The notes: generated by a model from the sequence alone, not told the origin. A stretch of 64,000 nt of DNA from an uncultured virus (IMG/VR IMGVR_UViG_3300028559_000007) (IMGVR_UViG_3300028559_000007), one strand, 5' to 3'. Positions 1-64,000 are shown, counted from the first letter of the stretch. Made by a program: numbers and translations.

Positions 1-2
1 TA

Positions 3-1376
3 CAGCTCGCTCTTTTTTAACCCCCTCAAATTTATTTGAGGGGGTATTGACTAAAACTTATATTGAACGGATCTTATGGTGCATTTGCGACGCAATACTT
101 CATACTTTTCAACCAACACGTTGCTGGCACAATTACAGCGCAAGGAAGGGATCTAACTAAAACAATGCATGCTGTAAATGAAAAATACTGGTATACACAA
201 TGGCATTTAGATTATGAGTTACATGCTAGATTGTGTGTAAAAAATGTTACACCAATTTCTAAAAAAAATGGAGAAGAAGTAAGTATCTATGCAGATACAG
301 ATTCACTATTCGTATCGTTTGAACCAGCTATTCAACACTGTGAGTGGAGAAATTTATTTATAAATAATATAGATTTATTAGATTCAAAATTCGCCATATT
401 AGAATATAGACAACAAACAAAAACTGATAACAATAACTGTCTTGGTATTTTTAGAAATACAGATGAGTTAAAAGAATTTTTGGAAAATAATAAGGTAGAT
501 TATTTAATTATTGATGGATATTTTGCTAAAGATAGAGGATTTAATTCACCTGATTTACAAAATGCTTTAAAAGATATTGTAATAAGATGGAACTGGTTTA
601 ATGAATTAGATTTTATTCATGGTATAGACGAATTTAGATTTGGAGGATATTTTAAAAATTGTTTAGAAGAGTATGCTGAAAGTTTTGGAGTTAAAAATCG
701 AGAGGATTTTGAGTTAGAGAGGGTTTCAGAATCTATTATGAATTTTTCTAAAAAGAAATATATACAGAATATTGTATATGAAGACGGAATTCCATTTGAT
801 AGACTATCATATATATTTCCTAAGGGTGTAGAACTTGTAAGATCATCAACACCCTTATTTGCAAGAGAGAAAATCATACAAATTGTTAAATATTTATTTG
901 AGCATCCAGATAATTTTAATATTAAAGATTTGCTTAAATTGGTTAAAAATTTAAGAAAAGAGTTTGAATTGGCTAATATTGATGATATATCAATGCAATC
1001 ATCCTGTTCTAACTATGAAACAAAAGTTTTAGAAGATAAAGATAGATTGAGTTTTGTTTCTGGTGCTCACTTTGCCGTTAAATCAGCAGCTTATTATAAT
1101 TTTCTTCTAAATCAAAATAAAGGATTACAATCTAAATATGAATTTATTAAATCTGGAACAAAGATTAAATATTATCATTGTAAAAATAAGAAGATTAATG
1201 AGATATTTGCTTTTATAAGAGGTTCTTATCCTATTGAATTCGCTCCAGAGGTTGATTATGATTTACAATTTTATAAAACAATTATAAGTCCTATAAATTC
1301 AATTATTACACCACTTGGAATGCCAGAAATAACTAAAAGACTAAGTGTTGTATTAGATATTTTTGGAGGTTTTTAA
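3..1376 (+). CDS. Family B DNA polymerase (T4 gp43-like), C-terminal part; 5' part lies upstream of the window; motif B interrupted by a 39-nt insert (about 12-50)
   Basis: Motif B reads QLAL (3-14) then LKLILNGSYG (51-80) in the same frame; motif C YADTDS, KKKY and KGVE.VRSSTP are present in ORF 63..1376. Confidence 0.93.
12..50 (+). other. 39-nt in-frame insertion with two stop codons and a hairpin inside polymerase motif B
   Basis: TAA 18-20, TGA 48-50, stem ACCCCCTCAAA (20-30)/TTTGAGGGGGT (35-45); removal restores QLALKLILNGSYG. Confidence 0.8.
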
Positions 1377-1405
1377 TGGATAGAGATCATTTTTTTGAAT
1401 AAGAG

Positions 1406-1926
1406 TTAAATATTAACTAAACTTTTAAATATTTTACAATGAGATTTATTAATTATGACTGAATCAATAATTTGGAAGTAGTTATCTGATATAATTGGAT
1501 ATTTACTAGGAGAAATTAGAACAAAGTATTCACAATTTATAGATAAATTGTATAATAGATTATTGAAATAAGATTTATCACAAAGATGTAAAGCATAAGA
1601 GCATATAATAGTTTGATAAAAATTATTCAATCCATTATCTGAAATATTTTCAAAAGAATAGTCTAAGCATTTTTTCCCTGTATTTTTTTCATATGCTTCA
1701 GATAAATAAGGATCACAACCAGTTGCATCAGTTATTCTTTTATTTTTTAGATATGATGTGACTTCTCCATTACCCGCGGCAAGGTCTAAAAAATTATCAA
1801 TTTTAATTTTGTCAATACCTTTTCTAGATGAGGATTTATATAAGATGTTTTATTGAATTTATAAAAATTCACAACACCTATTTTTGAATATTCATCTCTT
1901 ATACCATATTCTTTGATATATTTCAT
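1406..1926 (-). pseudogene. Class I SAM-dependent methyltransferase, frameshifted near 1800-1850
   Basis: ATG 1926 gives MKYIKEYGIRDEY..NPHLEK then a TAG; the -1 frame gives FLDLAAGNGEVT..GCDPY..SYALHL, continuous with ORF 1406..1630. Confidence 0.7.
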
Positions 1927-2006
1927 AGTATTTATATATTAAATATATTCAAACAAAAATAATTTATTAACCTAAAAGAAATAGGTATATAAACAATATA
2001 TAATTC

Positions 2007-2234
2007 GTGTTTAAAAATCATGAATTATATAAATTTTATGAAATCTATATTGATAATAAAAAAATATCAAATGGTGCTAAAAAACTAATGAAGATGTCTG
2101 AATCCTCATTTGAGGATTTCAAATTCCAATATGATAAAAATATAGATTTCAAATATAGAATTGATGAGATTGTTAAGACTGAAATTAGAGATAATAAAAT
2201 AGATGATATTTTAGATGATGATATTTTTAGATGA
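2007..2234 (+). CDS. Hypothetical protein with C-terminal RDNKIDDIL motif
   Basis: ORF; motif shared with other ORFs in the window. Confidence 0.6.
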   Translation: MFKNHELYKFYEIYIDNKKISNGAKKLMKMSESSFEDFKFQYDKNIDFKYRIDEIVKTEIRDNKIDDILDDDIFR

Positions 2235-2559
2235 AATAAACGTTTCTGGTGAAGTTATAAAATTTTGGAAAGGGTTTGACTTAAATACCATTTCAAATCA
2301 TCCAAAAGATGGTAAAAATGGGTTTATGGTAGTTTTAATTGATTCAGTAAAGTCATGTCAAAGAGATAATAAAATAGATTCTATACTTTATAATAGAAAA
2401 TCGGATAATATTTATAAAGTATTTCAAAAATTAAATAATAATTGGTTAATGATCTATGAATCTTTAGGTGAGGATGATAAAATTATTCAAATACTAAAAG
2501 ATAAATTTTCTAAAAAACTGTTTTTTACTCCATATAAAACAATTGATGGTTTTAGATAA
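2215..2559 (+). CDS. Hypothetical protein (RDNKIDSIL motif)
   Basis: ORF overlapping neighbours. Confidence 0.6.
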   Translation: MMIFLDEINVSGEVIKFWKGFDLNTISNHPKDGKNGFMVVLIDSVKSCQRDNKIDSILYNRKSDNIYKVFQKLNNNWLMIYESLGEDDKIIQILKDKFSKKLFFTPYKTIDGFR

Positions 2560-2572
2560 AATATATATTAAT

Positions 2573-3058
2573 ATGAATCACTTGATGAGATATGAAGGTT
2601 ATAGTTCAGTTGAAAGAATGGATGATATTTTAGATAAGATATCCAAATATGGTATTAATTCCTTATCAAAATTAGAAAAAGATTTTTTAGATTCATATAA
2701 GTCAGGAATTGAAAAAGAAACACATAAGGAATTAATAAAAAAAGAATCTGAAATAGTTTTTGAAGATGATATGGGCAATTTCAAATTCGAATTTGAAAAT
2801 TTTGAAAACCACGTAAATGAATATCATTATATTGGAAAATTATATGTCAAAGATTTAGAACTTGAAAATGGTGAAAAAATTAAAGGATGTTTAGATGGTA
2901 AAATTATAAAATTTGAAAATGAAAGTATATCTCCTGACTTTTATAGTAAAGAAGGTTATGACATTTTTGAGTTTACTAACGGTTTAGAATATGAGTTAGA
3001 TTCATTTATTGATTATGTTATTTCAGAAATAGATGAAAAACTTAAATATAAAGATTAA
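2573..3058 (+). CDS. Hypothetical protein with DUF6576-like motif (DDILDKISKYGINSLS..EK.FL)
   Basis: Motif recognised by eye; likely start ATG 2573 after AAATATATA. Confidence 0.6.
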   Translation: MNHLMRYEGYSSVERMDDILDKISKYGINSLSKLEKDFLDSYKSGIEKETHKELIKKESEIVFEDDMGNFKFEFENFENHVNEYHYIGKLYVKDLELENGEKIKGCLDGKIIKFENESISPDFYSKEGYDIFEFTNGLEYELDSFIDYVISEIDEKLKYKD

Positions 3059-3064
3059 TATATA
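3056..3064 (+). promoter_or_regulatory. TAATATATA putative phage late-promoter motif (representative copy)
   Basis: Recurs shortly upstream of many starts on both strands (e.g. 17677, 26118, 36966, 47083, 51730). Confidence 0.6.
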
Positions 3065-3083
3065 ATAAAAAATACAATAATAT

Positions 3084-3503
3084 ATGAAATTAAAGAAATA
3101 TAATCAATATGTCAAAGAAGATCTTCAATCAGTTGATAATATTGAAGATAACTCAAATAGACCAGTAGGTAGAAGATCAGGATCTCCATCTCCGGACTTT
3201 TCTAAGCCTAAAGGTATTTTTGATGAGAATGAAAATGATATGACTGGAGAATTAGAAGGTGAAAGAAAAGTGGGTCAGGATAACTTAAATGTTGATGAAC
3301 TTGAGGAAGAAGAAGGTCATGAATATGAGGGAACTAAACTAATGAAAAGTTTAGCTGAAAAGTTAGGAACAGAAATTATAAACAATTCTATTGAATATAA
3401 AGGTAAAAAAATAAACTTCTTCTCTGAAACAGAGGCTTTTCATATTGACAAAAAGAAATTTAAAACAATTGAAGAAGTTCTAACCTATTTAGGTAAAAAC
3501 TAA
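3084..3503 (+). CDS. Acidic hypothetical protein with capsid-targeting-like N-terminus
   Basis: MKLKKYNQYVKED start; upstream TAATATATA; downstream terminator. Confidence 0.7.
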   Translation: MKLKKYNQYVKEDLQSVDNIEDNSNRPVGRRSGSPSPDFSKPKGIFDENENDMTGELEGERKVGQDNLNVDELEEEEGHEYEGTKLMKSLAEKLGTEIINNSIEYKGKKINFFSETEAFHIDKKKFKTIEEVLTYLGKN

Positions 3504-3525
3504 AATACTTTAAATATCAATTAAG

Positions 3526-3554
3526 ACTCAAAATTAATAATTTTGAGTTTTTTT
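3526..3554 (+). terminator. Intrinsic terminator
   Basis: ACTCAAAATT/AATTTTGAGT stem plus T-tract. Confidence 0.7.
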
Positions 3555-3618
3555 ATTTCTGAAAATAGAGGATGATGTTTTAGATATATACTGAGAGAAG
3601 AAGATAACTCTTAATTTT

Positions 3619-4086
3619 ATGAATATTATAGAAGTTATCAGTTTTATTAGAAAATCAAAAGATCATCATTTTTTATCAGTAGATAAAAAAATCTGGAATA
3701 GATGGTCAATATTAATAAAATTATTTGTTTTACTAAACAAAAATTATGTACCATGTGTTATTTATAGGAAAAAATATAAATTTCTTAAAAATATTGTTAT
3801 AATTGGACTAAAATGGAATGGTAAAAATGTTAAAAGAAGAACTAGTGGATTTGCAAAAGAGTTTTTAAAAAACAATGAAAATGTAAAATGTATTTATTGT
3901 GGATCTAAATTAACAGTAGATAACGCTACAACAGATCATATTATACCAATATCAAAAGGTGGAAACAACTGTCAGATAAACCTTGTCGTTGTTTGTTTTG
4001 ACTGTAATAATGAAAGAGGAGATTTAAACTTTTATGAATATATGAAAATTAAAAATCCTAAATATTTTAAAAGTCATTATTTTTAA
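3619..4086 (+). CDS. HNH endonuclease
   Basis: CIYCG..TTDHIIPISKGG..NLVVVCFDCN. Confidence 0.9.
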   Translation: MNIIEVISFIRKSKDHHFLSVDKKIWNRWSILIKLFVLLNKNYVPCVIYRKKYKFLKNIVIIGLKWNGKNVKRRTSGFAKEFLKNNENVKCIYCGSKLTVDNATTDHIIPISKGGNNCQINLVVVCFDCNNERGDLNFYEYMKIKNPKYFKSHYF

Positions 4087-5260
4087 AAGATTTTAAATAA
4101 TCTTTTTCAGTTTTAATACTTTTTCTGTAAATATTTTTAGGTAAATATTTTATATCAAATAAATCATTTGAAAAAAAATTATATATATTTAATTTTTTAA
4201 AAGAATTAGGTACTAATTCATTAAGTTTATTTAAATCCTTTACTTTAGAAATTCTATATAAAAGCTTGTGAGGATCATCAGACTTTTTTTTAGATATAAT
4301 ATCTTCAAATAATTTTTTCCATAGAAATACCTTACCACCTTCTCTTATTTTTTCTTCTGATTTATTAAATCCTGCTGTATCATTATCGAAAAAATATTGC
4401 AAATCTAAATTGTTATTTTCTAAAAATTGCAAATCTGTATTTACTCCAACTATACCAATTGAATTTGGATAAAATAGAGAATCTAAATATCCTTCAAAGA
4501 TTGTTATTGTATTTTCAAAATTAACATTTAGAATATTAAAAAAATATGATAATTTATTATAAATAACGGACTTATGAATATCTAGTTCAACATCTTCACC
4601 ATGTATCCATTTATAAATAGATTCCCAATTATAAATAACAAAAAATCTCCTACGTCCTTCTTTTAGATTACGAACTTGCAATCCTAATACTTTATCTTCT
4701 CTTCTATTTAAGAATACGATAACATGTTCAAATCCTTCATCACCTTTAGAAAATTTAGCTTGGTATATATTTTTATGTAACTCTTTTGGAATACCGCGAC
4801 CTATTAAATATTTAAATACACCACTTCTTTCATTAATAGGGGCAAAGTCAAATATAGGTGTAGTTTTTTTAACATTAAATAGTTCTTCTAATTCTTTCAT
4901 ATTAATTAGATCATCTAATTTGAAATCTGCAAGATCTGTATCATAGTCAGAATAACTAACAATTGAATCTAAATATTCAATCATTTCAAGTTTTTTCTGA
5001 GGATCTATGACTTCATCAAAATCAGTAGCCATTCTATCAAATGAAGTTTTTTTATCACATCTGAAACAAATGAAGAATAATTTATTAAAATAAAGATTAC
5101 CTCTTTTTTTGTGTTGAGATTTACCTTCTTTACAATAAGGACATCGCATATTTATACGATCTTCATAAACAATAACCTTTCTAAATATTGGCGATGTAAA
5201 TTCTTTATCTAATAAATTTTGAATAATACTTTGTATATAAACTTTATCCATATATATCAT
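4067..5260 (-). CDS. DNA primase (T4 gp61-like)
   Basis: Zn finger CPYC..CFRC; TOPRIM motifs IFEGYLDS and FFDNDTAG; KDLN. Confidence 0.9.
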   Translation of the reverse strand: MIYMDKVYIQSIIQNLLDKEFTSPIFRKVIVYEDRINMRCPYCKEGKSQHKKRGNLYFNKLFFICFRCDKKTSFDRMATDFDEVIDPQKKLEMIEYLDSIVSYSDYDTDLADFKLDDLINMKELEELFNVKKTTPIFDFAPINERSGVFKYLIGRGIPKELHKNIYQAKFSKGDEGFEHVIVFLNRREDKVLGLQVRNLKEGRRRFFVIYNWESIYKWIHGEDVELDIHKSVIYNKLSYFFNILNVNFENTITIFEGYLDSLFYPNSIGIVGVNTDLQFLENNNLDLQYFFDNDTAGFNKSEEKIREGGKVFLWKKLFEDIISKKKSDDPHKLLYRISKVKDLNKLNELVPNSFKKLNIYNFFSNDLFDIKYLPKNIYRKSIKTEKDYLKSFKNNDF

Positions 5261-5307
5261 GATATGTTATTTAAACAAATTGTTTTTAGTTTATAAAATT
5301 TGTATAT

Positions 5308-5694
5308 TTGAAAATAAAATTTATTAGTATGAATAATCATGGTAAAGTTCTATATAGTGTTAAAGTTGATGGTATTAAATCATTGGGTGATGATGTAAAT
5401 GTCGGAGTTTATGGTATTTTTGAATCAAATTCTGGAACTGGTAAATGGAAATATTATTTGATATCATATAAAGTACAATCGAATGGAAATATTCGACTTA
5501 CTGATGAATGGCATTCATATTTAATAGATGCAACATATGATACAATAAAAAAACATGCTAAAGAAATTCAATCTACTGAGGATGGTATAAAAATATGTGA
5601 TGAATATAAAGCTAAATGGTTAAGTGGATCTAATGATGTCTTACAACAAAAAAGAGACAAAAAGTTAAATGAGATACTTGATGATAAGAATTAA
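5308..5694 (+). CDS. Hypothetical protein with C-terminal RDKKLNEIL motif
   Basis: ORF; TATATTTG at 5303-5310 suggests true start ATG 5329. Confidence 0.65.
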   Translation: MKIKFISMNNHGKVLYSVKVDGIKSLGDDVNVGVYGIFESNSGTGKWKYYLISYKVQSNGNIRLTDEWHSYLIDATYDTIKKHAKEIQSTEDGIKICDEYKAKWLSGSNDVLQQKRDKKLNEILDDKN

Positions 5695-7628
5695 GTATTC
5701 TTCCACTTATACCACATTTTATATATCTCTGGATCTGTAAATACATCTTTAATAAAAGATTGTGCCAATATCACCATGTTATAGATACTATCATACGTTC
5801 CTTCTGATAAGGTCTTGAAGTTACCAAAAACAATATTAGACTTTTCTCCAAGAAGTTGTTTTAAAAATTCTTCATCAAAATTAATTATAGAATTTTTGAA
5901 TCTACGCATACGATCACTTTGAGATCTTAGGTCTGGATAATTCAAAGATGGTAGTCCATCTTTTTGCATTGATTTCTCTGGGTATGAGTATAATACATAC
6001 TTAATACATTTTTTTAAAAATTCTAAATTTTGATGTTGATCCATTCCAAGATATATTTTATATATTGATCTAATTTCAATAATCTTTCTTTTATTTAGAT
6101 CAAAATCAGTTGTAAGTAAATAGTTTTTAATCTTATCTTTATCAACCTCTATATCCTCTAATTTAGAAGATATGTAATTTTCAATTTTAATATCTCCCTC
6201 CATTTTTTCATCTCTAAAATAATATTTATCATCTAACGGATTTAATATAACATACCTGTTTAAAGTCATTGTCTCACTACCATCTTTATGTATAACTTTA
6301 ACAAATAAATCACTAGATAAATTATTTGGAATAAAATCTTCATCCCCAACAGCATTAATAACAATGATCATTGAATCATCAGTTAGCATATAATCACTCA
6401 TAATTTCTGAATGAACCACATCATCTAAATAATATGTTTGATCAAACCATTCAGAATAAGCAGTTTCTTCATTTGGACTTGCATAAATATCCTTATATTC
6501 TAAATATATTGCAGAATCTCCATGTACATAATCTCCAGCATTTGGGCAATAAATAGCTTCTTCACTATTAATATATTCTCCATGATATTCAGACCAAACA
6601 CTATCAGTCTCATCAGTATATGATCCATCAGTATTTTGTAGTTTATATAATCCACTACTAGGCCAAAGATTTTCACTAGTGTGTAAGGTACCATTATTTG
6701 TATCTAATATCATAAAACTATCCATATATGGATATTGATCAAACATAAATTTATTTAATTTAACACTAAATTCTCTTCCTCCAAGATTAGAAATCCAATT
6801 TTTAGATGATGCATAGCTTCTAAAAACCACAACATCATAGTCATTTATTGTATATACTCTATCCATTAACTTATTACCATTAATATCAGTCCAAACTAAT
6901 GCTCTACCACATATTTTAGTTTTAGATTGATCAGAGTACATTATTAATAGATTACAAACCTCTGGATTTTCAACATAAATATTAAAAAATGATTGACTTG
7001 TATTATGTCTCATACAGGAATTTCCTAATTGTCCTTTTACTTCTGAATAATTAGACTGTAAATACCATTTTCTTATATCCTCACCCGATACTAAATCCAT
7101 CCTTTGGTCAAGATTAAAATCAAAATCAAAAGTGGCTTTATAGGCGTTTGAGAATTTTTCAATTGCAGCATCAGTCACAGATATATTATTATCTTTAAAA
7201 ATCTTTTTAGAAAATTTACCAACTTTTACTTCACTTCTTTGGTCTTTCCATAGTGAATTAAATGCATCAATATTGATTATACGGACACCAAGATCTTTAT
7301 ATGTCCAAGCAGATTTTACCCATGCCTTAAAATCTGAATTTGAATCTGAATTTCCTTTGTTTAGATCATCATATTTTCTTTTAACTCTATTAACTTGAAT
7401 AAATGATAACATATCATTTTTATCAGTCATGTCTATAAGAGTAATATCAGATGACATTTGATTTGAATTTTCGGAAAATCTAATAGCATTCGCTAATCTT
7501 GAAACTTCAGTATCCTTACTGGATTTTTCTATTTTAAAGATAAACTCTCTAAGTCTTTTAGAATAATATATTGGTATCTTTAACTTTGAATCGGACTCAA
7601 AAATATATTCAAGGAAACTTTTTAACAT
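5691..7628 (-). CDS. Conserved phage protein (SCMR..GRALVW..MDRVY type), function unknown
   Basis: 645-aa ORF; motif pattern recognised from phage proteins; MLKSFLEYIFES start. Confidence 0.7.
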   Translation of the reverse strand: MLKSFLEYIFESDSKLKIPIYYSKRLREFIFKIEKSSKDTEVSRLANAIRFSENSNQMSSDITLIDMTDKNDMLSFIQVNRVKRKYDDLNKGNSDSNSDFKAWVKSAWTYKDLGVRIINIDAFNSLWKDQRSEVKVGKFSKKIFKDNNISVTDAAIEKFSNAYKATFDFDFNLDQRMDLVSGEDIRKWYLQSNYSEVKGQLGNSCMRHNTSQSFFNIYVENPEVCNLLIMYSDQSKTKICGRALVWTDINGNKLMDRVYTINDYDVVVFRSYASSKNWISNLGGREFSVKLNKFMFDQYPYMDSFMILDTNNGTLHTSENLWPSSGLYKLQNTDGSYTDETDSVWSEYHGEYINSEEAIYCPNAGDYVHGDSAIYLEYKDIYASPNEETAYSEWFDQTYYLDDVVHSEIMSDYMLTDDSMIIVINAVGDEDFIPNNLSSDLFVKVIHKDGSETMTLNRYVILNPLDDKYYFRDEKMEGDIKIENYISSKLEDIEVDKDKIKNYLLTTDFDLNKRKIIEIRSIYKIYLGMDQHQNLEFLKKCIKYVLYSYPEKSMQKDGLPSLNYPDLRSQSDRMRRFKNSIINFDEEFLKQLLGEKSNIVFGNFKTLSEGTYDSIYNMVILAQSFIKDVFTDPEIYKMWYKWKNT

Positions 7629-7632
7629 AATA

Positions 7633-8415
7633 ATGGTATATATTAAAAAATATAATTATATTTGTATTATGAAAAATCATATAGTATATAGAGAAAAATA
7701 CCTTTTGGGTGATATACATGGAGAGTGGAGTGTTATATTAAATCATCTGCGTAGAGGTAATAATTTGGATTTAGAAGAAAAAAGAAATATTTGCTATATT
7801 CAAGTTGGAGATTTTAGTATTGGATACAATGATCCAAAATTAGAAATCAAAAAATTATTAGTGCTTAATAATGAACTAAAAGATAGAGAAAGTGATCTTT
7901 TTATAATTCGCGGAAATCATGATGATCCAGAATGGTTTCATGTTGATAAAAAAACAAAATATAAAGAACAATTAAGTAATATTTTCTTTGTACCAGACTA
8001 TACAGTTTTAAATATTGATTTAGAAAATATACTTTTTGTTGGTGGTGCTGTTAGTATTGACCGAAATTATAATAAAATATATGGTGGTAAATATTGGGAA
8101 GATGAAGTTGTTAAATTCGATTTTGATTTTGTTAAAGGCTTAAGAGATATTGATAGAATGATTTGTCACACAAGTCCAGATTTTGTTGAACCATTAACAT
8201 TTAATAATCTTGTCTATCATTATGCTAAAAATGATGATTTACTTTTAGAGGATCTTAGAAATGAAAGACAGAATATGACAAAATTGGTTACCGAAGTTAT
8301 GAATAATAACAAGATAAAAACTTTTGCCTATGGTCACTTTCATAGAAGCTATAGATTTTATCATAATAATTGTGAGTTTCTTGGATTAAATATCAATCAA
8401 TTTATACAAACATAA
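7633..8415 (+). CDS. Calcineurin-like metallophosphoesterase
   Basis: GDIHG, VGDF, RGNHD, GHFH motifs; likely start ATG 7669. Confidence 0.9.
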   Translation: MVYIKKYNYICIMKNHIVYREKYLLGDIHGEWSVILNHLRRGNNLDLEEKRNICYIQVGDFSIGYNDPKLEIKKLLVLNNELKDRESDLFIIRGNHDDPEWFHVDKKTKYKEQLSNIFFVPDYTVLNIDLENILFVGGAVSIDRNYNKIYGGKYWEDEVVKFDFDFVKGLRDIDRMICHTSPDFVEPLTFNNLVYHYAKNDDLLLEDLRNERQNMTKLVTEVMNNNKIKTFAYGHFHRSYRFYHNNCEFLGLNINQFIQT

Positions 8416-8441
8416 TAGTCTGAAATGTTTGTATAAATTGA

Positions 8442-9773
8442 TTAATAGGAATTCTTTAAAAAATTATAAACATGTTCTATATTTTCATTAGCAACTGAAA
8501 TGTGATCAGATGCCCAATCATGTTCATTTAATATTTCATCAATATTTGAACTATCCATTTGAAGTAGTTCATCAATCATTTTTTTCATTGTTTCTAAATT
8601 ATTAAAAAACATATAATTAGTTTGATTCTCTTTTAATAATTTAGATTTTTTAATTTTTTTCTTACCTTTTATATCTTTTTTAAAATCTTCTGTCCATTCT
8701 TTAGATTTTTTTGATATATAATCAGTCGCCATTCTATGTGTATGTGCAACAGGATCATTATCTCCTATATTACTCGGAAATAATCTAGATCCTTGATTAT
8801 TAAAAGAACTAAAAGACATTATTGAACTTGCCATACCGGGTGCTTGAGTAGAAACAGTTGATTCGTTTGATTTTTCTTCACCTTTTCTAAATTTGGTTAT
8901 TTCTCCTCCTTTGATATTTCTATCAGTCGTTTTATGTAGTGATAATTTTAATTCATGACTAAGATTATCAGATAGTGATGATTTTTCTTTAAAATATTTT
9001 CTAACGTGATCAACATTTTTTGGATCATCATCAGAAAATCCAATAGAAACCGATTTGGCACCAACTTTTTTACCAAAATCATTACACTTTTCTATGAATT
9101 GTTCAAGTGCCATTTCTTTTGCTTTTTCAGGATTAGAAGCAGATGCCTCACCAAATTGACTAGCAAATGATTGTGAACTAACCCCATAAAAATCACAGTG
9201 TTCTAAATAAATTTGTATTAATTTAGTTTTTGAAATATCACCTTTTGGAATTCTATCAAAATTTGTATCATGTCCAAAAATATAAGCGTGTTTTAAACAA
9301 TTATTATAGAGTAAGTGTTGGTCATCATCAGACAAAAAATCATCTATAATATATTCAACAGCTCTTTTAATGGTATCTGGCTCGTGCCCACGAGCAGTTA
9401 TTATGGAAAATATTGATCCATCTTTTAAACAATTTAAAAACTTCTCCCATGATGGTCCAAAATCTTTTTTATCTATCGCTGTTTTAACATCTTCTATAAA
9501 AGAATTTGACCCTCTAGGTCCATTATCTCTAAAGCCTGAGAAAGATATTATAGGATCGTTATTTCTTAATCGATAATTTTCAGCATCTGTTCTAACTTTG
9601 GCATATTCAGAAGTTGATACCTCTACAGGTAACCATTTTTCTCCTTCTTTTTTATCCATAAGTATAGTTGTTGACATATGTAGAATATTATCATCCCAGT
9701 CAAATGCAAAATAATGCAATTCTGGTCTATCATTAAGGGACTCTTTAAAGATCTTAAATTTTATAATGGACAT
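8442..9773 (-). CDS. HAD-superfamily phosphatase-like protein
   Basis: FDWDDNI motif I, ITARGH motif II, FSDDD motif IV. Confidence 0.7.
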   Translation of the reverse strand: MSIIKFKIFKESLNDRPELHYFAFDWDDNILHMSTTILMDKKEGEKWLPVEVSTSEYAKVRTDAENYRLRNNDPIISFSGFRDNGPRGSNSFIEDVKTAIDKKDFGPSWEKFLNCLKDGSIFSIITARGHEPDTIKRAVEYIIDDFLSDDDQHLLYNNCLKHAYIFGHDTNFDRIPKGDISKTKLIQIYLEHCDFYGVSSQSFASQFGEASASNPEKAKEMALEQFIEKCNDFGKKVGAKSVSIGFSDDDPKNVDHVRKYFKEKSSLSDNLSHELKLSLHKTTDRNIKGGEITKFRKGEEKSNESTVSTQAPGMASSIMSFSSFNNQGSRLFPSNIGDNDPVAHTHRMATDYISKKSKEWTEDFKKDIKGKKKIKKSKLLKENQTNYMFFNNLETMKKMIDELLQMDSSNIDEILNEHDWASDHISVANENIEHVYNFLKNSY

Positions 9774-9784
9774 AGTATTAGTTT

Positions 9785-10147
9785 TTATCTTCTTTTTTCA
9801 ATAAATGATTTGAAAGATTCAAGCTTAACTTCTTTATCATCTTCTTCATCCATATCATCATCCATATCATCTGATTCTTCTTCATCCATATCATCATCTG
9901 ACTCTTCATCATTTTCCGATCCTTCAAAATCTTCCTCTTCTTCACCATCAAAAGATTCCATATCATCTTCAGAATTTTTATCAAAATCATCAAATCCTTG
10001 AACTTCATCATCATCTTGTGATTCTTCACCAGATTGTAATTCAAATTCTTCAATAGTTTCTTCGTCTTTTATAGCACTAACAGTAACAAGACCATCAATT
10101 TCTTCTATAACGATTTCAAAACCGTTTACTTCAATTGTAGTTTTCAT
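9785..10147 (-). CDS. Highly acidic hypothetical protein
   Basis: D/E-rich ORF with upstream TAATATATA; C-terminal KLESFKSFIE. Confidence 0.7.
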   Translation of the reverse strand: MKTTIEVNGFEIVIEEIDGLVTVSAIKDEETIEEFELQSGEESQDDDEVQGFDDFDKNSEDDMESFDGEEEEDFEGSENDEESDDDMDEEESDDMDDDMDEEDDKEVKLESFKSFIEKRR

Positions 10148-10201
10148 ATATTTTCTATTTTTTTTTATATATTAATTTAAGAAATCAATTTTTGTCAAAT
10201 T

Positions 10202-10813
10202 TTATTTCTTACTTAATCTATATATTAAATTAATTTCAAACCCATTAACTATTCGATAATAATTATCTCCTAGTCTAGTAAAGTTTGAACTAAATAGAAA
10301 AGAATATGTAGTTTTTTTTGATAGATGACTATGTATACCAGCTTTACCCATTAATCCAATTTTAGATGTTTTATTATTTAAAAAATATGAATAAACTGGA
10401 CCACCTTCAATAATAAATGATTGATGATTTGTTGAAGCCTGTGTGAATAAAACAGGTATTTCAATAAAAGAATAGACATTTCTAACACTATAAATATCAT
10501 TTAAATTAACATCAGGTGTGGGATCATAAGATATTTTTTGAGAAGATGTTGATTTTAGAATGGAAACTTTAATTCCATATTGTTTTGATTGATAATATGA
10601 AAATTTGTTCCTTCTTAAAAAGGTACCGCTTATACCATAAGTGGTTGATCTATTAAATAATTTAGATTCATTTCTAAAATCAACAAAAGATGTATTTTTA
10701 TCAACTATTACGGAATTTCCAAAAAAATAAGTTGGTGATAAATTAAAACTTATTTTTTGAGAAAATAAAATAGAAGGTATTAAAATTAATAGAGTTAGTA
10801 TAAAACTTTTCAT
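10202..10813 (-). CDS. Secreted outer-membrane beta-barrel-like protein
   Basis: Signal peptide MKSFILTLLILIPSILFSQ; FIEIPV and EGGP segments; amphipathic terminal strand FEINLIYRL. Confidence 0.6.
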   Translation of the reverse strand: MKSFILTLLILIPSILFSQKISFNLSPTYFFGNSVIVDKNTSFVDFRNESKLFNRSTTYGISGTFLRRNKFSYYQSKQYGIKVSILKSTSSQKISYDPTPDVNLNDIYSVRNVYSFIEIPVLFTQASTNHQSFIIEGGPVYSYFLNNKTSKIGLMGKAGIHSHLSKKTTYSFLFSSNFTRLGDNYYRIVNGFEINLIYRLSKK

Positions 10814-10897
10814 GGCTTTAACAAATATTTATAGTATATATTATGTCTATAATAAACTTAAATCCTTATTCCTTCTATAATAGAGAAAAATTGATAT

Positions 10898-11566
10898 ATG
10901 GATTTTAGAAAATATGCCACTAAACATCACAATATAAATAGTCTCTATTTTGATGACTATTTTAATAAAATGTCTAACAAAACAAACCAATTTATAGATG
11001 ATGGATTTACACCATCTATGTTTGATGTTTTTGGTAAAATGTTAACAGATAGAATTATTTTTCTAAATACAGATTTAGAATCTGGTGTTTGTAATTTAAT
11101 CAAAGCTCAGTTACTTTATCTTGAAAACACATCAAATGATGATATTTCAATATACATTGACTCACCTGGAGGTTCTGTTTATAGTGGACTAGGATTATTA
11201 GATGTAATGGAATATGTTAAACCAGACATTGAAACAATAAATACTGGACTTGCTGCATCAATGGCAGCTATAATTTTATGTTCTGGTACTAAAGGTAAAA
11301 GAAAAGCACTTAAAAGAAGTAGAACAATGATACACCAACCACTTGGATATGGTGGATGGGTTCAACAAGCATCGGATATGGAAATAGAAGCCCGTGAGAT
11401 AAATGAATTGAAAAAGGAATTATATGAGATAATCTCAGAAAGAACTAACCAAAAATATGATAAAGTATATAAAGATGGTGATCGAGATTATTGGATGACT
11501 GCAAAATCCGCTTTAGATTATGGAATGATTGATAGCATTGTTACTAAGAAAAAAAAGAAGAAATAA
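10898..11566 (+). CDS. clpP: ATP-dependent Clp protease proteolytic subunit
   Basis: DRIIFL, YIDSPGGSV, GLAASMA, MIHQPLG, DRDYWM..ALDYGMID. Confidence 0.96.
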   Translation: MDFRKYATKHHNINSLYFDDYFNKMSNKTNQFIDDGFTPSMFDVFGKMLTDRIIFLNTDLESGVCNLIKAQLLYLENTSNDDISIYIDSPGGSVYSGLGLLDVMEYVKPDIETINTGLAASMAAIILCSGTKGKRKALKRSRTMIHQPLGYGGWVQQASDMEIEAREINELKKELYEIISERTNQKYDKVYKDGDRDYWMTAKSALDYGMIDSIVTKKKKKK

Positions 11567-11605
11567 TCTAAAAATATTTGTATATTTGTAATTCGATAAG
11601 AGAAA

Positions 11606-11920
11606 ATGGAAAAAAACCTTCTTAAACAAAATAAAGTTTATAAATTCTTTTTTAAAGATGATGAAGGAGAACATATATTACAATGTAAATTGACAGAATA
11701 CGGATGGTCATTACATAGGGAAATAATATATTACGATTTTAGTGTTATAGACTCTGACAGTTTAAAATATAGAGCAGGATCTAGAATGATATTAGGTCTA
11801 GATTTCAATAATAAAGATAATGAATTTAATTTCTATCCATACTATAACGAGAAAGATTCAAAATATTGTGTGTTAGTTATGAATAAAAAAACTTACAAAT
11901 CTTTTATTAAATTAATTTAA
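11606..11920 (+). CDS. Hypothetical protein
   Basis: ORF after a TATATTTG promoter motif. Confidence 0.6.
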   Translation: MEKNLLKQNKVYKFFFKDDEGEHILQCKLTEYGWSLHREIIYYDFSVIDSDSLKYRAGSRMILGLDFNNKDNEFNFYPYYNEKDSKYCVLVMNKKTYKSFIKLI

Positions 11921-11923
11921 AAT

Positions 11924-11953
11924 AAAAAACCTCTGATTTTTCAGAGGTTTTTT
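11924..11953. terminator. Bidirectional intrinsic terminator
   Basis: AAAAAACCTCTGA/TCAGAGGTTTTTT between convergent genes. Confidence 0.85.
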
Positions 11954-12400
11954 TTATTCACCTTGTTTTGGATCTTGTTTTGGTTTTTTAGACTTATAAG
12001 GTCTTTTCCTTTTCGTCTTAGGTTTGTCAGATTTTGTAGAATCTTGAACCACTTTTTCAGTTTTTTCCGTATTTACTTTATCTTTTTTTAAACTTTCATT
12101 TTTTGAAACTGATTTTAAATCTGGATTAGGCTCTTCAACTTTAGTTTTTTCTGATAAAGTAGGTTTTTGATAACCTTGATAACCTTGTTGACCTTCATGT
12201 CCTTTATTTTGTTCAGGACTTGGAAAATGGATTTCTCTCTTATATTGCAATTGCTCATTTCCATTAATTTTTATAGTTCCTGAAGAAGGATCAATAACTT
12301 CATTTTTTTCTATTACAATTTTATCAACTAATGGAGTACTAACTTCTGGTTTAGAATTTTTTGTAAAAAGTAAATCTTTGAAAAATTTAAAAAATTTCAT
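11954..12400 (-). CDS. Low-complexity hypothetical protein
   Basis: ORF with Lys-rich tail. Confidence 0.6.
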   Translation of the reverse strand: MKFFKFFKDLLFTKNSKPEVSTPLVDKIVIEKNEVIDPSSGTIKINGNEQLQYKREIHFPSPEQNKGHEGQQGYQGYQKPTLSEKTKVEEPNPDLKSVSKNESLKKDKVNTEKTEKVVQDSTKSDKPKTKRKRPYKSKKPKQDPKQGE

Positions 12401-12493
12401 ATTTTATTATTTTTTTAATATATATAGTAAGATCTAATGTCCCTTGTAAAAAACCTTAAAAAACTTAAAACATTTTAAAATATATAATATACA

Positions 12494-14110
12494 ATGAAGT
12501 TTCGTTATGAACCACAAACAGAAGAACTAGTTGTATCTGCAGCAACAAGGGTTGAATATCACCAAATAAATATTTGGCTAACAAGATATGTCAAAGGATA
12601 TAAGTATATGCCTGCTTTTAAATTAGGTGTTTGGAATGGTCAGAATTCATATTTTAGAAATGGTAGAATAAACCTTGGACTTTGGAAAGAGTGTTATAGA
12701 GGATGCAAAGAAATAGAAGTTCCATTTGTTATAGAAAATAAAGAAGACTTTCCAGTTAACAGGGATGTTACTATTGATAAAGTTAAAGATTTTTGTAAAG
12801 ACTTTTTTAAAAATCATAAGATTAAGAACAAAAAAGGTGAATGGATTGAATTTATGCCTTATGATCATCAAATAGATGCCGCTTATAAAATACTTAAAAA
12901 TAGATTTTGTATGGCAGAGGTTGCGACTTCAGGTGGTAAATCTTTGATTATATCAATAGTTATATTTTATACTCTAAAAAATATAAAATCAGATGCTAAA
13001 TTTTTATTAATTGTACCATCAATAACACTTGTAACACAATTTTATGATAATATAGTTGAATACAATCACGGTGTAAATAATTTAGAAGAAATTAGAGATA
13101 AAAAATTAGACTCTTTATTAACTGATAAGGATTATACTGCTTGTGATATAAGAATAGAAGAAGTTATGTCTGATAAACCACGTAAATATTCGGGAACTGA
13201 AAATCCGAATATTTATATTGGAACTTATCAATCTTTAGAAAAGTGGCCTAAACAATTTTTTCAACAATTTCATACAGTAGCTTGTGATGAAGCACATGGT
13301 TCTAAAAGTAAGACAATAACTGGAATTTTACATAAAACATTCGGATCAGCTTATTCAAGATTTGGAGTTTCTGGTACTTTTCCACTAGACGAATCTTGTG
13401 AGATATTAACAATACAATCTGTCTTAGGCCCTAAAATAACCGAAGTTTCTGCAAGTGAATTAAAAGAAAAAGGTATAATAGCTCCAATGGAAGTTAAAGT
13501 TATTATGATGAATCATCAAGATTTAGATTATAGTGAAAGGCTTGAAGCAATTAAAAGATCTGGAATGGGTAAGGAAGCTCTAGAATTAGAAAAAAGCTTT
13601 ATACATGAATCAGATAAAAGATTAAATTTTATTAAAAAAATTGTTGAAAAATGTGATAAAAACACTCTTATTCTTTTTCATAGTATTGAATATGGTCAGA
13701 AGATTTTTAATAAATTAAAAACAGAAGTATCTGGTAAAGATTTTTTCTATATTGATGGTGAGGTTAGAAATAAAGAAAGAGAAGCTATTAAAAAGTTCAT
13801 GGAAGAAACTGCACATAATACTAAAGTATTATGTGCAAGTTTTGGTACTTTAAGCACCGGGGTCTCAATAAATGCAATATTTAATGTTATTTTTGCTGAT
13901 TCTTTTAAATCTGAACAAATTATTATTCAGTCAATAGGTAGGGCATTAAGATTACATGAAGAAAAGAAAACAGCATTAATTTTTGATTTAGTTGATGTAT
14001 TTACACACGATAACCCTAAAAATACTTTATTTAGACATTTCAAAGAAAGAGAAACTTTTTATATTAAACGAAAGTATCCTTATACTCTAACTAAAATTAA
14101 TTTAATTTAA
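12494..14110 (+). CDS. uvsW: UvsW-like SF2 DNA helicase
   Basis: ATSGGKS, DEAH, SGT, QSIGRALR motifs; N-terminal T4-UvsW-like segment. Confidence 0.92.
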   Translation: MKFRYEPQTEELVVSAATRVEYHQINIWLTRYVKGYKYMPAFKLGVWNGQNSYFRNGRINLGLWKECYRGCKEIEVPFVIENKEDFPVNRDVTIDKVKDFCKDFFKNHKIKNKKGEWIEFMPYDHQIDAAYKILKNRFCMAEVATSGGKSLIISIVIFYTLKNIKSDAKFLLIVPSITLVTQFYDNIVEYNHGVNNLEEIRDKKLDSLLTDKDYTACDIRIEEVMSDKPRKYSGTENPNIYIGTYQSLEKWPKQFFQQFHTVACDEAHGSKSKTITGILHKTFGSAYSRFGVSGTFPLDESCEILTIQSVLGPKITEVSASELKEKGIIAPMEVKVIMMNHQDLDYSERLEAIKRSGMGKEALELEKSFIHESDKRLNFIKKIVEKCDKNTLILFHSIEYGQKIFNKLKTEVSGKDFFYIDGEVRNKEREAIKKFMEETAHNTKVLCASFGTLSTGVSINAIFNVIFADSFKSEQIIIQSIGRALRLHEEKKTALIFDLVDVFTHDNPKNTLFRHFKERETFYIKRKYPYTLTKINLI

Positions 14111-15657
14111 AGTTCAGGAACATTATTTCGAGTAATTAAAGTATAAGTAAATTTATTACCATATTTAATTCTGTGTTTTTCTAATAATCCGAATATTTGA
14201 TCCAAATCAGTTGGACTTTGAATAACTTGACATCCCTCAGACCAATTATTAACACCATAAGTATTTTTACCTTGGTTTCTATTAAACCCTTTATGAATTA
14301 ACATACCAGCATTACCCTCATCACTTTTATTGTATGTTATTTTATCAATTCCTGTATTAGTATCTCTGTAAAACTTTTGCTTACCAGGTCTTAAACATTT
14401 TTCACCGTGATATTCACTAATAGTCCAAGAATTTTTATACTGAGCCGGTTGTAATATACCTAATCCCCCTCTTAATTTAATTTTTGGAAGGTCTTTTTGT
14501 AAAGTTTTACTTTTACTAGACACATATTTTCCAGGAATTGTAGATATTGGATACCAATGGGCTTTTAAAGATCCTTGTTCATTATTATAAATAATATAAA
14601 GTCTATCAATAAATTTATTTGAATATTGATCTCCTGCGTTTTGATATCTTATTCCAACTATATTCATCTCATATGGTCTTGAATATATCTCATAATTTAA
14701 TCTTTTTAGTTGAGTAAGTATATATTTCCCATCATCATTATTTTCCATAGAAGATGGGGGTATTTCTTTTTGTTCAGTATCTGGTTGATTAGGATCTTGA
14801 GAGCCACTAGCTTCTGTTAGATTTCCTTCTGGTGAAATTGCCGCTTTAGGTCCAAAATCGATAGGTTCGGAATCAACATTACTTACTTCAGAAACTCCAG
14901 TTTTTGTTGTTTTCCATCTATCCCCAACTTGACCTTCTTGGATTCTATCCTTTTGTGTTTTAACAACACTAGAATCTATTAATTTGTTATCATTTAGATT
15001 CACATTGTGTGATAAAAATTTAGGATCTTTTAACGCTTTATATTTTTGACAAATTTCTATAAATTCAGGATTAGCAACAACCGGAGCACCCATATTTCCT
15101 AAATAAGGCCCACTATTTTCTCCAAGTAAATTAGATATAAAATCATCAAACCAATTTAAAAAATTAGTACCTAATATAGCTTGTTGGTTTGCACTCTCAT
15201 GTCCTAAATTTATACTGGAATTATTATCTTTTAGATTTAAATGAATACTATTACTTGTAATGTTTATTTGATTCATTTTATGATCAATTACAAGACCTTC
15301 AGTATCATTAACAAATATCTGAGTCTTATGATCAAATATAACCGATTTCATTGATGTATAATCTTGGCCTGAAAGAGTTTTTAATTTATTTTCTAAATTT
15401 ATATTATAATGTTCAGCATAAATATATTCTGGTTTATAAATATTACCAGAATCAAAAACAACTGTAAGTATTTTACCTTTTTCTGGAACATTGAATGAGT
15501 TACCATTTAAATCTTTCCAAGGTGAAGCCCAAGGTATATCATTTTTTGGAATTCCATCAAAAATATCTATAACTCTTATTCGACATCTACCAATCTTTTT
15601 AGGATCTTCATTATCTTCAACTATACCAATATAGGTTCTTGCGCTATCAACATACAT
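14107..15657 (-). CDS. gp5-like baseplate protein (N-terminal OB fold) fused to a putative peptidoglycan-active C-terminal domain
   Basis: GIVEDNEDPKKIGRCRIRV..IPWASP; C-terminal LIHKG..WSEGCQV (L,D-transpeptidase-like His/Cys). Confidence 0.8.
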   Translation of the reverse strand: MYVDSARTYIGIVEDNEDPKKIGRCRIRVIDIFDGIPKNDIPWASPWKDLNGNSFNVPEKGKILTVVFDSGNIYKPEYIYAEHYNINLENKLKTLSGQDYTSMKSVIFDHKTQIFVNDTEGLVIDHKMNQINITSNSIHLNLKDNNSSINLGHESANQQAILGTNFLNWFDDFISNLLGENSGPYLGNMGAPVVANPEFIEICQKYKALKDPKFLSHNVNLNDNKLIDSSVVKTQKDRIQEGQVGDRWKTTKTGVSEVSNVDSEPIDFGPKAAISPEGNLTEASGSQDPNQPDTEQKEIPPSSMENNDDGKYILTQLKRLNYEIYSRPYEMNIVGIRYQNAGDQYSNKFIDRLYIIYNNEQGSLKAHWYPISTIPGKYVSSKSKTLQKDLPKIKLRGGLGILQPAQYKNSWTISEYHGEKCLRPGKQKFYRDTNTGIDKITYNKSDEGNAGMLIHKGFNRNQGKNTYGVNNWSEGCQVIQSPTDLDQIFGLLEKHRIKYGNKFTYTLITRNNVPEL

Positions 15658-15678
15658 GTAATATATATTGTTTAACTT

Positions 15679-17667
15679 TTAACCTCCTACTATTCCACCA
15701 AGAAGATCTCCTCCAAAATTTCTTAATGTATTTTTAACATCAGAATAAAATTGACTACTAGAACGTGTATCACTATAAACATTTGTAGGATTACTCATTC
15801 TACCAACCCCAAATGAATTTTTAACTTTATCAAGACTATTATTTACCAATCTAAATTGACTATTTAATTGTCTTTGAGATTCATTTAGTGATGTGTTTTT
15901 AATATTTTGTAATAGTCTTTCTCCGGAATTTTTAAGCAATCCATTAGAATTTGTATTTTTATCAGTTATTGTCTTTGTATATTGTCTATTATAAATATTA
16001 GACTTTTCATCTTTTTTAAAATTATCTAATACAACTGTTTCTGTCTCAGGTATATCAGATTGTGATCTATTTTCAATCAATGACGATATAATATCTTTAC
16101 CAGAATATCCATTATTTAAAGTATTTGTAGTTCCTCTATCAAGTAAAATTATTTCATCACCTGTTAGATTAGCCGCTTTTGCATCACTTGGTGTTAATTC
16201 AGTTGGATTTTTTCTAGCATTATTTAAAAATGAATACTGATTAGAATTAAAATTAAACCTATCAAATCTCATAGTTGAAAACTTATAACTAAATGTTACT
16301 TCCAATAAATCAGAATTTGTTAAAGAACCACCTCCAATATCTATTGAATCACCATGAGTCATTTTATCAAAAAATAATTGACACTCATATAAATTATAAA
16401 CATATCTTGAAACATTTTCTTTTAATGTCTCAAGACCAGCTTTCCCATTAGCTGCTTTAACAACTCTTGTTAAATTCCTTACCTCAGATGCAATTATATA
16501 ACAATCAAATCTAAGCAAGTTTTCTGGTATTATATTCTTACCATTTATTCTAGACCAATATAGTGCTTTATATAAGGATGCAAGTGTTCCAAGATTTAAA
16601 GTAGTATCTTCATAAAATGATAATTTTATTAAATCTTGTCTATATTTCACAAAAGATGATTGAGATGACGGTGTATTGGCCTCAATTAGTTTATCAAGTC
16701 CTGATACTTTTTTAATATAATGTCTTTTAGTATTTATTAGTTTACTATCACCATCTAAATTAGTTGTATTAAAAATAGATTGCCTCATATCATCTGTAAA
16801 TGAATTGGTTATTGAATTTAAAGTAGTATTAAATTTAAAAAATTTTGAAAATTCATTTATAGTGTCTATTAGTATTCTACCTCTTGATTTTATTTCACTA
16901 TTTCCTTTAAACATATTAATAAATTCTGCTGCTTCTCCATTAAATAATGGAGAATTTGGCACATCTATTATTAACTCAAATCCTAGAAATAATGGATCTT
17001 CATTATCTTTAGGTGTCACTGATAAATTATCATTTGTTGTTAACAGTCTATCTTCTTCTAGTCCAAATTTAAACCTATAATCAGAAGATTCTTTTCCCTC
17101 ATAGAATCCAGTGTCTCCAACTTTCTTTGTATATAATTTGGCTTCATTACTATCGACAATACCAGTTGTTCTGCTATTAGGAATAACTCCACCCATTGCT
17201 TGAGATCCTAATCCTAAGTTTACTTCTTTACCTGTTCTATAATAAACAACTGGTGTGAATCCGGACGGTGATAAATTACCAGTATCTTCATCAACTAACT
17301 GAACAGATGGACTAGCAGGTGATAATATTGTACCACTAACTAAAGTTCTAGAAACACCCGGCATTTCTTTTATAATAGAACTTAATTTATCATCTATCCA
17401 TTGATTAGTTTGGTTAAAATAACCAACTGGTGTAAATGCTGCTATTCTGGTAAGACCATTATTTATAAATGTATTCTCATCTATTCCTTTAAGATCAGGT
17501 CTAGTAATTCCACCGCCAGGTCCACTATAGATGCCACTAAAATTGGTGGATCCTTGTGGATTTTGTTTTGAATTAAATAATTTAGATGATAAAGTGTCTC
17601 CTAACTTTTGCATTCCCGAATTTAAACTATCTGCCATAACATATATATTTAAACAAGCTAAATACAT
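15679..17667 (-). CDS. Probable virion structural protein
   Basis: Long ORF next to gp5-like gene; likely start 17637. Confidence 0.55.
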   Translation of the reverse strand: MYLACLNIYVMADSLNSGMQKLGDTLSSKLFNSKQNPQGSTNFSGIYSGPGGGITRPDLKGIDENTFINNGLTRIAAFTPVGYFNQTNQWIDDKLSSIIKEMPGVSRTLVSGTILSPASPSVQLVDEDTGNLSPSGFTPVVYYRTGKEVNLGLGSQAMGGVIPNSRTTGIVDSNEAKLYTKKVGDTGFYEGKESSDYRFKFGLEEDRLLTTNDNLSVTPKDNEDPLFLGFELIIDVPNSPLFNGEAAEFINMFKGNSEIKSRGRILIDTINEFSKFFKFNTTLNSITNSFTDDMRQSIFNTTNLDGDSKLINTKRHYIKKVSGLDKLIEANTPSSQSSFVKYRQDLIKLSFYEDTTLNLGTLASLYKALYWSRINGKNIIPENLLRFDCYIIASEVRNLTRVVKAANGKAGLETLKENVSRYVYNLYECQLFFDKMTHGDSIDIGGGSLTNSDLLEVTFSYKFSTMRFDRFNFNSNQYSFLNNARKNPTELTPSDAKAANLTGDEIILLDRGTTNTLNNGYSGKDIISSLIENRSQSDIPETETVVLDNFKKDEKSNIYNRQYTKTITDKNTNSNGLLKNSGERLLQNIKNTSLNESQRQLNSQFRLVNNSLDKVKNSFGVGRMSNPTNVYSDTRSSSQFYSDVKNTLRNFGGDLLGGIVGG

Positions 17668-17705
17668 ATTAGAAATTAATATATAATAAAAAGTATAAAA
17701 CTTTT

Positions 17706-19094
17706 ATGAAATTTTTAAAAAGTCCTTATCTATTCGAATCAAACAGTATCAATACTAAAACCTATTATACACCAAAAAATCTAGTCTTTGAGATATGCAC
17801 ATCAATGGTTCTTCTGAACAATGAATTTCTGGATAATTTATTAGATAGAGGTTTGAAAGCTAGATATTCTGAAAATTCTTCTGTATTTTTAACAGATCTA
17901 AAAAATATTTTATTATCAAAAAATAGATTAGAGTTAGGTCAATATTTAGGTAAAGAATTTAAATCAGATGATGAATTATCAAAAATTAACAATATTTTTG
18001 ATCAAGTTGAATTTGATATTGAGAAAAATTGGGAACAATTAGTTAGTGCTAGACAAACAGCTAGAAATATAATTGATAAATTATTACCAAATGAGAAATT
18101 AAAATCAGATAGAATTTCAAAGATATATTGGTTAGGTCCTAATAAAAATGAGGATTTACAAGAAGATATAGTTATCGAATTAACAGATGGATTACAATTT
18201 TCTTTTTATTTAAATAAAAATCTTTCTCTACAAAAAACATCAAGTTTTAACACATTTGCTGATGATTTAATTCCAAATGATATTGATAATTTATTTAATG
18301 AAGAAAACATTAAAAAATGGGATAAATTAACTCAAGAATGGGTTAGAATAGTTTATGAAAATTCAAATAAAAACATACAATCATATATTGAAAAATTCAT
18401 AGATACTAAAAGAATTGAATCAATTGGTTATTTTGAATATTTTGATTTAAGACATCAAGATCCAAGATTTAAATATCTTGGTGAATATATGAAAGAATTT
18501 GAGAAAAATATTCTTAAACTTTCTGAATTAATGAATGAAATTTGGAAAAATAGAGATATATATTTTATAGATTTAGATCGAGCTAATAAAGAATGGTATG
18601 AAACTAAGATCACAATTCTTAATTCTAGAATATTAGAAAACTTATTTACAACTTCTTTAAAAAGAGATAAGCTAGAAGAAATAGAGAAGAAAGAAGATAG
18701 ATTTAAAAAATCATCAGGTACTATTAAAATGAAATTAATGAAAACTCTAGTTAATAAAATGAATTGCTTGGAAAGACCTATCTATTATCTTTCAAACTCT
18801 GGTAATAATTTTATACAAATTCCAAGCAGAGAGTTTTTTAGAAAAAATTATGATAATATAGAAATATTATTTGACTATCATGTTAGATTTCAAGTTTCCT
18901 CAGAAGAAGAAAATAATAATTTTAATTTTAAAATTAAATTAGTTATGGATAATCAAGAAGTTATTAATATGTCAATAATAGTTGGGTTTTCTGGAGGTGA
19001 GTTTTCGGGTAAATTAAATGCTAAATTTAAATATGATTTACCAGAAAATTTTAATTATATAATATCAAAAATAGAAGGAATAGAGGAAATTTGA
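17706..19094 (+). CDS. Hypothetical protein
   Basis: 462-aa ORF after TAATATATA. Confidence 0.7.
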   Translation: MKFLKSPYLFESNSINTKTYYTPKNLVFEICTSMVLLNNEFLDNLLDRGLKARYSENSSVFLTDLKNILLSKNRLELGQYLGKEFKSDDELSKINNIFDQVEFDIEKNWEQLVSARQTARNIIDKLLPNEKLKSDRISKIYWLGPNKNEDLQEDIVIELTDGLQFSFYLNKNLSLQKTSSFNTFADDLIPNDIDNLFNEENIKKWDKLTQEWVRIVYENSNKNIQSYIEKFIDTKRIESIGYFEYFDLRHQDPRFKYLGEYMKEFEKNILKLSELMNEIWKNRDIYFIDLDRANKEWYETKITILNSRILENLFTTSLKRDKLEEIEKKEDRFKKSSGTIKMKLMKTLVNKMNCLERPIYYLSNSGNNFIQIPSREFFRKNYDNIEILFDYHVRFQVSSEEENNNFNFKIKLVMDNQEVINMSIIVGFSGGEFSGKLNAKFKYDLPENFNYIISKIEGIEEI

Positions 19095-19140
19095 TAAAAA
19101 AACTAAGTTTTAATATATATAAATAAATTTAACTTAGTAA

Positions 19141-22100
19141 ATGTCAAAAGTATTGCCAATATTTCCACTATATCCATCTTCAACATTTCTAGAATATAAC
19201 GTATCATTAGCTATACCTGGTCCTAAATTATGGGATTTACCAACGATTGGAGATTTTTCAAAAAAAAATAACTATCCTAATACTGAATCAGCTATTTTAA
19301 TACCTGATGTTGAATATATTAAAAGATTTGCAAACTATGAATTGGGAATATCAGATGATCTTTTAAAATCAGCTCAAAAGCAAAATATATCTAGAATAAA
19401 AAATCCACAAGTTAGAGAAACATTTGATCAATTATATGGTCAGTCATCTTCTAAGACCGGAGCTTTTAAAGATGGAATTGGATTTTCATCAATTGAGAAA
19501 ACAATATTATCATCAATTTTTGAAACACAAAAGCCATATTTTGAAATAGCTCAATTTGTTATAAAAAGTCTTTCAAAAATTGAAGATATAATAGCTAGAA
19601 TTTGTCCACTAATAGGAGCTGCTACAAATCCTCCTTTAGCTCTTGCTATAAAATCTAGAAAGCCTAAGGGAAATGGTCCACAGCAAAATGGTAGTTTGGG
19701 TCCATATGGAACTCCACCAGCATTAGGATATAAAAATAGTGAAGAAATTTTAAAAAAATTAGATAAAGTTTCTACATTATTACAAAAAGGAGATGGTTTT
19801 AAAATTGATAAAAATGGAAAATATACTAAAGTCCCTAAAAAGTTTACTAATGAAAATAATGTAAAAATTGAATCTTTTGATAATTCAATTTTTACATATG
19901 TTACAGTATCAACTATATATTCAACAGGAATATTTAAGCCAACAGAAAACTATTTTTATAAATATATTGATATAGAGGCTGATCAAGAATTACCAGAATT
20001 TATAACACCCCCAGAAGATTTAGATATAGATAATAGTCCAGATAAAATAATTTTAGGAATTTTTAATAAAAATGGAACACCAATTGACCCAAATTCAAAA
20101 TTACAATATTGGGGGATTACTCAGGATGGATTAGATTTAGAAAAAAAAGACTCAATTTTTGAAAAAGCACCATGGATAAAAAGTGAGAAATGGGTTTTTG
20201 ATAAATCAATAGATTATAAAAATAGTATTACTTGGCAAACTATTGATAGTCCAATTTATTCTTGGAAAAAGAATGGTAGAGTTTTGAAACAAGAAAATAG
20301 TCCAGGTGATGGATGGGATAAGATTAAATATAAAGATGTAATAAATTTTGATAAAGAGGAAAATCAGTATTTAAAATATTTAGAAGATGATTTCTTTGTT
20401 GAATTTAAAAAATCAAGCATAAATGAATATAGATCATATTATTTATACTTAACTGAACAAGCATTTGATAAAAATAAGGTTCCAGCTGAGGATAGATATG
20501 AAATTCTTCAACAAATTGAAAAGTTATTTAGTGATAAATCACCAAATGATAAAATAGTCGAACAGTTAAGAAATCTTATAAAATTTAGTGAGTTTAACTC
20601 ATCATATTATGAAAATATTATAGATAAAAAAGATTGGATTTATAATACAAATCCACCTAATGATAAATTACCAAATGAATTAAGAAGAATATTTAAACCA
20701 ATGAGATTTGATATAAATGGAAAAACAGTTTGGATAGATCCAGAAGGAGATTATGATATAAAAGTTATAAAAATAGATCCTGTTTTAAGGATAGATTATA
20801 ATGATAATGTTATAACAACAGAAGACAGTAATATTTCAGCTAATAAAAGTTTAGAGAAGAGTTCAAATATTAAATCATTTGTTAAAAATAAATTATCTAT
20901 AAATGTATTTACAAAATCAGGAGATATTCTAAAGTTTTCAATAGATGTAAGTAGGGGTGATAATATAGATACTTATAAAAATGTAGAATCTTATGATTTA
21001 GTAAATTGGAATGTTTATTTTGATAGTTTTACTGGTGAAAAATATATAACAGACTTAGAATATAATTTCAAAATATATTTTGAAATAAATAATAATAAAT
21101 ATGTTTTGTTTGAAATGGTAGTTGATCAAACAACAAAAATAAATGGAGTTAACTTGTTACCTCTTTTCTTTAAAAGAAATACTTTAAATATAAATTTAGG
21201 ATATAATAGTTTAGAAGAAGCATTAAAAGGAAATAATTTAATAAATTTTAACTCATCTATATCAGTTAGTGAACTACCAAGATTTCAAGTTGAATTAAGT
21301 GAGTCAGGATCTAGTTTAAAATTAATAAATTCTAAAGATTATAATATTAAATCAATTTTGAATAAGAATTTACAAGACTTATCAAATATTAATAAACTAT
21401 ATTCAAAAGGAAGATATGGTGCTGGTTGGAAAGGTGGTCCTTGCTTCGATAGCAATAATAGTCCAATATTAGATGATAGTGGTAATATAGTTATAGAACC
21501 AGATAATCCACAATTTATAGGATATAATAGAAGATCTCAATTAACAGAATTAGACATAGAACCGTATTATATAATTGAAGCTTATAAAAAATCAAGAAAT
21601 GAGGAAGAGGATCAATCAAATAGTGGTTCTGGAGGTTCTTCATCTGGTGAAAGCTTTTATAGAATGCCTGCAGCAGTTGGAATAACTAAAGTAATGATAG
21701 ATTTAACAATAGATTTATCAGTTAAACTTTTTCCGGCAATAACTAAACTAATTGAACTAATTAAAAATCCATCTTCTTTTGTTACAACAATAATACAGTC
21801 AAAATTAGAAGATCATTTTTTAATATTTAATCCAAAAGTTACTGATATAATTAGTGAAGTTAATAATTTTAGAACAAAGTTTAAAAGTTCATCTAACGAT
21901 GATGATAAATTTAATATTTTAAAAGATATGAAAAGCTTTGCCAAATCATCAGAAATTGGAAACTATTTACATATAGATAATCAGGCAGATTTTAAATTTC
22001 TACTAGATGGTCCAGCTTTAATAGGATTTTTCGGAATATTATTTGGATTAGATTTAAATTTAACTAAATCGTTCAGTGGTTCTGCAATAACTCCAATATT

Positions 22101-23379
22101 CTCTACCAAATCTGCAGGTAATATTGATCAGTTTTTTGAAGAATTTAAAATAAATGAAAAAACAAAAACTATTTTTGGAGATCAAACTGGTAAAACTGAC
22201 GACCAGATTCAGAAAGAATTAGAAAATAAGATAATAGACCTAACTAAACCAGATGAATCAATTAAAAATAAAATAGTTTCAAAAAATGGTGATAATGATT
22301 ATTATGAAGAAGTCACAACAACCTATTCAACAGGTAAATTTATTAAAGGGGTTGATTATAAATACATTTATTTAACACAACAAATAGATCAAGTTATTAG
22401 AGAAGCTGATGAATTAATTAACAAAACATCTGAAATAGATTTCTCAGGAACTGCATCTAATCCTTTAGATGGTTTACAATTAGCTTCTGATAAATATCAA
22501 CAAGCATATGATATGATAGATAAAAATGATAATACAAAAGATTCTTTAAAGAGAATATTATTAGATAAGATAAAGGCATTAAAATCTAAAATAAATATAG
22601 TTTCACAACCCTTATTTAAATTAGTATTAGGTATAGTTACACTACCATTAAAAGTAGTTTTTAATATAATCAAATGGTTAATATATTTTTTTAAAAAATT
22701 AGTTAATCCAATAAAATTTCCAGCATTAATTGCTGAGTTTTTATCATTTAAATGGATTATGCAATTTTTCACACCAAAAGGTTTATTGGAATTAGCTGGA
22801 ATTAAATTTAATCCACAAAAGGTATCAGAATGGTGTGCTAGTGTTAATGTTCCTAATCCACTTTTCGGAATTGTTCCAAATGTTAGTAGGTATCTAATAC
22901 CTGATGATTATGTTATAGCTGATTTAAATGAATTTTTGAATGTTGGTTTTATGGCTAAATTACCATCTTATACAGCAAAACAATATAGAGATTTATGTAA
23001 AAAGCCATTTAGATTATTTAATGTATTCTTTTGTTTTATAGAGAAAATTATAAATTCTTTTATAATGTTAATTTGGTCTATTATGGGTATTACTGCTGTT
23101 ATTCCACCACCACTAATTAAATTATGTAAAAGAATTCCAGAAAATATTGATATAAAAGATTTACAAGACTTAGTTAGTGGTTCATTTAAAGATTCAGAAA
23201 TAAGCTTTGGTAAATTGAACGATGATCAGACAACTGGTGCATCATATGATTTTATATATGAAGTAAAATTACCAGATGGTACAGTTAGAAAAGATATAGA
23301 TAGAGAATCTGTTCAAAACCTAATAGATCAAAATAAAGGACTTAATTTTGATTTTTTAAATTTTGAAACACTTGAATAA
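19141..23379 (+). CDS. Large (1412 aa) probable virion protein
   Basis: Long ORF, late motif upstream, internal repeat TxYSTGxF. Confidence 0.65.
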   Translation: MSKVLPIFPLYPSSTFLEYNVSLAIPGPKLWDLPTIGDFSKKNNYPNTESAILIPDVEYIKRFANYELGISDDLLKSAQKQNISRIKNPQVRETFDQLYGQSSSKTGAFKDGIGFSSIEKTILSSIFETQKPYFEIAQFVIKSLSKIEDIIARICPLIGAATNPPLALAIKSRKPKGNGPQQNGSLGPYGTPPALGYKNSEEILKKLDKVSTLLQKGDGFKIDKNGKYTKVPKKFTNENNVKIESFDNSIFTYVTVSTIYSTGIFKPTENYFYKYIDIEADQELPEFITPPEDLDIDNSPDKIILGIFNKNGTPIDPNSKLQYWGITQDGLDLEKKDSIFEKAPWIKSEKWVFDKSIDYKNSITWQTIDSPIYSWKKNGRVLKQENSPGDGWDKIKYKDVINFDKEENQYLKYLEDDFFVEFKKSSINEYRSYYLYLTEQAFDKNKVPAEDRYEILQQIEKLFSDKSPNDKIVEQLRNLIKFSEFNSSYYENIIDKKDWIYNTNPPNDKLPNELRRIFKPMRFDINGKTVWIDPEGDYDIKVIKIDPVLRIDYNDNVITTEDSNISANKSLEKSSNIKSFVKNKLSINVFTKSGDILKFSIDVSRGDNIDTYKNVESYDLVNWNVYFDSFTGEKYITDLEYNFKIYFEINNNKYVLFEMVVDQTTKINGVNLLPLFFKRNTLNINLGYNSLEEALKGNNLINFNSSISVSELPRFQVELSESGSSLKLINSKDYNIKSILNKNLQDLSNINKLYSKGRYGAGWKGGPCFDSNNSPILDDSGNIVIEPDNPQFIGYNRRSQLTELDIEPYYIIEAYKKSRNEEEDQSNSGSGGSSSGESFYRMPAAVGITKVMIDLTIDLSVKLFPAITKLIELIKNPSSFVTTIIQSKLEDHFLIFNPKVTDIISEVNNFRTKFKSSSNDDDKFNILKDMKSFAKSSEIGNYLHIDNQADFKFLLDGPALIGFFGILFGLDLNLTKSFSGSAITPIFSTKSAGNIDQFFEEFKINEKTKTIFGDQTGKTDDQIQKELENKIIDLTKPDESIKNKIVSKNGDNDYYEEVTTTYSTGKFIKGVDYKYIYLTQQIDQVIREADELINKTSEIDFSGTASNPLDGLQLASDKYQQAYDMIDKNDNTKDSLKRILLDKIKALKSKINIVSQPLFKLVLGIVTLPLKVVFNIIKWLIYFFKKLVNPIKFPALIAEFLSFKWIMQFFTPKGLLELAGIKFNPQKVSEWCASVNVPNPLFGIVPNVSRYLIPDDYVIADLNEFLNVGFMAKLPSYTAKQYRDLCKKPFRLFNVFFCFIEKIINSFIMLIWSIMGITAVIPPPLIKLCKRIPENIDIKDLQDLVSGSFKDSEISFGKLNDDQTTGASYDFIYEVKLPDGTVRKDIDRESVQNLIDQNKGLNFDFLNFETLE

Positions 23380-23413
23380 AAAATTAATATAAATTAAAAT
23401 ATTATTTAAATAT

Positions 23414-23626
23414 ATGTCAAAAAATAAACATAGAAAAGATCATAAGAAAAAGCTTGAAGCTAGAAAACAAAGATTGTTACAAGATAAAAATAGAAATGAA
23501 AAGTTTCAAAGAGAAATGATAATGAAACTTATTAATAAAGAAAAAGAAAAAGGATTATTTGATAATCTACCAAATATTAATCCAATATCTGGTCCTCAAA
23601 TAGATTTAAATGGACCTACTATATAA
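23414..23626 (+). CDS. Small basic hypothetical protein
   Basis: ORF. Confidence 0.6.
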   Translation: MSKNKHRKDHKKKLEARKQRLLQDKNRNEKFQREMIMKLINKEKEKGLFDNLPNINPISGPQIDLNGPTI

Positions 23627-23865
23627 ATTAATAAGTTAAAGATATAGAATATAGAATCATCTCTAAAAGATTTAGGCCTACTAATTGAGTTTAATTTATG
23701 TGATAAATATAATCTAACAAATTTAGTTTTTGTACAATTTGGATTTTTCAATTTACAAATAGTCAAATAATTATTAATTAATAATATAGATTTTAAATTT
23801 GTATTATTCATCTATCTAAGGGTATAAAATTTTATTATATATTAATTAAAAAATAAATAAAAAAT

Positions 23866-24921
23866 ATGAACATGAATATAAATATTAATAAAGATGATTC
23901 TTCATTAAATGACTTTTTAACTATCTTTGATTCAATTAAATCAAGACCTAATAGATTTATACTACATGATAGATTCTCAGGAAAAGAATTTATTGATATA
24001 ATAGAAAATTTTTCATATGAGTCAGAAAAAAATATTCTAACAGAATATATTCCAAGTGATGATAATTATATTATAAATGAAAAAGTATTCTTAAAAATTG
24101 CTGAAAATATTTGGATTTCATATGTAATTATAAATAAACAATTAGAAGATTATATAATAAATGAAGTTTGTTTTTATTATAAAGATATTATTCAAAAAGA
24201 TGATATTGAAGAAATAGTCAACAAAATTACAGAATGTATAGTTGATTATGAAGATAATATTAATAAATTAAATACATTATCTATTAGTAATAATATTATA
24301 GATTTAGAACCATTATTAATGGAAGAAGAATTTGATATTGAAAATATGTATTCAGATTTAGTCTCTAAAAATATTGAAAAATTAATAAAAAATATTAAGA
24401 AAGAAAAAAAAGGACTTAGTATATTAACTGGGGAGAGAGGATTAGGTAAGACTAATATATGCAAGTATATTGTATCTAAGGTAGATAGAATATCTATTTT
24501 TATACCAAATAATATGATAGAACAAACAATTAATAGTCCGGATTTTAAAAACTTTTTATCAAAATTTGATAAAGCATTAATAATTATAGATGATTGCGAA
24601 TTTCTTTATAATCCAGTTTATAGTAAATTAAGTTATTTCAGTAATAATATATTGCAATTAGTTGATGGATTAATGTCAGATCATTTAAATGTACATTTTT
24701 TATTGGTATTTAATACAGATGAAGATGAATTAGATGATAGCTTGATAGAATGTAATAGTTTAATAGATATTATAAACTTTGAGTTATTAACTTCTGATAT
24801 GGCTACTGAGTTAAGCAAATCTTTAGGAATTAATAAAAAATACAAAAATAATACTAGACTTATAGATGTTATAAATAGTAAAAAGAAAAAATCTTTTAAA
24901 GGAGAAATAGGTTTAAAATAA
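23866..24921 (+). CDS. AAA+ ATPase
   Basis: Walker A GERGLGKT, Walker B IIIDDCE. Confidence 0.85.
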   Translation: MNMNININKDDSSLNDFLTIFDSIKSRPNRFILHDRFSGKEFIDIIENFSYESEKNILTEYIPSDDNYIINEKVFLKIAENIWISYVIINKQLEDYIINEVCFYYKDIIQKDDIEEIVNKITECIVDYEDNINKLNTLSISNNIIDLEPLLMEEEFDIENMYSDLVSKNIEKLIKNIKKEKKGLSILTGERGLGKTNICKYIVSKVDRISIFIPNNMIEQTINSPDFKNFLSKFDKALIIIDDCEFLYNPVYSKLSYFSNNILQLVDGLMSDHLNVHFLLVFNTDEDELDDSLIECNSLIDIINFELLTSDMATELSKSLGINKKYKNNTRLIDVINSKKKKSFKGEIGLK

Positions 24922-24931
24922 ATATCTTATT

Positions 24932-25282
24932 ATGATATCAGAATTAAAAGATGATGAAATATTGGAGTACTTGATTACTTCGGATATAAATGAGAACCTC
25001 AAACCAGAAGATTATAAATATCTAATATTTAAATTTAGATATTTTTATAAAATACTCTATGGAAATTTTCAATTATATAAGACAAATATTTCCTCCGAAA
25101 ATAAAACATTAAATGACTCACTAGATAATATCAAAAAAGAATTATTATCTACACAGATCGAAAAAGCTAATCTCCAAAATGATATTGATCAAATGTCGAA
25201 TCCCAGAAGATTAACTTGGAAAGAAAGAATAAGCGGAGACTTAATTCCAAAAGTTAAAAAAACTACTAGTATAAATAGTTAA
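24932..25282 (+). CDS. Coiled-coil hypothetical protein
   Basis: ORF with RLTWKERISG tail. Confidence 0.6.
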   Translation: MISELKDDEILEYLITSDINENLKPEDYKYLIFKFRYFYKILYGNFQLYKTNISSENKTLNDSLDNIKKELLSTQIEKANLQNDIDQMSNPRRLTWKERISGDLIPKVKKTTSINS

Positions 25283-25329
25283 AAAATCATATTTAGTATT
25301 TTATATATAATTAAATTTAAATACTAAAT

Positions 25330-25812
25330 ATGATTATTTTAAAATTTACAGACTTTATTAATGAAGCTAGAAAAGACAAAAAAGAATTAACAGAAGTATT
25401 AAGAGAACTTCTTGATAAAAAACCACCTGTTAAAATATCAGATAATACACAGAAAGATGTGTATTCTATGTCTGGAATAATTAAGTATTTTAAAAACAAT
25501 AATTTAACTAGTCAAAATGCGACTGATGCTATACACACATACCAAAACGATAGAGAGTTAAAAAAATCATTTAAACATATTAGTGTAAAGGATTTTGAAA
25601 CTGGTAAAAGTTATCCATATTATTATATGGATTTGACTAAAGAAGAAGTTGATAAAATCAAAGAAAATTTAGAAAAAAATAGTAAAGAAAAGGCAGCTCC
25701 GGAATTAGCAAAAAAGGCTGAAGTTAAAAAGAAATCAGTAGCTTTATCAAAAGAAAGGAAAGAAAAAAAGACTACTATTGCTTCTAGAAAAAAAGTGACT
25801 GAAAAGAAATAG
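25330..25812 (+). CDS. Hypothetical protein with capsid-targeting-like N-terminus and basic tail
   Basis: MIILKFTDFINEA. Confidence 0.65.
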   Translation: MIILKFTDFINEARKDKKELTEVLRELLDKKPPVKISDNTQKDVYSMSGIIKYFKNNNLTSQNATDAIHTYQNDRELKKSFKHISVKDFETGKSYPYYYMDLTKEEVDKIKENLEKNSKEKAAPELAKKAEVKKKSVALSKERKEKKTTIASRKKVTEKK

Positions 25813-25855
25813 TCATTAATAAAAAATAATATATACTAAAAAATAATAAAAATTT

Positions 25856-26071
25856 ATGGAATACATTGACAAATACGAACAACTTCTAAGTTTATTAACT
25901 GAGGAGATTGAAATAGATGGTAAGAAATATTTTCTAAAAGATGAATTTGATAAATTCTTCGTTAAGGGAAATAAAACTGCTGCTACTAGAATAAGAAAAT
26001 TTATGCAAGAGATTAAGAAAAAATCTCAAGAAATTAGAGATGATGTTCAAGATTATAGAAAAACAATCTAA
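25856..26071 (+). CDS. Histone H1-like (Hc1-type) DNA-binding protein
   Basis: KFFVKGNKTAATRIRKFMQEIKKKSQEIR motif. Confidence 0.75.
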   Translation: MEYIDKYEQLLSLLTEEIEIDGKKYFLKDEFDKFFVKGNKTAATRIRKFMQEIKKKSQEIRDDVQDYRKTI

Positions 26072-26082
26072 TATAAAAAATT

Positions 26083-26113
26083 AAAAAAGTCAGAGTTTAA
26101 CTCTGACTTTTTT
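26083..26113 (+). terminator. Intrinsic terminator
   Basis: AGTCAGAGT/ACTCTGACT stem flanked by A and T tracts. Confidence 0.8.
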
Positions 26114-26130
26114 GTTTTAATATATAATCT

Positions 26131-26565
26131 ATGAAGAAATTTTCAAAAATAATAAACGAGTCTAATGATCTTGATAAAAACGATATTGATAAAGTTATAG
26201 ATATATTATCAGATTTTAGAGATGATTCCAATTTTGAAATCACTTTTATGAAAAAGGCTTCAGGTAAACCTGGATTACCATATTATGATCATATTCCAAA
26301 ATATATTAACAATTTTATATATTTTGAAATTGTTATTTTTTATAAAAAAAATTCAAATGAAGTTAATTTTTTTGAAGAGGTTAGTTTTTTCAACGAAAAT
26401 ATACAGAATGTAATCTCACATTTAGAATCAATTGGTAAAGTATTTCATAAAACAAAGATTGAATATGATCGTGAGTATTTAAATGAAACTGATAAAAAAG
26501 ATAAATTTACTTATAAAAAATGCCGAGTTGAATTACATTCAACAATAAAAGTATTTCCAAATTAA
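26131..26565 (+). CDS. Hypothetical protein, capsid-targeting-like N-terminus
   Basis: MKKFSKIINES. Confidence 0.65.
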   Translation: MKKFSKIINESNDLDKNDIDKVIDILSDFRDDSNFEITFMKKASGKPGLPYYDHIPKYINNFIYFEIVIFYKKNSNEVNFFEEVSFFNENIQNVISHLESIGKVFHKTKIEYDREYLNETDKKDKFTYKKCRVELHSTIKVFPN

Positions 26566-26575
26566 TATATAAACT

Positions 26576-27145
26576 ATGAAAAAATTCTCAAATGTGACTG
26601 GTCAAAAAGTAAATGAAGAACCAAAAGTTGAAATCAAAATAAATGAAGAAGATGTCTTTAAAAGTAAAGTTATGAAACTTATGGATGACTTACTAAGGGT
26701 TCAAATGTATGGTCCTATAACTCGATATCATGTTGCTGGTACTATGAAAGTAGTTGGTAAAGAATTGTTTTTAGAAGCTCTATTAGACATTCTAAGTGAT
26801 ACATCTAATAAAGATAAATCAAAATTATTGGAATCATTGAAATCTAAAATAACCGATTGGAAAGTATTAGATGAAACAATAGATGAAATAAATTCTCAAC
26901 CAACTGGATTATATAAACATAGATCTCTCATAAAATCTTTATATAACAAATATAAACATGATACAAATCTTTTAATAGAACAGACTGAGAAATCTGCCAC
27001 CAAGATTAAATCTTTAGATAATTTATTTTTAAGATATAAAGCTTGTGAATCACTTTTAAATGATAATAATTTTAATTCGGATTTAATACAAAGAATGTCA
27101 AACAAATATTTAGATAAATTAAATAGTAAGAAAAATGAAAATTAA
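26576..27145 (+). CDS. Hypothetical protein, capsid-targeting-like N-terminus
   Basis: MKKFSNV..VNEE. Confidence 0.65.
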   Translation: MKKFSNVTGQKVNEEPKVEIKINEEDVFKSKVMKLMDDLLRVQMYGPITRYHVAGTMKVVGKELFLEALLDILSDTSNKDKSKLLESLKSKITDWKVLDETIDEINSQPTGLYKHRSLIKSLYNKYKHDTNLLIEQTEKSATKIKSLDNLFLRYKACESLLNDNNFNSDLIQRMSNKYLDKLNSKKNEN

Positions 27146-27401
27146 AAAAATTTATGAGGATTTTGATCCAATGATTAATAATTTTTTAGATAATAATTTA
27201 TTATTAGTATTAGTTACTTCATGGATATTAAATAGTAAAACAAAGTTATCTAAGTTAGATAGTAATATAAAATCACTTAAAAATGATTTTATATTTTATG
27301 CGAATGCTTTGGGATATCAAATAGATCCTGTTATCTTGGAAATGGCCGATTTAAAGTTTAAACAATTAATCAAAAGAGTAAAAAATATACTTAAAAAATA
27401 A
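27135..27401 (+). CDS. Hypothetical protein
   Basis: MKIKKIYED start. Confidence 0.6.
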   Translation: MKIKKIYEDFDPMINNFLDNNLLLVLVTSWILNSKTKLSKLDSNIKSLKNDFIFYANALGYQIDPVILEMADLKFKQLIKRVKNILKK

Positions 27402-28007
27402 TTATTTTTGAGTAACTATTCTAAAATCACTAAGTATATTATTTCTTAATCCTCTAAATTCTAAATCTAATTCTTCCCAACTCCATTTCTTGGAAAATAT
27501 TTTTTCGTGTATATAATTTCCTTCTGAAAAATCATAAATTTTTCCTTTTTTAGCTATCTGTATTCCAAATAATGGAATTCTTAGGCTATGGAATAACGAT
27601 TTAATACCAATATAATAGTCACCTTGTTTCATTTTCTTCTTACACTTAACCCAAGAATTTGATGATATATGAGAAAATGAATGCCTTAGAGAAGAAATAT
27701 CGGGTTTCCAATTAATCTTAATATCCTCTTGCAATCTAAATTCTTTTGGTGTTAAAAAAGCTTCAATAGAACTTGAGTGATGTTTTTTTAAATTTTTAAG
27801 AAATTGTTCTTCTGTCATAACATGTATGTTAAAATTACCAGATCGAATTTCTTGATTAGTATTTGGAGTATTAGCAATCATAATAAAATCCCAATCTGAT
27901 TCATACGTTATAGTCCCATAAACTTGACTACCAAATACATAAATATTTTTTACACGAATTGGATGTATTTTTGATCTTTTAATTACTTCTTCTGATGTCG
28001 GTATCAT
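27402..28007 (-). CDS. Pol-beta-type nucleotidyltransferase
   Basis: YVFGSQVYG..SDWDF signature. Confidence 0.85.
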   Translation of the reverse strand: MIPTSEEVIKRSKIHPIRVKNIYVFGSQVYGTITYESDWDFIMIANTPNTNQEIRSGNFNIHVMTEEQFLKNLKKHHSSSIEAFLTPKEFRLQEDIKINWKPDISSLRHSFSHISSNSWVKCKKKMKQGDYYIGIKSLFHSLRIPLFGIQIAKKGKIYDFSEGNYIHEKIFSKKWSWEELDLEFRGLRNNILSDFRIVTQK

Positions 28008-28043
28008 TTCTAATGTTTAAATAACTAAGCAATATAATAAATT

Positions 28044-29873
28044 TTATTTAAATTTAGTAAAATTTTCAAATTTTGCTATAATTTTTTTATTATCATTATC
28101 AATTATTACTTTCTCCGGCTTCATCGCTTTAGGAGCGCCTGCTTTAACAAAATCTTCTTTAGTTACTTTATTACTTTTACCTTCTTTATTAACTAAAATA
28201 TATTCATAGTTTTCATTAGTATCTTGTCCAGCAAATTCAATTCCTTTAGTATCATATTCAATAGCTTTACCTTTTTCAAATAAGTCTATTTTATCTTTAA
28301 GATTATCTACAAATTCACGAGCTACTTTTTTCATAACATCTGTATATTTATCTGTCTCATAAGCAGCTTTAGTAGCATTTATATTATATTTCAAAAATCC
28401 CCAGCCTTGTAGGTTTGTAATAGATGAATGTCCTCCGGAGTTTCTAGTTATAAGCTCCCAAACCGGTATTTTATATTCTTTAAGAGTAGATAATTGTTCA
28501 TCATTTAATTTATCATAAATAGTATCCATTATACCTTTAATATCTAAATTTTTAATATCAACTATTTCTCCATTTTTATAAATACATCCATCATAAAATG
28601 CTTCTAAGTCAGAATATTTAAAACCAACTCCAACATAATCTACACCCTCTTCTTTCTGCATTTTTTTCCAATCCTGTGATGTTTCAAATTCTTTTTTAAT
28701 ACAATCTATAGATATAAGTATTTTATTTAATATTAATTGATGTTTAGAAATAACTTCTTTTGCTATTTCTCCAAGATTAATATCTTTCAATTTTTTTTCT
28801 TTAAATGGATTGCAACTAACTTGAATAAGACCCATTGCCCAAATTATACAAATGAAATTAGCTTCTGGAAAGTTTTTAAAAGGAACATATCGATCATACG
28901 AACCAGGTTGAATCATATTACCACCACCATATTGAATAATAATTTTATTTTTCTCATCATAATGAACTCCTTTACCAACTTTTGCTCCTTTGGCAGATGA
29001 TAAGAATTGATGTTTTCTACTTGATGGATCAAATTCACTAACTTCTCCACTATCTGGATCTTCAATGAATCTATAATTCTTCATTCTATCTATATAATTA
29101 GAAAGGTTTTTCATAAGTTCCTCAGGCTTAGCAAGCACACCAGCTCTATCAGATACTCTAGCATTAGTAATATAATGTCTAATATTATTAAACATTGAGT
29201 ATAGTGAAGGATTGCAGTCTAAAACCATACATTCAAGAATGTTTCTATTAATATGATCTCTTTTACCATCCATACCCTTAACACTAATTCTTTTATTTTT
29301 ATAAGCTAATAATAATCTATTAACTACAAATCCCATCATAAATCTATTTTTTTCACCTGACAATTCTCTTTTAAATTGAAAAATAGAATTTTGAATATCT
29401 TCAGGTTTTAAATTATGTTTTAAAAAATTAGCAGAATCAACAGTTTGTATTAGTTCAATATCACCCGGAGTAAATACGTCCGAATATGAAATTTCTCCTG
29501 AAATTATTTCAACATTTGATCGAGCAGTTTTAAAATAAGTACTTTTTGTATCACCAGCTCCAATTTGTTTATCATGATGGTCAGTTGCTATTTGAAAAGT
29601 TGGTTTAGAATGTGCAAAATCCACAAGAACTTTAAGAGTTCCTTTTTTACCTTCTTTTACTGCAAACTCCATACCACCATATTGTATAATATGACAATCA
29701 ACCAATTTTAATTTATAATAAGTCTCAAGAAAATATTTCATTGCTAATGCTGATGTTACACCATCTAAGTCTTTATGAAACCATATTTCAAATTCTTTAT
29801 TGTTTCCTACTAAACTTTTTAAATTTCTTATCCCAACTTCTTCGTTGATATAATCTTGATAATTTTTAAACAT
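28044..29873 (-). CDS. DHH-family phosphoesterase
   Basis: HKDLDG, LVDF, TDHH and C-terminal SGGH. Confidence 0.8.
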   Translation of the reverse strand: MFKNYQDYINEEVGIRNLKSLVGNNKEFEIWFHKDLDGVTSALAMKYFLETYYKLKLVDCHIIQYGGMEFAVKEGKKGTLKVLVDFAHSKPTFQIATDHHDKQIGAGDTKSTYFKTARSNVEIISGEISYSDVFTPGDIELIQTVDSANFLKHNLKPEDIQNSIFQFKRELSGEKNRFMMGFVVNRLLLAYKNKRISVKGMDGKRDHINRNILECMVLDCNPSLYSMFNNIRHYITNARVSDRAGVLAKPEELMKNLSNYIDRMKNYRFIEDPDSGEVSEFDPSSRKHQFLSSAKGAKVGKGVHYDEKNKIIIQYGGGNMIQPGSYDRYVPFKNFPEANFICIIWAMGLIQVSCNPFKEKKLKDINLGEIAKEVISKHQLILNKILISIDCIKKEFETSQDWKKMQKEEGVDYVGVGFKYSDLEAFYDGCIYKNGEIVDIKNLDIKGIMDTIYDKLNDEQLSTLKEYKIPVWELITRNSGGHSSITNLQGWGFLKYNINATKAAYETDKYTDVMKKVAREFVDNLKDKIDLFEKGKAIEYDTKGIEFAGQDTNENYEYILVNKEGKSNKVTKEDFVKAGAPKAMKPEKVIIDNDNKKIIAKFENFTKFK

Positions 29874-29932
29874 AAAAAAATATTTTACAGTATATATTAA
29901 TAGAATATTTCCACTTTTAAAGAATTTGAAGT

Positions 29933-30328
29933 CTATTTTTTATATATTAAAAATATTATTGAACTAACATCAACATGAACTTTAATCAAATCTAAATCAT
30001 GATAATTTAGTCTAGCTACTATTTCAGATTTTCTATCTAAAAAATCATCAGAATTAATATATTGATTTAATCGATAAGGACTTGTTTTAATTAAATTTAC
30101 TAATCTAACTTGTATATATGGTTGGAATCCTAATTTTATCAGCCGAAGGTCATGTGGTGTATCTTGATTAGTAATTTCATTATCAATTATATTAAATTGG
30201 TGTAATTTCTTACCAAAAGTTACCATTATTTGGAAATCATCAATTAAATCAATAAATATATCTTTAATATCATCTTTATTGACATTCCAAATTTGTTCTC
30301 TAGATTCGAAATATTTTAAATGGTTCAT
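29933..30328 (-). CDS. Hypothetical protein, capsid-targeting-like N-terminus
   Basis: MNHLKYFES. Confidence 0.65.
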   Translation of the reverse strand: MNHLKYFESREQIWNVNKDDIKDIFIDLIDDFQIMVTFGKKLHQFNIIDNEITNQDTPHDLRLIKLGFQPYIQVRLVNLIKTSPYRLNQYINSDDFLDRKSEIVARLNYHDLDLIKVHVDVSSIIFLIYKK

Positions 30329-31701
30329 TTTTTATAAGTATCAATAGTTCCTTTTTTATCACCTTTATCTTGACTATCAAACTTTGTATCAAAGAAATTA
30401 TCAGAACTTCCAACAATTTTAGTATCAGGAGATATTGAAGCATAAGGTCCCAATTCACCACTTCTGAATATACCACCATTCATGTCACTATTAAGGAATC
30501 CATTCATAAAATAACAATTATCTAAAGTTGAATTTTCAACTCTACAACTTAAAACTTTACTTCCACTAACATCAGATGATTCTATTTTAGATGTAGATAT
30601 CTGTACATTATCTATTTCACATCCATAAAAATTACAATTATTATAAATACCATCTAATATTTTACAATTTACAAATTCAAAAGAATTAATCGGTAAATTT
30701 GACTTAATCTGAGCATCAACAATTTCCATTTTCTGTGTTTCTGTTATATAATTTATAATACAATCTTTTAAATCATCAGTACCTTCAATTATATCCCATA
30801 ATTTTTCATATATTCTACCAAAATATGAGGTAACTAATTCGTACATATGATTTTGATCTATTTGTATTTGAATAGTTGGAAATTCTACGATAAAATTATC
30901 ATATTTAGAAAATGTTTTAAACTTATCTATATTATCTTCTAGATACTTTTCTAGTTTATCTGCATCATTCTTATTAAAACCAACATCGATTGAATTATAT
31001 GTATCAAGTATAAATCTATCAAGAAAATAAATAATATTTCCGATATTTATTTCATATTCTTTTCCACCAATATATCTATATTCAACTCTTTGACTATCTT
31101 TACTATTTATAATATTTGAGAAATTTATTCCATAGTATTTATCATCTGGAAGAATTAAATTATTTTTAACAGAATCGATTGAAATATTAAAAAAATCATA
31201 TTCTTTAAATGGAATAATTTTTTTAATAGATTTTGCATAAATATTATCTTTTCTCGATGGATAAAATCTATAAATTTCATCTTCATCAGTATTTAATATT
31301 AATTTTAAGACATTTAAATCATTTAAATTTTTATCACCAAAAAAAGAAAGATTAAAATGTATTGATGATTTATCATTTGTGTATCCGTAATTTTGTATGA
31401 ATTTTAATATTTTGATTAAATAGAATTTAGAATCATTATATTCCATAGGTCCAGTTACTAACTCAACCATATTACTACCACCAGATAAATCTGGTTCGAA
31501 TTTAAAATTTTTATCATCAGGTTTAAAATCAGAATGATATTGTCTAAATCCATGTACTTTAACAGGATATAATTCTTTATTTAAAATTTCCATTGTTTTA
31601 TAAAAAGATAGCTCTTTCATATAAAATTCAAACTCTATTCCTATTTTAGCTTTTGATAGTTTGCTATATTCGTGTATAAATTTTTCAGAATATTTTTTCA
31701 T
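30325..31701 (-). CDS. Putative amidoligase (COOH-NH2 ligase-type) with C-terminal repeat region
   Basis: IGIEFEF, ELVTGP, SIHFNLS, KY..IN, RVEYR. Confidence 0.75.
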   Translation of the reverse strand: MKKYSEKFIHEYSKLSKAKIGIEFEFYMKELSFYKTMEILNKELYPVKVHGFRQYHSDFKPDDKNFKFEPDLSGGSNMVELVTGPMEYNDSKFYLIKILKFIQNYGYTNDKSSIHFNLSFFGDKNLNDLNVLKLILNTDEDEIYRFYPSRKDNIYAKSIKKIIPFKEYDFFNISIDSVKNNLILPDDKYYGINFSNIINSKDSQRVEYRYIGGKEYEINIGNIIYFLDRFILDTYNSIDVGFNKNDADKLEKYLEDNIDKFKTFSKYDNFIVEFPTIQIQIDQNHMYELVTSYFGRIYEKLWDIIEGTDDLKDCIINYITETQKMEIVDAQIKSNLPINSFEFVNCKILDGIYNNCNFYGCEIDNVQISTSKIESSDVSGSKVLSCRVENSTLDNCYFMNGFLNSDMNGGIFRSGELGPYASISPDTKIVGSSDNFFDTKFDSQDKGDKKGTIDTYKK

Positions 31702-31811
31702 ATTCTATATATTAATTAGATATATCCGAATTTAAATAATAGAAATTTATAATTTATATAGAATCTAATAGGGAGGTGACATACTAATATATAAAAAAAC
31801 ATTAGAATTGT

Positions 31812-32219
31812 GTGGATACATCCGTTAAAATGGCTTTTTTTTGTGTTTATTGTAAAACCAGAAAGAAGTTTGATAAGTTTATTAAAGTTAATAAAATAAA
31901 AAACAAGTATATAATTGATATTAAAAAAATTATAGAAGAGGAAGAAGTTAATTTTAAAGACGATACAACTTATTTAAAAATTTTAATTTTTAATAAAATA
32001 CAACAAGCAATAGATAAAAAGAAAGATATCTATTATATCCCTGATTTTGATAATGAATTTTCTATAAAAAAACTACTTAATTTAAAGAAAATACTTTGTG
32101 AAAATGATTTTAATGTTTTAATATTCTATAATGAATTTAGAAAAAATCAAGAAGTTATAGATGATGTTTTTTCAAATCTTTCAAAATTTAGTAACTCTCA
32201 AATTATTCGAGATTATTAA
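31812..32219 (+). CDS. Hypothetical protein
   Basis: ORF after TAATATATA. Confidence 0.6.
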   Translation: MDTSVKMAFFCVYCKTRKKFDKFIKVNKIKNKYIIDIKKIIEEEEVNFKDDTTYLKILIFNKIQQAIDKKKDIYYIPDFDNEFSIKKLLNLKKILCENDFNVLIFYNEFRKNQEVIDDVFSNLSKFSNSQIIRDY

Positions 32220-32260
32220 TTTGGTAACCCAGGGATTGTTAGTCAAATAATATATAATTT

Positions 32261-34204
32261 ATGGCTAAATACACTGCATCACCATTAGGTTTAATATCAG
32301 AAGAATCATTTAATTATCAACAACAAACTGGTAATTTAAATAGTTCAAGATTCAGCACAAAAAATACATTAAATAGAAGTCCAGAAAATGGTAATGGGAT
32401 TGTTAGACATCCATTAAGTTTCGGTTCAGTTAGTGATATACATTCGGATGCTGTATATGATATATCAACTTCAAATATTATTACACAATTAGATAAATAT
32501 AATACAATGAGATTAAAATGGGCAGATTTTGCCTATTGTAGGGATTTTGGTGTTTATCCAAATAATAGATTAGTCGTTTGTAGAAGATTTGATCATCCTG
32601 TTATAGATGATTTAACATTTGCGGGTGTTAATATAAATACTGAACCAATTTCAACACTTATCTCTTGGATACCAGATACTGAAAATATATTATCATTTAG
32701 TTTTGGTGAGGTTTGGGTAGATTCACAACCATCATTTAAAGATCTTTTAAATGATGTTGGTAATGATGCTGGCTTAGGATCTATTAATTTTAAATTAGGA
32801 GATGTTTTAGCTTCTGGATCGAATCTTGTACCACTTCCTGGATTTACGGAAGGACTTCAAAGACAAATATTAACAAAAGCTGGATTTATTGATCCTAAAT
32901 CAACTGATATAATACCATCAGGAACTCCAAATTTAATTAAAGAATCTAAACAAAGACAATTAATTAAAGAAGATCAAGCAGGTTCTGGGTTGAGTGGTAA
33001 ATTTTCAGTTAAAATTAAGTGTTCTTGGGAACAAAAGTTTATATCTGGTGTTGATCCAACTTTAATTTACTATGATATTTTACAAACGATATTATCATTT
33101 GGTGGTTCACAAGCTGTTTTTTATTTAGGTAAAAGATCAAGCTTGGGAAAACTTGATGGTATTCTAAAAGATTTTCTAAAACCAGGTGGTGCTACCGATT
33201 TAATAAAAAAGATTGTACAATCATTTGTAGAATCACTAAAAAGTATAATTACAGAAGTTTCTGTTTTGATTGGTAAATTTTTTGACTCAACCTATGGTGA
33301 AAAAGATTCAGGATCTTCTGATAGTTCAAAAGATGCTGATTATTTAGCAAGGATAGAAAAAGAAAAAAATGATAACTTAATTTTAAGCACACAAATTAAA
33401 GTAGGAGGCATATTAAAATCATTTACAGACACCGTACTTAAAAAGTATAGAATACAGGCTTTAGGTGTTGTTACAACATTAACTGGTTTACCATCAACTC
33501 CTTGGCATATAACAATTGGCAATCCACTTAGACCAATATTTTCAAGTGGTGATATGTTAACTCAAGATGTTACTGTTAATTTAGGTCCACAATTAGCTTT
33601 TAACGATCTACCATCATTTATAGAGTGTGAATTCACTCTTGTTAGTGCTAGAAACTTAGGAACAGATGAGATAATGGAAAAATTAAGTTCTAGTGGAATA
33701 AGAGTTTCTAATGAACATCCAACATTTTGGAATGCTGACCCGGATCCAGGATACCCACCAATAAAAAATATTATAGATAATTTACCTTTAACTCCACTTC
33801 CACCGACTGATGGAAAAGAAGAAGATACTCAGGCAAATTCAAATGGTCCTATTCAATCTAGTTCAGACCAATCAAAAGTTGGTAGTGAAAATTCAACTGG
33901 AACATCATCAACAACTGGACAAACTGTTAATTCGGATCCTAATAGTTCAGACTCTGTTTTAGGAAAAACAGACTTGCCAAAATCAAATGAAGAAGCATAT
34001 ACTGTTAAACCCGGAGATAGTATTTGGAAAATAGCTAAAAACAAATTAGGACCAAATGCTACAAATGCTGAAATAAATGCTGAGAAGAATAGAATTATTT
34101 CTAAAAATAAAAATAAAAATCCAGCTGAGGCTGATGGAATTGTTAAATCCGGACAAGATAGTGATCCAGATTTCCTTCAAGTTGGTGATAAATTAATTAT
34201 ATAA
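32261..34204 (+). CDS. Tail/baseplate protein with C-terminal LysM domain
   Basis: YTVKPGDSIWKIA..LQVGDKLII; baseplate context. Confidence 0.75.
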   Translation: MAKYTASPLGLISEESFNYQQQTGNLNSSRFSTKNTLNRSPENGNGIVRHPLSFGSVSDIHSDAVYDISTSNIITQLDKYNTMRLKWADFAYCRDFGVYPNNRLVVCRRFDHPVIDDLTFAGVNINTEPISTLISWIPDTENILSFSFGEVWVDSQPSFKDLLNDVGNDAGLGSINFKLGDVLASGSNLVPLPGFTEGLQRQILTKAGFIDPKSTDIIPSGTPNLIKESKQRQLIKEDQAGSGLSGKFSVKIKCSWEQKFISGVDPTLIYYDILQTILSFGGSQAVFYLGKRSSLGKLDGILKDFLKPGGATDLIKKIVQSFVESLKSIITEVSVLIGKFFDSTYGEKDSGSSDSSKDADYLARIEKEKNDNLILSTQIKVGGILKSFTDTVLKKYRIQALGVVTTLTGLPSTPWHITIGNPLRPIFSSGDMLTQDVTVNLGPQLAFNDLPSFIECEFTLVSARNLGTDEIMEKLSSSGIRVSNEHPTFWNADPDPGYPPIKNIIDNLPLTPLPPTDGKEEDTQANSNGPIQSSSDQSKVGSENSTGTSSTTGQTVNSDPNSSDSVLGKTDLPKSNEEAYTVKPGDSIWKIAKNKLGPNATNAEINAEKNRIISKNKNKNPAEADGIVKSGQDSDPDFLQVGDKLII

Positions 34205-34681
34205 ATGAAAATAGATGACATAGATAAACTTAAAAGATCTTCGAATGATAATTTATATGATTTGACTAAATTAACTTTTAGATCAACATTTGATGGTTTA
34301 AATTTTGGTGAATATAAAATTCAAAAAGGAGAAGAAATGAGGATTGACTTAATTTGTCAATCGATATATGGTAATATTGATTATATCGATATTATTTTAA
34401 ATATAAATAATATAAGCAATCCATTAAATGTTAAAGAAGGAACTATAATTATTTATCCAACTGCTGATTCTATAACAGAACTTAGAATAAAAGATAGTAA
34501 AAGTAATAATATTCAAATTAGTTTATCAAGTGGTAATAAAGCATCTACACCGGATCCATCAAGACAAAAATATGTTGAAGAGAATTATTCACTACCACCA
34601 ACTATAATGGATAAACCTACAGAACAAGTTACCGTATCAGGAGATACTATTAAAATAGGAAACGGATTATTTAATAAATAA
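34205..34681 (+). CDS. Baseplate wedge protein (gp53-like)
   Basis: EMRIDLICQSIYGN..ILNINNISNP..GT.I.YP. Confidence 0.75.
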   Translation: MKIDDIDKLKRSSNDNLYDLTKLTFRSTFDGLNFGEYKIQKGEEMRIDLICQSIYGNIDYIDIILNINNISNPLNVKEGTIIIYPTADSITELRIKDSKSNNIQISLSSGNKASTPDPSRQKYVEENYSLPPTIMDKPTEQVTVSGDTIKIGNGLFNK

Positions 34682-34684
34682 TCT

Positions 34685-36961
34685 ATGTCTTATGAAATTA
34701 AAAATGGTAATATTGTTGCCAAAGGTACTGATGGTAATATAAGAAACTTTAACAAACAATCTGTTGATGCGATAATATCAGAATGTAAAAGAAAGGGAGT
34801 TACTAATAAATATATTATAGCTGGAATTTTAGCAACTATATCAAAAGAGTCTGCATTTATACCACAAAGTGAAAATTTAAATTATAGTGCAGATGGACTT
34901 AGAAAAACATTTCCATCATATTTTGGTGGTAAAAATACAAAATCTGGTATTAATGCTAATGATTATGCCAAAAAGCCAGAAAAAATAGCTAACTATATAT
35001 ACGGTTCAAGAGGAGGAAATGAAAATCCTGGTGACGGATGGAAGTTTAGAGGAAGAGGATTTAATCAAATAACTTTTAAAAGTAATTATAAATTATATGG
35101 TAAAAATATACCTGGGTTAATTGAAAATCCTGATTTATTAAATCAAATAGGACCTGCGGCTGTTTCTTGTGTAGCTTTTTATGTTGAGGGTGATTTTAAA
35201 AGTAAAGATAAGATAAAAAAGAAATTTGGAAAATCATCTATAAGTGATTTTAATGATTGGAATGAAGCTCTACTTTGTATAATAAATATGACAGCTGGTT
35301 TTGGAAATTCAGCTAATAGTCAAGTTGTTAGATATAATTATGATAAAGCTAAATTGTGTCATGGTTTTTTAATTGATTATTTAGAGAAAAATCCACAAGG
35401 AACAACTGCTCCACCACCAGATAATGTATCAAATACTGATAATAATATTTCACAAGATCAAGAAAATCAAAATGACCAGCAAGATAGTACAAATTCTGAT
35501 AATAATTTTAATGATAGTCCTTTAAATAATGGTCAACCTATAAAAAATTTAACACAGTTTTTTAAACCATCTATTAAGCCTATGAATATTCAATTTGATA
35601 TAGAGTCTAGTAAAAATGATAAAAATAAGATTGCTAAACAATCCGGATATATACCATTTGTTTGGTATAATGGTGTTCAAATATCATACCAGGATGTTTT
35701 AAAATTTAATTTATATCATAAAGGAATCCTACCAGCAATAGAAATAACAATTTTAGATAGCTGGGGAATTCTCAGAGAAGATGGATTTCCACATGATGAT
35801 ACAAGTGTTTCAATATATTTAAATTCAAAATCATTAAATTTAAGATCTATAAATATGGATTTTAAAATTTTAGATTTTAAATTTAATGGTAATAATACTT
35901 ATGTTATATCCGGAATATGTAATATTCCTCAAATTTATTTGAGAAAATTTCTAAGCTATGGATCTAAAACATCACATGAAACGATTCAAGAAATTGCTAA
36001 ACAATGTGAATTAGGATTTTGTTCTAATATAAATAATAGTGATGATAAAATGACTTGGATAAATCCCGGTTTTAGAAAATTAGAATTTATTGAGGATGTT
36101 ATTAATAATTCATATGTATCAGAAACATCTTTTCAATATTGCTATATTGATTATTATTATAACATATGTTATATTGACTTAAACAAAGAGCTAGAAAGAG
36201 ATGTTTCTCAAGATAAAATGGTAACCGGGTTTGGATATAAGTTTTTATCCGAAGAAGATTCGGATATAGATGAAGAAACAACAAATCTTATTTTATCTAA
36301 CGATAGAAGTATAAAAGAATCAATTGCTTATTTTTCAAAATTTGATATAATTAATAAATCAACAAAAGTTTCTTTACAAAAAGCTTATAGAACAAGAACT
36401 AAATATTATGATTCAATTAAAAAAGAATTATTGATGTTTGATATAGAATCACAAACATCAGATGGTAGTAAATCCATAATATTAAAAGGATCATTAAATG
36501 ATGAGAAGTTTTTTGAAGAAAATTCAACTAGTACATATGTTGGTAAATTCGATCCATTTGATAATGGTGAAGGAAATGTTCATAAAAACTTTAATTATTC
36601 AATACCACAAAATAGACAAAATTTAGATGATATTACTAAAATATCTTGTATATTGACACTTCCAAGTAATAATTTTAATCTTTATGTTTATCAAAAAATA
36701 CCAATCTATTTTTCTCCTCAAAAACAAACACCCACAATTCAGAATGAATTTTATAAAAGAATATCCGGAGATTGGTTGATTACAAGTATAGAGTTTGAAT
36801 ATGAGGGAGGTAAAACAAATCAAGTAGTAAAAGCAATAAAAAGAGAACTCTCTCTATTACAAGAAGAAGCAAAAGAATCAAAAACAAGAAAAGATAAAAA
36901 ATCTGGTAATAGTAATAATGAAAATAATATAAATGAATTATCTCCAAATGATATTATTTAA
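34685..36961 (+). CDS. GH19 lysozyme/chitinase domain fused to a baseplate-hub-like domain
   Basis: KES..ENLNYS, GDGWKFRGRGFNQIT.K.NY; C-terminal ISGDWLITSIEF hub-like end. Confidence 0.85.
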   Translation: MSYEIKNGNIVAKGTDGNIRNFNKQSVDAIISECKRKGVTNKYIIAGILATISKESAFIPQSENLNYSADGLRKTFPSYFGGKNTKSGINANDYAKKPEKIANYIYGSRGGNENPGDGWKFRGRGFNQITFKSNYKLYGKNIPGLIENPDLLNQIGPAAVSCVAFYVEGDFKSKDKIKKKFGKSSISDFNDWNEALLCIINMTAGFGNSANSQVVRYNYDKAKLCHGFLIDYLEKNPQGTTAPPPDNVSNTDNNISQDQENQNDQQDSTNSDNNFNDSPLNNGQPIKNLTQFFKPSIKPMNIQFDIESSKNDKNKIAKQSGYIPFVWYNGVQISYQDVLKFNLYHKGILPAIEITILDSWGILREDGFPHDDTSVSIYLNSKSLNLRSINMDFKILDFKFNGNNTYVISGICNIPQIYLRKFLSYGSKTSHETIQEIAKQCELGFCSNINNSDDKMTWINPGFRKLEFIEDVINNSYVSETSFQYCYIDYYYNICYIDLNKELERDVSQDKMVTGFGYKFLSEEDSDIDEETTNLILSNDRSIKESIAYFSKFDIINKSTKVSLQKAYRTRTKYYDSIKKELLMFDIESQTSDGSKSIILKGSLNDEKFFEENSTSTYVGKFDPFDNGEGNVHKNFNYSIPQNRQNLDDITKISCILTLPSNNFNLYVYQKIPIYFSPQKQTPTIQNEFYKRISGDWLITSIEFEYEGGKTNQVVKAIKRELSLLQEEAKESKTRKDKKSGNSNNENNINELSPNDII

Positions 36962-36978
36962 AATTTAATATATAGTAG

Positions 36979-37608
36979 ATGAAATGGATTAAAGGATTTA
37001 AAAAGTATAAGGAATCATTACATATCAATTTGACTTATAATAATGTAGATTTGATGGAATCTTTAAATATATGGCATGATGTTTTAATGACTTCAATTTC
37101 AGCGGAAAAAGTAGACTTATTAACTACAATTAAATTATCTGATAATTTTAAAGATAAATTAGATTTAGATATATTAGTAGATAATAGTGAATTTATAAAT
37201 TCATTATCTTCTATTGGATTAAAAAAATCAGCAATAAATAATTCTGATGATTTTCAAACATTTATTAATAAACCTTGTAAATTTATGTTTTTATATGATT
37301 TCAATTCTAATGAATTAGAAAATCCAGAATATATTCTTTTTCAAACTTGGAATGAAACATTAAAAGAATGGGAAGAAACTAAGCTTTTTAAGGTTAAAGA
37401 TGATATTAAAAAATTTTATGATAAATTAACCAGTAAAACAATTGAAATAGTAGATGGTGCTGAAAATTATATCTATTCTACTTCAAATGGAAATGATTGG
37501 GAACTTCAAAATTTAGATAAAAGTAATGATACTTATAAAAAAACTTTTAGAAAAGAAGAATTACAGGATATTTTAAATAATAATAAAGTTACTTTAAATA
37601 TTATTTAA
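36979..37608 (+). CDS. Hypothetical protein, capsid-targeting-like N-terminus
   Basis: MKWIKGFKKYKES. Confidence 0.65.
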   Translation: MKWIKGFKKYKESLHINLTYNNVDLMESLNIWHDVLMTSISAEKVDLLTTIKLSDNFKDKLDLDILVDNSEFINSLSSIGLKKSAINNSDDFQTFINKPCKFMFLYDFNSNELENPEYILFQTWNETLKEWEETKLFKVKDDIKKFYDKLTSKTIEIVDGAENYIYSTSNGNDWELQNLDKSNDTYKKTFRKEELQDILNNNKVTLNII

Positions 37609-38185
37609 TTTTATTTTCAATGAAGTTAAGAATTATTTTTAATTTGTCAATATCATTATCACATTTTAACCACTTAAATGTATATGTCGATTCTATGAAA
37701 TTAATTTGACTTTTATACTTTTCAATTCTTTCTTTTATTTTTAATATTTCATTATCAGACCAATTAAAATCTATCATTAGTTCTGAACAAACTTTATATA
37801 ATGTTATTAAATCGTTAGATTCATAAGCTCCAGTAGATTCTAAATATAATTCATTTAATTTTGTATTTTTAATTATATCAGGATGTGTAGATTTTACAAT
37901 TTCTCTATAAATCTTTTTAATTTCTAAACTATGTGTTGGTTTATGAATTATTTCATCAATTTCTATTTTTGAAATATTTTCTATTTTTAATAATGTTTTT
38001 TCTGAAATATTTTTATTATCCCATACTTTCTTAATATCTGGATATTTTTCTAGAATAACATTTACAGAATTTAAAAATATTTTATCACTTTCTTTTATCA
38101 CTTCTGATTGATATAAGTAATCTGATTCAACAAATTGTAATTCTTTTATTATTCTTTGAAATTCTAAATATTTAAGATTATACAT
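37601..38185 (-). CDS. J-domain-like protein
   Basis: IKKIYREIVKSTHPD. Confidence 0.7.
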   Translation of the reverse strand: MYNLKYLEFQRIIKELQFVESDYLYQSEVIKESDKIFLNSVNVILEKYPDIKKVWDNKNISEKTLLKIENISKIEIDEIIHKPTHSLEIKKIYREIVKSTHPDIIKNTKLNELYLESTGAYESNDLITLYKVCSELMIDFNWSDNEILKIKERIEKYKSQINFIESTYTFKWLKCDNDIDKLKIILNFIENKIK

Positions 38186-38245
38186 TTATATTGATATTAA
38201 AATAATACTTTGATGTTTTAATATATAATAAAATTATAATTATAG

Positions 38246-39079
38246 ATGAAAGATATTTCTTTATATGAACTTTATGTTCTACTTGAAAAAATGAAAAATG
38301 GAAATTATAGCAATTCTGATATCAAAATAGTAGAAAGACTTATTGATAAAAAGGAAAGAATCTTTGAAGATACTTCAGCTACCGGTGGACCTTCTGGTTC
38401 AGCAGGTTCATCTAGTGTTGGATTTGGAGGAGGCGGAGTATCGCTTGCAAATGCATCAACTGCTGGCATGGGTGGAGTTGTATCATCACAACCATCAGCT
38501 TTTCCAGGATCTTTAAATGGTGCTAATTGGATTAATGGTGGTGGTAAAGAAGGATCAGGAGATATTTCAGTTCCTTATAATCCAAGCGGTGCTAATAGAA
38601 TGTTTCAAAAAATGCCTGGAGGTAGAAAAAGAAAAGAAGGTGATCCAAATGTAATTACTAAAAAATCAAGACACAAACAATTAGATATGAAAACAATTAA
38701 AGATATGTTATCAAATAAAAAATCCTCAGGTAAAATAATGAATTTTAGTGATTTTGAAAATAAAACACTTACTACAAAAGTAACTAAAGTTAAAGAGGGT
38801 AAAGCGTATAAAGCAGTTAACTCAAAAGATAATGATATCAAGATATCATCTTTTCAGGACAAAATAGAATCACATATTAAAGGATTAGGGGCTAAGACTA
38901 AAAAAGTTGGAAGTGATTTTGAAATTCATTTTGGTGATGAACATATTGGTCAAGTTATGTTTAGAGAAGATTATATAGGTGTTAAAAAACAAGGAAATAA
39001 ATTTCCGAAGGAATTTGAATATACAGAACTTGGTAAAATTAAATCTGAAATAACAGACATTATAAAAAATTCTAAATAA
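38246..39079 (+). CDS. Hypothetical protein with Gly/Ser-rich segment
   Basis: ORF after TAATATATA. Confidence 0.65.
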   Translation: MKDISLYELYVLLEKMKNGNYSNSDIKIVERLIDKKERIFEDTSATGGPSGSAGSSSVGFGGGGVSLANASTAGMGGVVSSQPSAFPGSLNGANWINGGGKEGSGDISVPYNPSGANRMFQKMPGGRKRKEGDPNVITKKSRHKQLDMKTIKDMLSNKKSSGKIMNFSDFENKTLTTKVTKVKEGKAYKAVNSKDNDIKISSFQDKIESHIKGLGAKTKKVGSDFEIHFGDEHIGQVMFREDYIGVKKQGNKFPKEFEYTELGKIKSEITDIIKNSK

Positions 39080-39086
39080 TTTTAAC

Positions 39087-39842
39087 ATGAGGATTAAATT
39101 ATTTGAAAATTTCAAAAATGAAGAATTACTTGAAAATGCCAAAGAATGTTTTCAAGATTTATTTGATGAAGACATTGCAGAATTGACAGATTCTGAACAA
39201 TTTACAGAAGAATATAAATCATCTGTAATAATATGTTGTACAGTTCCATGTGATGAAACATCATCTTCGTCATTTGATAATTTTTTTAATCAAAAGAAAA
39301 AACATTTTGATGTTTTATCACAAATAAAAGACTGTTTAGAACGACTAAGAAAAGCTCACCCTGAAGAAATTGATATTAATTTTGATTATAGTGAAGACAG
39401 TAATGGAGATCTTCAAATTAATCTTTATATAAATGAAGGAACTCCAGAGGCTGGAGATTTTTGGAAAATAGGAAAAGATGTTTTATTAAGATTGGATTTT
39501 GATAATTTAAAAGAATACTTAAAGATACCTAAAAATTGCATAATAACAATGTCAACTACAGGAAGAAATAATTTATTAAATATTTATTTTAAAAATCAAG
39601 AAGAACTTGAATCATATCAGAAAAAAACAATTGAGGATTTTTTAAATATTAAAATAAATGGTATAGAATTAACCTCTTCAACAAATTGGGTTTATCCACC
39701 ATCTAACCCAGAAGATACGGGTAGATATAAAATACATAAAAACTACAATAGACATCGTAGTACAGGTTATTATGATGATAAAAAAGATATAGTTAATTAT
39801 ATTGAATTTTGTTTAAATCCAGAATTTGATATCTCTTGGTAA
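39087..39842 (+). CDS. Hypothetical protein, capsid-targeting-like N-terminus
   Basis: MRIKLFENFKNE. Confidence 0.65.
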   Translation: MRIKLFENFKNEELLENAKECFQDLFDEDIAELTDSEQFTEEYKSSVIICCTVPCDETSSSSFDNFFNQKKKHFDVLSQIKDCLERLRKAHPEEIDINFDYSEDSNGDLQINLYINEGTPEAGDFWKIGKDVLLRLDFDNLKEYLKIPKNCIITMSTTGRNNLLNIYFKNQEELESYQKKTIEDFLNIKINGIELTSSTNWVYPPSNPEDTGRYKIHKNYNRHRSTGYYDDKKDIVNYIEFCLNPEFDISW

Positions 39843-39843
39843 T

Positions 39844-40386
39844 CTAGTCCATTAGATTATAAATATCTTCCACTGTGAATTCCGAATCTGTTATTTTTAA
39901 ATCGTAGTCTTTAAAGTTTTTAAAATCTATTTCATCTGCATCTAATCTTCTAACAATAGAATCATTTCTATCATCTCTTTTAAAGAGCCTGGATTCTCTA
40001 ACTAATCTATCTATATCTAGATAAACAACAAAACACTTCTTTCTTTGATCTTCTGATATATTACTGAGTTCTCCAGGTGTCATTATAAAAACTTGTGAAT
40101 CATTAAATTCTTGATTAGTTATTCCATAATACCAAGTTTCAGGTGAAGAATTTTCAGGAGTCACATTAAATGTTTGATGTACTAAGAACTTATTTTTATT
40201 TATCGATTGTATAAACTCAGACTCTGATATAAAATTATAAGTAATTCCCTGAATCTCATTTTTTCTTTGAGGACGAGTTGTTGTTTTAAGACATCCCCTT
40301 AAACCCTTGGCGACAAGGCCTCTCATAAGATAATCTTTCCCAGATCCACTTGGTGCGATTATTAAACACTTTTCTTTTTTATTCAT
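39844..40386 (-). CDS. gmk: Guanylate kinase-like protein
   Basis: APSGSGKD P-loop, TTTRPQRKNE..G..Y.F, WYYG. Confidence 0.85.
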   Translation of the reverse strand: MNKKEKCLIIAPSGSGKDYLMRGLVAKGLRGCLKTTTRPQRKNEIQGITYNFISESEFIQSINKNKFLVHQTFNVTPENSSPETWYYGITNQEFNDSQVFIMTPGELSNISEDQRKKCFVVYLDIDRLVRESRLFKRDDRNDSIVRRLDADEIDFKNFKDYDLKITDSEFTVEDIYNLMD

Positions 40387-40430
40387 TAAACTATTATTTT
40401 TAGTTTTCTATTAAAAATAATGTTACTTGT

Positions 40431-41216
40431 TTATACATATTTCCATATATAACCACCAGCGGTTTTAACCTTACCTTTACAACAAGCACATATATTAACA
40501 CTTAATATATTTGTTTCTTTTTCAGCCATTTTTATTGATGAGTATCTATTTATCTCATTTAAATTCTTATCAAATTGAATAACTTGCTTTCTTAGAAACC
40601 TAATCTCAACCTTATTTAAATCTACATCATTATCATATTTCCAAATAAACCCCCTATGATGATTCCTCTTACCTTTAAGACAATTAGATATTTTAGAAGC
40701 ACTGAAATATCCACCACTTTCAAATATAGCATCACTAATACACTTATATCTTTTTATTTGATTATAATCAGTATCGTATTGAATTATTGGTTTATAACTA
40801 GCAACATTAGAAATTCCAATTAATTTATTTTTAATTTTCTGTTTAGTTTCGTCACTACAAGCAATACCTTTATTATGAGGTATATTACCCTTTTTAAATG
40901 ATCCCTTATTACCAAAAGTCGAACCATCCCCACCTAATGTATAATTAACTAAATCAAATCCCCATGTTTTAAATAAAGAGATATAGAATTTCTCCCAATA
41001 ATGCCATTCAATAATTGGAACCTCATCTATAATAATTAATTCTGGTCTAAAACCATCCTTTCTAATACTATTTATCCAATTTCTTTTGTGTGTGTTTTTA
41101 TCTCTTGATGAATTGAAATGATTTGTATATCTATCTTTTGGATTATTAGCCTTACCAATATATCTAACTTGATTAGTTCTTGGATCAGATAAAGCATATA
41201 TGAAAACATTTTGCAT
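40431..41216 (-). CDS. GIY-YIG homing endonuclease with NUMOD-type repeats
   Basis: FIYAL..RYIGKA..R; two I.QYD..CxKG..GxIWKY repeats. Confidence 0.88.
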   Translation of the reverse strand: MQNVFIYALSDPRTNQVRYIGKANNPKDRYTNHFNSSRDKNTHKRNWINSIRKDGFRPELIIIDEVPIIEWHYWEKFYISLFKTWGFDLVNYTLGGDGSTFGNKGSFKKGNIPHNKGIACSDETKQKIKNKLIGISNVASYKPIIQYDTDYNQIKRYKCISDAIFESGGYFSASKISNCLKGKRNHHRGFIWKYDNDVDLNKVEIRFLRKQVIQFDKNLNEINRYSSIKMAEKETNILSVNICACCKGKVKTAGGYIWKYV

Positions 41217-41261
41217 TATTTATATATTAAACACAGTTCCTCCTTTACCGAATATTATCGA

Positions 41262-41987
41262 TTAAGGTTCTTTATAAGTTTTACCACCCTCTATTATAAC
41301 CAACCCCTTTAATTGACCGTTTATTGAATTACAAACACTTTGAGAATTTGAAATTGTATTTTCTAATATTGAAAGTAAAATATTTAATATAGAATACATC
41401 TTTAAAAGATTCTTCTTACTTTCATAAAATTGAGAATTTGAAATACTTTCAATCAAATCAATAGTTAATGTTATAGTATCATTATTTTTTGATTTCATTT
41501 TTAAAACAATTATTTTTGGAATATTTGCTTCTTCACATTCTTTTTCATATTCCCATACTATTTTATTAATTAATTCCAATAAATTTTTCCATAGTTGAGA
41601 CTGATCCATATTATGGTAATCTCTATTTTGTACAAATTCTGAAAGTCCTTTTTTATAACATTTTAGGAAAATTGTTAAATATCTTTTAAAAATAACTGTT
41701 CTATATTCAGTTGAAAATTGAAAAGTTGGAACTTTTGAATATGTCCAGAAGTCTATATAGTTAAAAATATCATGATTTATGATATCAGATTCTGAAATCT
41801 CACCATTTGGTATTTCTTTAACCTTCTTTTTTATAAAAAATTGTATTATTTTATCTGTTGCTTTAGACCACCAATCTGAGAACCAACTAGTTTTAATAAT
41901 TGTCCCAATAGTAAATAATATAATCCCGAATAGTAGTCCTCTGATCCCGTAAGCACTTAAAAGCTTATATAATTCTTGTGTTTCCAT
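41262..41987 (-). CDS. Membrane-anchored hypothetical protein
   Basis: N-terminal hydrophobic helix. Confidence 0.6.
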   Translation of the reverse strand: METQELYKLLSAYGIRGLLFGIILFTIGTIIKTSWFSDWWSKATDKIIQFFIKKKVKEIPNGEISESDIINHDIFNYIDFWTYSKVPTFQFSTEYRTVIFKRYLTIFLKCYKKGLSEFVQNRDYHNMDQSQLWKNLLELINKIVWEYEKECEEANIPKIIVLKMKSKNNDTITLTIDLIESISNSQFYESKKNLLKMYSILNILLSILENTISNSQSVCNSINGQLKGLVIIEGGKTYKEP

Positions 41988-42011
41988 ATAATATATATTA
42001 ATTTAATAACA

Positions 42012-42140
42012 ACAAAAATCCCTTAGTGTTTAAATCTAAGGGATTTGCGACACTTGATGAGGATAGCGAATCACATCTGGCCTAAACTTAGCGGTCCTAA
42101 GTCATATTTTAAATAATAATGGATTATTCCATTTAAAAAT
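42012..42140 (-). ncRNA. Candidate small RNA between a late motif and an intrinsic terminator
   Basis: TAATATATA at 42141-42149 (minus), hairpins including ACTTAG-GACCG-CTAAGT, terminator AAATCCCTTAG/CTAAGGGATTT with U-tract; no sizeable ORF. Confidence 0.5.
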
Positions 42141-42198
42141 TATATATTAAGAAGGTATATCTACAATTAATATATAATTAAAAATTAAATAAAAACTT

Positions 42199-42516
42199 AT
42201 GGATATTCGTTATAATATTAATAGAATTCATTCAATACTTTCTTCTGAACATGAAGATGTCGAAATAAAAGAAAAATCATCTTTAAAATTTGGAAATTAT
42301 TTTGAGATTTTAATTAAAGAATCAAAAGAAGTTAAAATTATTATTCCTAATAGAAGTATTGATAATGTCTATAATTTTAATTTTTTTTATTACTCAAATC
42401 CTCTGAATGAAGAATCAGATTTAATAACTAGAAATACTGATGTTGAAAGTATCAATTTAGTAATTGAAGATATTATATCTAATAATAGATTTTCAGAAGA
42501 ATATTTAAAAAGATAA
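42199..42516 (+). CDS. Hypothetical protein
   Basis: ORF. Confidence 0.6.
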   Translation: MDIRYNINRIHSILSSEHEDVEIKEKSSLKFGNYFEILIKESKEVKIIIPNRSIDNVYNFNFFYYSNPLNEESDLITRNTDVESINLVIEDIISNNRFSEEYLKR

Positions 42517-42523
42517 TTAAATT

Positions 42524-44290
42524 ATGAAGTTTATAGAAATTTCATTTAGTAATATAAAGGCAGAAGTTGAGAGATTTTTAAGAATTGAACATAATAAATC
42601 TTCTTTTCTCTATTCTCCAGCTTCACCTTATGGACAAATTCTTAGTATATTAGAGAATTTACACCAATTATCTTTTTTATATTTAAAAAACTCTATAAAG
42701 CAATTTGATTTAAGCGAGCCAAATTCACTTAATGAATTAATTATTAAAAATGCTGCTATTTTTGCGGGACATATCCCAGGTAGAAATATATCAGCAACTG
42801 GCAACCTTAAATTAACAGTTAAACCTGGTATAGACTTGGAGAAAGAACTTAAAGGCGGAAGAATTAGTTTTAATAATAAAAATGGATTAAAAAATAAAAC
42901 TAATTCATTAGATTATTCATTAAATCTGGGGCAAGATAAGATCATCTATACAGTTAATAAAAATACACAGATATTTCTACCTATTATACAAGGTAGATTT
43001 AAAACTACAACATTTACAGGAACCGGAAATGCAAATCAAACTTTTCAAGTTTCATTAACCGGCAGACAAGATATTGAAAATTTTAATTATGAAATTTTAG
43101 TTAATGGGACTTACTGGACAACAAAAAAACATTTGTATGATCTAAAGCCTAATGAAGAAGCATGTGTCGTTAGAACAGGGTTTAATGGAGGCATTGATAT
43201 AATATTTGGAAATGGTGGATTTGGAGGCATACCAATCATTGGTTCTAATATTTCAGTTACCTATTTAGTATCTGATGGAGCGGATGGAAATATATTTAGA
43301 AGAACATTTAATGATTGGAAGTTTTTAGACGATGCAATAGATGGATTTGGATCAACTGTTGATGCTGCTAAAATATTTGATGTTGCAATATTTAATGATA
43401 TTAATTTTGGTGCTAATAAAGAAAGTGTAACTTTTACTAAAAATATACTACCAATTGTTTCAAATAATTTTGTGTTGGGATTGCCACAACAATACGCATA
43501 TGAAATAAAAAAGCTAGGTGTTTTCTCACATGTAAATGCTTATGAAGATTTAGGTATTGTTTATATAGTTGCGACTCCAAATATAAGATTATTTAAAAAT
43601 CAAAATGCTGACTATTTTAGTGTTAATACAAAAGCATTTGAGTTAGATAGATATGAAAAATCTAAAATAGATAAATATTTAAGAACTAATGGCAATATAC
43701 AAATTAGTAAAAAATATAGAATAGATTCTCCTAAATTATCATACTATATAATGAATATATTTATAATAAGGTATTCAGATTCAACTGATGATTCAATACA
43801 GTCACAAGTTGTAGATGTGGTTTCAGAGTATTTTTTAAATTTTAGTAGAATTGATAGAATACCCAAATCGGATTTAGTTAAAATAATTTCTAATATTAAT
43901 GATGTTCATTCGGTTGATGTTCAATTTATCTGTAAAAAGAATGAAGAATATCATAAGGAAGAAATTAAAAGACAAGAAGATAAAAGATTAAATGAAACAA
44001 AATTTGATGTTAATATAAGTGCAAATAAAAATAAAGATATACCTATTGAAAATTCTGGTATAGAGGTTGTTAAAACTAATCCAGATTATAAACCTAATGC
44101 GACTTTAGGATTGGATCCTGTTTTAGGTGACATAATATTTGATCCACAAGAGATACCTATTATAAGAGGAGGATGGTATGATAGAAATGGAATATATTTT
44201 TCAGATGAAATGGATAGTACTGGACTTAAATCAATTAATATAATTAAGAAAGGTGTTGTAGATTCAAAATTAAGAAATAACGAAATATGA
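42524..44290 (+). CDS. Baseplate wedge protein (gp6-like)
   Basis: SPYGQIL, IIQG, IIFGNG.FG.IP..G.I.VTYL..DGADGN. Confidence 0.85.
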   Translation: MKFIEISFSNIKAEVERFLRIEHNKSSFLYSPASPYGQILSILENLHQLSFLYLKNSIKQFDLSEPNSLNELIIKNAAIFAGHIPGRNISATGNLKLTVKPGIDLEKELKGGRISFNNKNGLKNKTNSLDYSLNLGQDKIIYTVNKNTQIFLPIIQGRFKTTTFTGTGNANQTFQVSLTGRQDIENFNYEILVNGTYWTTKKHLYDLKPNEEACVVRTGFNGGIDIIFGNGGFGGIPIIGSNISVTYLVSDGADGNIFRRTFNDWKFLDDAIDGFGSTVDAAKIFDVAIFNDINFGANKESVTFTKNILPIVSNNFVLGLPQQYAYEIKKLGVFSHVNAYEDLGIVYIVATPNIRLFKNQNADYFSVNTKAFELDRYEKSKIDKYLRTNGNIQISKKYRIDSPKLSYYIMNIFIIRYSDSTDDSIQSQVVDVVSEYFLNFSRIDRIPKSDLVKIISNINDVHSVDVQFICKKNEEYHKEEIKRQEDKRLNETKFDVNISANKNKDIPIENSGIEVVKTNPDYKPNATLGLDPVLGDIIFDPQEIPIIRGGWYDRNGIYFSDEMDSTGLKSINIIKKGVVDSKLRNNEI

Positions 44291-45006
44291 AATATTTGAA
44301 AAAAATATTTGAAAATGAGAAAAAATATTCTCTTATAGAAGAAGAAATATCAATTATCAAAGATATATTTACTGGATTATCAGATATAGATTTGGAAGTA
44401 AAAATAAAAGATATTAATTTTTCTATTTATAATTTTACTAATATTAGTGATATTGATAAAAATATTAATTATAGATATGGTGATAACGATGGATTAGCTT
44501 ATGAACTAGCAATAAAAAGTGTAGGATATGAGGTAACTATTACTTATTCTACTGGAAATGGTCATGCATTTAGCGATTTAGACTTTTCAAACTTTGGAGA
44601 ACTTATAAATGAGTTAAAATTAATTTCAGATAGAGTAAATAATTATATTAATTCAAAATCAGTATTTAGATTAGAAGTTGCTGGTGAAAATTGGAATGTA
44701 TTATTAATTAATTTTATTAAAAATGATCCATCTGAAGAAGACTACTATTATGTTTTTGCACAAATGTTAGCATTTATAAGCAGTACTAGTGATTTTTTTA
44801 AAAATTTTTCATTTGATAAAGTTGGAAATGATTATTATTTAACTTTATATTTAGAAGATCCTGAACCAGTATATTTAAAACAAATTGGGTTATTAAAAAA
44901 TTTCTTTGTAAGTGAATTTGAAACAATTACTTATGATAGTTTCATAAAAATTGATAATACAATGTTTAAACTTAAAAATCCAAAAATAAAATCAATTAAA
45001 TTTTAA
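44287..45006 (+). CDS. Hypothetical protein, capsid-targeting-like N-terminus
   Basis: MKYLKKIFENE. Confidence 0.65.
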   Translation: MKYLKKIFENEKKYSLIEEEISIIKDIFTGLSDIDLEVKIKDINFSIYNFTNISDIDKNINYRYGDNDGLAYELAIKSVGYEVTITYSTGNGHAFSDLDFSNFGELINELKLISDRVNNYINSKSVFRLEVAGENWNVLLINFIKNDPSEEDYYYVFAQMLAFISSTSDFFKNFSFDKVGNDYYLTLYLEDPEPVYLKQIGLLKNFFVSEFETITYDSFIKIDNTMFKLKNPKIKSIKF

Positions 45007-45007
45007 T

Positions 45008-45262
45008 ATGTTATACGAAAGAAAAGATATACCTGAATTACATTATTTAAAACATCGACATGATGATAATGATCAATATGTCAATTATGAAAAAAATATA
45101 TTGAATTCGTCTTTATCACCCTATATGTATGAAAACGATATGATGAGTGGTTGGTTAAATAAAATGCAACCTTTAGTTTCAATATTATTTGATCAAATGA
45201 ATGTTATGAAAAATTTCAAAAACTACATCGTAGACAAGTATTATTATAAACATAATGGATAA
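45008..45262 (+). CDS. Hypothetical protein (possible baseplate component)
   Basis: ORF in baseplate cluster. Confidence 0.55.
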   Translation: MLYERKDIPELHYLKHRHDDNDQYVNYEKNILNSSLSPYMYENDMMSGWLNKMQPLVSILFDQMNVMKNFKNYIVDKYYYKHNG

Positions 45263-45349
45263 AATATATTAATAATTAAATATATTTGAAAAATAAGAAA
45301 AACTATTATTTTTATATAATATATAATAGACAAAGAAAATTAAAGAATT

Positions 45350-45985
45350 ATGGCAGATGAGAAAAAAATATCAGGATTCAAAAAATTCACTGAAATGAAA
45401 AGTGAGAAAAAAGAATTAGAAGAAGCTAAATTAAATTCTGCTCCTATTACTGATTCTGATAGACCTGGTAATCCTAATACGCCTAATACATCAAAAAAAA
45501 TAGAAAAAATGCCATCTAGAAAAGGTATTATACCTAAAGAACAAAATGTTGATTTAGAAAATAAAATTGGCGACGAAGAGAAATCTAATGAAGATAAAGA
45601 TACTCAAGTAAAACTTTATGGTAAAGTTGCTAAATTTCCTAAAAAAACAAAGGCATCTAAGGCATATAATTTTTTAGAAAATGTGAAAATTTCTAAAAAT
45701 TCAATTTGGTATATTCTTATCGAAAAACAAGATAATGAACTTCAAATGGTTAAGTATAACAATAAAAAAGGTTTTGATATGGCTAAATTCGTTTTAGAAT
45801 TAAAGAATTTTTATCTAAATCAATATTCCAAAGACCATAATATGATTAAACTTATTGAATCTATTGAAGTTGGTGGAGCTGAAGAATTTTCTTCTATTAA
45901 AAATATTCCGAATATTGATATTGCGGTTGGTAAGAAATTAATTTCTAAAATTACAGAAGATTTAATTAAACTTTTAAGTAAATAA
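45350..45985 (+). CDS. Hypothetical protein
   Basis: ORF after TAATATATA. Confidence 0.65.
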   Translation: MADEKKISGFKKFTEMKSEKKELEEAKLNSAPITDSDRPGNPNTPNTSKKIEKMPSRKGIIPKEQNVDLENKIGDEEKSNEDKDTQVKLYGKVAKFPKKTKASKAYNFLENVKISKNSIWYILIEKQDNELQMVKYNNKKGFDMAKFVLELKNFYLNQYSKDHNMIKLIESIEVGGAEEFSSIKNIPNIDIAVGKKLISKITEDLIKLLSK

Positions 45986-45987
45986 TC

Positions 45988-46314
45988 ATGATTACTTTAT
46001 CTGAAAAAGCATATCAGAAAATTAAACAACTTATTATAGAATCAAATTATGATTCAGACTATTCTCTAAAAGTAGAAGTTACTAGTGGTGGTTGTTCAGG
46101 ATTAAAATATGTTATGGATTTTACAAATCAATTAAATACAGAAGATCAAATATTTTATCATCAAGATTTAAAAATTATAACAACTAAAAAATCACTTTTA
46201 TATTTAGTAGGAACTGAATTAGACTATTCGGATGGATTAAATGGTAAAGGTTTTGAGTGGATAAATCCAAATTCTAAGAGGGTTTGTGGTTGTGGTGAAT
46301 CATTCTCCATATAA
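45988..46314 (+). CDS. iscA: IscA/HesB Fe-S cluster carrier
   Basis: SGGCSGLKY, GTELDY, NPN..CGCGESF. Confidence 0.95.
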   Translation: MITLSEKAYQKIKQLIIESNYDSDYSLKVEVTSGGCSGLKYVMDFTNQLNTEDQIFYHQDLKIITTKKSLLYLVGTELDYSDGLNGKGFEWINPNSKRVCGCGESFSI

Positions 46315-46336
46315 ATAGAAATGTCTGAATATAGTA

Positions 46337-47092
46337 ATGAAAATGGATAACAAGCTACATCAGGATGATTGTTTTAATATCTTTCCTATAATAAAAGACA
46401 AATCAATAGATTTAATACTATGTGATTTACCTTATAATACTACAAAAGCAAAATGGGATATTCAATTAGATCTAAATTTATTATGGGAACAATATAAAAG
46501 AATTATTAAAGATAACGGTGCTATATTATTATTTGCTCAAACACCTTTTGATAAAATTTTGGGTTGTTCAAATTTAAGTTGGTTGAAATATGAATGGATT
46601 TGGGAAAAAACACAAGCTACTGGTTGGTTAAATGCTAAGAAGATGCCTATGAAATCACATGAAAATATATTAGTTTTTTATAAAAATCCACCAATTTATA
46701 ATCCTCAAAAAACTACTGGACATAAGCCTATAAATACATACACAAAAAAGCCAGAAGTTCAAAATAAAACTGAATTATATGGTAATATGAATAAATTAAT
46801 AAGTGGTGGTGGAGATACTGATAGATATCCAAGATCCGTATTAATCTTTCCATCAGATAAACAGAAAAATAAATTAGATGGAACAATACATCCAACTCAA
46901 AAACCATTAGCACTTTGTGAATATTTAATAAAAACATACACGAATGAAGGCGCCTTAGTATTGGATAATACAGCAGGGAGTGGAACTACTGGTTTGGCTG
47001 CTAAAAATACAAATAGAAAATATATCTTAATTGAAAAAGAAGAAAAATGGTGTCAAGTTATTAAGAAAAGAATTCCAGATATTAATATATAA
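46337..47092 (+). CDS. DNA N4/N6 methyltransferase (beta class)
   Basis: DLPY, HPTQKP, VLDNTAGSGTT. Confidence 0.92.
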   Translation: MKMDNKLHQDDCFNIFPIIKDKSIDLILCDLPYNTTKAKWDIQLDLNLLWEQYKRIIKDNGAILLFAQTPFDKILGCSNLSWLKYEWIWEKTQATGWLNAKKMPMKSHENILVFYKNPPIYNPQKTTGHKPINTYTKKPEVQNKTELYGNMNKLISGGGDTDRYPRSVLIFPSDKQKNKLDGTIHPTQKPLALCEYLIKTYTNEGALVLDNTAGSGTTGLAAKNTNRKYILIEKEEKWCQVIKKRIPDINI

Positions 47093-47095
47093 AAA

Positions 47096-47404
47096 GTGAA
47101 AAAGTTTTCAAAATTAAATGAATCCGTTAATATAGATATTGATAAGGTTAATTTATTATTATCTAAATTAGAAGGGTTTGAATATAAAATATTCGATTAT
47201 TATTACCATATTAATAAATCTTTAATAAAGTTATATACTGATGAAAAAGATTTAATTGAAGATTCATATTATTCAACTTTAATTGTTATAAAAAATACTG
47301 AAATACCAAAAAATTGGTCTAATAGTATAGAGGGCTGGAATGATAAGTTAGGATTTAATAGTTCAGGATTTGATTTTTGTGATTTTGATAATGCTAAAAA
47401 ATTA
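47096..47404 (+). pseudogene. 5' part of a gene disrupted by the IS1595-family element
   Basis: 103 codons to the target duplication; joins in frame with 53565..54077. Confidence 0.85.
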
Positions 47405-47515
47405 GGGAACTATATACTTGTTTAACCTAAACTAATTCCTATTATTTATATATTATTTTTAATTTTTGTTCTTTTTCCTTATCTTTGAGGAATTAATTTA
47501 TTTAATAAATACTAA

Positions 47516-49666
47516 ATGAAAGATTTATACCTTATATCAACCAAAACCTTACAATATCCTGCTGATTTGGATAGAACAGAACATGGATTAGAGCCATTAA
47601 GAAGAGGTTGTATTATTAAAGTCGGAGAAGCAATTGATGCTGATGTCCGAGTTGAAACACTTGATGGGACTTTTGTTTTTGAAAAACCAACTATACTAAA
47701 AGTTTGGAAAAATTCTCCTTTATCAGATAAAGAAGTTCATCCTGAACTTGAGAAAAGAGGATTTCCTAAATATAGAGAGGATAGAGATAGAGAATTTTTT
47801 GAATTTGATACAATAGAGCAAGCAACAAGAGAAGTTAATGATATTCTTTATGGAACAAAAAATTTGAAAACTTATCCACCAAGAGAAGAACAAAGGGATA
47901 TTGTTGATGGTGTTTGTAAATTATTCAAATTGAATATTAGTAGAACTGAAAAGAGAAAGATTGTAAGAGCGTTAGTTAATGCTAAAATGCGTTCTGGTAA
48001 GTGTCATATCTCTTATAGAATTGTTAAAAATATGGAATTCAAAAGAGTTCTTGTTTTAACATATAAACCAAATGGTGTTGCTGAAAGTTGGCAAGATGAT
48101 ATTGATCATATTGAGTTCAAAGATTTTATTTTCAAAAAATCAATTGGTTTAGATGAAGTTAAATTTGAAGAAACTGATAAAGTTCAAATTATATTCGCTT
48201 CATTTCAAGATGCTCTTGGAGAAGTTAAGGATGATGAAGGAAATATTATAAAACAACATAAAGATAAATGGAACCCAATTTTTGAACAAAGAATTGATTT
48301 AATTATAAAAGACGAGGATCACTACGGATATGAAACAGAAAGATCTAAAAACTTCTTATCAAAGTTAAATTACGACTATGAACTTGCTTTATCAGGAACT
48401 CCGTTTAAGGCAATTTTAGATGGAAAATATAATAAAGAAGAAGTTTTTACATGGACATATCTACAAGAACAATTAAAGAGAAGAGTGGAGAAAGAAAGTG
48501 CTTGGAAAACAGACATTTATCGTTCATTGCCTGAATTTGAAGTTTTTTTGTGTAAATATAACAATGATATTGTTAAGGATTTCTTAAAATTCTATACAGA
48601 GGATGAAAAAATAACCAACTATAAGTTATTTTCTAATGAGAAATTAGTTTATGATTATTTAACTTGGATTAAAATGGATCCGAGTATGAATAAACTCATA
48701 ACTAATCATATGTTTTGGTATTTACCACAAATTGTAAATTGTGATACTATTGAAAAAGTTATATCTGAACATCCTTATTGGAAGGATTATGTTTTGATAA
48801 ATGCTTCTGGTGATAAAGTTAAAGATTTAGAAGGAACAAAAAGTAGAATTTATAACAAAGTTGCTAAAACTATAACTCTTTCTTGTGGTAGATGGAATAC
48901 AGGATCGACCGTAAAACAATGGAATTCTGTTTGGATGTTAGATGATGGATACTCTGCTGAAAATTGGTTTCAAACAGGAATGAGAAGTGGAAGTCCTTGG
49001 ATTGGAAAAGAAGGAGAATTTCTTAAAGAAAAAGTTCATATCGTAGATTTTAATTCGGATAGAATGTTGAAATGTTATATTGAATATTCAACCGTTATTT
49101 CCAAATATACAGGATATGAACCTGCTGAATTTAGTAGAGAAATGTTGAATTGTATGCCTATTTTCAGCGTTGATGGTGCTTCTGTTATTAAAATGGATGG
49201 AGATAATTTAATTGAACACTTTAATAGGGTTTTAACGGATTCATTTGGATCTCTTTCTCTTTTAGATAGAGATAAATTTGATGATGATATTAAGTCTATA
49301 TTAGAAGGAATTAATGGTAATCTATCAAAAGAAGAACAAATTTCAATGAATAAATCATCAAAGGGTAGAGGTAAAAATAATAAAAGAAGTAAAGTAAGTG
49401 AAGGTAGTAAAAGTGATGTTGAAAGAATTGAAGATTATGTCATAAAAGCAAGATTGATTACAAATAGATTTAAGAACTTTCTTTTTGTAGTTGATAAGGT
49501 TTCAAACATAAATGATATTTTTAACTATAAAGATGAATTTAAAACACAAACAGGAGTTGATGCTGAAAAATTTAAAGTTCTTTTGGATAAAGGATTTATT
49601 TTAGAAGAAAAGATTAATGATAGTATTGATTTATTCAATATTAATAACGAATATTTATATAACTAA
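47516..49666 (+). CDS. Restriction-like subunit: N-terminal GIY-YIG/T5orf172-like nuclease plus SF2 helicase
   Basis: IKVGEA..R..DKEVH..EFF; AKMRSGK, DEDH, LSGTP. Confidence 0.8.
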   Translation: MKDLYLISTKTLQYPADLDRTEHGLEPLRRGCIIKVGEAIDADVRVETLDGTFVFEKPTILKVWKNSPLSDKEVHPELEKRGFPKYREDRDREFFEFDTIEQATREVNDILYGTKNLKTYPPREEQRDIVDGVCKLFKLNISRTEKRKIVRALVNAKMRSGKCHISYRIVKNMEFKRVLVLTYKPNGVAESWQDDIDHIEFKDFIFKKSIGLDEVKFEETDKVQIIFASFQDALGEVKDDEGNIIKQHKDKWNPIFEQRIDLIIKDEDHYGYETERSKNFLSKLNYDYELALSGTPFKAILDGKYNKEEVFTWTYLQEQLKRRVEKESAWKTDIYRSLPEFEVFLCKYNNDIVKDFLKFYTEDEKITNYKLFSNEKLVYDYLTWIKMDPSMNKLITNHMFWYLPQIVNCDTIEKVISEHPYWKDYVLINASGDKVKDLEGTKSRIYNKVAKTITLSCGRWNTGSTVKQWNSVWMLDDGYSAENWFQTGMRSGSPWIGKEGEFLKEKVHIVDFNSDRMLKCYIEYSTVISKYTGYEPAEFSREMLNCMPIFSVDGASVIKMDGDNLIEHFNRVLTDSFGSLSLLDRDKFDDDIKSILEGINGNLSKEEQISMNKSSKGRGKNNKRSKVSEGSKSDVERIEDYVIKARLITNRFKNFLFVVDKVSNINDIFNYKDEFKTQTGVDAEKFKVLLDKGFILEEKINDSIDLFNINNEYLYN

Positions 49667-51018
49667 TGATAACAAAGGAACAACAATCAAGAATTGATAT
49701 TCTTTTTAAGCAAATAGACAACTTGGAGTCTTCGGATTCTTTTACTATGACACCAAGAGGTGTTTGTGAGGAATTGGTTTCACAAAAATTTGATATTGGA
49801 TTATCATACTTAGATATTTGTTGTGGTAAAGGAACTATATTATTGTGCTTATATTTAAGATTTTGGGAGACATTGGATATATCAGATATAGAAGAGAAAA
49901 ATAAATATATACTTGATAGAATATGTGGTGTGGATATATCAAAATCTCAGGCGGATATTGCTAAAAACACACTAAAAAAGGTTCAAAAGATACTAAAAAT
50001 ATCAAACATTATTGAACCTTTTGTATATAATTATAACATCCTTGATGTTGATAAAAAAGAAGTTAATGATTTGAAAAGAAAGTTTAGTTGTGTGATTACA
50101 AATCCTCCTTATAATTCTGAAAGAGGTGATAATAATCAATCTGTGGATATTTACCCAGAATTTGTAGATAAGGCTTTTGAATTGGCTGATAGATATGTGA
50201 TTATGATTACAAAATCTAATTGGATGAATTTTCCTTCTCATAAAAAATTCAGAGAAAAAATGATAAATGGGTATAATGTTGATAAAATTATTCATTATCC
50301 TGAAAATCCATTTAAGGGAACTGATATACAAGGAGGTGTATCTTATTTTGTTATTGATAATCAAAATACAAAAGATACATTTGAATTAAATGGTGTTGTT
50401 TATGATAGAAAAACTGCTTTACATTTTTTACCATATGAATTAGGTGAAAAAGAACTTAAATTATTAGATAAAATAATGTCATTTGAAAAAATAAATTTAA
50501 TAAATTATAGATCAAAGGGTTATTATGATATAAAATCAAATGATAGTAGGTTAATAAAAGAGAAAAAAGAAAATTATATTTATTGTCATGTTTCAGAATT
50601 AAAAGGAAAAGATATGTATTTTCCTACATCAGAATTTAATGAAAAGATTAAAAAAGATTTTGATAAATATAAAGTATTTACAACATCAAGTTATGGTGTT
50701 CCAAATAAATTAGGTAGAATTTTAATTGGTAAAAATGAACTGAATAGTGAAAGTTTAGTAAATTGGGTATTTGATACTGAGCAAGAAATGTATAATTGGT
50801 ATAATTATATGAATACTAAATTATTCAGAGTTTGTGTATCAATGATTAAAAATAAAAAAGATGTTAGTAAAATAACATTTTCTCTAATACCACAAATTGA
50901 TTTTTCAAAATTAGAAAAAGTAGATGATGAAAACATTTATAAGTATCTAAATTTAACAGAGGAAGATATTCAAACTATTGAAGAAAGATGTGAAAGATTA
51001 AAATTAATTAAAAAATAA
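49666..51018 (+). CDS. Eco57I-like N6-adenine DNA methyltransferase
   Basis: LDICCGKG motif I; NPPY motif IV; C-terminal target-recognition-like region. Confidence 0.9.
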   Translation: MITKEQQSRIDILFKQIDNLESSDSFTMTPRGVCEELVSQKFDIGLSYLDICCGKGTILLCLYLRFWETLDISDIEEKNKYILDRICGVDISKSQADIAKNTLKKVQKILKISNIIEPFVYNYNILDVDKKEVNDLKRKFSCVITNPPYNSERGDNNQSVDIYPEFVDKAFELADRYVIMITKSNWMNFPSHKKFREKMINGYNVDKIIHYPENPFKGTDIQGGVSYFVIDNQNTKDTFELNGVVYDRKTALHFLPYELGEKELKLLDKIMSFEKINLINYRSKGYYDIKSNDSRLIKEKKENYIYCHVSELKGKDMYFPTSEFNEKIKKDFDKYKVFTTSSYGVPNKLGRILIGKNELNSESLVNWVFDTEQEMYNWYNYMNTKLFRVCVSMIKNKKDVSKITFSLIPQIDFSKLEKVDDENIYKYLNLTEEDIQTIEERCERLKLIKK

Positions 51019-51028
51019 TAATAAAATT

Positions 51029-51316
51029 ATGAAAATTGTAAAAGAAATTTATTGTGTAAATAAAGACAAAGATGGGGTGATTATAAATGTTGGAGTTATC
51101 AATGAAAAATTGAACGAAAAAGGACAGAAAACATATTCTTCAAAGAAGAAAGAAGATTTCATCAAAGAAGTTAGAGATTTGGAAAAGAAAGGTAATGATG
51201 TAGAAATTAAAACAACAGAAGGAACAGAAGTTCATATCGTAAAAGATAAATATTTAAGAACTGATGGTGATCAATCAAAAGATAATGATCTTTTAGATTT
51301 AAGAGAATGTAAGTAA
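51029..51316 (+). CDS. DUF3892-like protein
   Basis: YLRTDGDQSKDNDLLDLREC ending. Confidence 0.75.
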   Translation: MKIVKEIYCVNKDKDGVIINVGVINEKLNEKGQKTYSSKKKEDFIKEVRDLEKKGNDVEIKTTEGTEVHIVKDKYLRTDGDQSKDNDLLDLRECK

Positions 51317-51331
51317 AAATAATCAGAAGAT

Positions 51332-51739
51332 GTGTCAAAAATTAAAGGAATTGAGAAAATAAAAGAAGAAATAAACAATCTTACCAAATATAGGAAAGAA
51401 CATGCTGATACTTTTGGTGAGGTTTTTACAGATTTCTATCTCATAGAAGAACATGTGTCTAATATTGATCCTAAATTATTTAAGGATCCAACATCAACAT
51501 TTCTTGATCCTTGTGCTGGATTTGGATCATATTCAATTATTCTTATTGAAAAATTAATGGAAGGATTAAAAGACTGGGAACCTAATCCAGAAAAGAGATG
51601 GAAACACATACTTGAAAATCAAATATTTATGGTGGAATTACAAAAGGAATCCTGTGAAATAATAGAGAAATTATTTAATCCATCAGGAAAATATAAGTTA
51701 AATTTATACAATCAGTCATTTTTAGATTTTAATATATAA
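51332..51739 (+). CDS. Methyltransferase SAM-binding half lacking the catalytic NPPY motif
   Basis: FGEVFT and FLDPCAGFG present; ORF ends before motif IV. Confidence 0.75.
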   Translation: MSKIKGIEKIKEEINNLTKYRKEHADTFGEVFTDFYLIEEHVSNIDPKLFKDPTSTFLDPCAGFGSYSIILIEKLMEGLKDWEPNPEKRWKHILENQIFMVELQKESCEIIEKLFNPSGKYKLNLYNQSFLDFNI

Positions 51740-51752
51740 AAATAAAAATCTT

Positions 51753-51956
51753 ATGAAGACAAAAAAATTCAAAGAATTTGTTAATATGGAAGTTGGTTTA
51801 GATTTAGTTAAAAACAAAACTGAAATTAAAACTATTGATTTAACTAAATACAAAGGAATTAACGAAAGTAAAAGCCCAGAAGAACTTAAAAAGGCAGCAG
51901 AAACAATTGGATTAGATCTTACAAAAAATCTATCAAAAAGAATTGATTTGATATGA
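51753..51956 (+). CDS. Small protein with capsid-targeting-like N-terminus
   Basis: MKTKKFKEFVNME; TAATATATA at 51730. Confidence 0.6.
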   Translation: MKTKKFKEFVNMEVGLDLVKNKTEIKTIDLTKYKGINESKSPEELKKAAETIGLDLTKNLSKRIDLI

Positions 51957-52306
51957 AAGTATTAACTGATATTTATATTTTCAAAACATCTGATGATATA
52001 AGAATTTACAAATCACTTTGGGACACTGGTGCTACCGAAACTTTAATTTCAAGTAAAGTCATAACTGAACTGAATTTAGAACAAACAGGAGAAGTTGAAG
52101 TATCAACTATAAATGGAACTATAAACAGCAAAAGATTTGGTTGTGGTTTATTATTAGAAAATCACTCAAAGTCAATAAATATTCAACCGGCTGAATTTTC
52201 TCATAGAAAAGAATGTGATGTAATAATTGGAATGGATATAATCCAACACGGATTATTTATTTTAGATAAAGGTAAATTTTCATTTACAATAGATCAACTC
52301 AAATAA
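51953..52306 (+). CDS. Retropepsin-like aspartic protease
   Basis: LWDTGAT and DVIIGMDII. Confidence 0.88.
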   Translation: MKVLTDIYIFKTSDDIRIYKSLWDTGATETLISSKVITELNLEQTGEVEVSTINGTINSKRFGCGLLLENHSKSINIQPAEFSHRKECDVIIGMDIIQHGLFILDKGKFSFTIDQLK

Positions 52307-52511
52307 TTGATTTTAACATATCATTAAAGTCAATATCAATCACACCATCTAAATCACTATAAAGTTCTCTTAAAATCATCTTTAACCTAACCATTTCATC
52401 ATCCGAAAGCAAACCATCATTCAGTTTATTTCCAAAAACAACTTTTGACATTCCCATTTTCTGAGCCAATAATGTTTGGTTCAATTTCCATTTTTTAATT
52501 ACTTCTAACAT
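52299..52511 (-). CDS. Small HTH protein downstream of the transposase
   Basis: LNQTLLAQKMGMSK. Confidence 0.65.
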   Translation of the reverse strand: MLEVIKKWKLNQTLLAQKMGMSKVVFGNKLNDGLLSDDEMVRLKMILRELYSDLDGVIDIDFNDMLKSII

Positions 52512-53439
52512 TTTTTAATTCTTTATAGGTTAAACGATTGTTAATATTATTAAGGACATAATCAAATCTATAACTTTCTGAAAATCCACGAGTGTTATAT
52601 CTGAAAACAAATTCATCAACATATCTTTGTAAATGTTTCTTACTCATTGAATGATAAATACCCATTATTCCTCTCTTCAAAATTGCCCAAAATCCTTCAA
52701 TTGTATTTGTGTGAATATCACCTTTAACATATTCCTTACTATTGTGTTTTACAACATTATGATCAAAGATTTTAGATAATCCTTTATATCCTAACCATTC
52801 ATCAGTATTTAACGGATTTCCTGATTTTAAGTTTTTGTGTATAAACTTCTTCAAGATTTCTCCTGATGTTCCATCTACAACATTGGCTCTCAATTCGCCA
52901 CCTCTTTTAATAATTCCAACAACTGGGATTTTAGTTTTCAAACTTCTACCTTGTGTTCCCTTTGTCTTTTTACTTTGATGTTTATTCTTTTCTTGACCAC
53001 CAATATAAGTTTCATCTGCTTCACAAGTTCCTTCTAATTTATCAGTTGGTTGATTATTTAATCCTAAACTATGTCTAACTCTATGAAGCATAAACCAAGC
53101 AGTTTTTTGAGTAATTCCTAAATCTTTGTGTAATTGTAAAGATGATATACCTTTCTTATGCGAAGTTATAAGATAAATAGCAGCAAACCATTTTTGTAGA
53201 GATATTTTACTTCCTTCAAACATTGTTCCAACTCTTACTGAAAATTGTTTCTTACATTTATCACACTTATAAACTTTACCATTACTATATTTGAAAACTT
53301 TATCGTGCTTACAATCTTCATAAGGACAGGTTATATTACCATTCCATCTAATTTGTTCCAAATATTCTCTACACACTTGTTCATTATTGAAGTATGTGAA
53401 AAGTTGGACTAAATTATTGAATTTCTGTAAGATTATCAT
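52495..53439 (-). CDS. IS1595-family DDE transposase
   Basis: Zn ribbon CPY..C..CDKC, GISSLQL..TAWFM.HR, EADETY.GG, TDEW..Y, HTNTIEGFW. Confidence 0.96.
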   Translation of the reverse strand: MIILQKFNNLVQLFTYFNNEQVCREYLEQIRWNGNITCPYEDCKHDKVFKYSNGKVYKCDKCKKQFSVRVGTMFEGSKISLQKWFAAIYLITSHKKGISSLQLHKDLGITQKTAWFMLHRVRHSLGLNNQPTDKLEGTCEADETYIGGQEKNKHQSKKTKGTQGRSLKTKIPVVGIIKRGGELRANVVDGTSGEILKKFIHKNLKSGNPLNTDEWLGYKGLSKIFDHNVVKHNSKEYVKGDIHTNTIEGFWAILKRGIMGIYHSMSKKHLQRYVDEFVFRYNTRGFSESYRFDYVLNNINNRLTYKELKNVRSN

Positions 53440-53564
53440 ACATATTATATGATAAAATCACGAAAAAGTTTTTACAAATGTAAATAAAATAATTAAACTT
53501 TCCTAATTTTATTTATATAATTAATAAGAATTAGGTTAAACAAGTATATAGTTCCCAAAAATTA

Positions 53565-54077
53565 TTTAATACAATATTTGAACTAGTAGATAAATTAAAA
53601 GATTATTCTCCAAAATTTTCTTTTAGAGATGATAGTTTTTTAATTATACTTAAAGGAGAAAAAGTTCCTGAAAAATTAATGATATTAAAAGAAGACTTAA
53701 TAAATGCTTATAGAAAATTATATAAATTATTAGATGATTTAAATTCATCTCTTATTAAGAGTGGTGAAGATGTAATAGAGAGAATTGTTTTTTTTAATCA
53801 ATTTAATAAACTATCTATTAAATTTTATGATAGTGCAAAAAAATCTCGATATGGTGCATCAAGAAACTTAGATGATCTACATCAACAAAAAATGTTAAGT
53901 GTTTTAGCATCAATTTGCACATCAATGCAAAATAAAGAAGGATTTGAATGGATCAAAGATCAAGAGAAAATTACAGAATATGAAGAAATAAGAGATGAAA
54001 TTAATGATCTAGGATTTAATATAAAATTTAAAGGAACTGATAGTTTTAATTACGAATTAATAATCTATGAACAATAA
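53565..54077 (+). pseudogene. 3' part of the gene disrupted by the transposon
   Basis: Open frame from the duplication (FNTIFELV..) into ORF 53679..54077; reconstituted protein 273 aa. Confidence 0.85.
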
Positions 54078-54079
54078 AT

Positions 54080-54793
54080 TTATATTAACTTATTTTTTAT
54101 TAATTTATCATTAAAATCACCACTTCTTTCAAAATATTTATTTACAACTTTAAAAGATTTATTTACAAATCTACCACTTGATGTTTTAATAACAATTCCT
54201 TCTCTAATACCATTTCTATAATCAGAATTTTTCTCAGACCATTCAACAATATCTGAAATAGAATTAATTTTTAATTTAATAGGTTTAATATATTTAATAT
54301 TTGTTTTAGATAATAATTCTTCAACTACTTCAGGTGATAAAAACTCATAATCCTCAGCAGACCATATATCATAAGCTATAAATAAATCAGGAATTTTGTC
54401 ATAATATAAGGAATGTTTTGCAAACATCCACTCACCATATATTGTAATTGGTGAATAACACAACTCACTAATAATTTTAATATCATCTTCATGTTTATGA
54501 ATCCAATTCCAAGCTGATGTGAATTGCATCTTAGCAGGTGTTTTTATTTTAGTATATCCTTTTTTAAGAATATGACTTCTATTTCGAAGAATGGGTCCAT
54601 CTGTCCAAGATATACCCATATTAGCACCATCAATTTTTTCTTGAATAAAACACTCAAATGGAAATTGCATAGGAGTATCTAACTCGATATCATCGTGAGT
54701 CATATTAGAAATTTCTTTACTAAAATGTGGTATTCTCCAATAGTCTGGGGCAATATTTCTAATTTTCATTTTCTGTATTTTTATATTTATCAT
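54080..54793 (-). CDS. ATP-dependent RNA ligase family protein
   Basis: EKIDGAN, YGEW, FIAYDI, EGIVIK, FKVV; likely start 54769. Confidence 0.85.
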   Translation of the reverse strand: MINIKIQKMKIRNIAPDYWRIPHFSKEISNMTHDDIELDTPMQFPFECFIQEKIDGANMGISWTDGPILRNRSHILKKGYTKIKTPAKMQFTSAWNWIHKHEDDIKIISELCYSPITIYGEWMFAKHSLYYDKIPDLFIAYDIWSAEDYEFLSPEVVEELLSKTNIKYIKPIKLKINSISDIVEWSEKNSDYRNGIREGIVIKTSSGRFVNKSFKVVNKYFERSGDFNDKLIKNKLI

Positions 54794-54932
54794 AAAGATG
54801 CCATATAGATATAGCGCTCAATTCCAACAGAAAAAAGAAAACTTTATCCGTTGGTTTATCATTGGTTAAAAATGTATATACTACAAATCCAATGATTACA
54901 AATATTTCTAATATTGATATTATCTTTTTCAT
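54759..54932 (-). CDS. Small (57 aa) membrane protein absent from the ORF track
   Basis: MKKIISILEIFVIIGFVVYTFL.., overlaps both neighbours as in an operon. Confidence 0.5.
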   Translation of the reverse strand: MKKIISILEIFVIIGFVVYTFLTNDKPTDKVFFFLLELSAISIWHLYDKYKNTENEN

Positions 54933-55204
54933 CTTTTTAATATACTTTGTATTAATTTATCTAAGTTATATTCTCGTAAATTAGTCTCCTCAACTTTTAC
55001 ATGAACTTTACTTTGTCTTATTTTTTCTATTTTAAGTATTCTAAGATACTTGCTATTCCAATATACTAAATTATCATTAGAATTTATAAAGTTAATAACT
55101 TCTTTATTGTTTTTAAACTCTAAAATAACAATTCCCGGTAAATGATCAAATTTTGTTAATTTCCATCTATCTTGATTGGATAAAACTTTTGCGTGTTGTA
55201 TCAT
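54929..55204 (-). CDS. Hypothetical protein (REYNLDKLI tail)
   Basis: ORF in ligase operon. Confidence 0.6.
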   Translation of the reverse strand: MIQHAKVLSNQDRWKLTKFDHLPGIVILEFKNNKEVINFINSNDNLVYWNSKYLRILKIEKIRQSKVHVKVEETNLREYNLDKLIQSILKR

Positions 55205-55859
55205 ATATTTCTAATAGTTTTTTATCTCCGTTAAGTTCTTCAAGAAGAGCTCTTTCTCCATGTAAAGTCTTTACTTTTTGAATCCAATCAATAGTTTTAA
55301 CTTTTACCATCCAAATTTCATCTTTTTGTTTTTTCGTTTTTGAAATACCTTTAACAATGACTCCCTCTTTTAATTTATATTTATTGTTTCTAATATCTTG
55401 AACAAAATCCATTGTATATTTTCCCTTATAAATAATATCTGGTATATGTAAATGTCCAAAATCTTCAATAAAGTTTTTTGGAGTAACAAATCCATGTTTA
55501 TATTGGTCAACATCAAATAGTATAATATCTTTTGGATCACTATCAATATGACGACCAGCAAAGGATTCATCTCCAAAATATTCAGCAAATACTAAAAAAC
55601 TTTCAATTCGTTTATAACTTTTATTTGTTCTGAATACTTTAGGAAGACTATCACCATACTTATTTAAAAATAGTGTGATAGCCTCTCCAAATTGTAAATC
55701 TCTTTCATCAATCATTATATTTCTGGTTCCAAATTTATACCATCCTCTTTTAGGATTCCATTCAGCACGAATATTACTACCATCTAATTTATCAAATGCA
55801 TAGATGTCTTCGTTAAATATACCCTGGTTAAAATATTGTATTCTTGGATAACTTTTCAT
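55167..55859 (-). CDS. RNA ligase-like nucleotidyltransferase
   Basis: DKLDGSN, FAEY, LFDV, EGVIVK, VKVK. Confidence 0.85.
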   Translation of the reverse strand: MKSYPRIQYFNQGIFNEDIYAFDKLDGSNIRAEWNPKRGWYKFGTRNIMIDERDLQFGEAITLFLNKYGDSLPKVFRTNKSYKRIESFLVFAEYFGDESFAGRHIDSDPKDIILFDVDQYKHGFVTPKNFIEDFGHLHIPDIIYKGKYTMDFVQDIRNNKYKLKEGVIVKGISKTKKQKDEIWMVKVKTIDWIQKVKTLHGERALLEELNGDKKLLEIYDTTRKSFIQSR

Positions 55860-55863
55860 AATT

Positions 55864-56070
55864 TTATTTATTTAATTCTTTTTTAATCCACTCTTTAAGC
55901 TGATGCTTTTCAGAGCGTTTTACTCCACGTTTTTCACGTTCAAGATCTTTTTTGATTTTCTTAACCATATTTGGATCTTGTATAAAATGAAGAGCTCTTT
56001 TTCTTTTCTTTATGCTTTGGACCTTTTCTTCATATATGTTTTCAAAGTCCTCGTTAACATCGGTTTTCAT
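55864..56070 (-). CDS. Small basic protein
   Basis: ORF in operon. Confidence 0.55.
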   Translation of the reverse strand: MKTDVNEDFENIYEEKVQSIKKRKRALHFIQDPNMVKKIKKDLEREKRGVKRSEKHQLKEWIKKELNK

Positions 56071-56411
56071 AGTCTTTCAGATTTTTTATAAGCTAATTCA
56101 TAGCTTGAGTTAATTTTTTTATATAGCTTTTCAGCCGTAAATTCTTCTAAATGTTTTCCCTTAGTTTGGATAATATACCACTCAGTATATCCACAATTAA
56201 ATTGTTCTGCTTTAAAGTGACAACCATCATAACAATCGCAAAGTGTTATACCATTCTCCTTTACATATCCACCATTTGGTATATTTTTTCTTGAAGTTAT
56301 ATGATGTGCATCAAGTTTAACATCACTTTTACCGCACATTACACACTTAAAGTTGTCTCTTTCAAAAACATCTTTTCTAAATTTATCTCTTATTTGTTGT
56401 TTGATTTTCAT
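56067..56411 (-). CDS. HNH endonuclease
   Basis: VFERDNFKCVMCG..DAHHI..NGITLC..CH. Confidence 0.88.
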   Translation of the reverse strand: MKIKQQIRDKFRKDVFERDNFKCVMCGKSDVKLDAHHITSRKNIPNGGYVKENGITLCDCYDGCHFKAEQFNCGYTEWYIIQTKGKHLEEFTAEKLYKKINSSYELAYKKSERL

Positions 56412-56439
56412 ATCTGTTTAATTTTTTATTTTTGGGCAT

Positions 56440-56600
56440 AAAAAACCCAGTCAACTTTTGATTGACTGGGTAGATAGTTATAGCACTACTGACCTTGGTC
56501 AATCATTTCTGAATATGTAGTACATTATTTTCATTTATATTATATTTTATTTATTATCTGTTTATATTACAAATATACAAAAAGTTTTTAAACTTCCAAA
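56440..56600 (-). promoter_or_regulatory. Attenuator: promoter, leader peptide MKIMYYIFRND (56534-56499), antiterminator and terminator upstream of the RNA ligase operon
   Basis: TTTG-19-TATATTTG; terminator ACCCAGTCAA/TTGACTGGGT plus U-tract; TGATTGAC at the leader stop is complementary to terminator arm GTCAATCA. Confidence 0.75.
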
Positions 56601-56617
56601 ATTAATTATTTTAGATT

Positions 56618-57109
56618 TTATCTACTTCCATATTGTATACCTTGCAGTACTATTGTTCCATCAGTTCTTTCGTGTATAAATCCAGATGATTTTATTATTT
56701 CTTGTGGAGTATTACCTTTAGAATAATCTGATGAAATGATTACTTCTGTTTCTAATCCCAAAGTTTCAAGATATTGTATAATATCTTTTACTCTAATTTT
56801 AGTATTTGATTTTTCTTGACTCCATTCACCATCAGTCCTTTCACCATCAATCATATATTCTTCTAAACTTTCATTTAAAAAATTTTTAAACTCTTTAATA
56901 TGAGTAAGTTTTTGATCTTTAGCTAAAAACTTCTCAGCATCAATTTTTTTCGAGTTAGGTTTTCTATAAGTTCCTTTCTTTGGTTTTTCAGCTAAATGAT
57001 CTTCACTTGATAAAGTCGAATTATTTGGTTTTTTAGATGAAACATGTCCTTGTTTCTTCATGTCTTTAGACAACTTCTGGTCTTTGTGGTTTATTTGTTT
57101 ATGATTCAT
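56618..57109 (-). CDS. Hypothetical protein
   Basis: ORF; internal HIKEFKNFLNES motif. Confidence 0.6.
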   Translation of the reverse strand: MNHKQINHKDQKLSKDMKKQGHVSSKKPNNSTLSSEDHLAEKPKKGTYRKPNSKKIDAEKFLAKDQKLTHIKEFKNFLNESLEEYMIDGERTDGEWSQEKSNTKIRVKDIIQYLETLGLETEVIISSDYSKGNTPQEIIKSSGFIHERTDGTIVLQGIQYGSR

Positions 57110-57127
57110 AATAGTATATATATTTTT

Positions 57128-57562
57128 TTACCAACCAATATTTTTACTTAAACTTGAATTAAATCCACCAAAATGATTAAATAATCTATCTTTCATATAT
57201 TCACCAGCTTTACCATGAAATAATTTATTATCTGAACTACCATGTCTCCAAAGGTATGCTAACTCACGGTGTGACATACTATCGATCTTTTCTTTGTCTT
57301 CTGGTGATAATTCTTCTTCTTTATTCTCGTTTAATTTGGAAAAAGAGTTGAAATTTAAAATCTTACACTCTTTAACTTTTTCAGGTAAGTTTTTATGTTT
57401 AGTTTTTGCAAATTTCTTTAATTGTTCTTCGGTCATTGAGTTGGCTAATTTCTTTATTTCATCAGCATATTGAGGACTTAAATCTTTAAATTTAACATCG
57501 CCTCTTTTATAAGCAAGTGCTTGGGCCATTAACCGTTGTTGAGCTATTGATTTAGACGGCAT
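57128..57562 (-). CDS. DUF3008-like protein
   Basis: MPSKSIAQQRLM..SMTEEQLKKFAKTKHKNLPEK. Confidence 0.7.
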   Translation of the reverse strand: MPSKSIAQQRLMAQALAYKRGDVKFKDLSPQYADEIKKLANSMTEEQLKKFAKTKHKNLPEKVKECKILNFNSFSKLNENKEEELSPEDKEKIDSMSHRELAYLWRHGSSDNKLFHGKAGEYMKDRLFNHFGGFNSSLSKNIGW

Positions 57563-57626
57563 ATAAGTATTTAATTTTACTTATATATTAACTATAATTA
57601 TTGACTTTTATAAATTGTATCGAAAG

Positions 57627-57715
57627 CAGAGGTAGCCGTAATCGAAACGGGCCCGTCATTACACGGTTCTTGTTTTCCAAACAAGCGAGAGCCACCTGCT
57701 CTACCTACTACCTCT
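57627..57715 (-). tRNA. tRNA-Ser(GGA)
   Basis: AGAGGTA/TACCTCT acceptor, CTTGT-TTGGAAA-ACAAG, long variable arm; non-canonical T arm. Confidence 0.8.
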
Positions 57716-57722
57716 AAATTTG

Positions 57723-57795
57723 TAGTTCCAGTGAGATTCGAACTCACATTATATCTTTCGCAAAGATATGTCCTATCCAATTGGACGATGGAACC
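57723..57795 (-). tRNA. tRNA-Arg(GCG)
   Basis: Full cloverleaf; TATCT-TTGCGAA-AGATA. Confidence 0.88.
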
Positions 57796-57801
57796 TAATT
57801 T

Positions 57802-58500
57802 TTATTTTACTCTACCTCTTAATATATCTGAAATTGTACTTCTAGCACATCCTAATCTTAATGATATTTCTTTATTTGTTAGTCCTTCTTTGTGCCACTC
57901 AAAGACAATTTCTCTATCTATTTTTTTTGAAATTTTTTTTATTTTATAGTTTTTTATTAAATCTATATTTTCTATATAAAAATTCATATCAAAATGTTCA
58001 GAAACGTGACAATTAGAACAAAGTACTTCACATTTTTTTATCTCATTTTTAATAATATTATTCAATTCATGTATTGAGTTTAATCTCTCACTCAAAGATC
58101 CAATTGAAAATGTTTTTTCATTCGGATCTCGATGGTGAAATGTCAATCCTGATGCACACTTATTATATCCACATTTTACACATTTAGCACCGGCATATTC
58201 TAAATAGATAATTTTATCATTTCTTCTTTTATCATTTATGTTTGACTTCTCTGAAAAATGTAATTCTCTATGGCAATTTTGACATAGTAATTGACACTTT
58301 TTAGCTTCCTTTAATATCATGTCAAAAGAACAAGATGATTTCTCACTAATTCGGAACTCTTTTTCTTTATCAACATGATGAAAACAGAGATGTATAAAAT
58401 CATCATTTCCACATATCTGACAACATCCACCTAATTCACTTACTAATAAAATTTTATTTTTTATTCTTCTTATTTTTTGTAATATGTTCTTATTACTCAT
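57802..58500 (-). CDS. Homing endonuclease with two HNH-like domains and C-terminal HTH, inside the tRNA array
   Basis: Two CxxCG..FHH..C..LCxNCH units; NKEISLRLGCARSTIS. Confidence 0.85.
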   Translation of the reverse strand: MSNKNILQKIRRIKNKILLVSELGGCCQICGNDDFIHLCFHHVDKEKEFRISEKSSCSFDMILKEAKKCQLLCQNCHRELHFSEKSNINDKRRNDKIIYLEYAGAKCVKCGYNKCASGLTFHHRDPNEKTFSIGSLSERLNSIHELNNIIKNEIKKCEVLCSNCHVSEHFDMNFYIENIDLIKNYKIKKISKKIDREIVFEWHKEGLTNKEISLRLGCARSTISDILRGRVK

Positions 58501-58542
58501 GGTCGAGTTTTATTTTTATATATAAAAATAAAACTCGACCAT
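58499..58542. promoter_or_regulatory. Perfect 44-bp palindrome overlapping the endonuclease start codon
   Basis: ATGGTCGAGTTTTATTTTTATA/TATAAAAATAAAACTCGACCAT. Confidence 0.8.
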
Positions 58543-58553
58543 TTGTACTTTTG

Positions 58554-58645
58554 CGGAAGTGGTGAGTGCCGACCTCACTCGCCGGTTTTTAGCCGGCCTA
58601 TCACGTTAGCAATGTGACCCCTTTGCCATCATTGGGTACACTTCC
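58554..58645 (-). tRNA. tRNA-Ser(GCT)
   Basis: GGAAGTG/CACTTCC acceptor, loop TTGCTAA, long variable arm; T loop GTCGGCA. Confidence 0.8.
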
Positions 58646-58712
58646 AAAAATAAGAATACAAGGGTTACCAATCTTTACCAGTGGTTAATTGGTGGCTTAT
58701 ATATTCTTTAAG

Positions 58713-58801
58713 CGGAGGTAACAGGAGTCCAACCTGTACGCCGGAGTTTCACCGACCTAGCCGTTTTCAAGACGGTGTACCTCTGTCAACTGGGTACCTC
58801 C
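58713..58801 (-). tRNA. tRNA-Ser(TGA), atypical D and T loops
   Basis: GGAGGTA/TACCTCC, CCGT-CTTGAAA-ACGG, long variable arm. Confidence 0.7.
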
Positions 58802-58809
58802 AAAATTTG

Positions 58810-58898
58810 AGGAGGAAATCAGATTCGAACTGATGAATCATATTTCTACGATTTTCGCTTTTCAAGAGCGACGGAATAAACCACTCTCCCATTCCTCC
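58810..58898 (-). tRNA. tRNA-Ser(TGA)
   Basis: Canonical class II cloverleaf; TCGCT-CTTGAAA-AGCGA. Confidence 0.88.
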
Positions 58899-58904
58899 AA
58901 TAAT

Positions 58905-58977
58905 TCGGTGTCATTCTCCTATTATGATACTATGTGTAGCTATTTCACACGATGGGATTCGAACCCACATCTACCGA
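58905..58977 (-). ncRNA. Circularly permuted tRNA-like RNA (YrlA-type arm order)
   Basis: TCGGT/ACCGA closing stem, then T arm GTGGG-TTCGAAT-CCCAT, loop-closed stem GTGTG/TACAC, D-like arm TCAT-AATAGGAGA-ATGA. Confidence 0.65.
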
Positions 58978-58980
58978 TTG

Positions 58981-59059
58981 ACCTCCAGGTGAGATTCGAA
59001 CTCACATCTATCCGTTACGGTATTTAACTTGTTTCGAAGACAAGGCCGATACAGGAGGT
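58981..59059 (-). tRNA. tRNA-Arg(TCG)-like RNA lacking a D arm, with extended variable region
   Basis: ACCTCC/GGAGGT acceptor, CTTGT-CTTCGAA-ACAAG, GTGAG-TTCGAAT-CTCAC. Confidence 0.65.
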
Positions 59060-59062
59060 TAT

Positions 59063-59102
59063 AAAATAAAAAATCCTCGAACTTTTTCAAATTCGAGGAT
59101 TT
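59063..59102 (-). terminator. Attenuator terminator upstream of the Ser/Arg tRNA block
   Basis: AAATCCTCGAA/TTCGAGGATTT stem plus U-tract on minus strand. Confidence 0.85.
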
Positions 59103-59127
59103 CGTGTATTTTTATTTTAGCAATACA

Positions 59128-59196
59128 TTACCATCTTCGAATTTTATTCGAACTACGACTTGACGACGATAATGATGTATTGTTCATGATTTTCAT
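59128..59196 (-). CDS. Ser/Arg-rich leader peptide MKIMNNTSLSSSSRSSNKIRRW
   Basis: 7 Ser and 3 Arg codons in 22; lies between promoter and terminator; overlaps antiterminator segment. Confidence 0.8.
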   Translation of the reverse strand: MKIMNNTSLSSSSRSSNKIRRW

Positions 59197-59211
59197 ATTA
59201 TTTATATATTA

Positions 59212-59243
59212 CAAATATACTTTTTTGTTTTTAAATTTCCAAA
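59212..59243 (-). promoter_or_regulatory. Bacteroidota-type promoter (TTTG-20-TATATTTG) directly followed by TAATATATA
   Basis: Exact consensus match. Confidence 0.75.
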
Positions 59244-59249
59244 TTTTAT

Positions 59250-59747
59250 TTAAAAATTATCTGATACTTCTCTAATTTCTTTATATTTTTCATAAAATAC
59301 AAACATTTTTTCTGCATCACTTATGTTAAGATATTTTAAAGAAAAGAATGTTGGCATTCCATTTACTGAAGTTGGTCCGGCTTGATCTAAATATTCATAG
59401 ATAAGTCCTATATTTCCCAAGAATACTTTTTTAAAAATTTTATATTCTTGATTATATAATATAATATCATTATCATATTTTTTTTGTTCAATCTCTCTAT
59501 CAACAATATCATAAATTACATTATCTCTTTTACCAGATAATGTACTATTTTCTGATGGATAAGATGGTGATTTAGGAACATCGGGCCCAATAAACATTAA
59601 ACACATGAAACAACTATTAACATCAGAAGATGATCTACAGTGGCGGTCAGTATATATGATTCCATTATATAGATCTTTAGCTATTTTTTTTAGTTCATCT
59701 TCTGTTGATGAATTAATAGTCCATTTATTTATCCAATCTTGTTCCAT
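59250..59747 (-). CDS. Hypothetical protein
   Basis: ORF; IYEYLDQAGP..VNGMP.F motif. Confidence 0.65.
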   Translation of the reverse strand: MEQDWINKWTINSSTEDELKKIAKDLYNGIIYTDRHCRSSSDVNSCFMCLMFIGPDVPKSPSYPSENSTLSGKRDNVIYDIVDREIEQKKYDNDIILYNQEYKIFKKVFLGNIGLIYEYLDQAGPTSVNGMPTFFSLKYLNISDAEKMFVFYEKYKEIREVSDNF

Positions 59748-59764
59748 TTTGTAAATATAATAAT

Positions 59765-60061
59765 TTATTCAATTATATCATTTAAAACTTTACCAAATTG
59801 TATAATATATTGCTCAAGTAATCTAAACTCATTATCTGAATCACCATCAAGTCTATAATGTCTGAAGTTTTTTATATCCATAAATCTCATTTCATAACCA
59901 CAATTAAATGGTGTTTCTATCTGATTAGTGTAGAAAATAGTAAATACTAATCTAGCATTTCCAGAATTAACTCCTTGAACCCATACTTTTGTAATATTAG
60001 GTCTTAATCTAGAGTTAATAATATCTCTTAATTTAATTAATGTAATTGAGAATGTGTCCAT
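59765..60061 (-). CDS. Hypothetical protein
   Basis: ORF. Confidence 0.6.
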   Translation of the reverse strand: MDTFSITLIKLRDIINSRLRPNITKVWVQGVNSGNARLVFTIFYTNQIETPFNCGYEMRFMDIKNFRHYRLDGDSDNEFRLLEQYIIQFGKVLNDIIE

Positions 60062-60086
60062 ATAATTATTTATTTTTAAAGATTTG

Positions 60087-60215
60087 CGGGGAGGGTTGGA
60101 TTCGAACCAACGACTTATATGTTCAAAATATACGAAGTAACTCTTTCGATCAACACTCTTTTCAGAGGTAAAGTTTCAAAAGAGATAGTTTACTCTACCA
60201 CTGAGCTACCTCCCC
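60087..60215 (-). ncRNA. tRNA-like RNA with about 55-nt insertion after the D arm
   Basis: GGGGAGG/CCTCCCC acceptor, D arm GCTC-AGTGGTA-GAGT, T arm GTTGG-TTCGAAT-CCAAC, inserted hairpin CTCTTTT..GAAAAGAG. Confidence 0.7.
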
Positions 60216-60220
60216 ATTTG

Positions 60221-60303
60221 TGGAACTGGTGGGACTCGAACCCACGACGTGATTTATCAGGCGGCTTAAGAGGCCGATGCAATCGCCACTATGCGACAGT
60301 TCC
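60221..60303 (-). tRNA. tRNA-Lys(CTT) with long variable arm
   Basis: CGGC-CTCTTAA-GCCG; variable arm TGAT-AA-ATCA. Confidence 0.82.
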
Positions 60304-60308
60304 GAATG

Positions 60309-60394
60309 TGTGCCTGGTGGGATTCGAACCCACGATGTGGTATTAACCAGACGGTTTAAAAGACCGTTGCTCTCAGCCGCTGAGCGACAAGCAC
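60309..60394 (-). tRNA. tRNA-Lys(TTT) with long variable arm
   Basis: ACGGT-CTTTTAA-ACCGT; variable arm TGGT-TAAT-ACCA. Confidence 0.82.
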
Positions 60395-60399
60395 ATTAG

Positions 60400-60482
60400 T
60401 CCGTCCGGTAGAATTCGAATCTACGATGTCACAAGGAGTCAGATTAAAAGTCTGATGGTATCAGCCACTCACCCACGGACGG
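60400..60482 (-). tRNA. tRNA-Lys(TTT) with long variable region
   Basis: TCAGA-CTTTTAA-TCTGA; 14-nt variable region. Confidence 0.8.
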
Positions 60483-60495
60483 ATTATATATTTTG

Positions 60496-60568
60496 TGCGT
60501 CCGAAGGGATTTGAACCCTTAACCTGCTGGTTAAAAGCCAGCTACTCTAACAATTGAGTTACGAACGC
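60496..60568 (-). tRNA. tRNA-Lys(TTT)
   Basis: Class I cloverleaf; GCTGG-CTTTTAA-CCAGC. Confidence 0.9.
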
Positions 60569-60611
60569 GGTTTACTTTCGGGTCGGTTCGTGAATCAACC
60601 ACTTACCAACC

Positions 60612-60653
60612 CTATCGTTTATATTTTCGTTTTATTATTGTAATAGTTCTCAT
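60612..60653 (-). CDS. Lys/Arg-rich mini-ORF MRTITIIKRKYKR ahead of the Lys tRNAs
   Basis: 13 codons; stop overlaps hairpin 60580-60612. Confidence 0.45.
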   Translation of the reverse strand: MRTITIIKRKYKR

Positions 60654-60746
60654 TTTATTATAATTTTTTAGGTCAATTCGATGTAGCTTATAACACCTCG
60701 ATTTAATCTTCTGTTCGTATGAAGAACTTCTCGAATTAACATTTAG

Positions 60747-60817
60747 CACGAGTGGCTACAATCGAAGTAGCTCGTGAAGATTTTGGAGATCCCACCGACA
60801 CCAAGCCTGTCACCCGT
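60747..60817 (-). tRNA. tRNA-Trp(CCA), atypical D arm
   Basis: ACGGGTG/CACTCGT, GGGAT-CTCCAAA-ATCTT, CTAC-TTCGATT-GTAG. Confidence 0.7.
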
Positions 60818-60822
60818 ATTTG

Positions 60823-60895
60823 TGGTTTCAGACGGACTTGAACCGCCGACGCTCGCCTCTTCAGGGCGACGCTCTACCAACTGAGCTATGAAACC
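60823..60895 (-). tRNA. tRNA-Phe(GAA)
   Basis: Canonical; TCGCC-CTGAAGA-GGCGA. Confidence 0.93.
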
Positions 60896-60900
60896 TTTTG

Positions 60901-60990
60901 CATACTCGTAGGGATTCGAACCCTCACCAATCGTTAGACCCCTTTCGGAGAGCGGGTTGGAGCCGCCTGGTCACGCCTATGAGCGAGTAC
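60901..60990 (-). tRNA. tRNA-Trp(CCA)-like RNA with extra arm
   Basis: GTACTCG/CGAGTAT, GCGG-CTCCAAC-CCGC, extra GAAA-tetraloop hairpin, T loop TTCGAAT. Confidence 0.65.
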
Positions 60991-60998
60991 ATTTTTTG

Positions 60999-61072
60999 GG
61001 TGAATGACGGGTTTCGATCCCGCTGCCTTAGGTGCCACAAACCTACGCTCTACCAATTGAGCTACAATCACC
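60999..61072 (-). tRNA. tRNA-His(GTG)
   Basis: G-1/C73; TAGGT-TTGTGGC-ACCTA. Confidence 0.9.
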
Positions 61073-61102
61073 ATTTTGTCATCCTGTTAAATCAGGACTT
61101 CG

Positions 61103-61175
61103 TGGAGTCTCCCGGTTACGATCCGGGTCCTCTGGTTTTTCAGACCAGTGCTTCTACCAAGTTAGCTTAGACTCC
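61103..61175 (-). tRNA. tRNA-Phe(GAA)
   Basis: GGAGTCT/AGACTCC; CTGGT-CTGAAAA-ACCAG. Confidence 0.85.
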
Positions 61176-61180
61176 ATTTG

Positions 61181-61253
61181 GGTGTTATATGGGATTTGAA
61201 CCCATCCCCTGGTTTTCACAGAACCAGATGCTTACCACTACAACAACAACACC
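61181..61253 (-). tRNA. tRNA-His(GTG)
   Basis: G-1/C73; TGGTT-CTGTGAA-AACCA. Confidence 0.82.
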
Positions 61254-61255
61254 AT

Positions 61256-61292
61256 AAAAACAAAAAACCCGAATCTTTTGGATTCGGGTTTT
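61256..61292 (-). terminator. Attenuator terminator upstream of the His/Phe/Trp/Lys tRNA block
   Basis: AAAACCCGAATC/GATTCGGGTTTT stem plus U-tract. Confidence 0.85.
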
Positions 61293-61320
61293 GGAATTTC
61301 TCTATCAAAAACTACGATAA

Positions 61321-61425
61321 TTATACTATCTCATTTTTTGGCAGTTCGTTCTTAGTACCGAATCGATGGCTAAAATGCCATTTAAACGATTTACTAAAAG
61401 ATTTATGTGTACGAACTGTTGTCAT
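61321..61425 (-). CDS. Leader peptide MTTVRTHKSFSKSFKWHFSHRFGTKNELPKNEIV
   Basis: 3 His, 4 Phe, 5 Lys, 1 Trp; contains GATTCGG complementary to the terminator 5' arm. Confidence 0.75.
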   Translation of the reverse strand: MTTVRTHKSFSKSFKWHFSHRFGTKNELPKNEIV

Positions 61426-61473
61426 TATTTCTATATATTAAATTTTATTTCTCTCTTTGTTTCTTTTACATTA

Positions 61474-61504
61474 CAAATATACAAAAGTTTTCTGTAATAC
61501 CAAA
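61474..61504 (-). promoter_or_regulatory. Bacteroidota-type promoter (TTTG-19-TATATTTG)
   Basis: Exact consensus match. Confidence 0.75.
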
Positions 61505-61657
61505 TTATTTATTATTTATTTTTATCTTCTATTGTTTACTTGGTAAAATCAGTATTTTTTATTATTTTTAACATTACAAATGTATATAAACTTTTTTAAA
61601 CCACCAAATTAATTTTATTAACAAAATTTTCATATATTTGTGTTATATATAATTATA

Positions 61658-61813
61658 ATGGAAGAAAGACCAAGTAAACCTATAAAAGAATATGCTCCAC
61701 AAGGAACAAAAGATTGTGAATCTAATTGTGAGAGAGAAGTAATAATGACTCCAAGGGGGCCTGTTATTGTTTGCCATTTTTGTGAACGAATAGTTCTTGA
61801 GATTCGCAAATGA
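61658..61813 (+). CDS. Small 51-aa Cys-containing (Zn-ribbon-like) protein absent from the ORF track
   Basis: MEERPSKP..CESNC..CHFC..; TATATTTG upstream at 61633-61640. Confidence 0.55.
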   Translation: MEERPSKPIKEYAPQGTKDCESNCEREVIMTPRGPVIVCHFCERIVLEIRK

Positions 61814-61823
61814 TATATAAGAT

Positions 61824-62327
61824 ATGAAACATCTTAAGAAATTTAATGAATCAATAAATATATATGATATAGATTGGCATAATATAGTTCCAAAGTATCT
61901 TACCATAATTAAAGATGATAGAACTACAAAATTTAAATGTGGTAATATAATGAAACATTTTGATATGGTTCAAGTTACCTATGATACTGATCAAGGAGAA
62001 ATATGGGGAGTTCCGGATACACTAGAGTTTGATGTATATTTTGTAAAACCAGGCGGTAAAATTGATAAATCACTAAGATTAGATATAGATATAACATATG
62101 GTAATTTAGTTACTTCAGAATTTAGTATTACAACACCTAGTAAAGTTAATGTAATACAATATACATCATATCATTCTAAATTTGATCCATCAAATACAGT
62201 ATTTGCTTTTGATGAAGATAGCCTTGAAAAATTAATTAAATTTTTTAATGTTTTTAATGGAATTAAAGTATCAAGAGAACAATTTAATTTTCTTGATGCA
62301 GATCCTAACAATTACTATCCTAATTAA
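61824..62327 (+). CDS. Hypothetical protein, capsid-targeting-like N-terminus
   Basis: MKHLKKFNES. Confidence 0.7.
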   Translation: MKHLKKFNESINIYDIDWHNIVPKYLTIIKDDRTTKFKCGNIMKHFDMVQVTYDTDQGEIWGVPDTLEFDVYFVKPGGKIDKSLRLDIDITYGNLVTSEFSITTPSKVNVIQYTSYHSKFDPSNTVFAFDEDSLEKLIKFFNVFNGIKVSREQFNFLDADPNNYYPN

Positions 62328-62328
62328 A

Positions 62329-62365
62329 AATTAAAACCCCTTCAATATTTGAAGGGGTTTTAATT
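62329..62365. terminator. Bidirectional terminator
   Basis: 17-bp stem AATTAAAACCCCTTCAA/TTGAAGGGGTTTTAATT between convergent genes. Confidence 0.8.
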
Positions 62366-62384
62366 ATAAGATATCAAATTATTA

Positions 62385-62660
62385 TTAAGAGTTAACAACA
62401 TTTGAAAGACCTGATCCTGCCTTAAAACGAGCAGCTCTTTTAGATGGAATATTAAGTTCTACACCAGTTTTTGGATTACGACCTTTACGAGCTTTACGTG
62501 TGATTGTATCAAAAGTTCCAAAACCAACTAATGTTACTTTTTCACCATTTACAAGAGCTCCTTGGATAGATTCTACAATACTATCAACAACCTCCCCAGT
62601 TTTTGTTTTTGTTAAACCAGTTTTCCCGGAAATTTCGTTAACTAAATCTGCTTTATTCAT
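62385..62660 (-). CDS. hup: HU family DNA-binding protein
   Basis: MNKADLV..GEKVTLVGFGTF..RKGRNPKTG. Confidence 0.96.
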   Translation of the reverse strand: MNKADLVNEISGKTGLTKTKTGEVVDSIVESIQGALVNGEKVTLVGFGTFDTITRKARKGRNPKTGVELNIPSKRAARFKAGSGLSNVVNS

Positions 62661-62737
62661 TTATTTAATTTGTTTTTTCTATGAATTTCTTCATTAATAA
62701 TTATATACATAGAATCAATCAAGGTTTTAAAAGTTTA

Positions 62738-62977
62738 CTAGTTTTTTGTATATTTTTCAATAAATTCATTTAGACTTTTCCCAGTATTTGCCAGATAAAT
62801 AACTGCAATAAATCCAATAATGAATAATATTGAAAATATAATTAAACATGGAATCCAATATGGCGAAAATACCCACCACCAAGACCAATTTATATTATTA
62901 GTTAATTTTAATATTGAAAAAATAATAACAAGTAAAGTTAAAAAATTGATACCGGATTTTTCATTTTACTGATCCAT
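62738..62977 (-). pseudogene. Small membrane protein (WSWWWV.SP.W type) with a stop at codon 4
   Basis: ATG GAT CAG TAA AAT GAA AAA TCC GGT..LKLTNNINWSWWWVFSPYWIP..TAG in one frame. Confidence 0.65.
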
Positions 62978-62978
62978 A

Positions 62979-63338
62979 TTAAAAAGATGTAGTCCTCATA
63001 TAATTTGTAAATATTTCTTCACCCGGATATATATCTTTAACAGCTGTGAATATATAACAGTTATTTTCTATATCAGTTGTCCAGGTTGCATTATTATCTT
63101 CTCTATGATTATAAATACTTCCGAACCCTAAAACAACTGCATGAGAATCCTTAGTAAATAAAGGCCATGAAAAAGTATATTCTTTCAATGAGTTATCTAA
63201 TTTTTCAAAATTAGATTCATTTAAGTGTATGAAATGACATTCTTCTATTACTTCACCAGATAATATCATGTCATTTGTAAAAACTCCTTTTCCGTGAATA
63301 GGAGAATCTTTAACTATAATTTTACTAGAAACAAACAT
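62979..63338 (-). CDS. SET-domain protein methyltransferase
   Basis: SPIHGKGVF, GSIYNH..N, DIYPGEEIFTNY. Confidence 0.92.
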   Translation of the reverse strand: MFVSSKIIVKDSPIHGKGVFTNDMILSGEVIEECHFIHLNESNFEKLDNSLKEYTFSWPLFTKDSHAVVLGFGSIYNHREDNNATWTTDIENNCYIFTAVKDIYPGEEIFTNYMRTTSF

Positions 63339-63410
63339 ATAATTTATATTTAGAATATTTTTTTTGTTTAGAATTATTCCTTATATTTATAAAACAAACA
63401 ACTATAAATA

Positions 63411-63842
63411 ATGGCTAATATTAATATATTTAAAGGTCAGTATAGAAATCAAAATGATCAAGTTTTCACTTTTGATGGTAAATATATCTACATAGGTAGA
63501 TATGCTCAAAGAAGTGCTATTAAATATACTTGGGATGGTAAACGCCTTTATAAAGGAGAATATCCTAATATTGGTAGTGTTATATTAACATTTGATGGAA
63601 AGTATATTTATGATGGTCAATATGAAATGTGGGGTAAAGTATCATATACTATTAAAGATAATATGGTTTACAGAAACTATGGTAATTCCGATAATGATAT
63701 TATCATGAAATTTGATGGTAAAAAACTTTACTCTGGTAGATATGAATATCAAAATAATATCATTTTGAATTGTGATGGACCACTTCCTTTATTTTTAATG
63801 TTTGTTATGTATTCTAATCCAGTTAAAGGACTTCCATTATAA
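63411..63842 (+). CDS. Beta-strand repeat protein
   Basis: About five 20-aa repeats T(F/W)DGKxxYxGxY. Confidence 0.7.
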   Translation: MANINIFKGQYRNQNDQVFTFDGKYIYIGRYAQRSAIKYTWDGKRLYKGEYPNIGSVILTFDGKYIYDGQYEMWGKVSYTIKDNMVYRNYGNSDNDIIMKFDGKKLYSGRYEYQNNIILNCDGPLPLFLMFVMYSNPVKGLPL

Positions 63843-63852
63843 TATATAATGT

Positions 63853-64000
63853 GTGAAAAATACAGATATACTTATTAAATTAAAGCCTATATTGAATGGA
63901 TTCAATTCTAAACAAAAAATAATCCTTAGTCAGATTATGTCAAATAATGATTACTCCTTTATAGATTATAAAGGAGATATTTGTATAAAAACAAAAGAAG
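63853..64000 (+). CDS. Partial hypothetical ORF running off the window
   Basis: GTG start after TAATATATA; open to the end. Confidence 0.45.
   Translation, partial: MKNTDILIKLKPILNGFNSKQKIILSQIMSNNDYSFIDYKGDICIKTKE

Follow-up and report, generated by a model that had tools for sequence, protein, structure and literature searches.

The window, by which we mean the whole 64,000-nucleotide stretch analysed here from an uncultured virus (IMG/VR IMGVR_UViG_3300028559_000007), is AT-rich (23-31% G+C) and carries phage genes, among them a family B DNA polymerase fragment, a baseplate spike domain, helicases, HU and two RNA ligases. On its minus strand, a group of Ser and Arg tRNA genes is preceded by a compact unit in which a promoter-like site, a leader ORF and a terminator follow one another. 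The features of this locus are as follows.

59243-59061, minus strand: whole candidate Ser/Arg attenuator unit (promoter-like site, leader ORF and terminator, in that order)
59212-59243, minus strand: promoter-like site by pattern match, with a TTTG box (59243-59240) and a TAnnTTTG box (59219-59212)
59128-59196, minus strand: leader ORF, with ATG, 22 codons and a TAA stop
59164-59182, minus strand: segment 1, the 5′ strand of a long anti-antiterminator hairpin, as placed by minimum-energy folds
59149-59175, minus strand: putative regulatory codon run, codons 8-16, with seven Ser codons, one Arg codon and one Leu codon
59121-59144, minus strand: segment 2, overlapping the last codons and stop of the leader
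59089-59103, minus strand: segment 3, the terminator 5′ arm, of which 59100-59089 doubles as the antiterminator partner
59070-59084, minus strand: segment 4, the terminator 3′ arm, followed by a T-run at 59069-59061
58976-59060, minus strand: noncanonical tRNA-like element (TCG anticodon loop, T arm), a few bases past the terminator
58809-58898, minus strand: tRNA-Ser (TGA), ARAGORN default
58732-58804, minus strand: second Ser(TGA)-like tRNA, relaxed ARAGORN only
58553-58645, minus strand: tRNA-Ser (GCT), ARAGORN default
57802-58500, minus strand: 232-codon ORF inserted within the tRNA cluster, with His-and-Cys motifs and a helix-turn-helix tail (the only domain match is HTH_38)
57722-57795, minus strand: tRNA-Arg (GCG), ARAGORN default
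57626-57715, minus strand: tRNA-Ser (GGA), ARAGORN default

Only Ser and Arg tRNA genes lie downstream of the unit: four default calls, one relaxed-threshold call and a sixth element that is just tRNA-like. An earlier note made from the sequence had listed an Arg(TCG)-like tRNA, two Ser(TGA), Ser(GCT), Arg(GCG) and Ser(GGA). Four of these (one Ser(TGA), Ser(GCT), Arg(GCG) and Ser(GGA)) are default calls. The second Ser(TGA) appears at the relaxed threshold only, with a weak match to the tRNA-Sec model (58801-58714, 25.1 bits), and the Arg(TCG)-like element departs from a canonical tRNA, being called neither by default ARAGORN nor by the Rfam tRNA model at E<=1. This element nevertheless keeps its anticodon stem and T stem relative to L001 5938-6022, with five compensatory pairs. 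The 232-codon ORF, probably a homing endonuclease by its motifs, separates Arg(GCG) and Ser(GGA) from the upstream part of the cluster. A perfect 20-bp palindrome (58499-58542) lies directly before the start of this ORF; its weak matches to microRNA models are surely spurious.

The leader ATG lies about 16 nt 3′ of the TAnnTTTG box. Scored with a start-context matrix built on 43 long-ORF starts of the window, its context ranks at the 97th percentile among 2,186 window ATGs. All of the leader codons that had been listed are present: codons 8-16 read TCA TTA TCG TCG TCA AGT CGT AGT TCG, and codons 20-21 are CGA and AGA. Ser and Arg together make up 10 of the 21 leader residues, against 2.3 expected from the 15,552 residues of the window's long ORFs (binomial P 3e-5). 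The anticodons of the four ARAGORN-called tRNAs downstream read 8 of the 21 leader codons where 1.7 are expected (z 5.1), and downstream anticodons can read 8 of the 9 codons of the run; TTA (codon 9) and AGA (codon 21) are unread by the cluster's tRNAs. The leader favours rare codons. TCG supplies three of the seven Ser codons of the run but just 3% of those for Ser in the long ORFs of the window, and the Arg codons of those ORFs are AGA in 84% of cases, CGT in 4% and CGA in 4%. The Arg codon within the run is CGT, which is read by the cluster's Arg(GCG); in relatives, the reader of AGA, Arg(TCT), belongs to another cluster, whose own leader carries AGA. The leader ORF is presumably translated.

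The promoter pattern has seven matches in the window, of which four precede minus-strand leader units in the interval 56.5-61.6 kb. The bare pattern shows no overall enrichment in the window (7 matches against 4.45 expected). An extended 12-mer of the site is common to two further units, A and D, and it is the extended form only that serves as a unit marker. In the gap from the terminator to the first tRNA-like element, pattern matching found no such site. We take the TTTG/TAnnTTTG pattern to be the Bacteroidota promoter consensus. This type of promoter, together with the branching of some huge-phage synthetases near Bacteroidetes (PMC7162821), suggests a host among the Bacteroidota.

Other units of related layout lie nearby on the minus strand. 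Unit A (61608-61253) has two tandem promoter-like sites, a 34-codon leader (61425-61321) and a terminator (61292-61264). His, Phe and Trp account for 8 of the 33 residues of its leader (2.7 expected), and downstream lie His, Phe, His, a tRNA-like element with a CCA anticodon, Phe and another CCA element; homologues are present in L001 and L002. Unit B (60653-60570) consists of a 13-codon ORF (60653-60612) with three Lys codons directly ahead of four Lys tRNAs. At its stop codon the ORF runs into the foot of a hairpin lacking a T-run, a layout repeated in L001 and L002, and it is perhaps a different type of switch, not an intrinsic terminator. Three of the four tRNA-Lys genes (60220-60482, minus strand) are 84-87 nt long with a long variable arm, and thus of class II shape, which is normal for Ser, Leu and Tyr tRNAs and not for Lys; such long-variable-arm tRNA-Lys genes are conserved in L001, L002 and L063-L069. 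A tRNA-model match at 60087-60215 (minus strand, 129 nt, 46.6 bits) has an insertion of about 55 nt and no ARAGORN call. Unit D (56600-56445) shares its promoter type with the Ser/Arg unit and has an 11-codon ORF and a terminator (56471-56445). Its leader shows no obvious amino-acid bias, the end of the ORF can pair with the terminator 5′ arm, and the genes after the unit code for proteins (an HNH ORF, a small ORF of basic character and an RNA ligase); its homologue in L001 (6760-6910) is followed by a small ORF and a gene resembling histidyl-tRNA synthetase. Beside the tRNA region are genes for an IS1595-type transposase (52495-53439) and for two RNA ligases (54080-54793 and 55167-55859); the two ligases could serve to mend cleaved tRNAs.

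The 181-nt stretch carrying the Ser/Arg unit folds at a minimum free energy of -40.5 kcal/mol against a shuffle mean of -22.9 (z-score -5.15), a value equalled by none of 200 shuffles. The 3:4 terminator with U-tract described in the earlier note was recovered both by folding and by a separate consensus scan, at 59103-59070, with 15 pairs, a 4-nt loop, a T-run and an energy of -19.0 kcal/mol. Its 2:3 pairing was found again as well: 11 of 12 positions pair between 59144-59133 and 59100-59089, at -7.6 kcal/mol as against -19.0 for the terminator. The 1:2 hairpin that it proposed exists (59152-59146 with 59142-59136) but is weak (-4.5 kcal/mol), and the minimum-energy fold prefers a longer 1:2 helix, 59182-59164 with 59139-59121, at -16.8 kcal/mol. 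This long helix is not conserved in the five relatives. Segment 2 is composed of two overlapping parts, 59139-59121 pairing with segment 1 and 59144-59133 pairing with the terminator 5′ arm. A palindromic hexamer occurs inside segments 1-4.

The duplex energy of the antiterminator of this unit is matched by 20 of 500 dinucleotide shuffles, and that of its homologue in W02 by 35 of 500 (W01 and W02 denote the phage genomes LR745206.1 and LR756502.1). In all 16 units with a canonical terminator, the leader-to-arm duplex is stronger than most dinucleotide shuffles (0 to 50 of 500 reach it); three Lys units, from the window, W01 and W02, were excluded from this test by rule as hairpins without a T-run terminator. 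Support for the antiterminator is modest for this unit alone and strong across the 16 units.

We modelled the effect of ribosome position by folding the RNA as it would be before segment 4 is made, with a ribosome footprint masked for each A-site codon. In the ribosome-free fold, segment 2 is taken up by the long 1:2 hairpin and the terminator 5′ arm stays open (1 nt paired). Placing the A site anywhere in codons 2-14 makes 10-11 nt of the arm pair with segment 2 in these folds, and from codon 16 through the stop this pairing is lost. The model therefore predicts that a stall in the run gives read-through and that smooth translation, or none, gives termination, which is the classical logic of an attenuator. 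The suggestion that stalling in the Ser run opens the antiterminator finds support in these footprint folds, in which segment 2 stays free. Codons 15-16 lie near segment 2 and Arg codons 20-21 inside it, so that a stall there would mask segment 2, and the Arg half of the reading is accordingly weakened at those positions. In most of the 16 units the modelled boundary between permissive and non-permissive positions falls just past the cognate codons, with clear exceptions in the Ile/Gly unit of W02 and the Pro/Asp unit of W01. The default state differs among relatives, since the homologues in W01 and W02 adopt the antiterminator even when folded with no ribosome present.

W01 (634,780 bp) and W02 (642,428 bp) are the nearest named records to the window, with about 70% nucleotide identity over the tRNA region and a helicase 73% identical at the protein level. 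Both carry a Ser/Arg unit ahead of their Arg/Ser tRNA clusters. We compared six distinct Ser/Arg units, from the window, L001, L002, L063, L065 and L067; a tRNA-Lys pattern, unrelated to the unit, had led to L063-L067 in viral and metagenome contigs. Ser/Arg content in orthologous leaders, the conservation of which the earlier note had put forward as a check, is kept in all six: each frame is open, Ser/Arg-rich and 22-25 codons long, and indels keep the frame. At Ser positions, codons of the TCN family are exchanged for AGY codons and vice versa, which points to selection on decoding and not on RNA sequence. The 8-bp core of the antiterminator (alignment columns 112-119) is paired in 47 of 48 cells, with two compensatory pairs, and sliding the partner by one to three columns as a control lowers pairing to at most 54%. 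The covariation score of the antiterminator was reached by 10 of 500 column shuffles, on six sequences that come from about three lineages. The terminator is paired in 88% of cells across the six homologues, with three compensatory pairs.

The stretch itself is present in 24 runs, all of them DNA metagenomes. Contigs from three of four lake-water runs revealed a variant strain in which the only Leu codon of the run is replaced by a Ser codon and CGT by CGC, with two further replacements in codons 3 and 6. None of the listed changes falls at 59119-59154 (segment 2 and stop) or in the terminator. A search for close relatives through the neighbouring ORFs 59765-60061 and 59250-59747 returned none in viral_contigs.

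Matching of leaders to clusters extends beyond Ser and Arg. In W01 and W02, each of the eight clusters of at least three tRNAs (His/Phe/Trp; Lys; Ser/Arg; Glu/Tyr; Ile/Gly; Asn/Leu/Val/Ile/Thr; Pro/Asp; Gln) is preceded by its own leader. The true pairing of leaders with clusters is the best of all 40,320 permutations in W01 and again in W02, at the level of both residues and codon-anticodon reading, although the two tests are not independent because the genomes are related. Across 19 of 19 units, the leader ATG ranks between the 81st and 98th percentile of window ATGs and the cognate codons are in frame with the ATG and a stop.

Three more distant genomes, LR756504.1, LR756501.1 and LR756500.1 (helicase 51%, 45% and 36% identical), provided a set outside the data from which the hypothesis was formed. 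Their tRNA grouping differs, and their leaders differ to match. The leader ahead of Arg(tct), Ile and Met is rich in Ile, Arg and Met (11 of 18 residues cognate); five Leu tRNAs follow a Leu-rich leader; and a leader rich in His, Glu, Val and Trp stands ahead of exactly those four tRNAs. With all nine automatically detected units kept, the true pairing is reached by 6 of 362,880 permutations; taken singly, six of the nine have a binomial P <0.05 and three show no enrichment. Among ten further clusters inspected by eye in these genomes, two have a unit and eight have none, so the leader-per-cluster design is not universal there. Leader content, as read from sequence, thus tracks the tRNA content of the cluster in five related phage genomes. 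In the two most distant of them, L088 (LR756501.1) and L093 (LR756500.1), the ARAGORN calls include tRNAs whose CTA anticodon would make them amber suppressors. At L092 (~640-712, minus strand) in LR756500.1, two Ser tRNAs follow immediately on the Ser-rich end of a longer ORF, and no terminator separates them from it.

A search anchored on a tRNA-Arg pattern gave 48 loci, mostly from unrelated phages, and under a strict rule (a terminator at most 150 nt upstream of the tRNA, plus a short ORF) units were found in one of the 48. This locus, L060 (a 168 kb IMG/VR contig, 3890-4560, plus strand), belongs to another lineage and has a sigma-70-like promoter and two units. In one, a 24-codon leader with five Leu codons and a terminator lie ahead of two Leu tRNAs. 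In the other, a 47-codon leader containing all 16 amino acids of the next 17-tRNA array is followed by a terminator.

We propose the following sequence of events. Host RNA polymerase would initiate at the promoter-like site (59243-59212), and a ribosome would load onto the leader ORF a few bases downstream, transcription and translation presumably being coupled in the host. When charged Ser and Arg tRNAs are plentiful, the ribosome would reach the last codons and the stop and cover segment 2 (59144-59133); the 15-bp terminator could then form and transcription would stop ahead of the tRNA genes. Slow decoding of codons 8-14 would instead leave a stalled ribosome that keeps segment 1 open and segment 2 free, and segment 2 would pair with the newly made terminator 5′ arm, so that no terminator forms and polymerase reads through into the tRNA cluster. 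If the ribosome is absent, the long 1:2 hairpin would sequester segment 2, making termination the default. The outcome would be negative feedback, scarcity of usable Ser or Arg tRNA leading to more synthesis of those same tRNAs; the direction of the response to Ser/Arg tRNA supply, like its size, is inferred.

Taken together, the position of the ORF, the codon match, the conserved antiterminator and the footprint geometry all fit the ribosome-mediated attenuation that had been claimed. From sequence and modelling, we consider it very likely that the unit is a working ribosome-mediated (leader-peptide) transcription attenuator gating the phage Ser/Arg tRNA operon. The phage would then probably make its Ser and Arg tRNAs mainly when ribosomes run short of them.

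The closest known parallels are trpL, hisL, pheL, leuL, thrL and ilvL of enterobacteria, leader-peptide attenuators of amino-acid biosynthetic operons. Like these, the phage unit has a promoter-proximal short ORF with a run of codons for the regulated amino acids, predicted mutually exclusive 2:3 and 3:4 helices (with a 1:2 helix in the window's fold that the relatives do not keep), an intrinsic terminator and a predicted choice by ribosome position, and, as in thrL and ilvL, several amino acids are represented in one leader. It differs in that it would control tRNA genes, making the sensed quantity and the product the same class of molecule; in its phage setting, its Bacteroidota-like promoter and a leader that matches isoacceptors by codon; and in belonging to a set of such units in one genome, one per tRNA cluster. 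It is not an amino-acid operon attenuator in the narrow sense, because the genes downstream are tRNAs, plus one inserted ORF. In the pheST operon of E. coli, the pheM leader attenuator controls phenylalanyl-tRNA synthetase. There too, leader-peptide attenuation acts on the decoding machinery and not on amino-acid synthesis, but the product is a synthetase protein, a single amino acid is concerned and the setting is cellular. The Rfam model His_leader (RF00514) matches weakly at 59178-59065, minus strand, over its full length (31.6 bits against a gathering threshold of 49, E 0.022); below threshold and with no His codons in the phage leader, this match reflects a resemblance of architecture, not membership.

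T-box riboswitches bind uncharged tRNA directly, through one specifier codon and the conserved T-box sequence, and require no translation. The T-box family (RF00230) shares with the phage unit the coupling of tRNA status to a choice between terminator and antiterminator in a 5′ leader, and an Rfam model search of 57500-61700 gave no T-box match at E<=1.

Phage T5 (NC_005859) likewise has clustered tRNA genes interspersed with promoters, small ORFs and homing endonuclease genes. Its annotation shows no terminator between promoter and tRNAs and no comparable units, and its small ORFs (27-96 codons) mostly do not match the next tRNA. In T5 (L070, 15618-15893, minus strand), the 91-codon ORF T5.072 has Trp, Glu, Tyr and Phe crowded into one short segment, and the Tyr, Glu, Trp and Phe tRNA genes lie downstream of it, past an annotated promoter; T5.070, before tRNA-Cys, has six Cys but is zinc-ribbon-like. 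Both resemblances may be coincidences. A full-text search of open-access literature turned up no description of leader-peptide attenuation of tRNA genes. The main text of the account of the published related genomes contains neither 'attenuat' nor 'leader' (PMC7162821), and its supplements say that some palindromes may be terminators, with no other pertinent mention. Passages of PMC3082878, PMC4810235 and PMC7412058 hold nothing relevant to leader-peptide control of tRNA genes.

Several other explanations of the locus were weighed. The same architecture might sense general translation capacity, with read-through altered whenever a ribosome on the leader is slow or missing, the Ser/Arg content being a by-product of unit duplication. 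Such a sensor would accommodate the similar N-terminal start of the leaders of different units, the unit D leader that stands before protein genes with no obvious enrichment, and the W01 and W02 folds that form the antiterminator even when free of ribosomes. It sits poorly with leaders that follow their clusters by residue and by codon in five genomes, differing groupings included, with the use of rare TCG and CGN codons, and with the exchange of Leu for Ser within the run of the variant strain. We regard it as unlikely.

Less likely still is that the ORF and terminator form a self-contained micro-gene for a Ser-rich peptide, the tRNAs being unregulated and made by constitutive leak-through or from another start. 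A terminator of -19.0 kcal/mol is strong enough to suit this proposal, yet it lies a few bases from the first tRNA-like element, with no promoter-like site between. Nor would a micro-gene explain why leaders mirror the tRNAs of their clusters (1 of 40,320 permutations in two genomes and 6 of 362,880 in the distant set), or why complementarity between the ORF and the terminator arm is kept through compensatory changes.

The display of tRNA-matching codons in a 5′ leader with a terminator/antiterminator switch could also suggest direct sensing of tRNAs by codon-anticodon pairing, T-box style and without translation. Besides the absence of a T-box match at E<=1, this proposal has against it the good-context ATG and stop that frame the cognate codons in 19 of 19 leaders, the homologue indels that preserve an open frame of 22-25 codons, the swapping of unrelated codon families at Ser positions and the fit of the permissive/non-permissive boundary to a ribosome footprint, and we find it very improbable. 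Finally, chance resemblance in AT-rich DNA, in favour of which stand the palindromic hexamer in segments 1-4 (making some mutual pairing cheap) and the unenriched bare promoter pattern (7 against 4.45), is the least likely reading in view of the fold z-score of -5.15 (0 of 200 shuffles), the Ser/Arg enrichment (P 3e-5), conservation in five other sequences and the permutation tests.

Leader-peptide attenuation has for fifty years been a textbook mechanism for responding to amino-acid supply. Here its logic is apparently wired to tRNA genes, so that the speed of decoding at a codon would set the synthesis of the tRNA that reads it. More broadly, we lean slightly towards the view that huge phages run a modular tRNA homeostat of codon resolution, in which each tRNA operon is gated by a leader written in the codons of its own tRNAs and tops up the limiting species, and in which leaders co-evolve with reshuffled clusters. 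Shortage could be brought about by codon usage unlike that of the host, by host shut-off or by defensive anticodon nucleases of the host that cut tRNAs; the two RNA ligase genes adjoining the array would fit the last of these. If attenuation of this kind is at work, it would explain the sorting of huge-phage tRNAs into clusters by amino acid, and phage tRNA genes would be regulated on demand, not simply added to the host pool. The unit would also offer a small, naturally occurring device for sensing isoacceptor availability that could serve as a reporter, and the old question of what purpose phage tRNAs serve would become directly testable, codon family by codon family.
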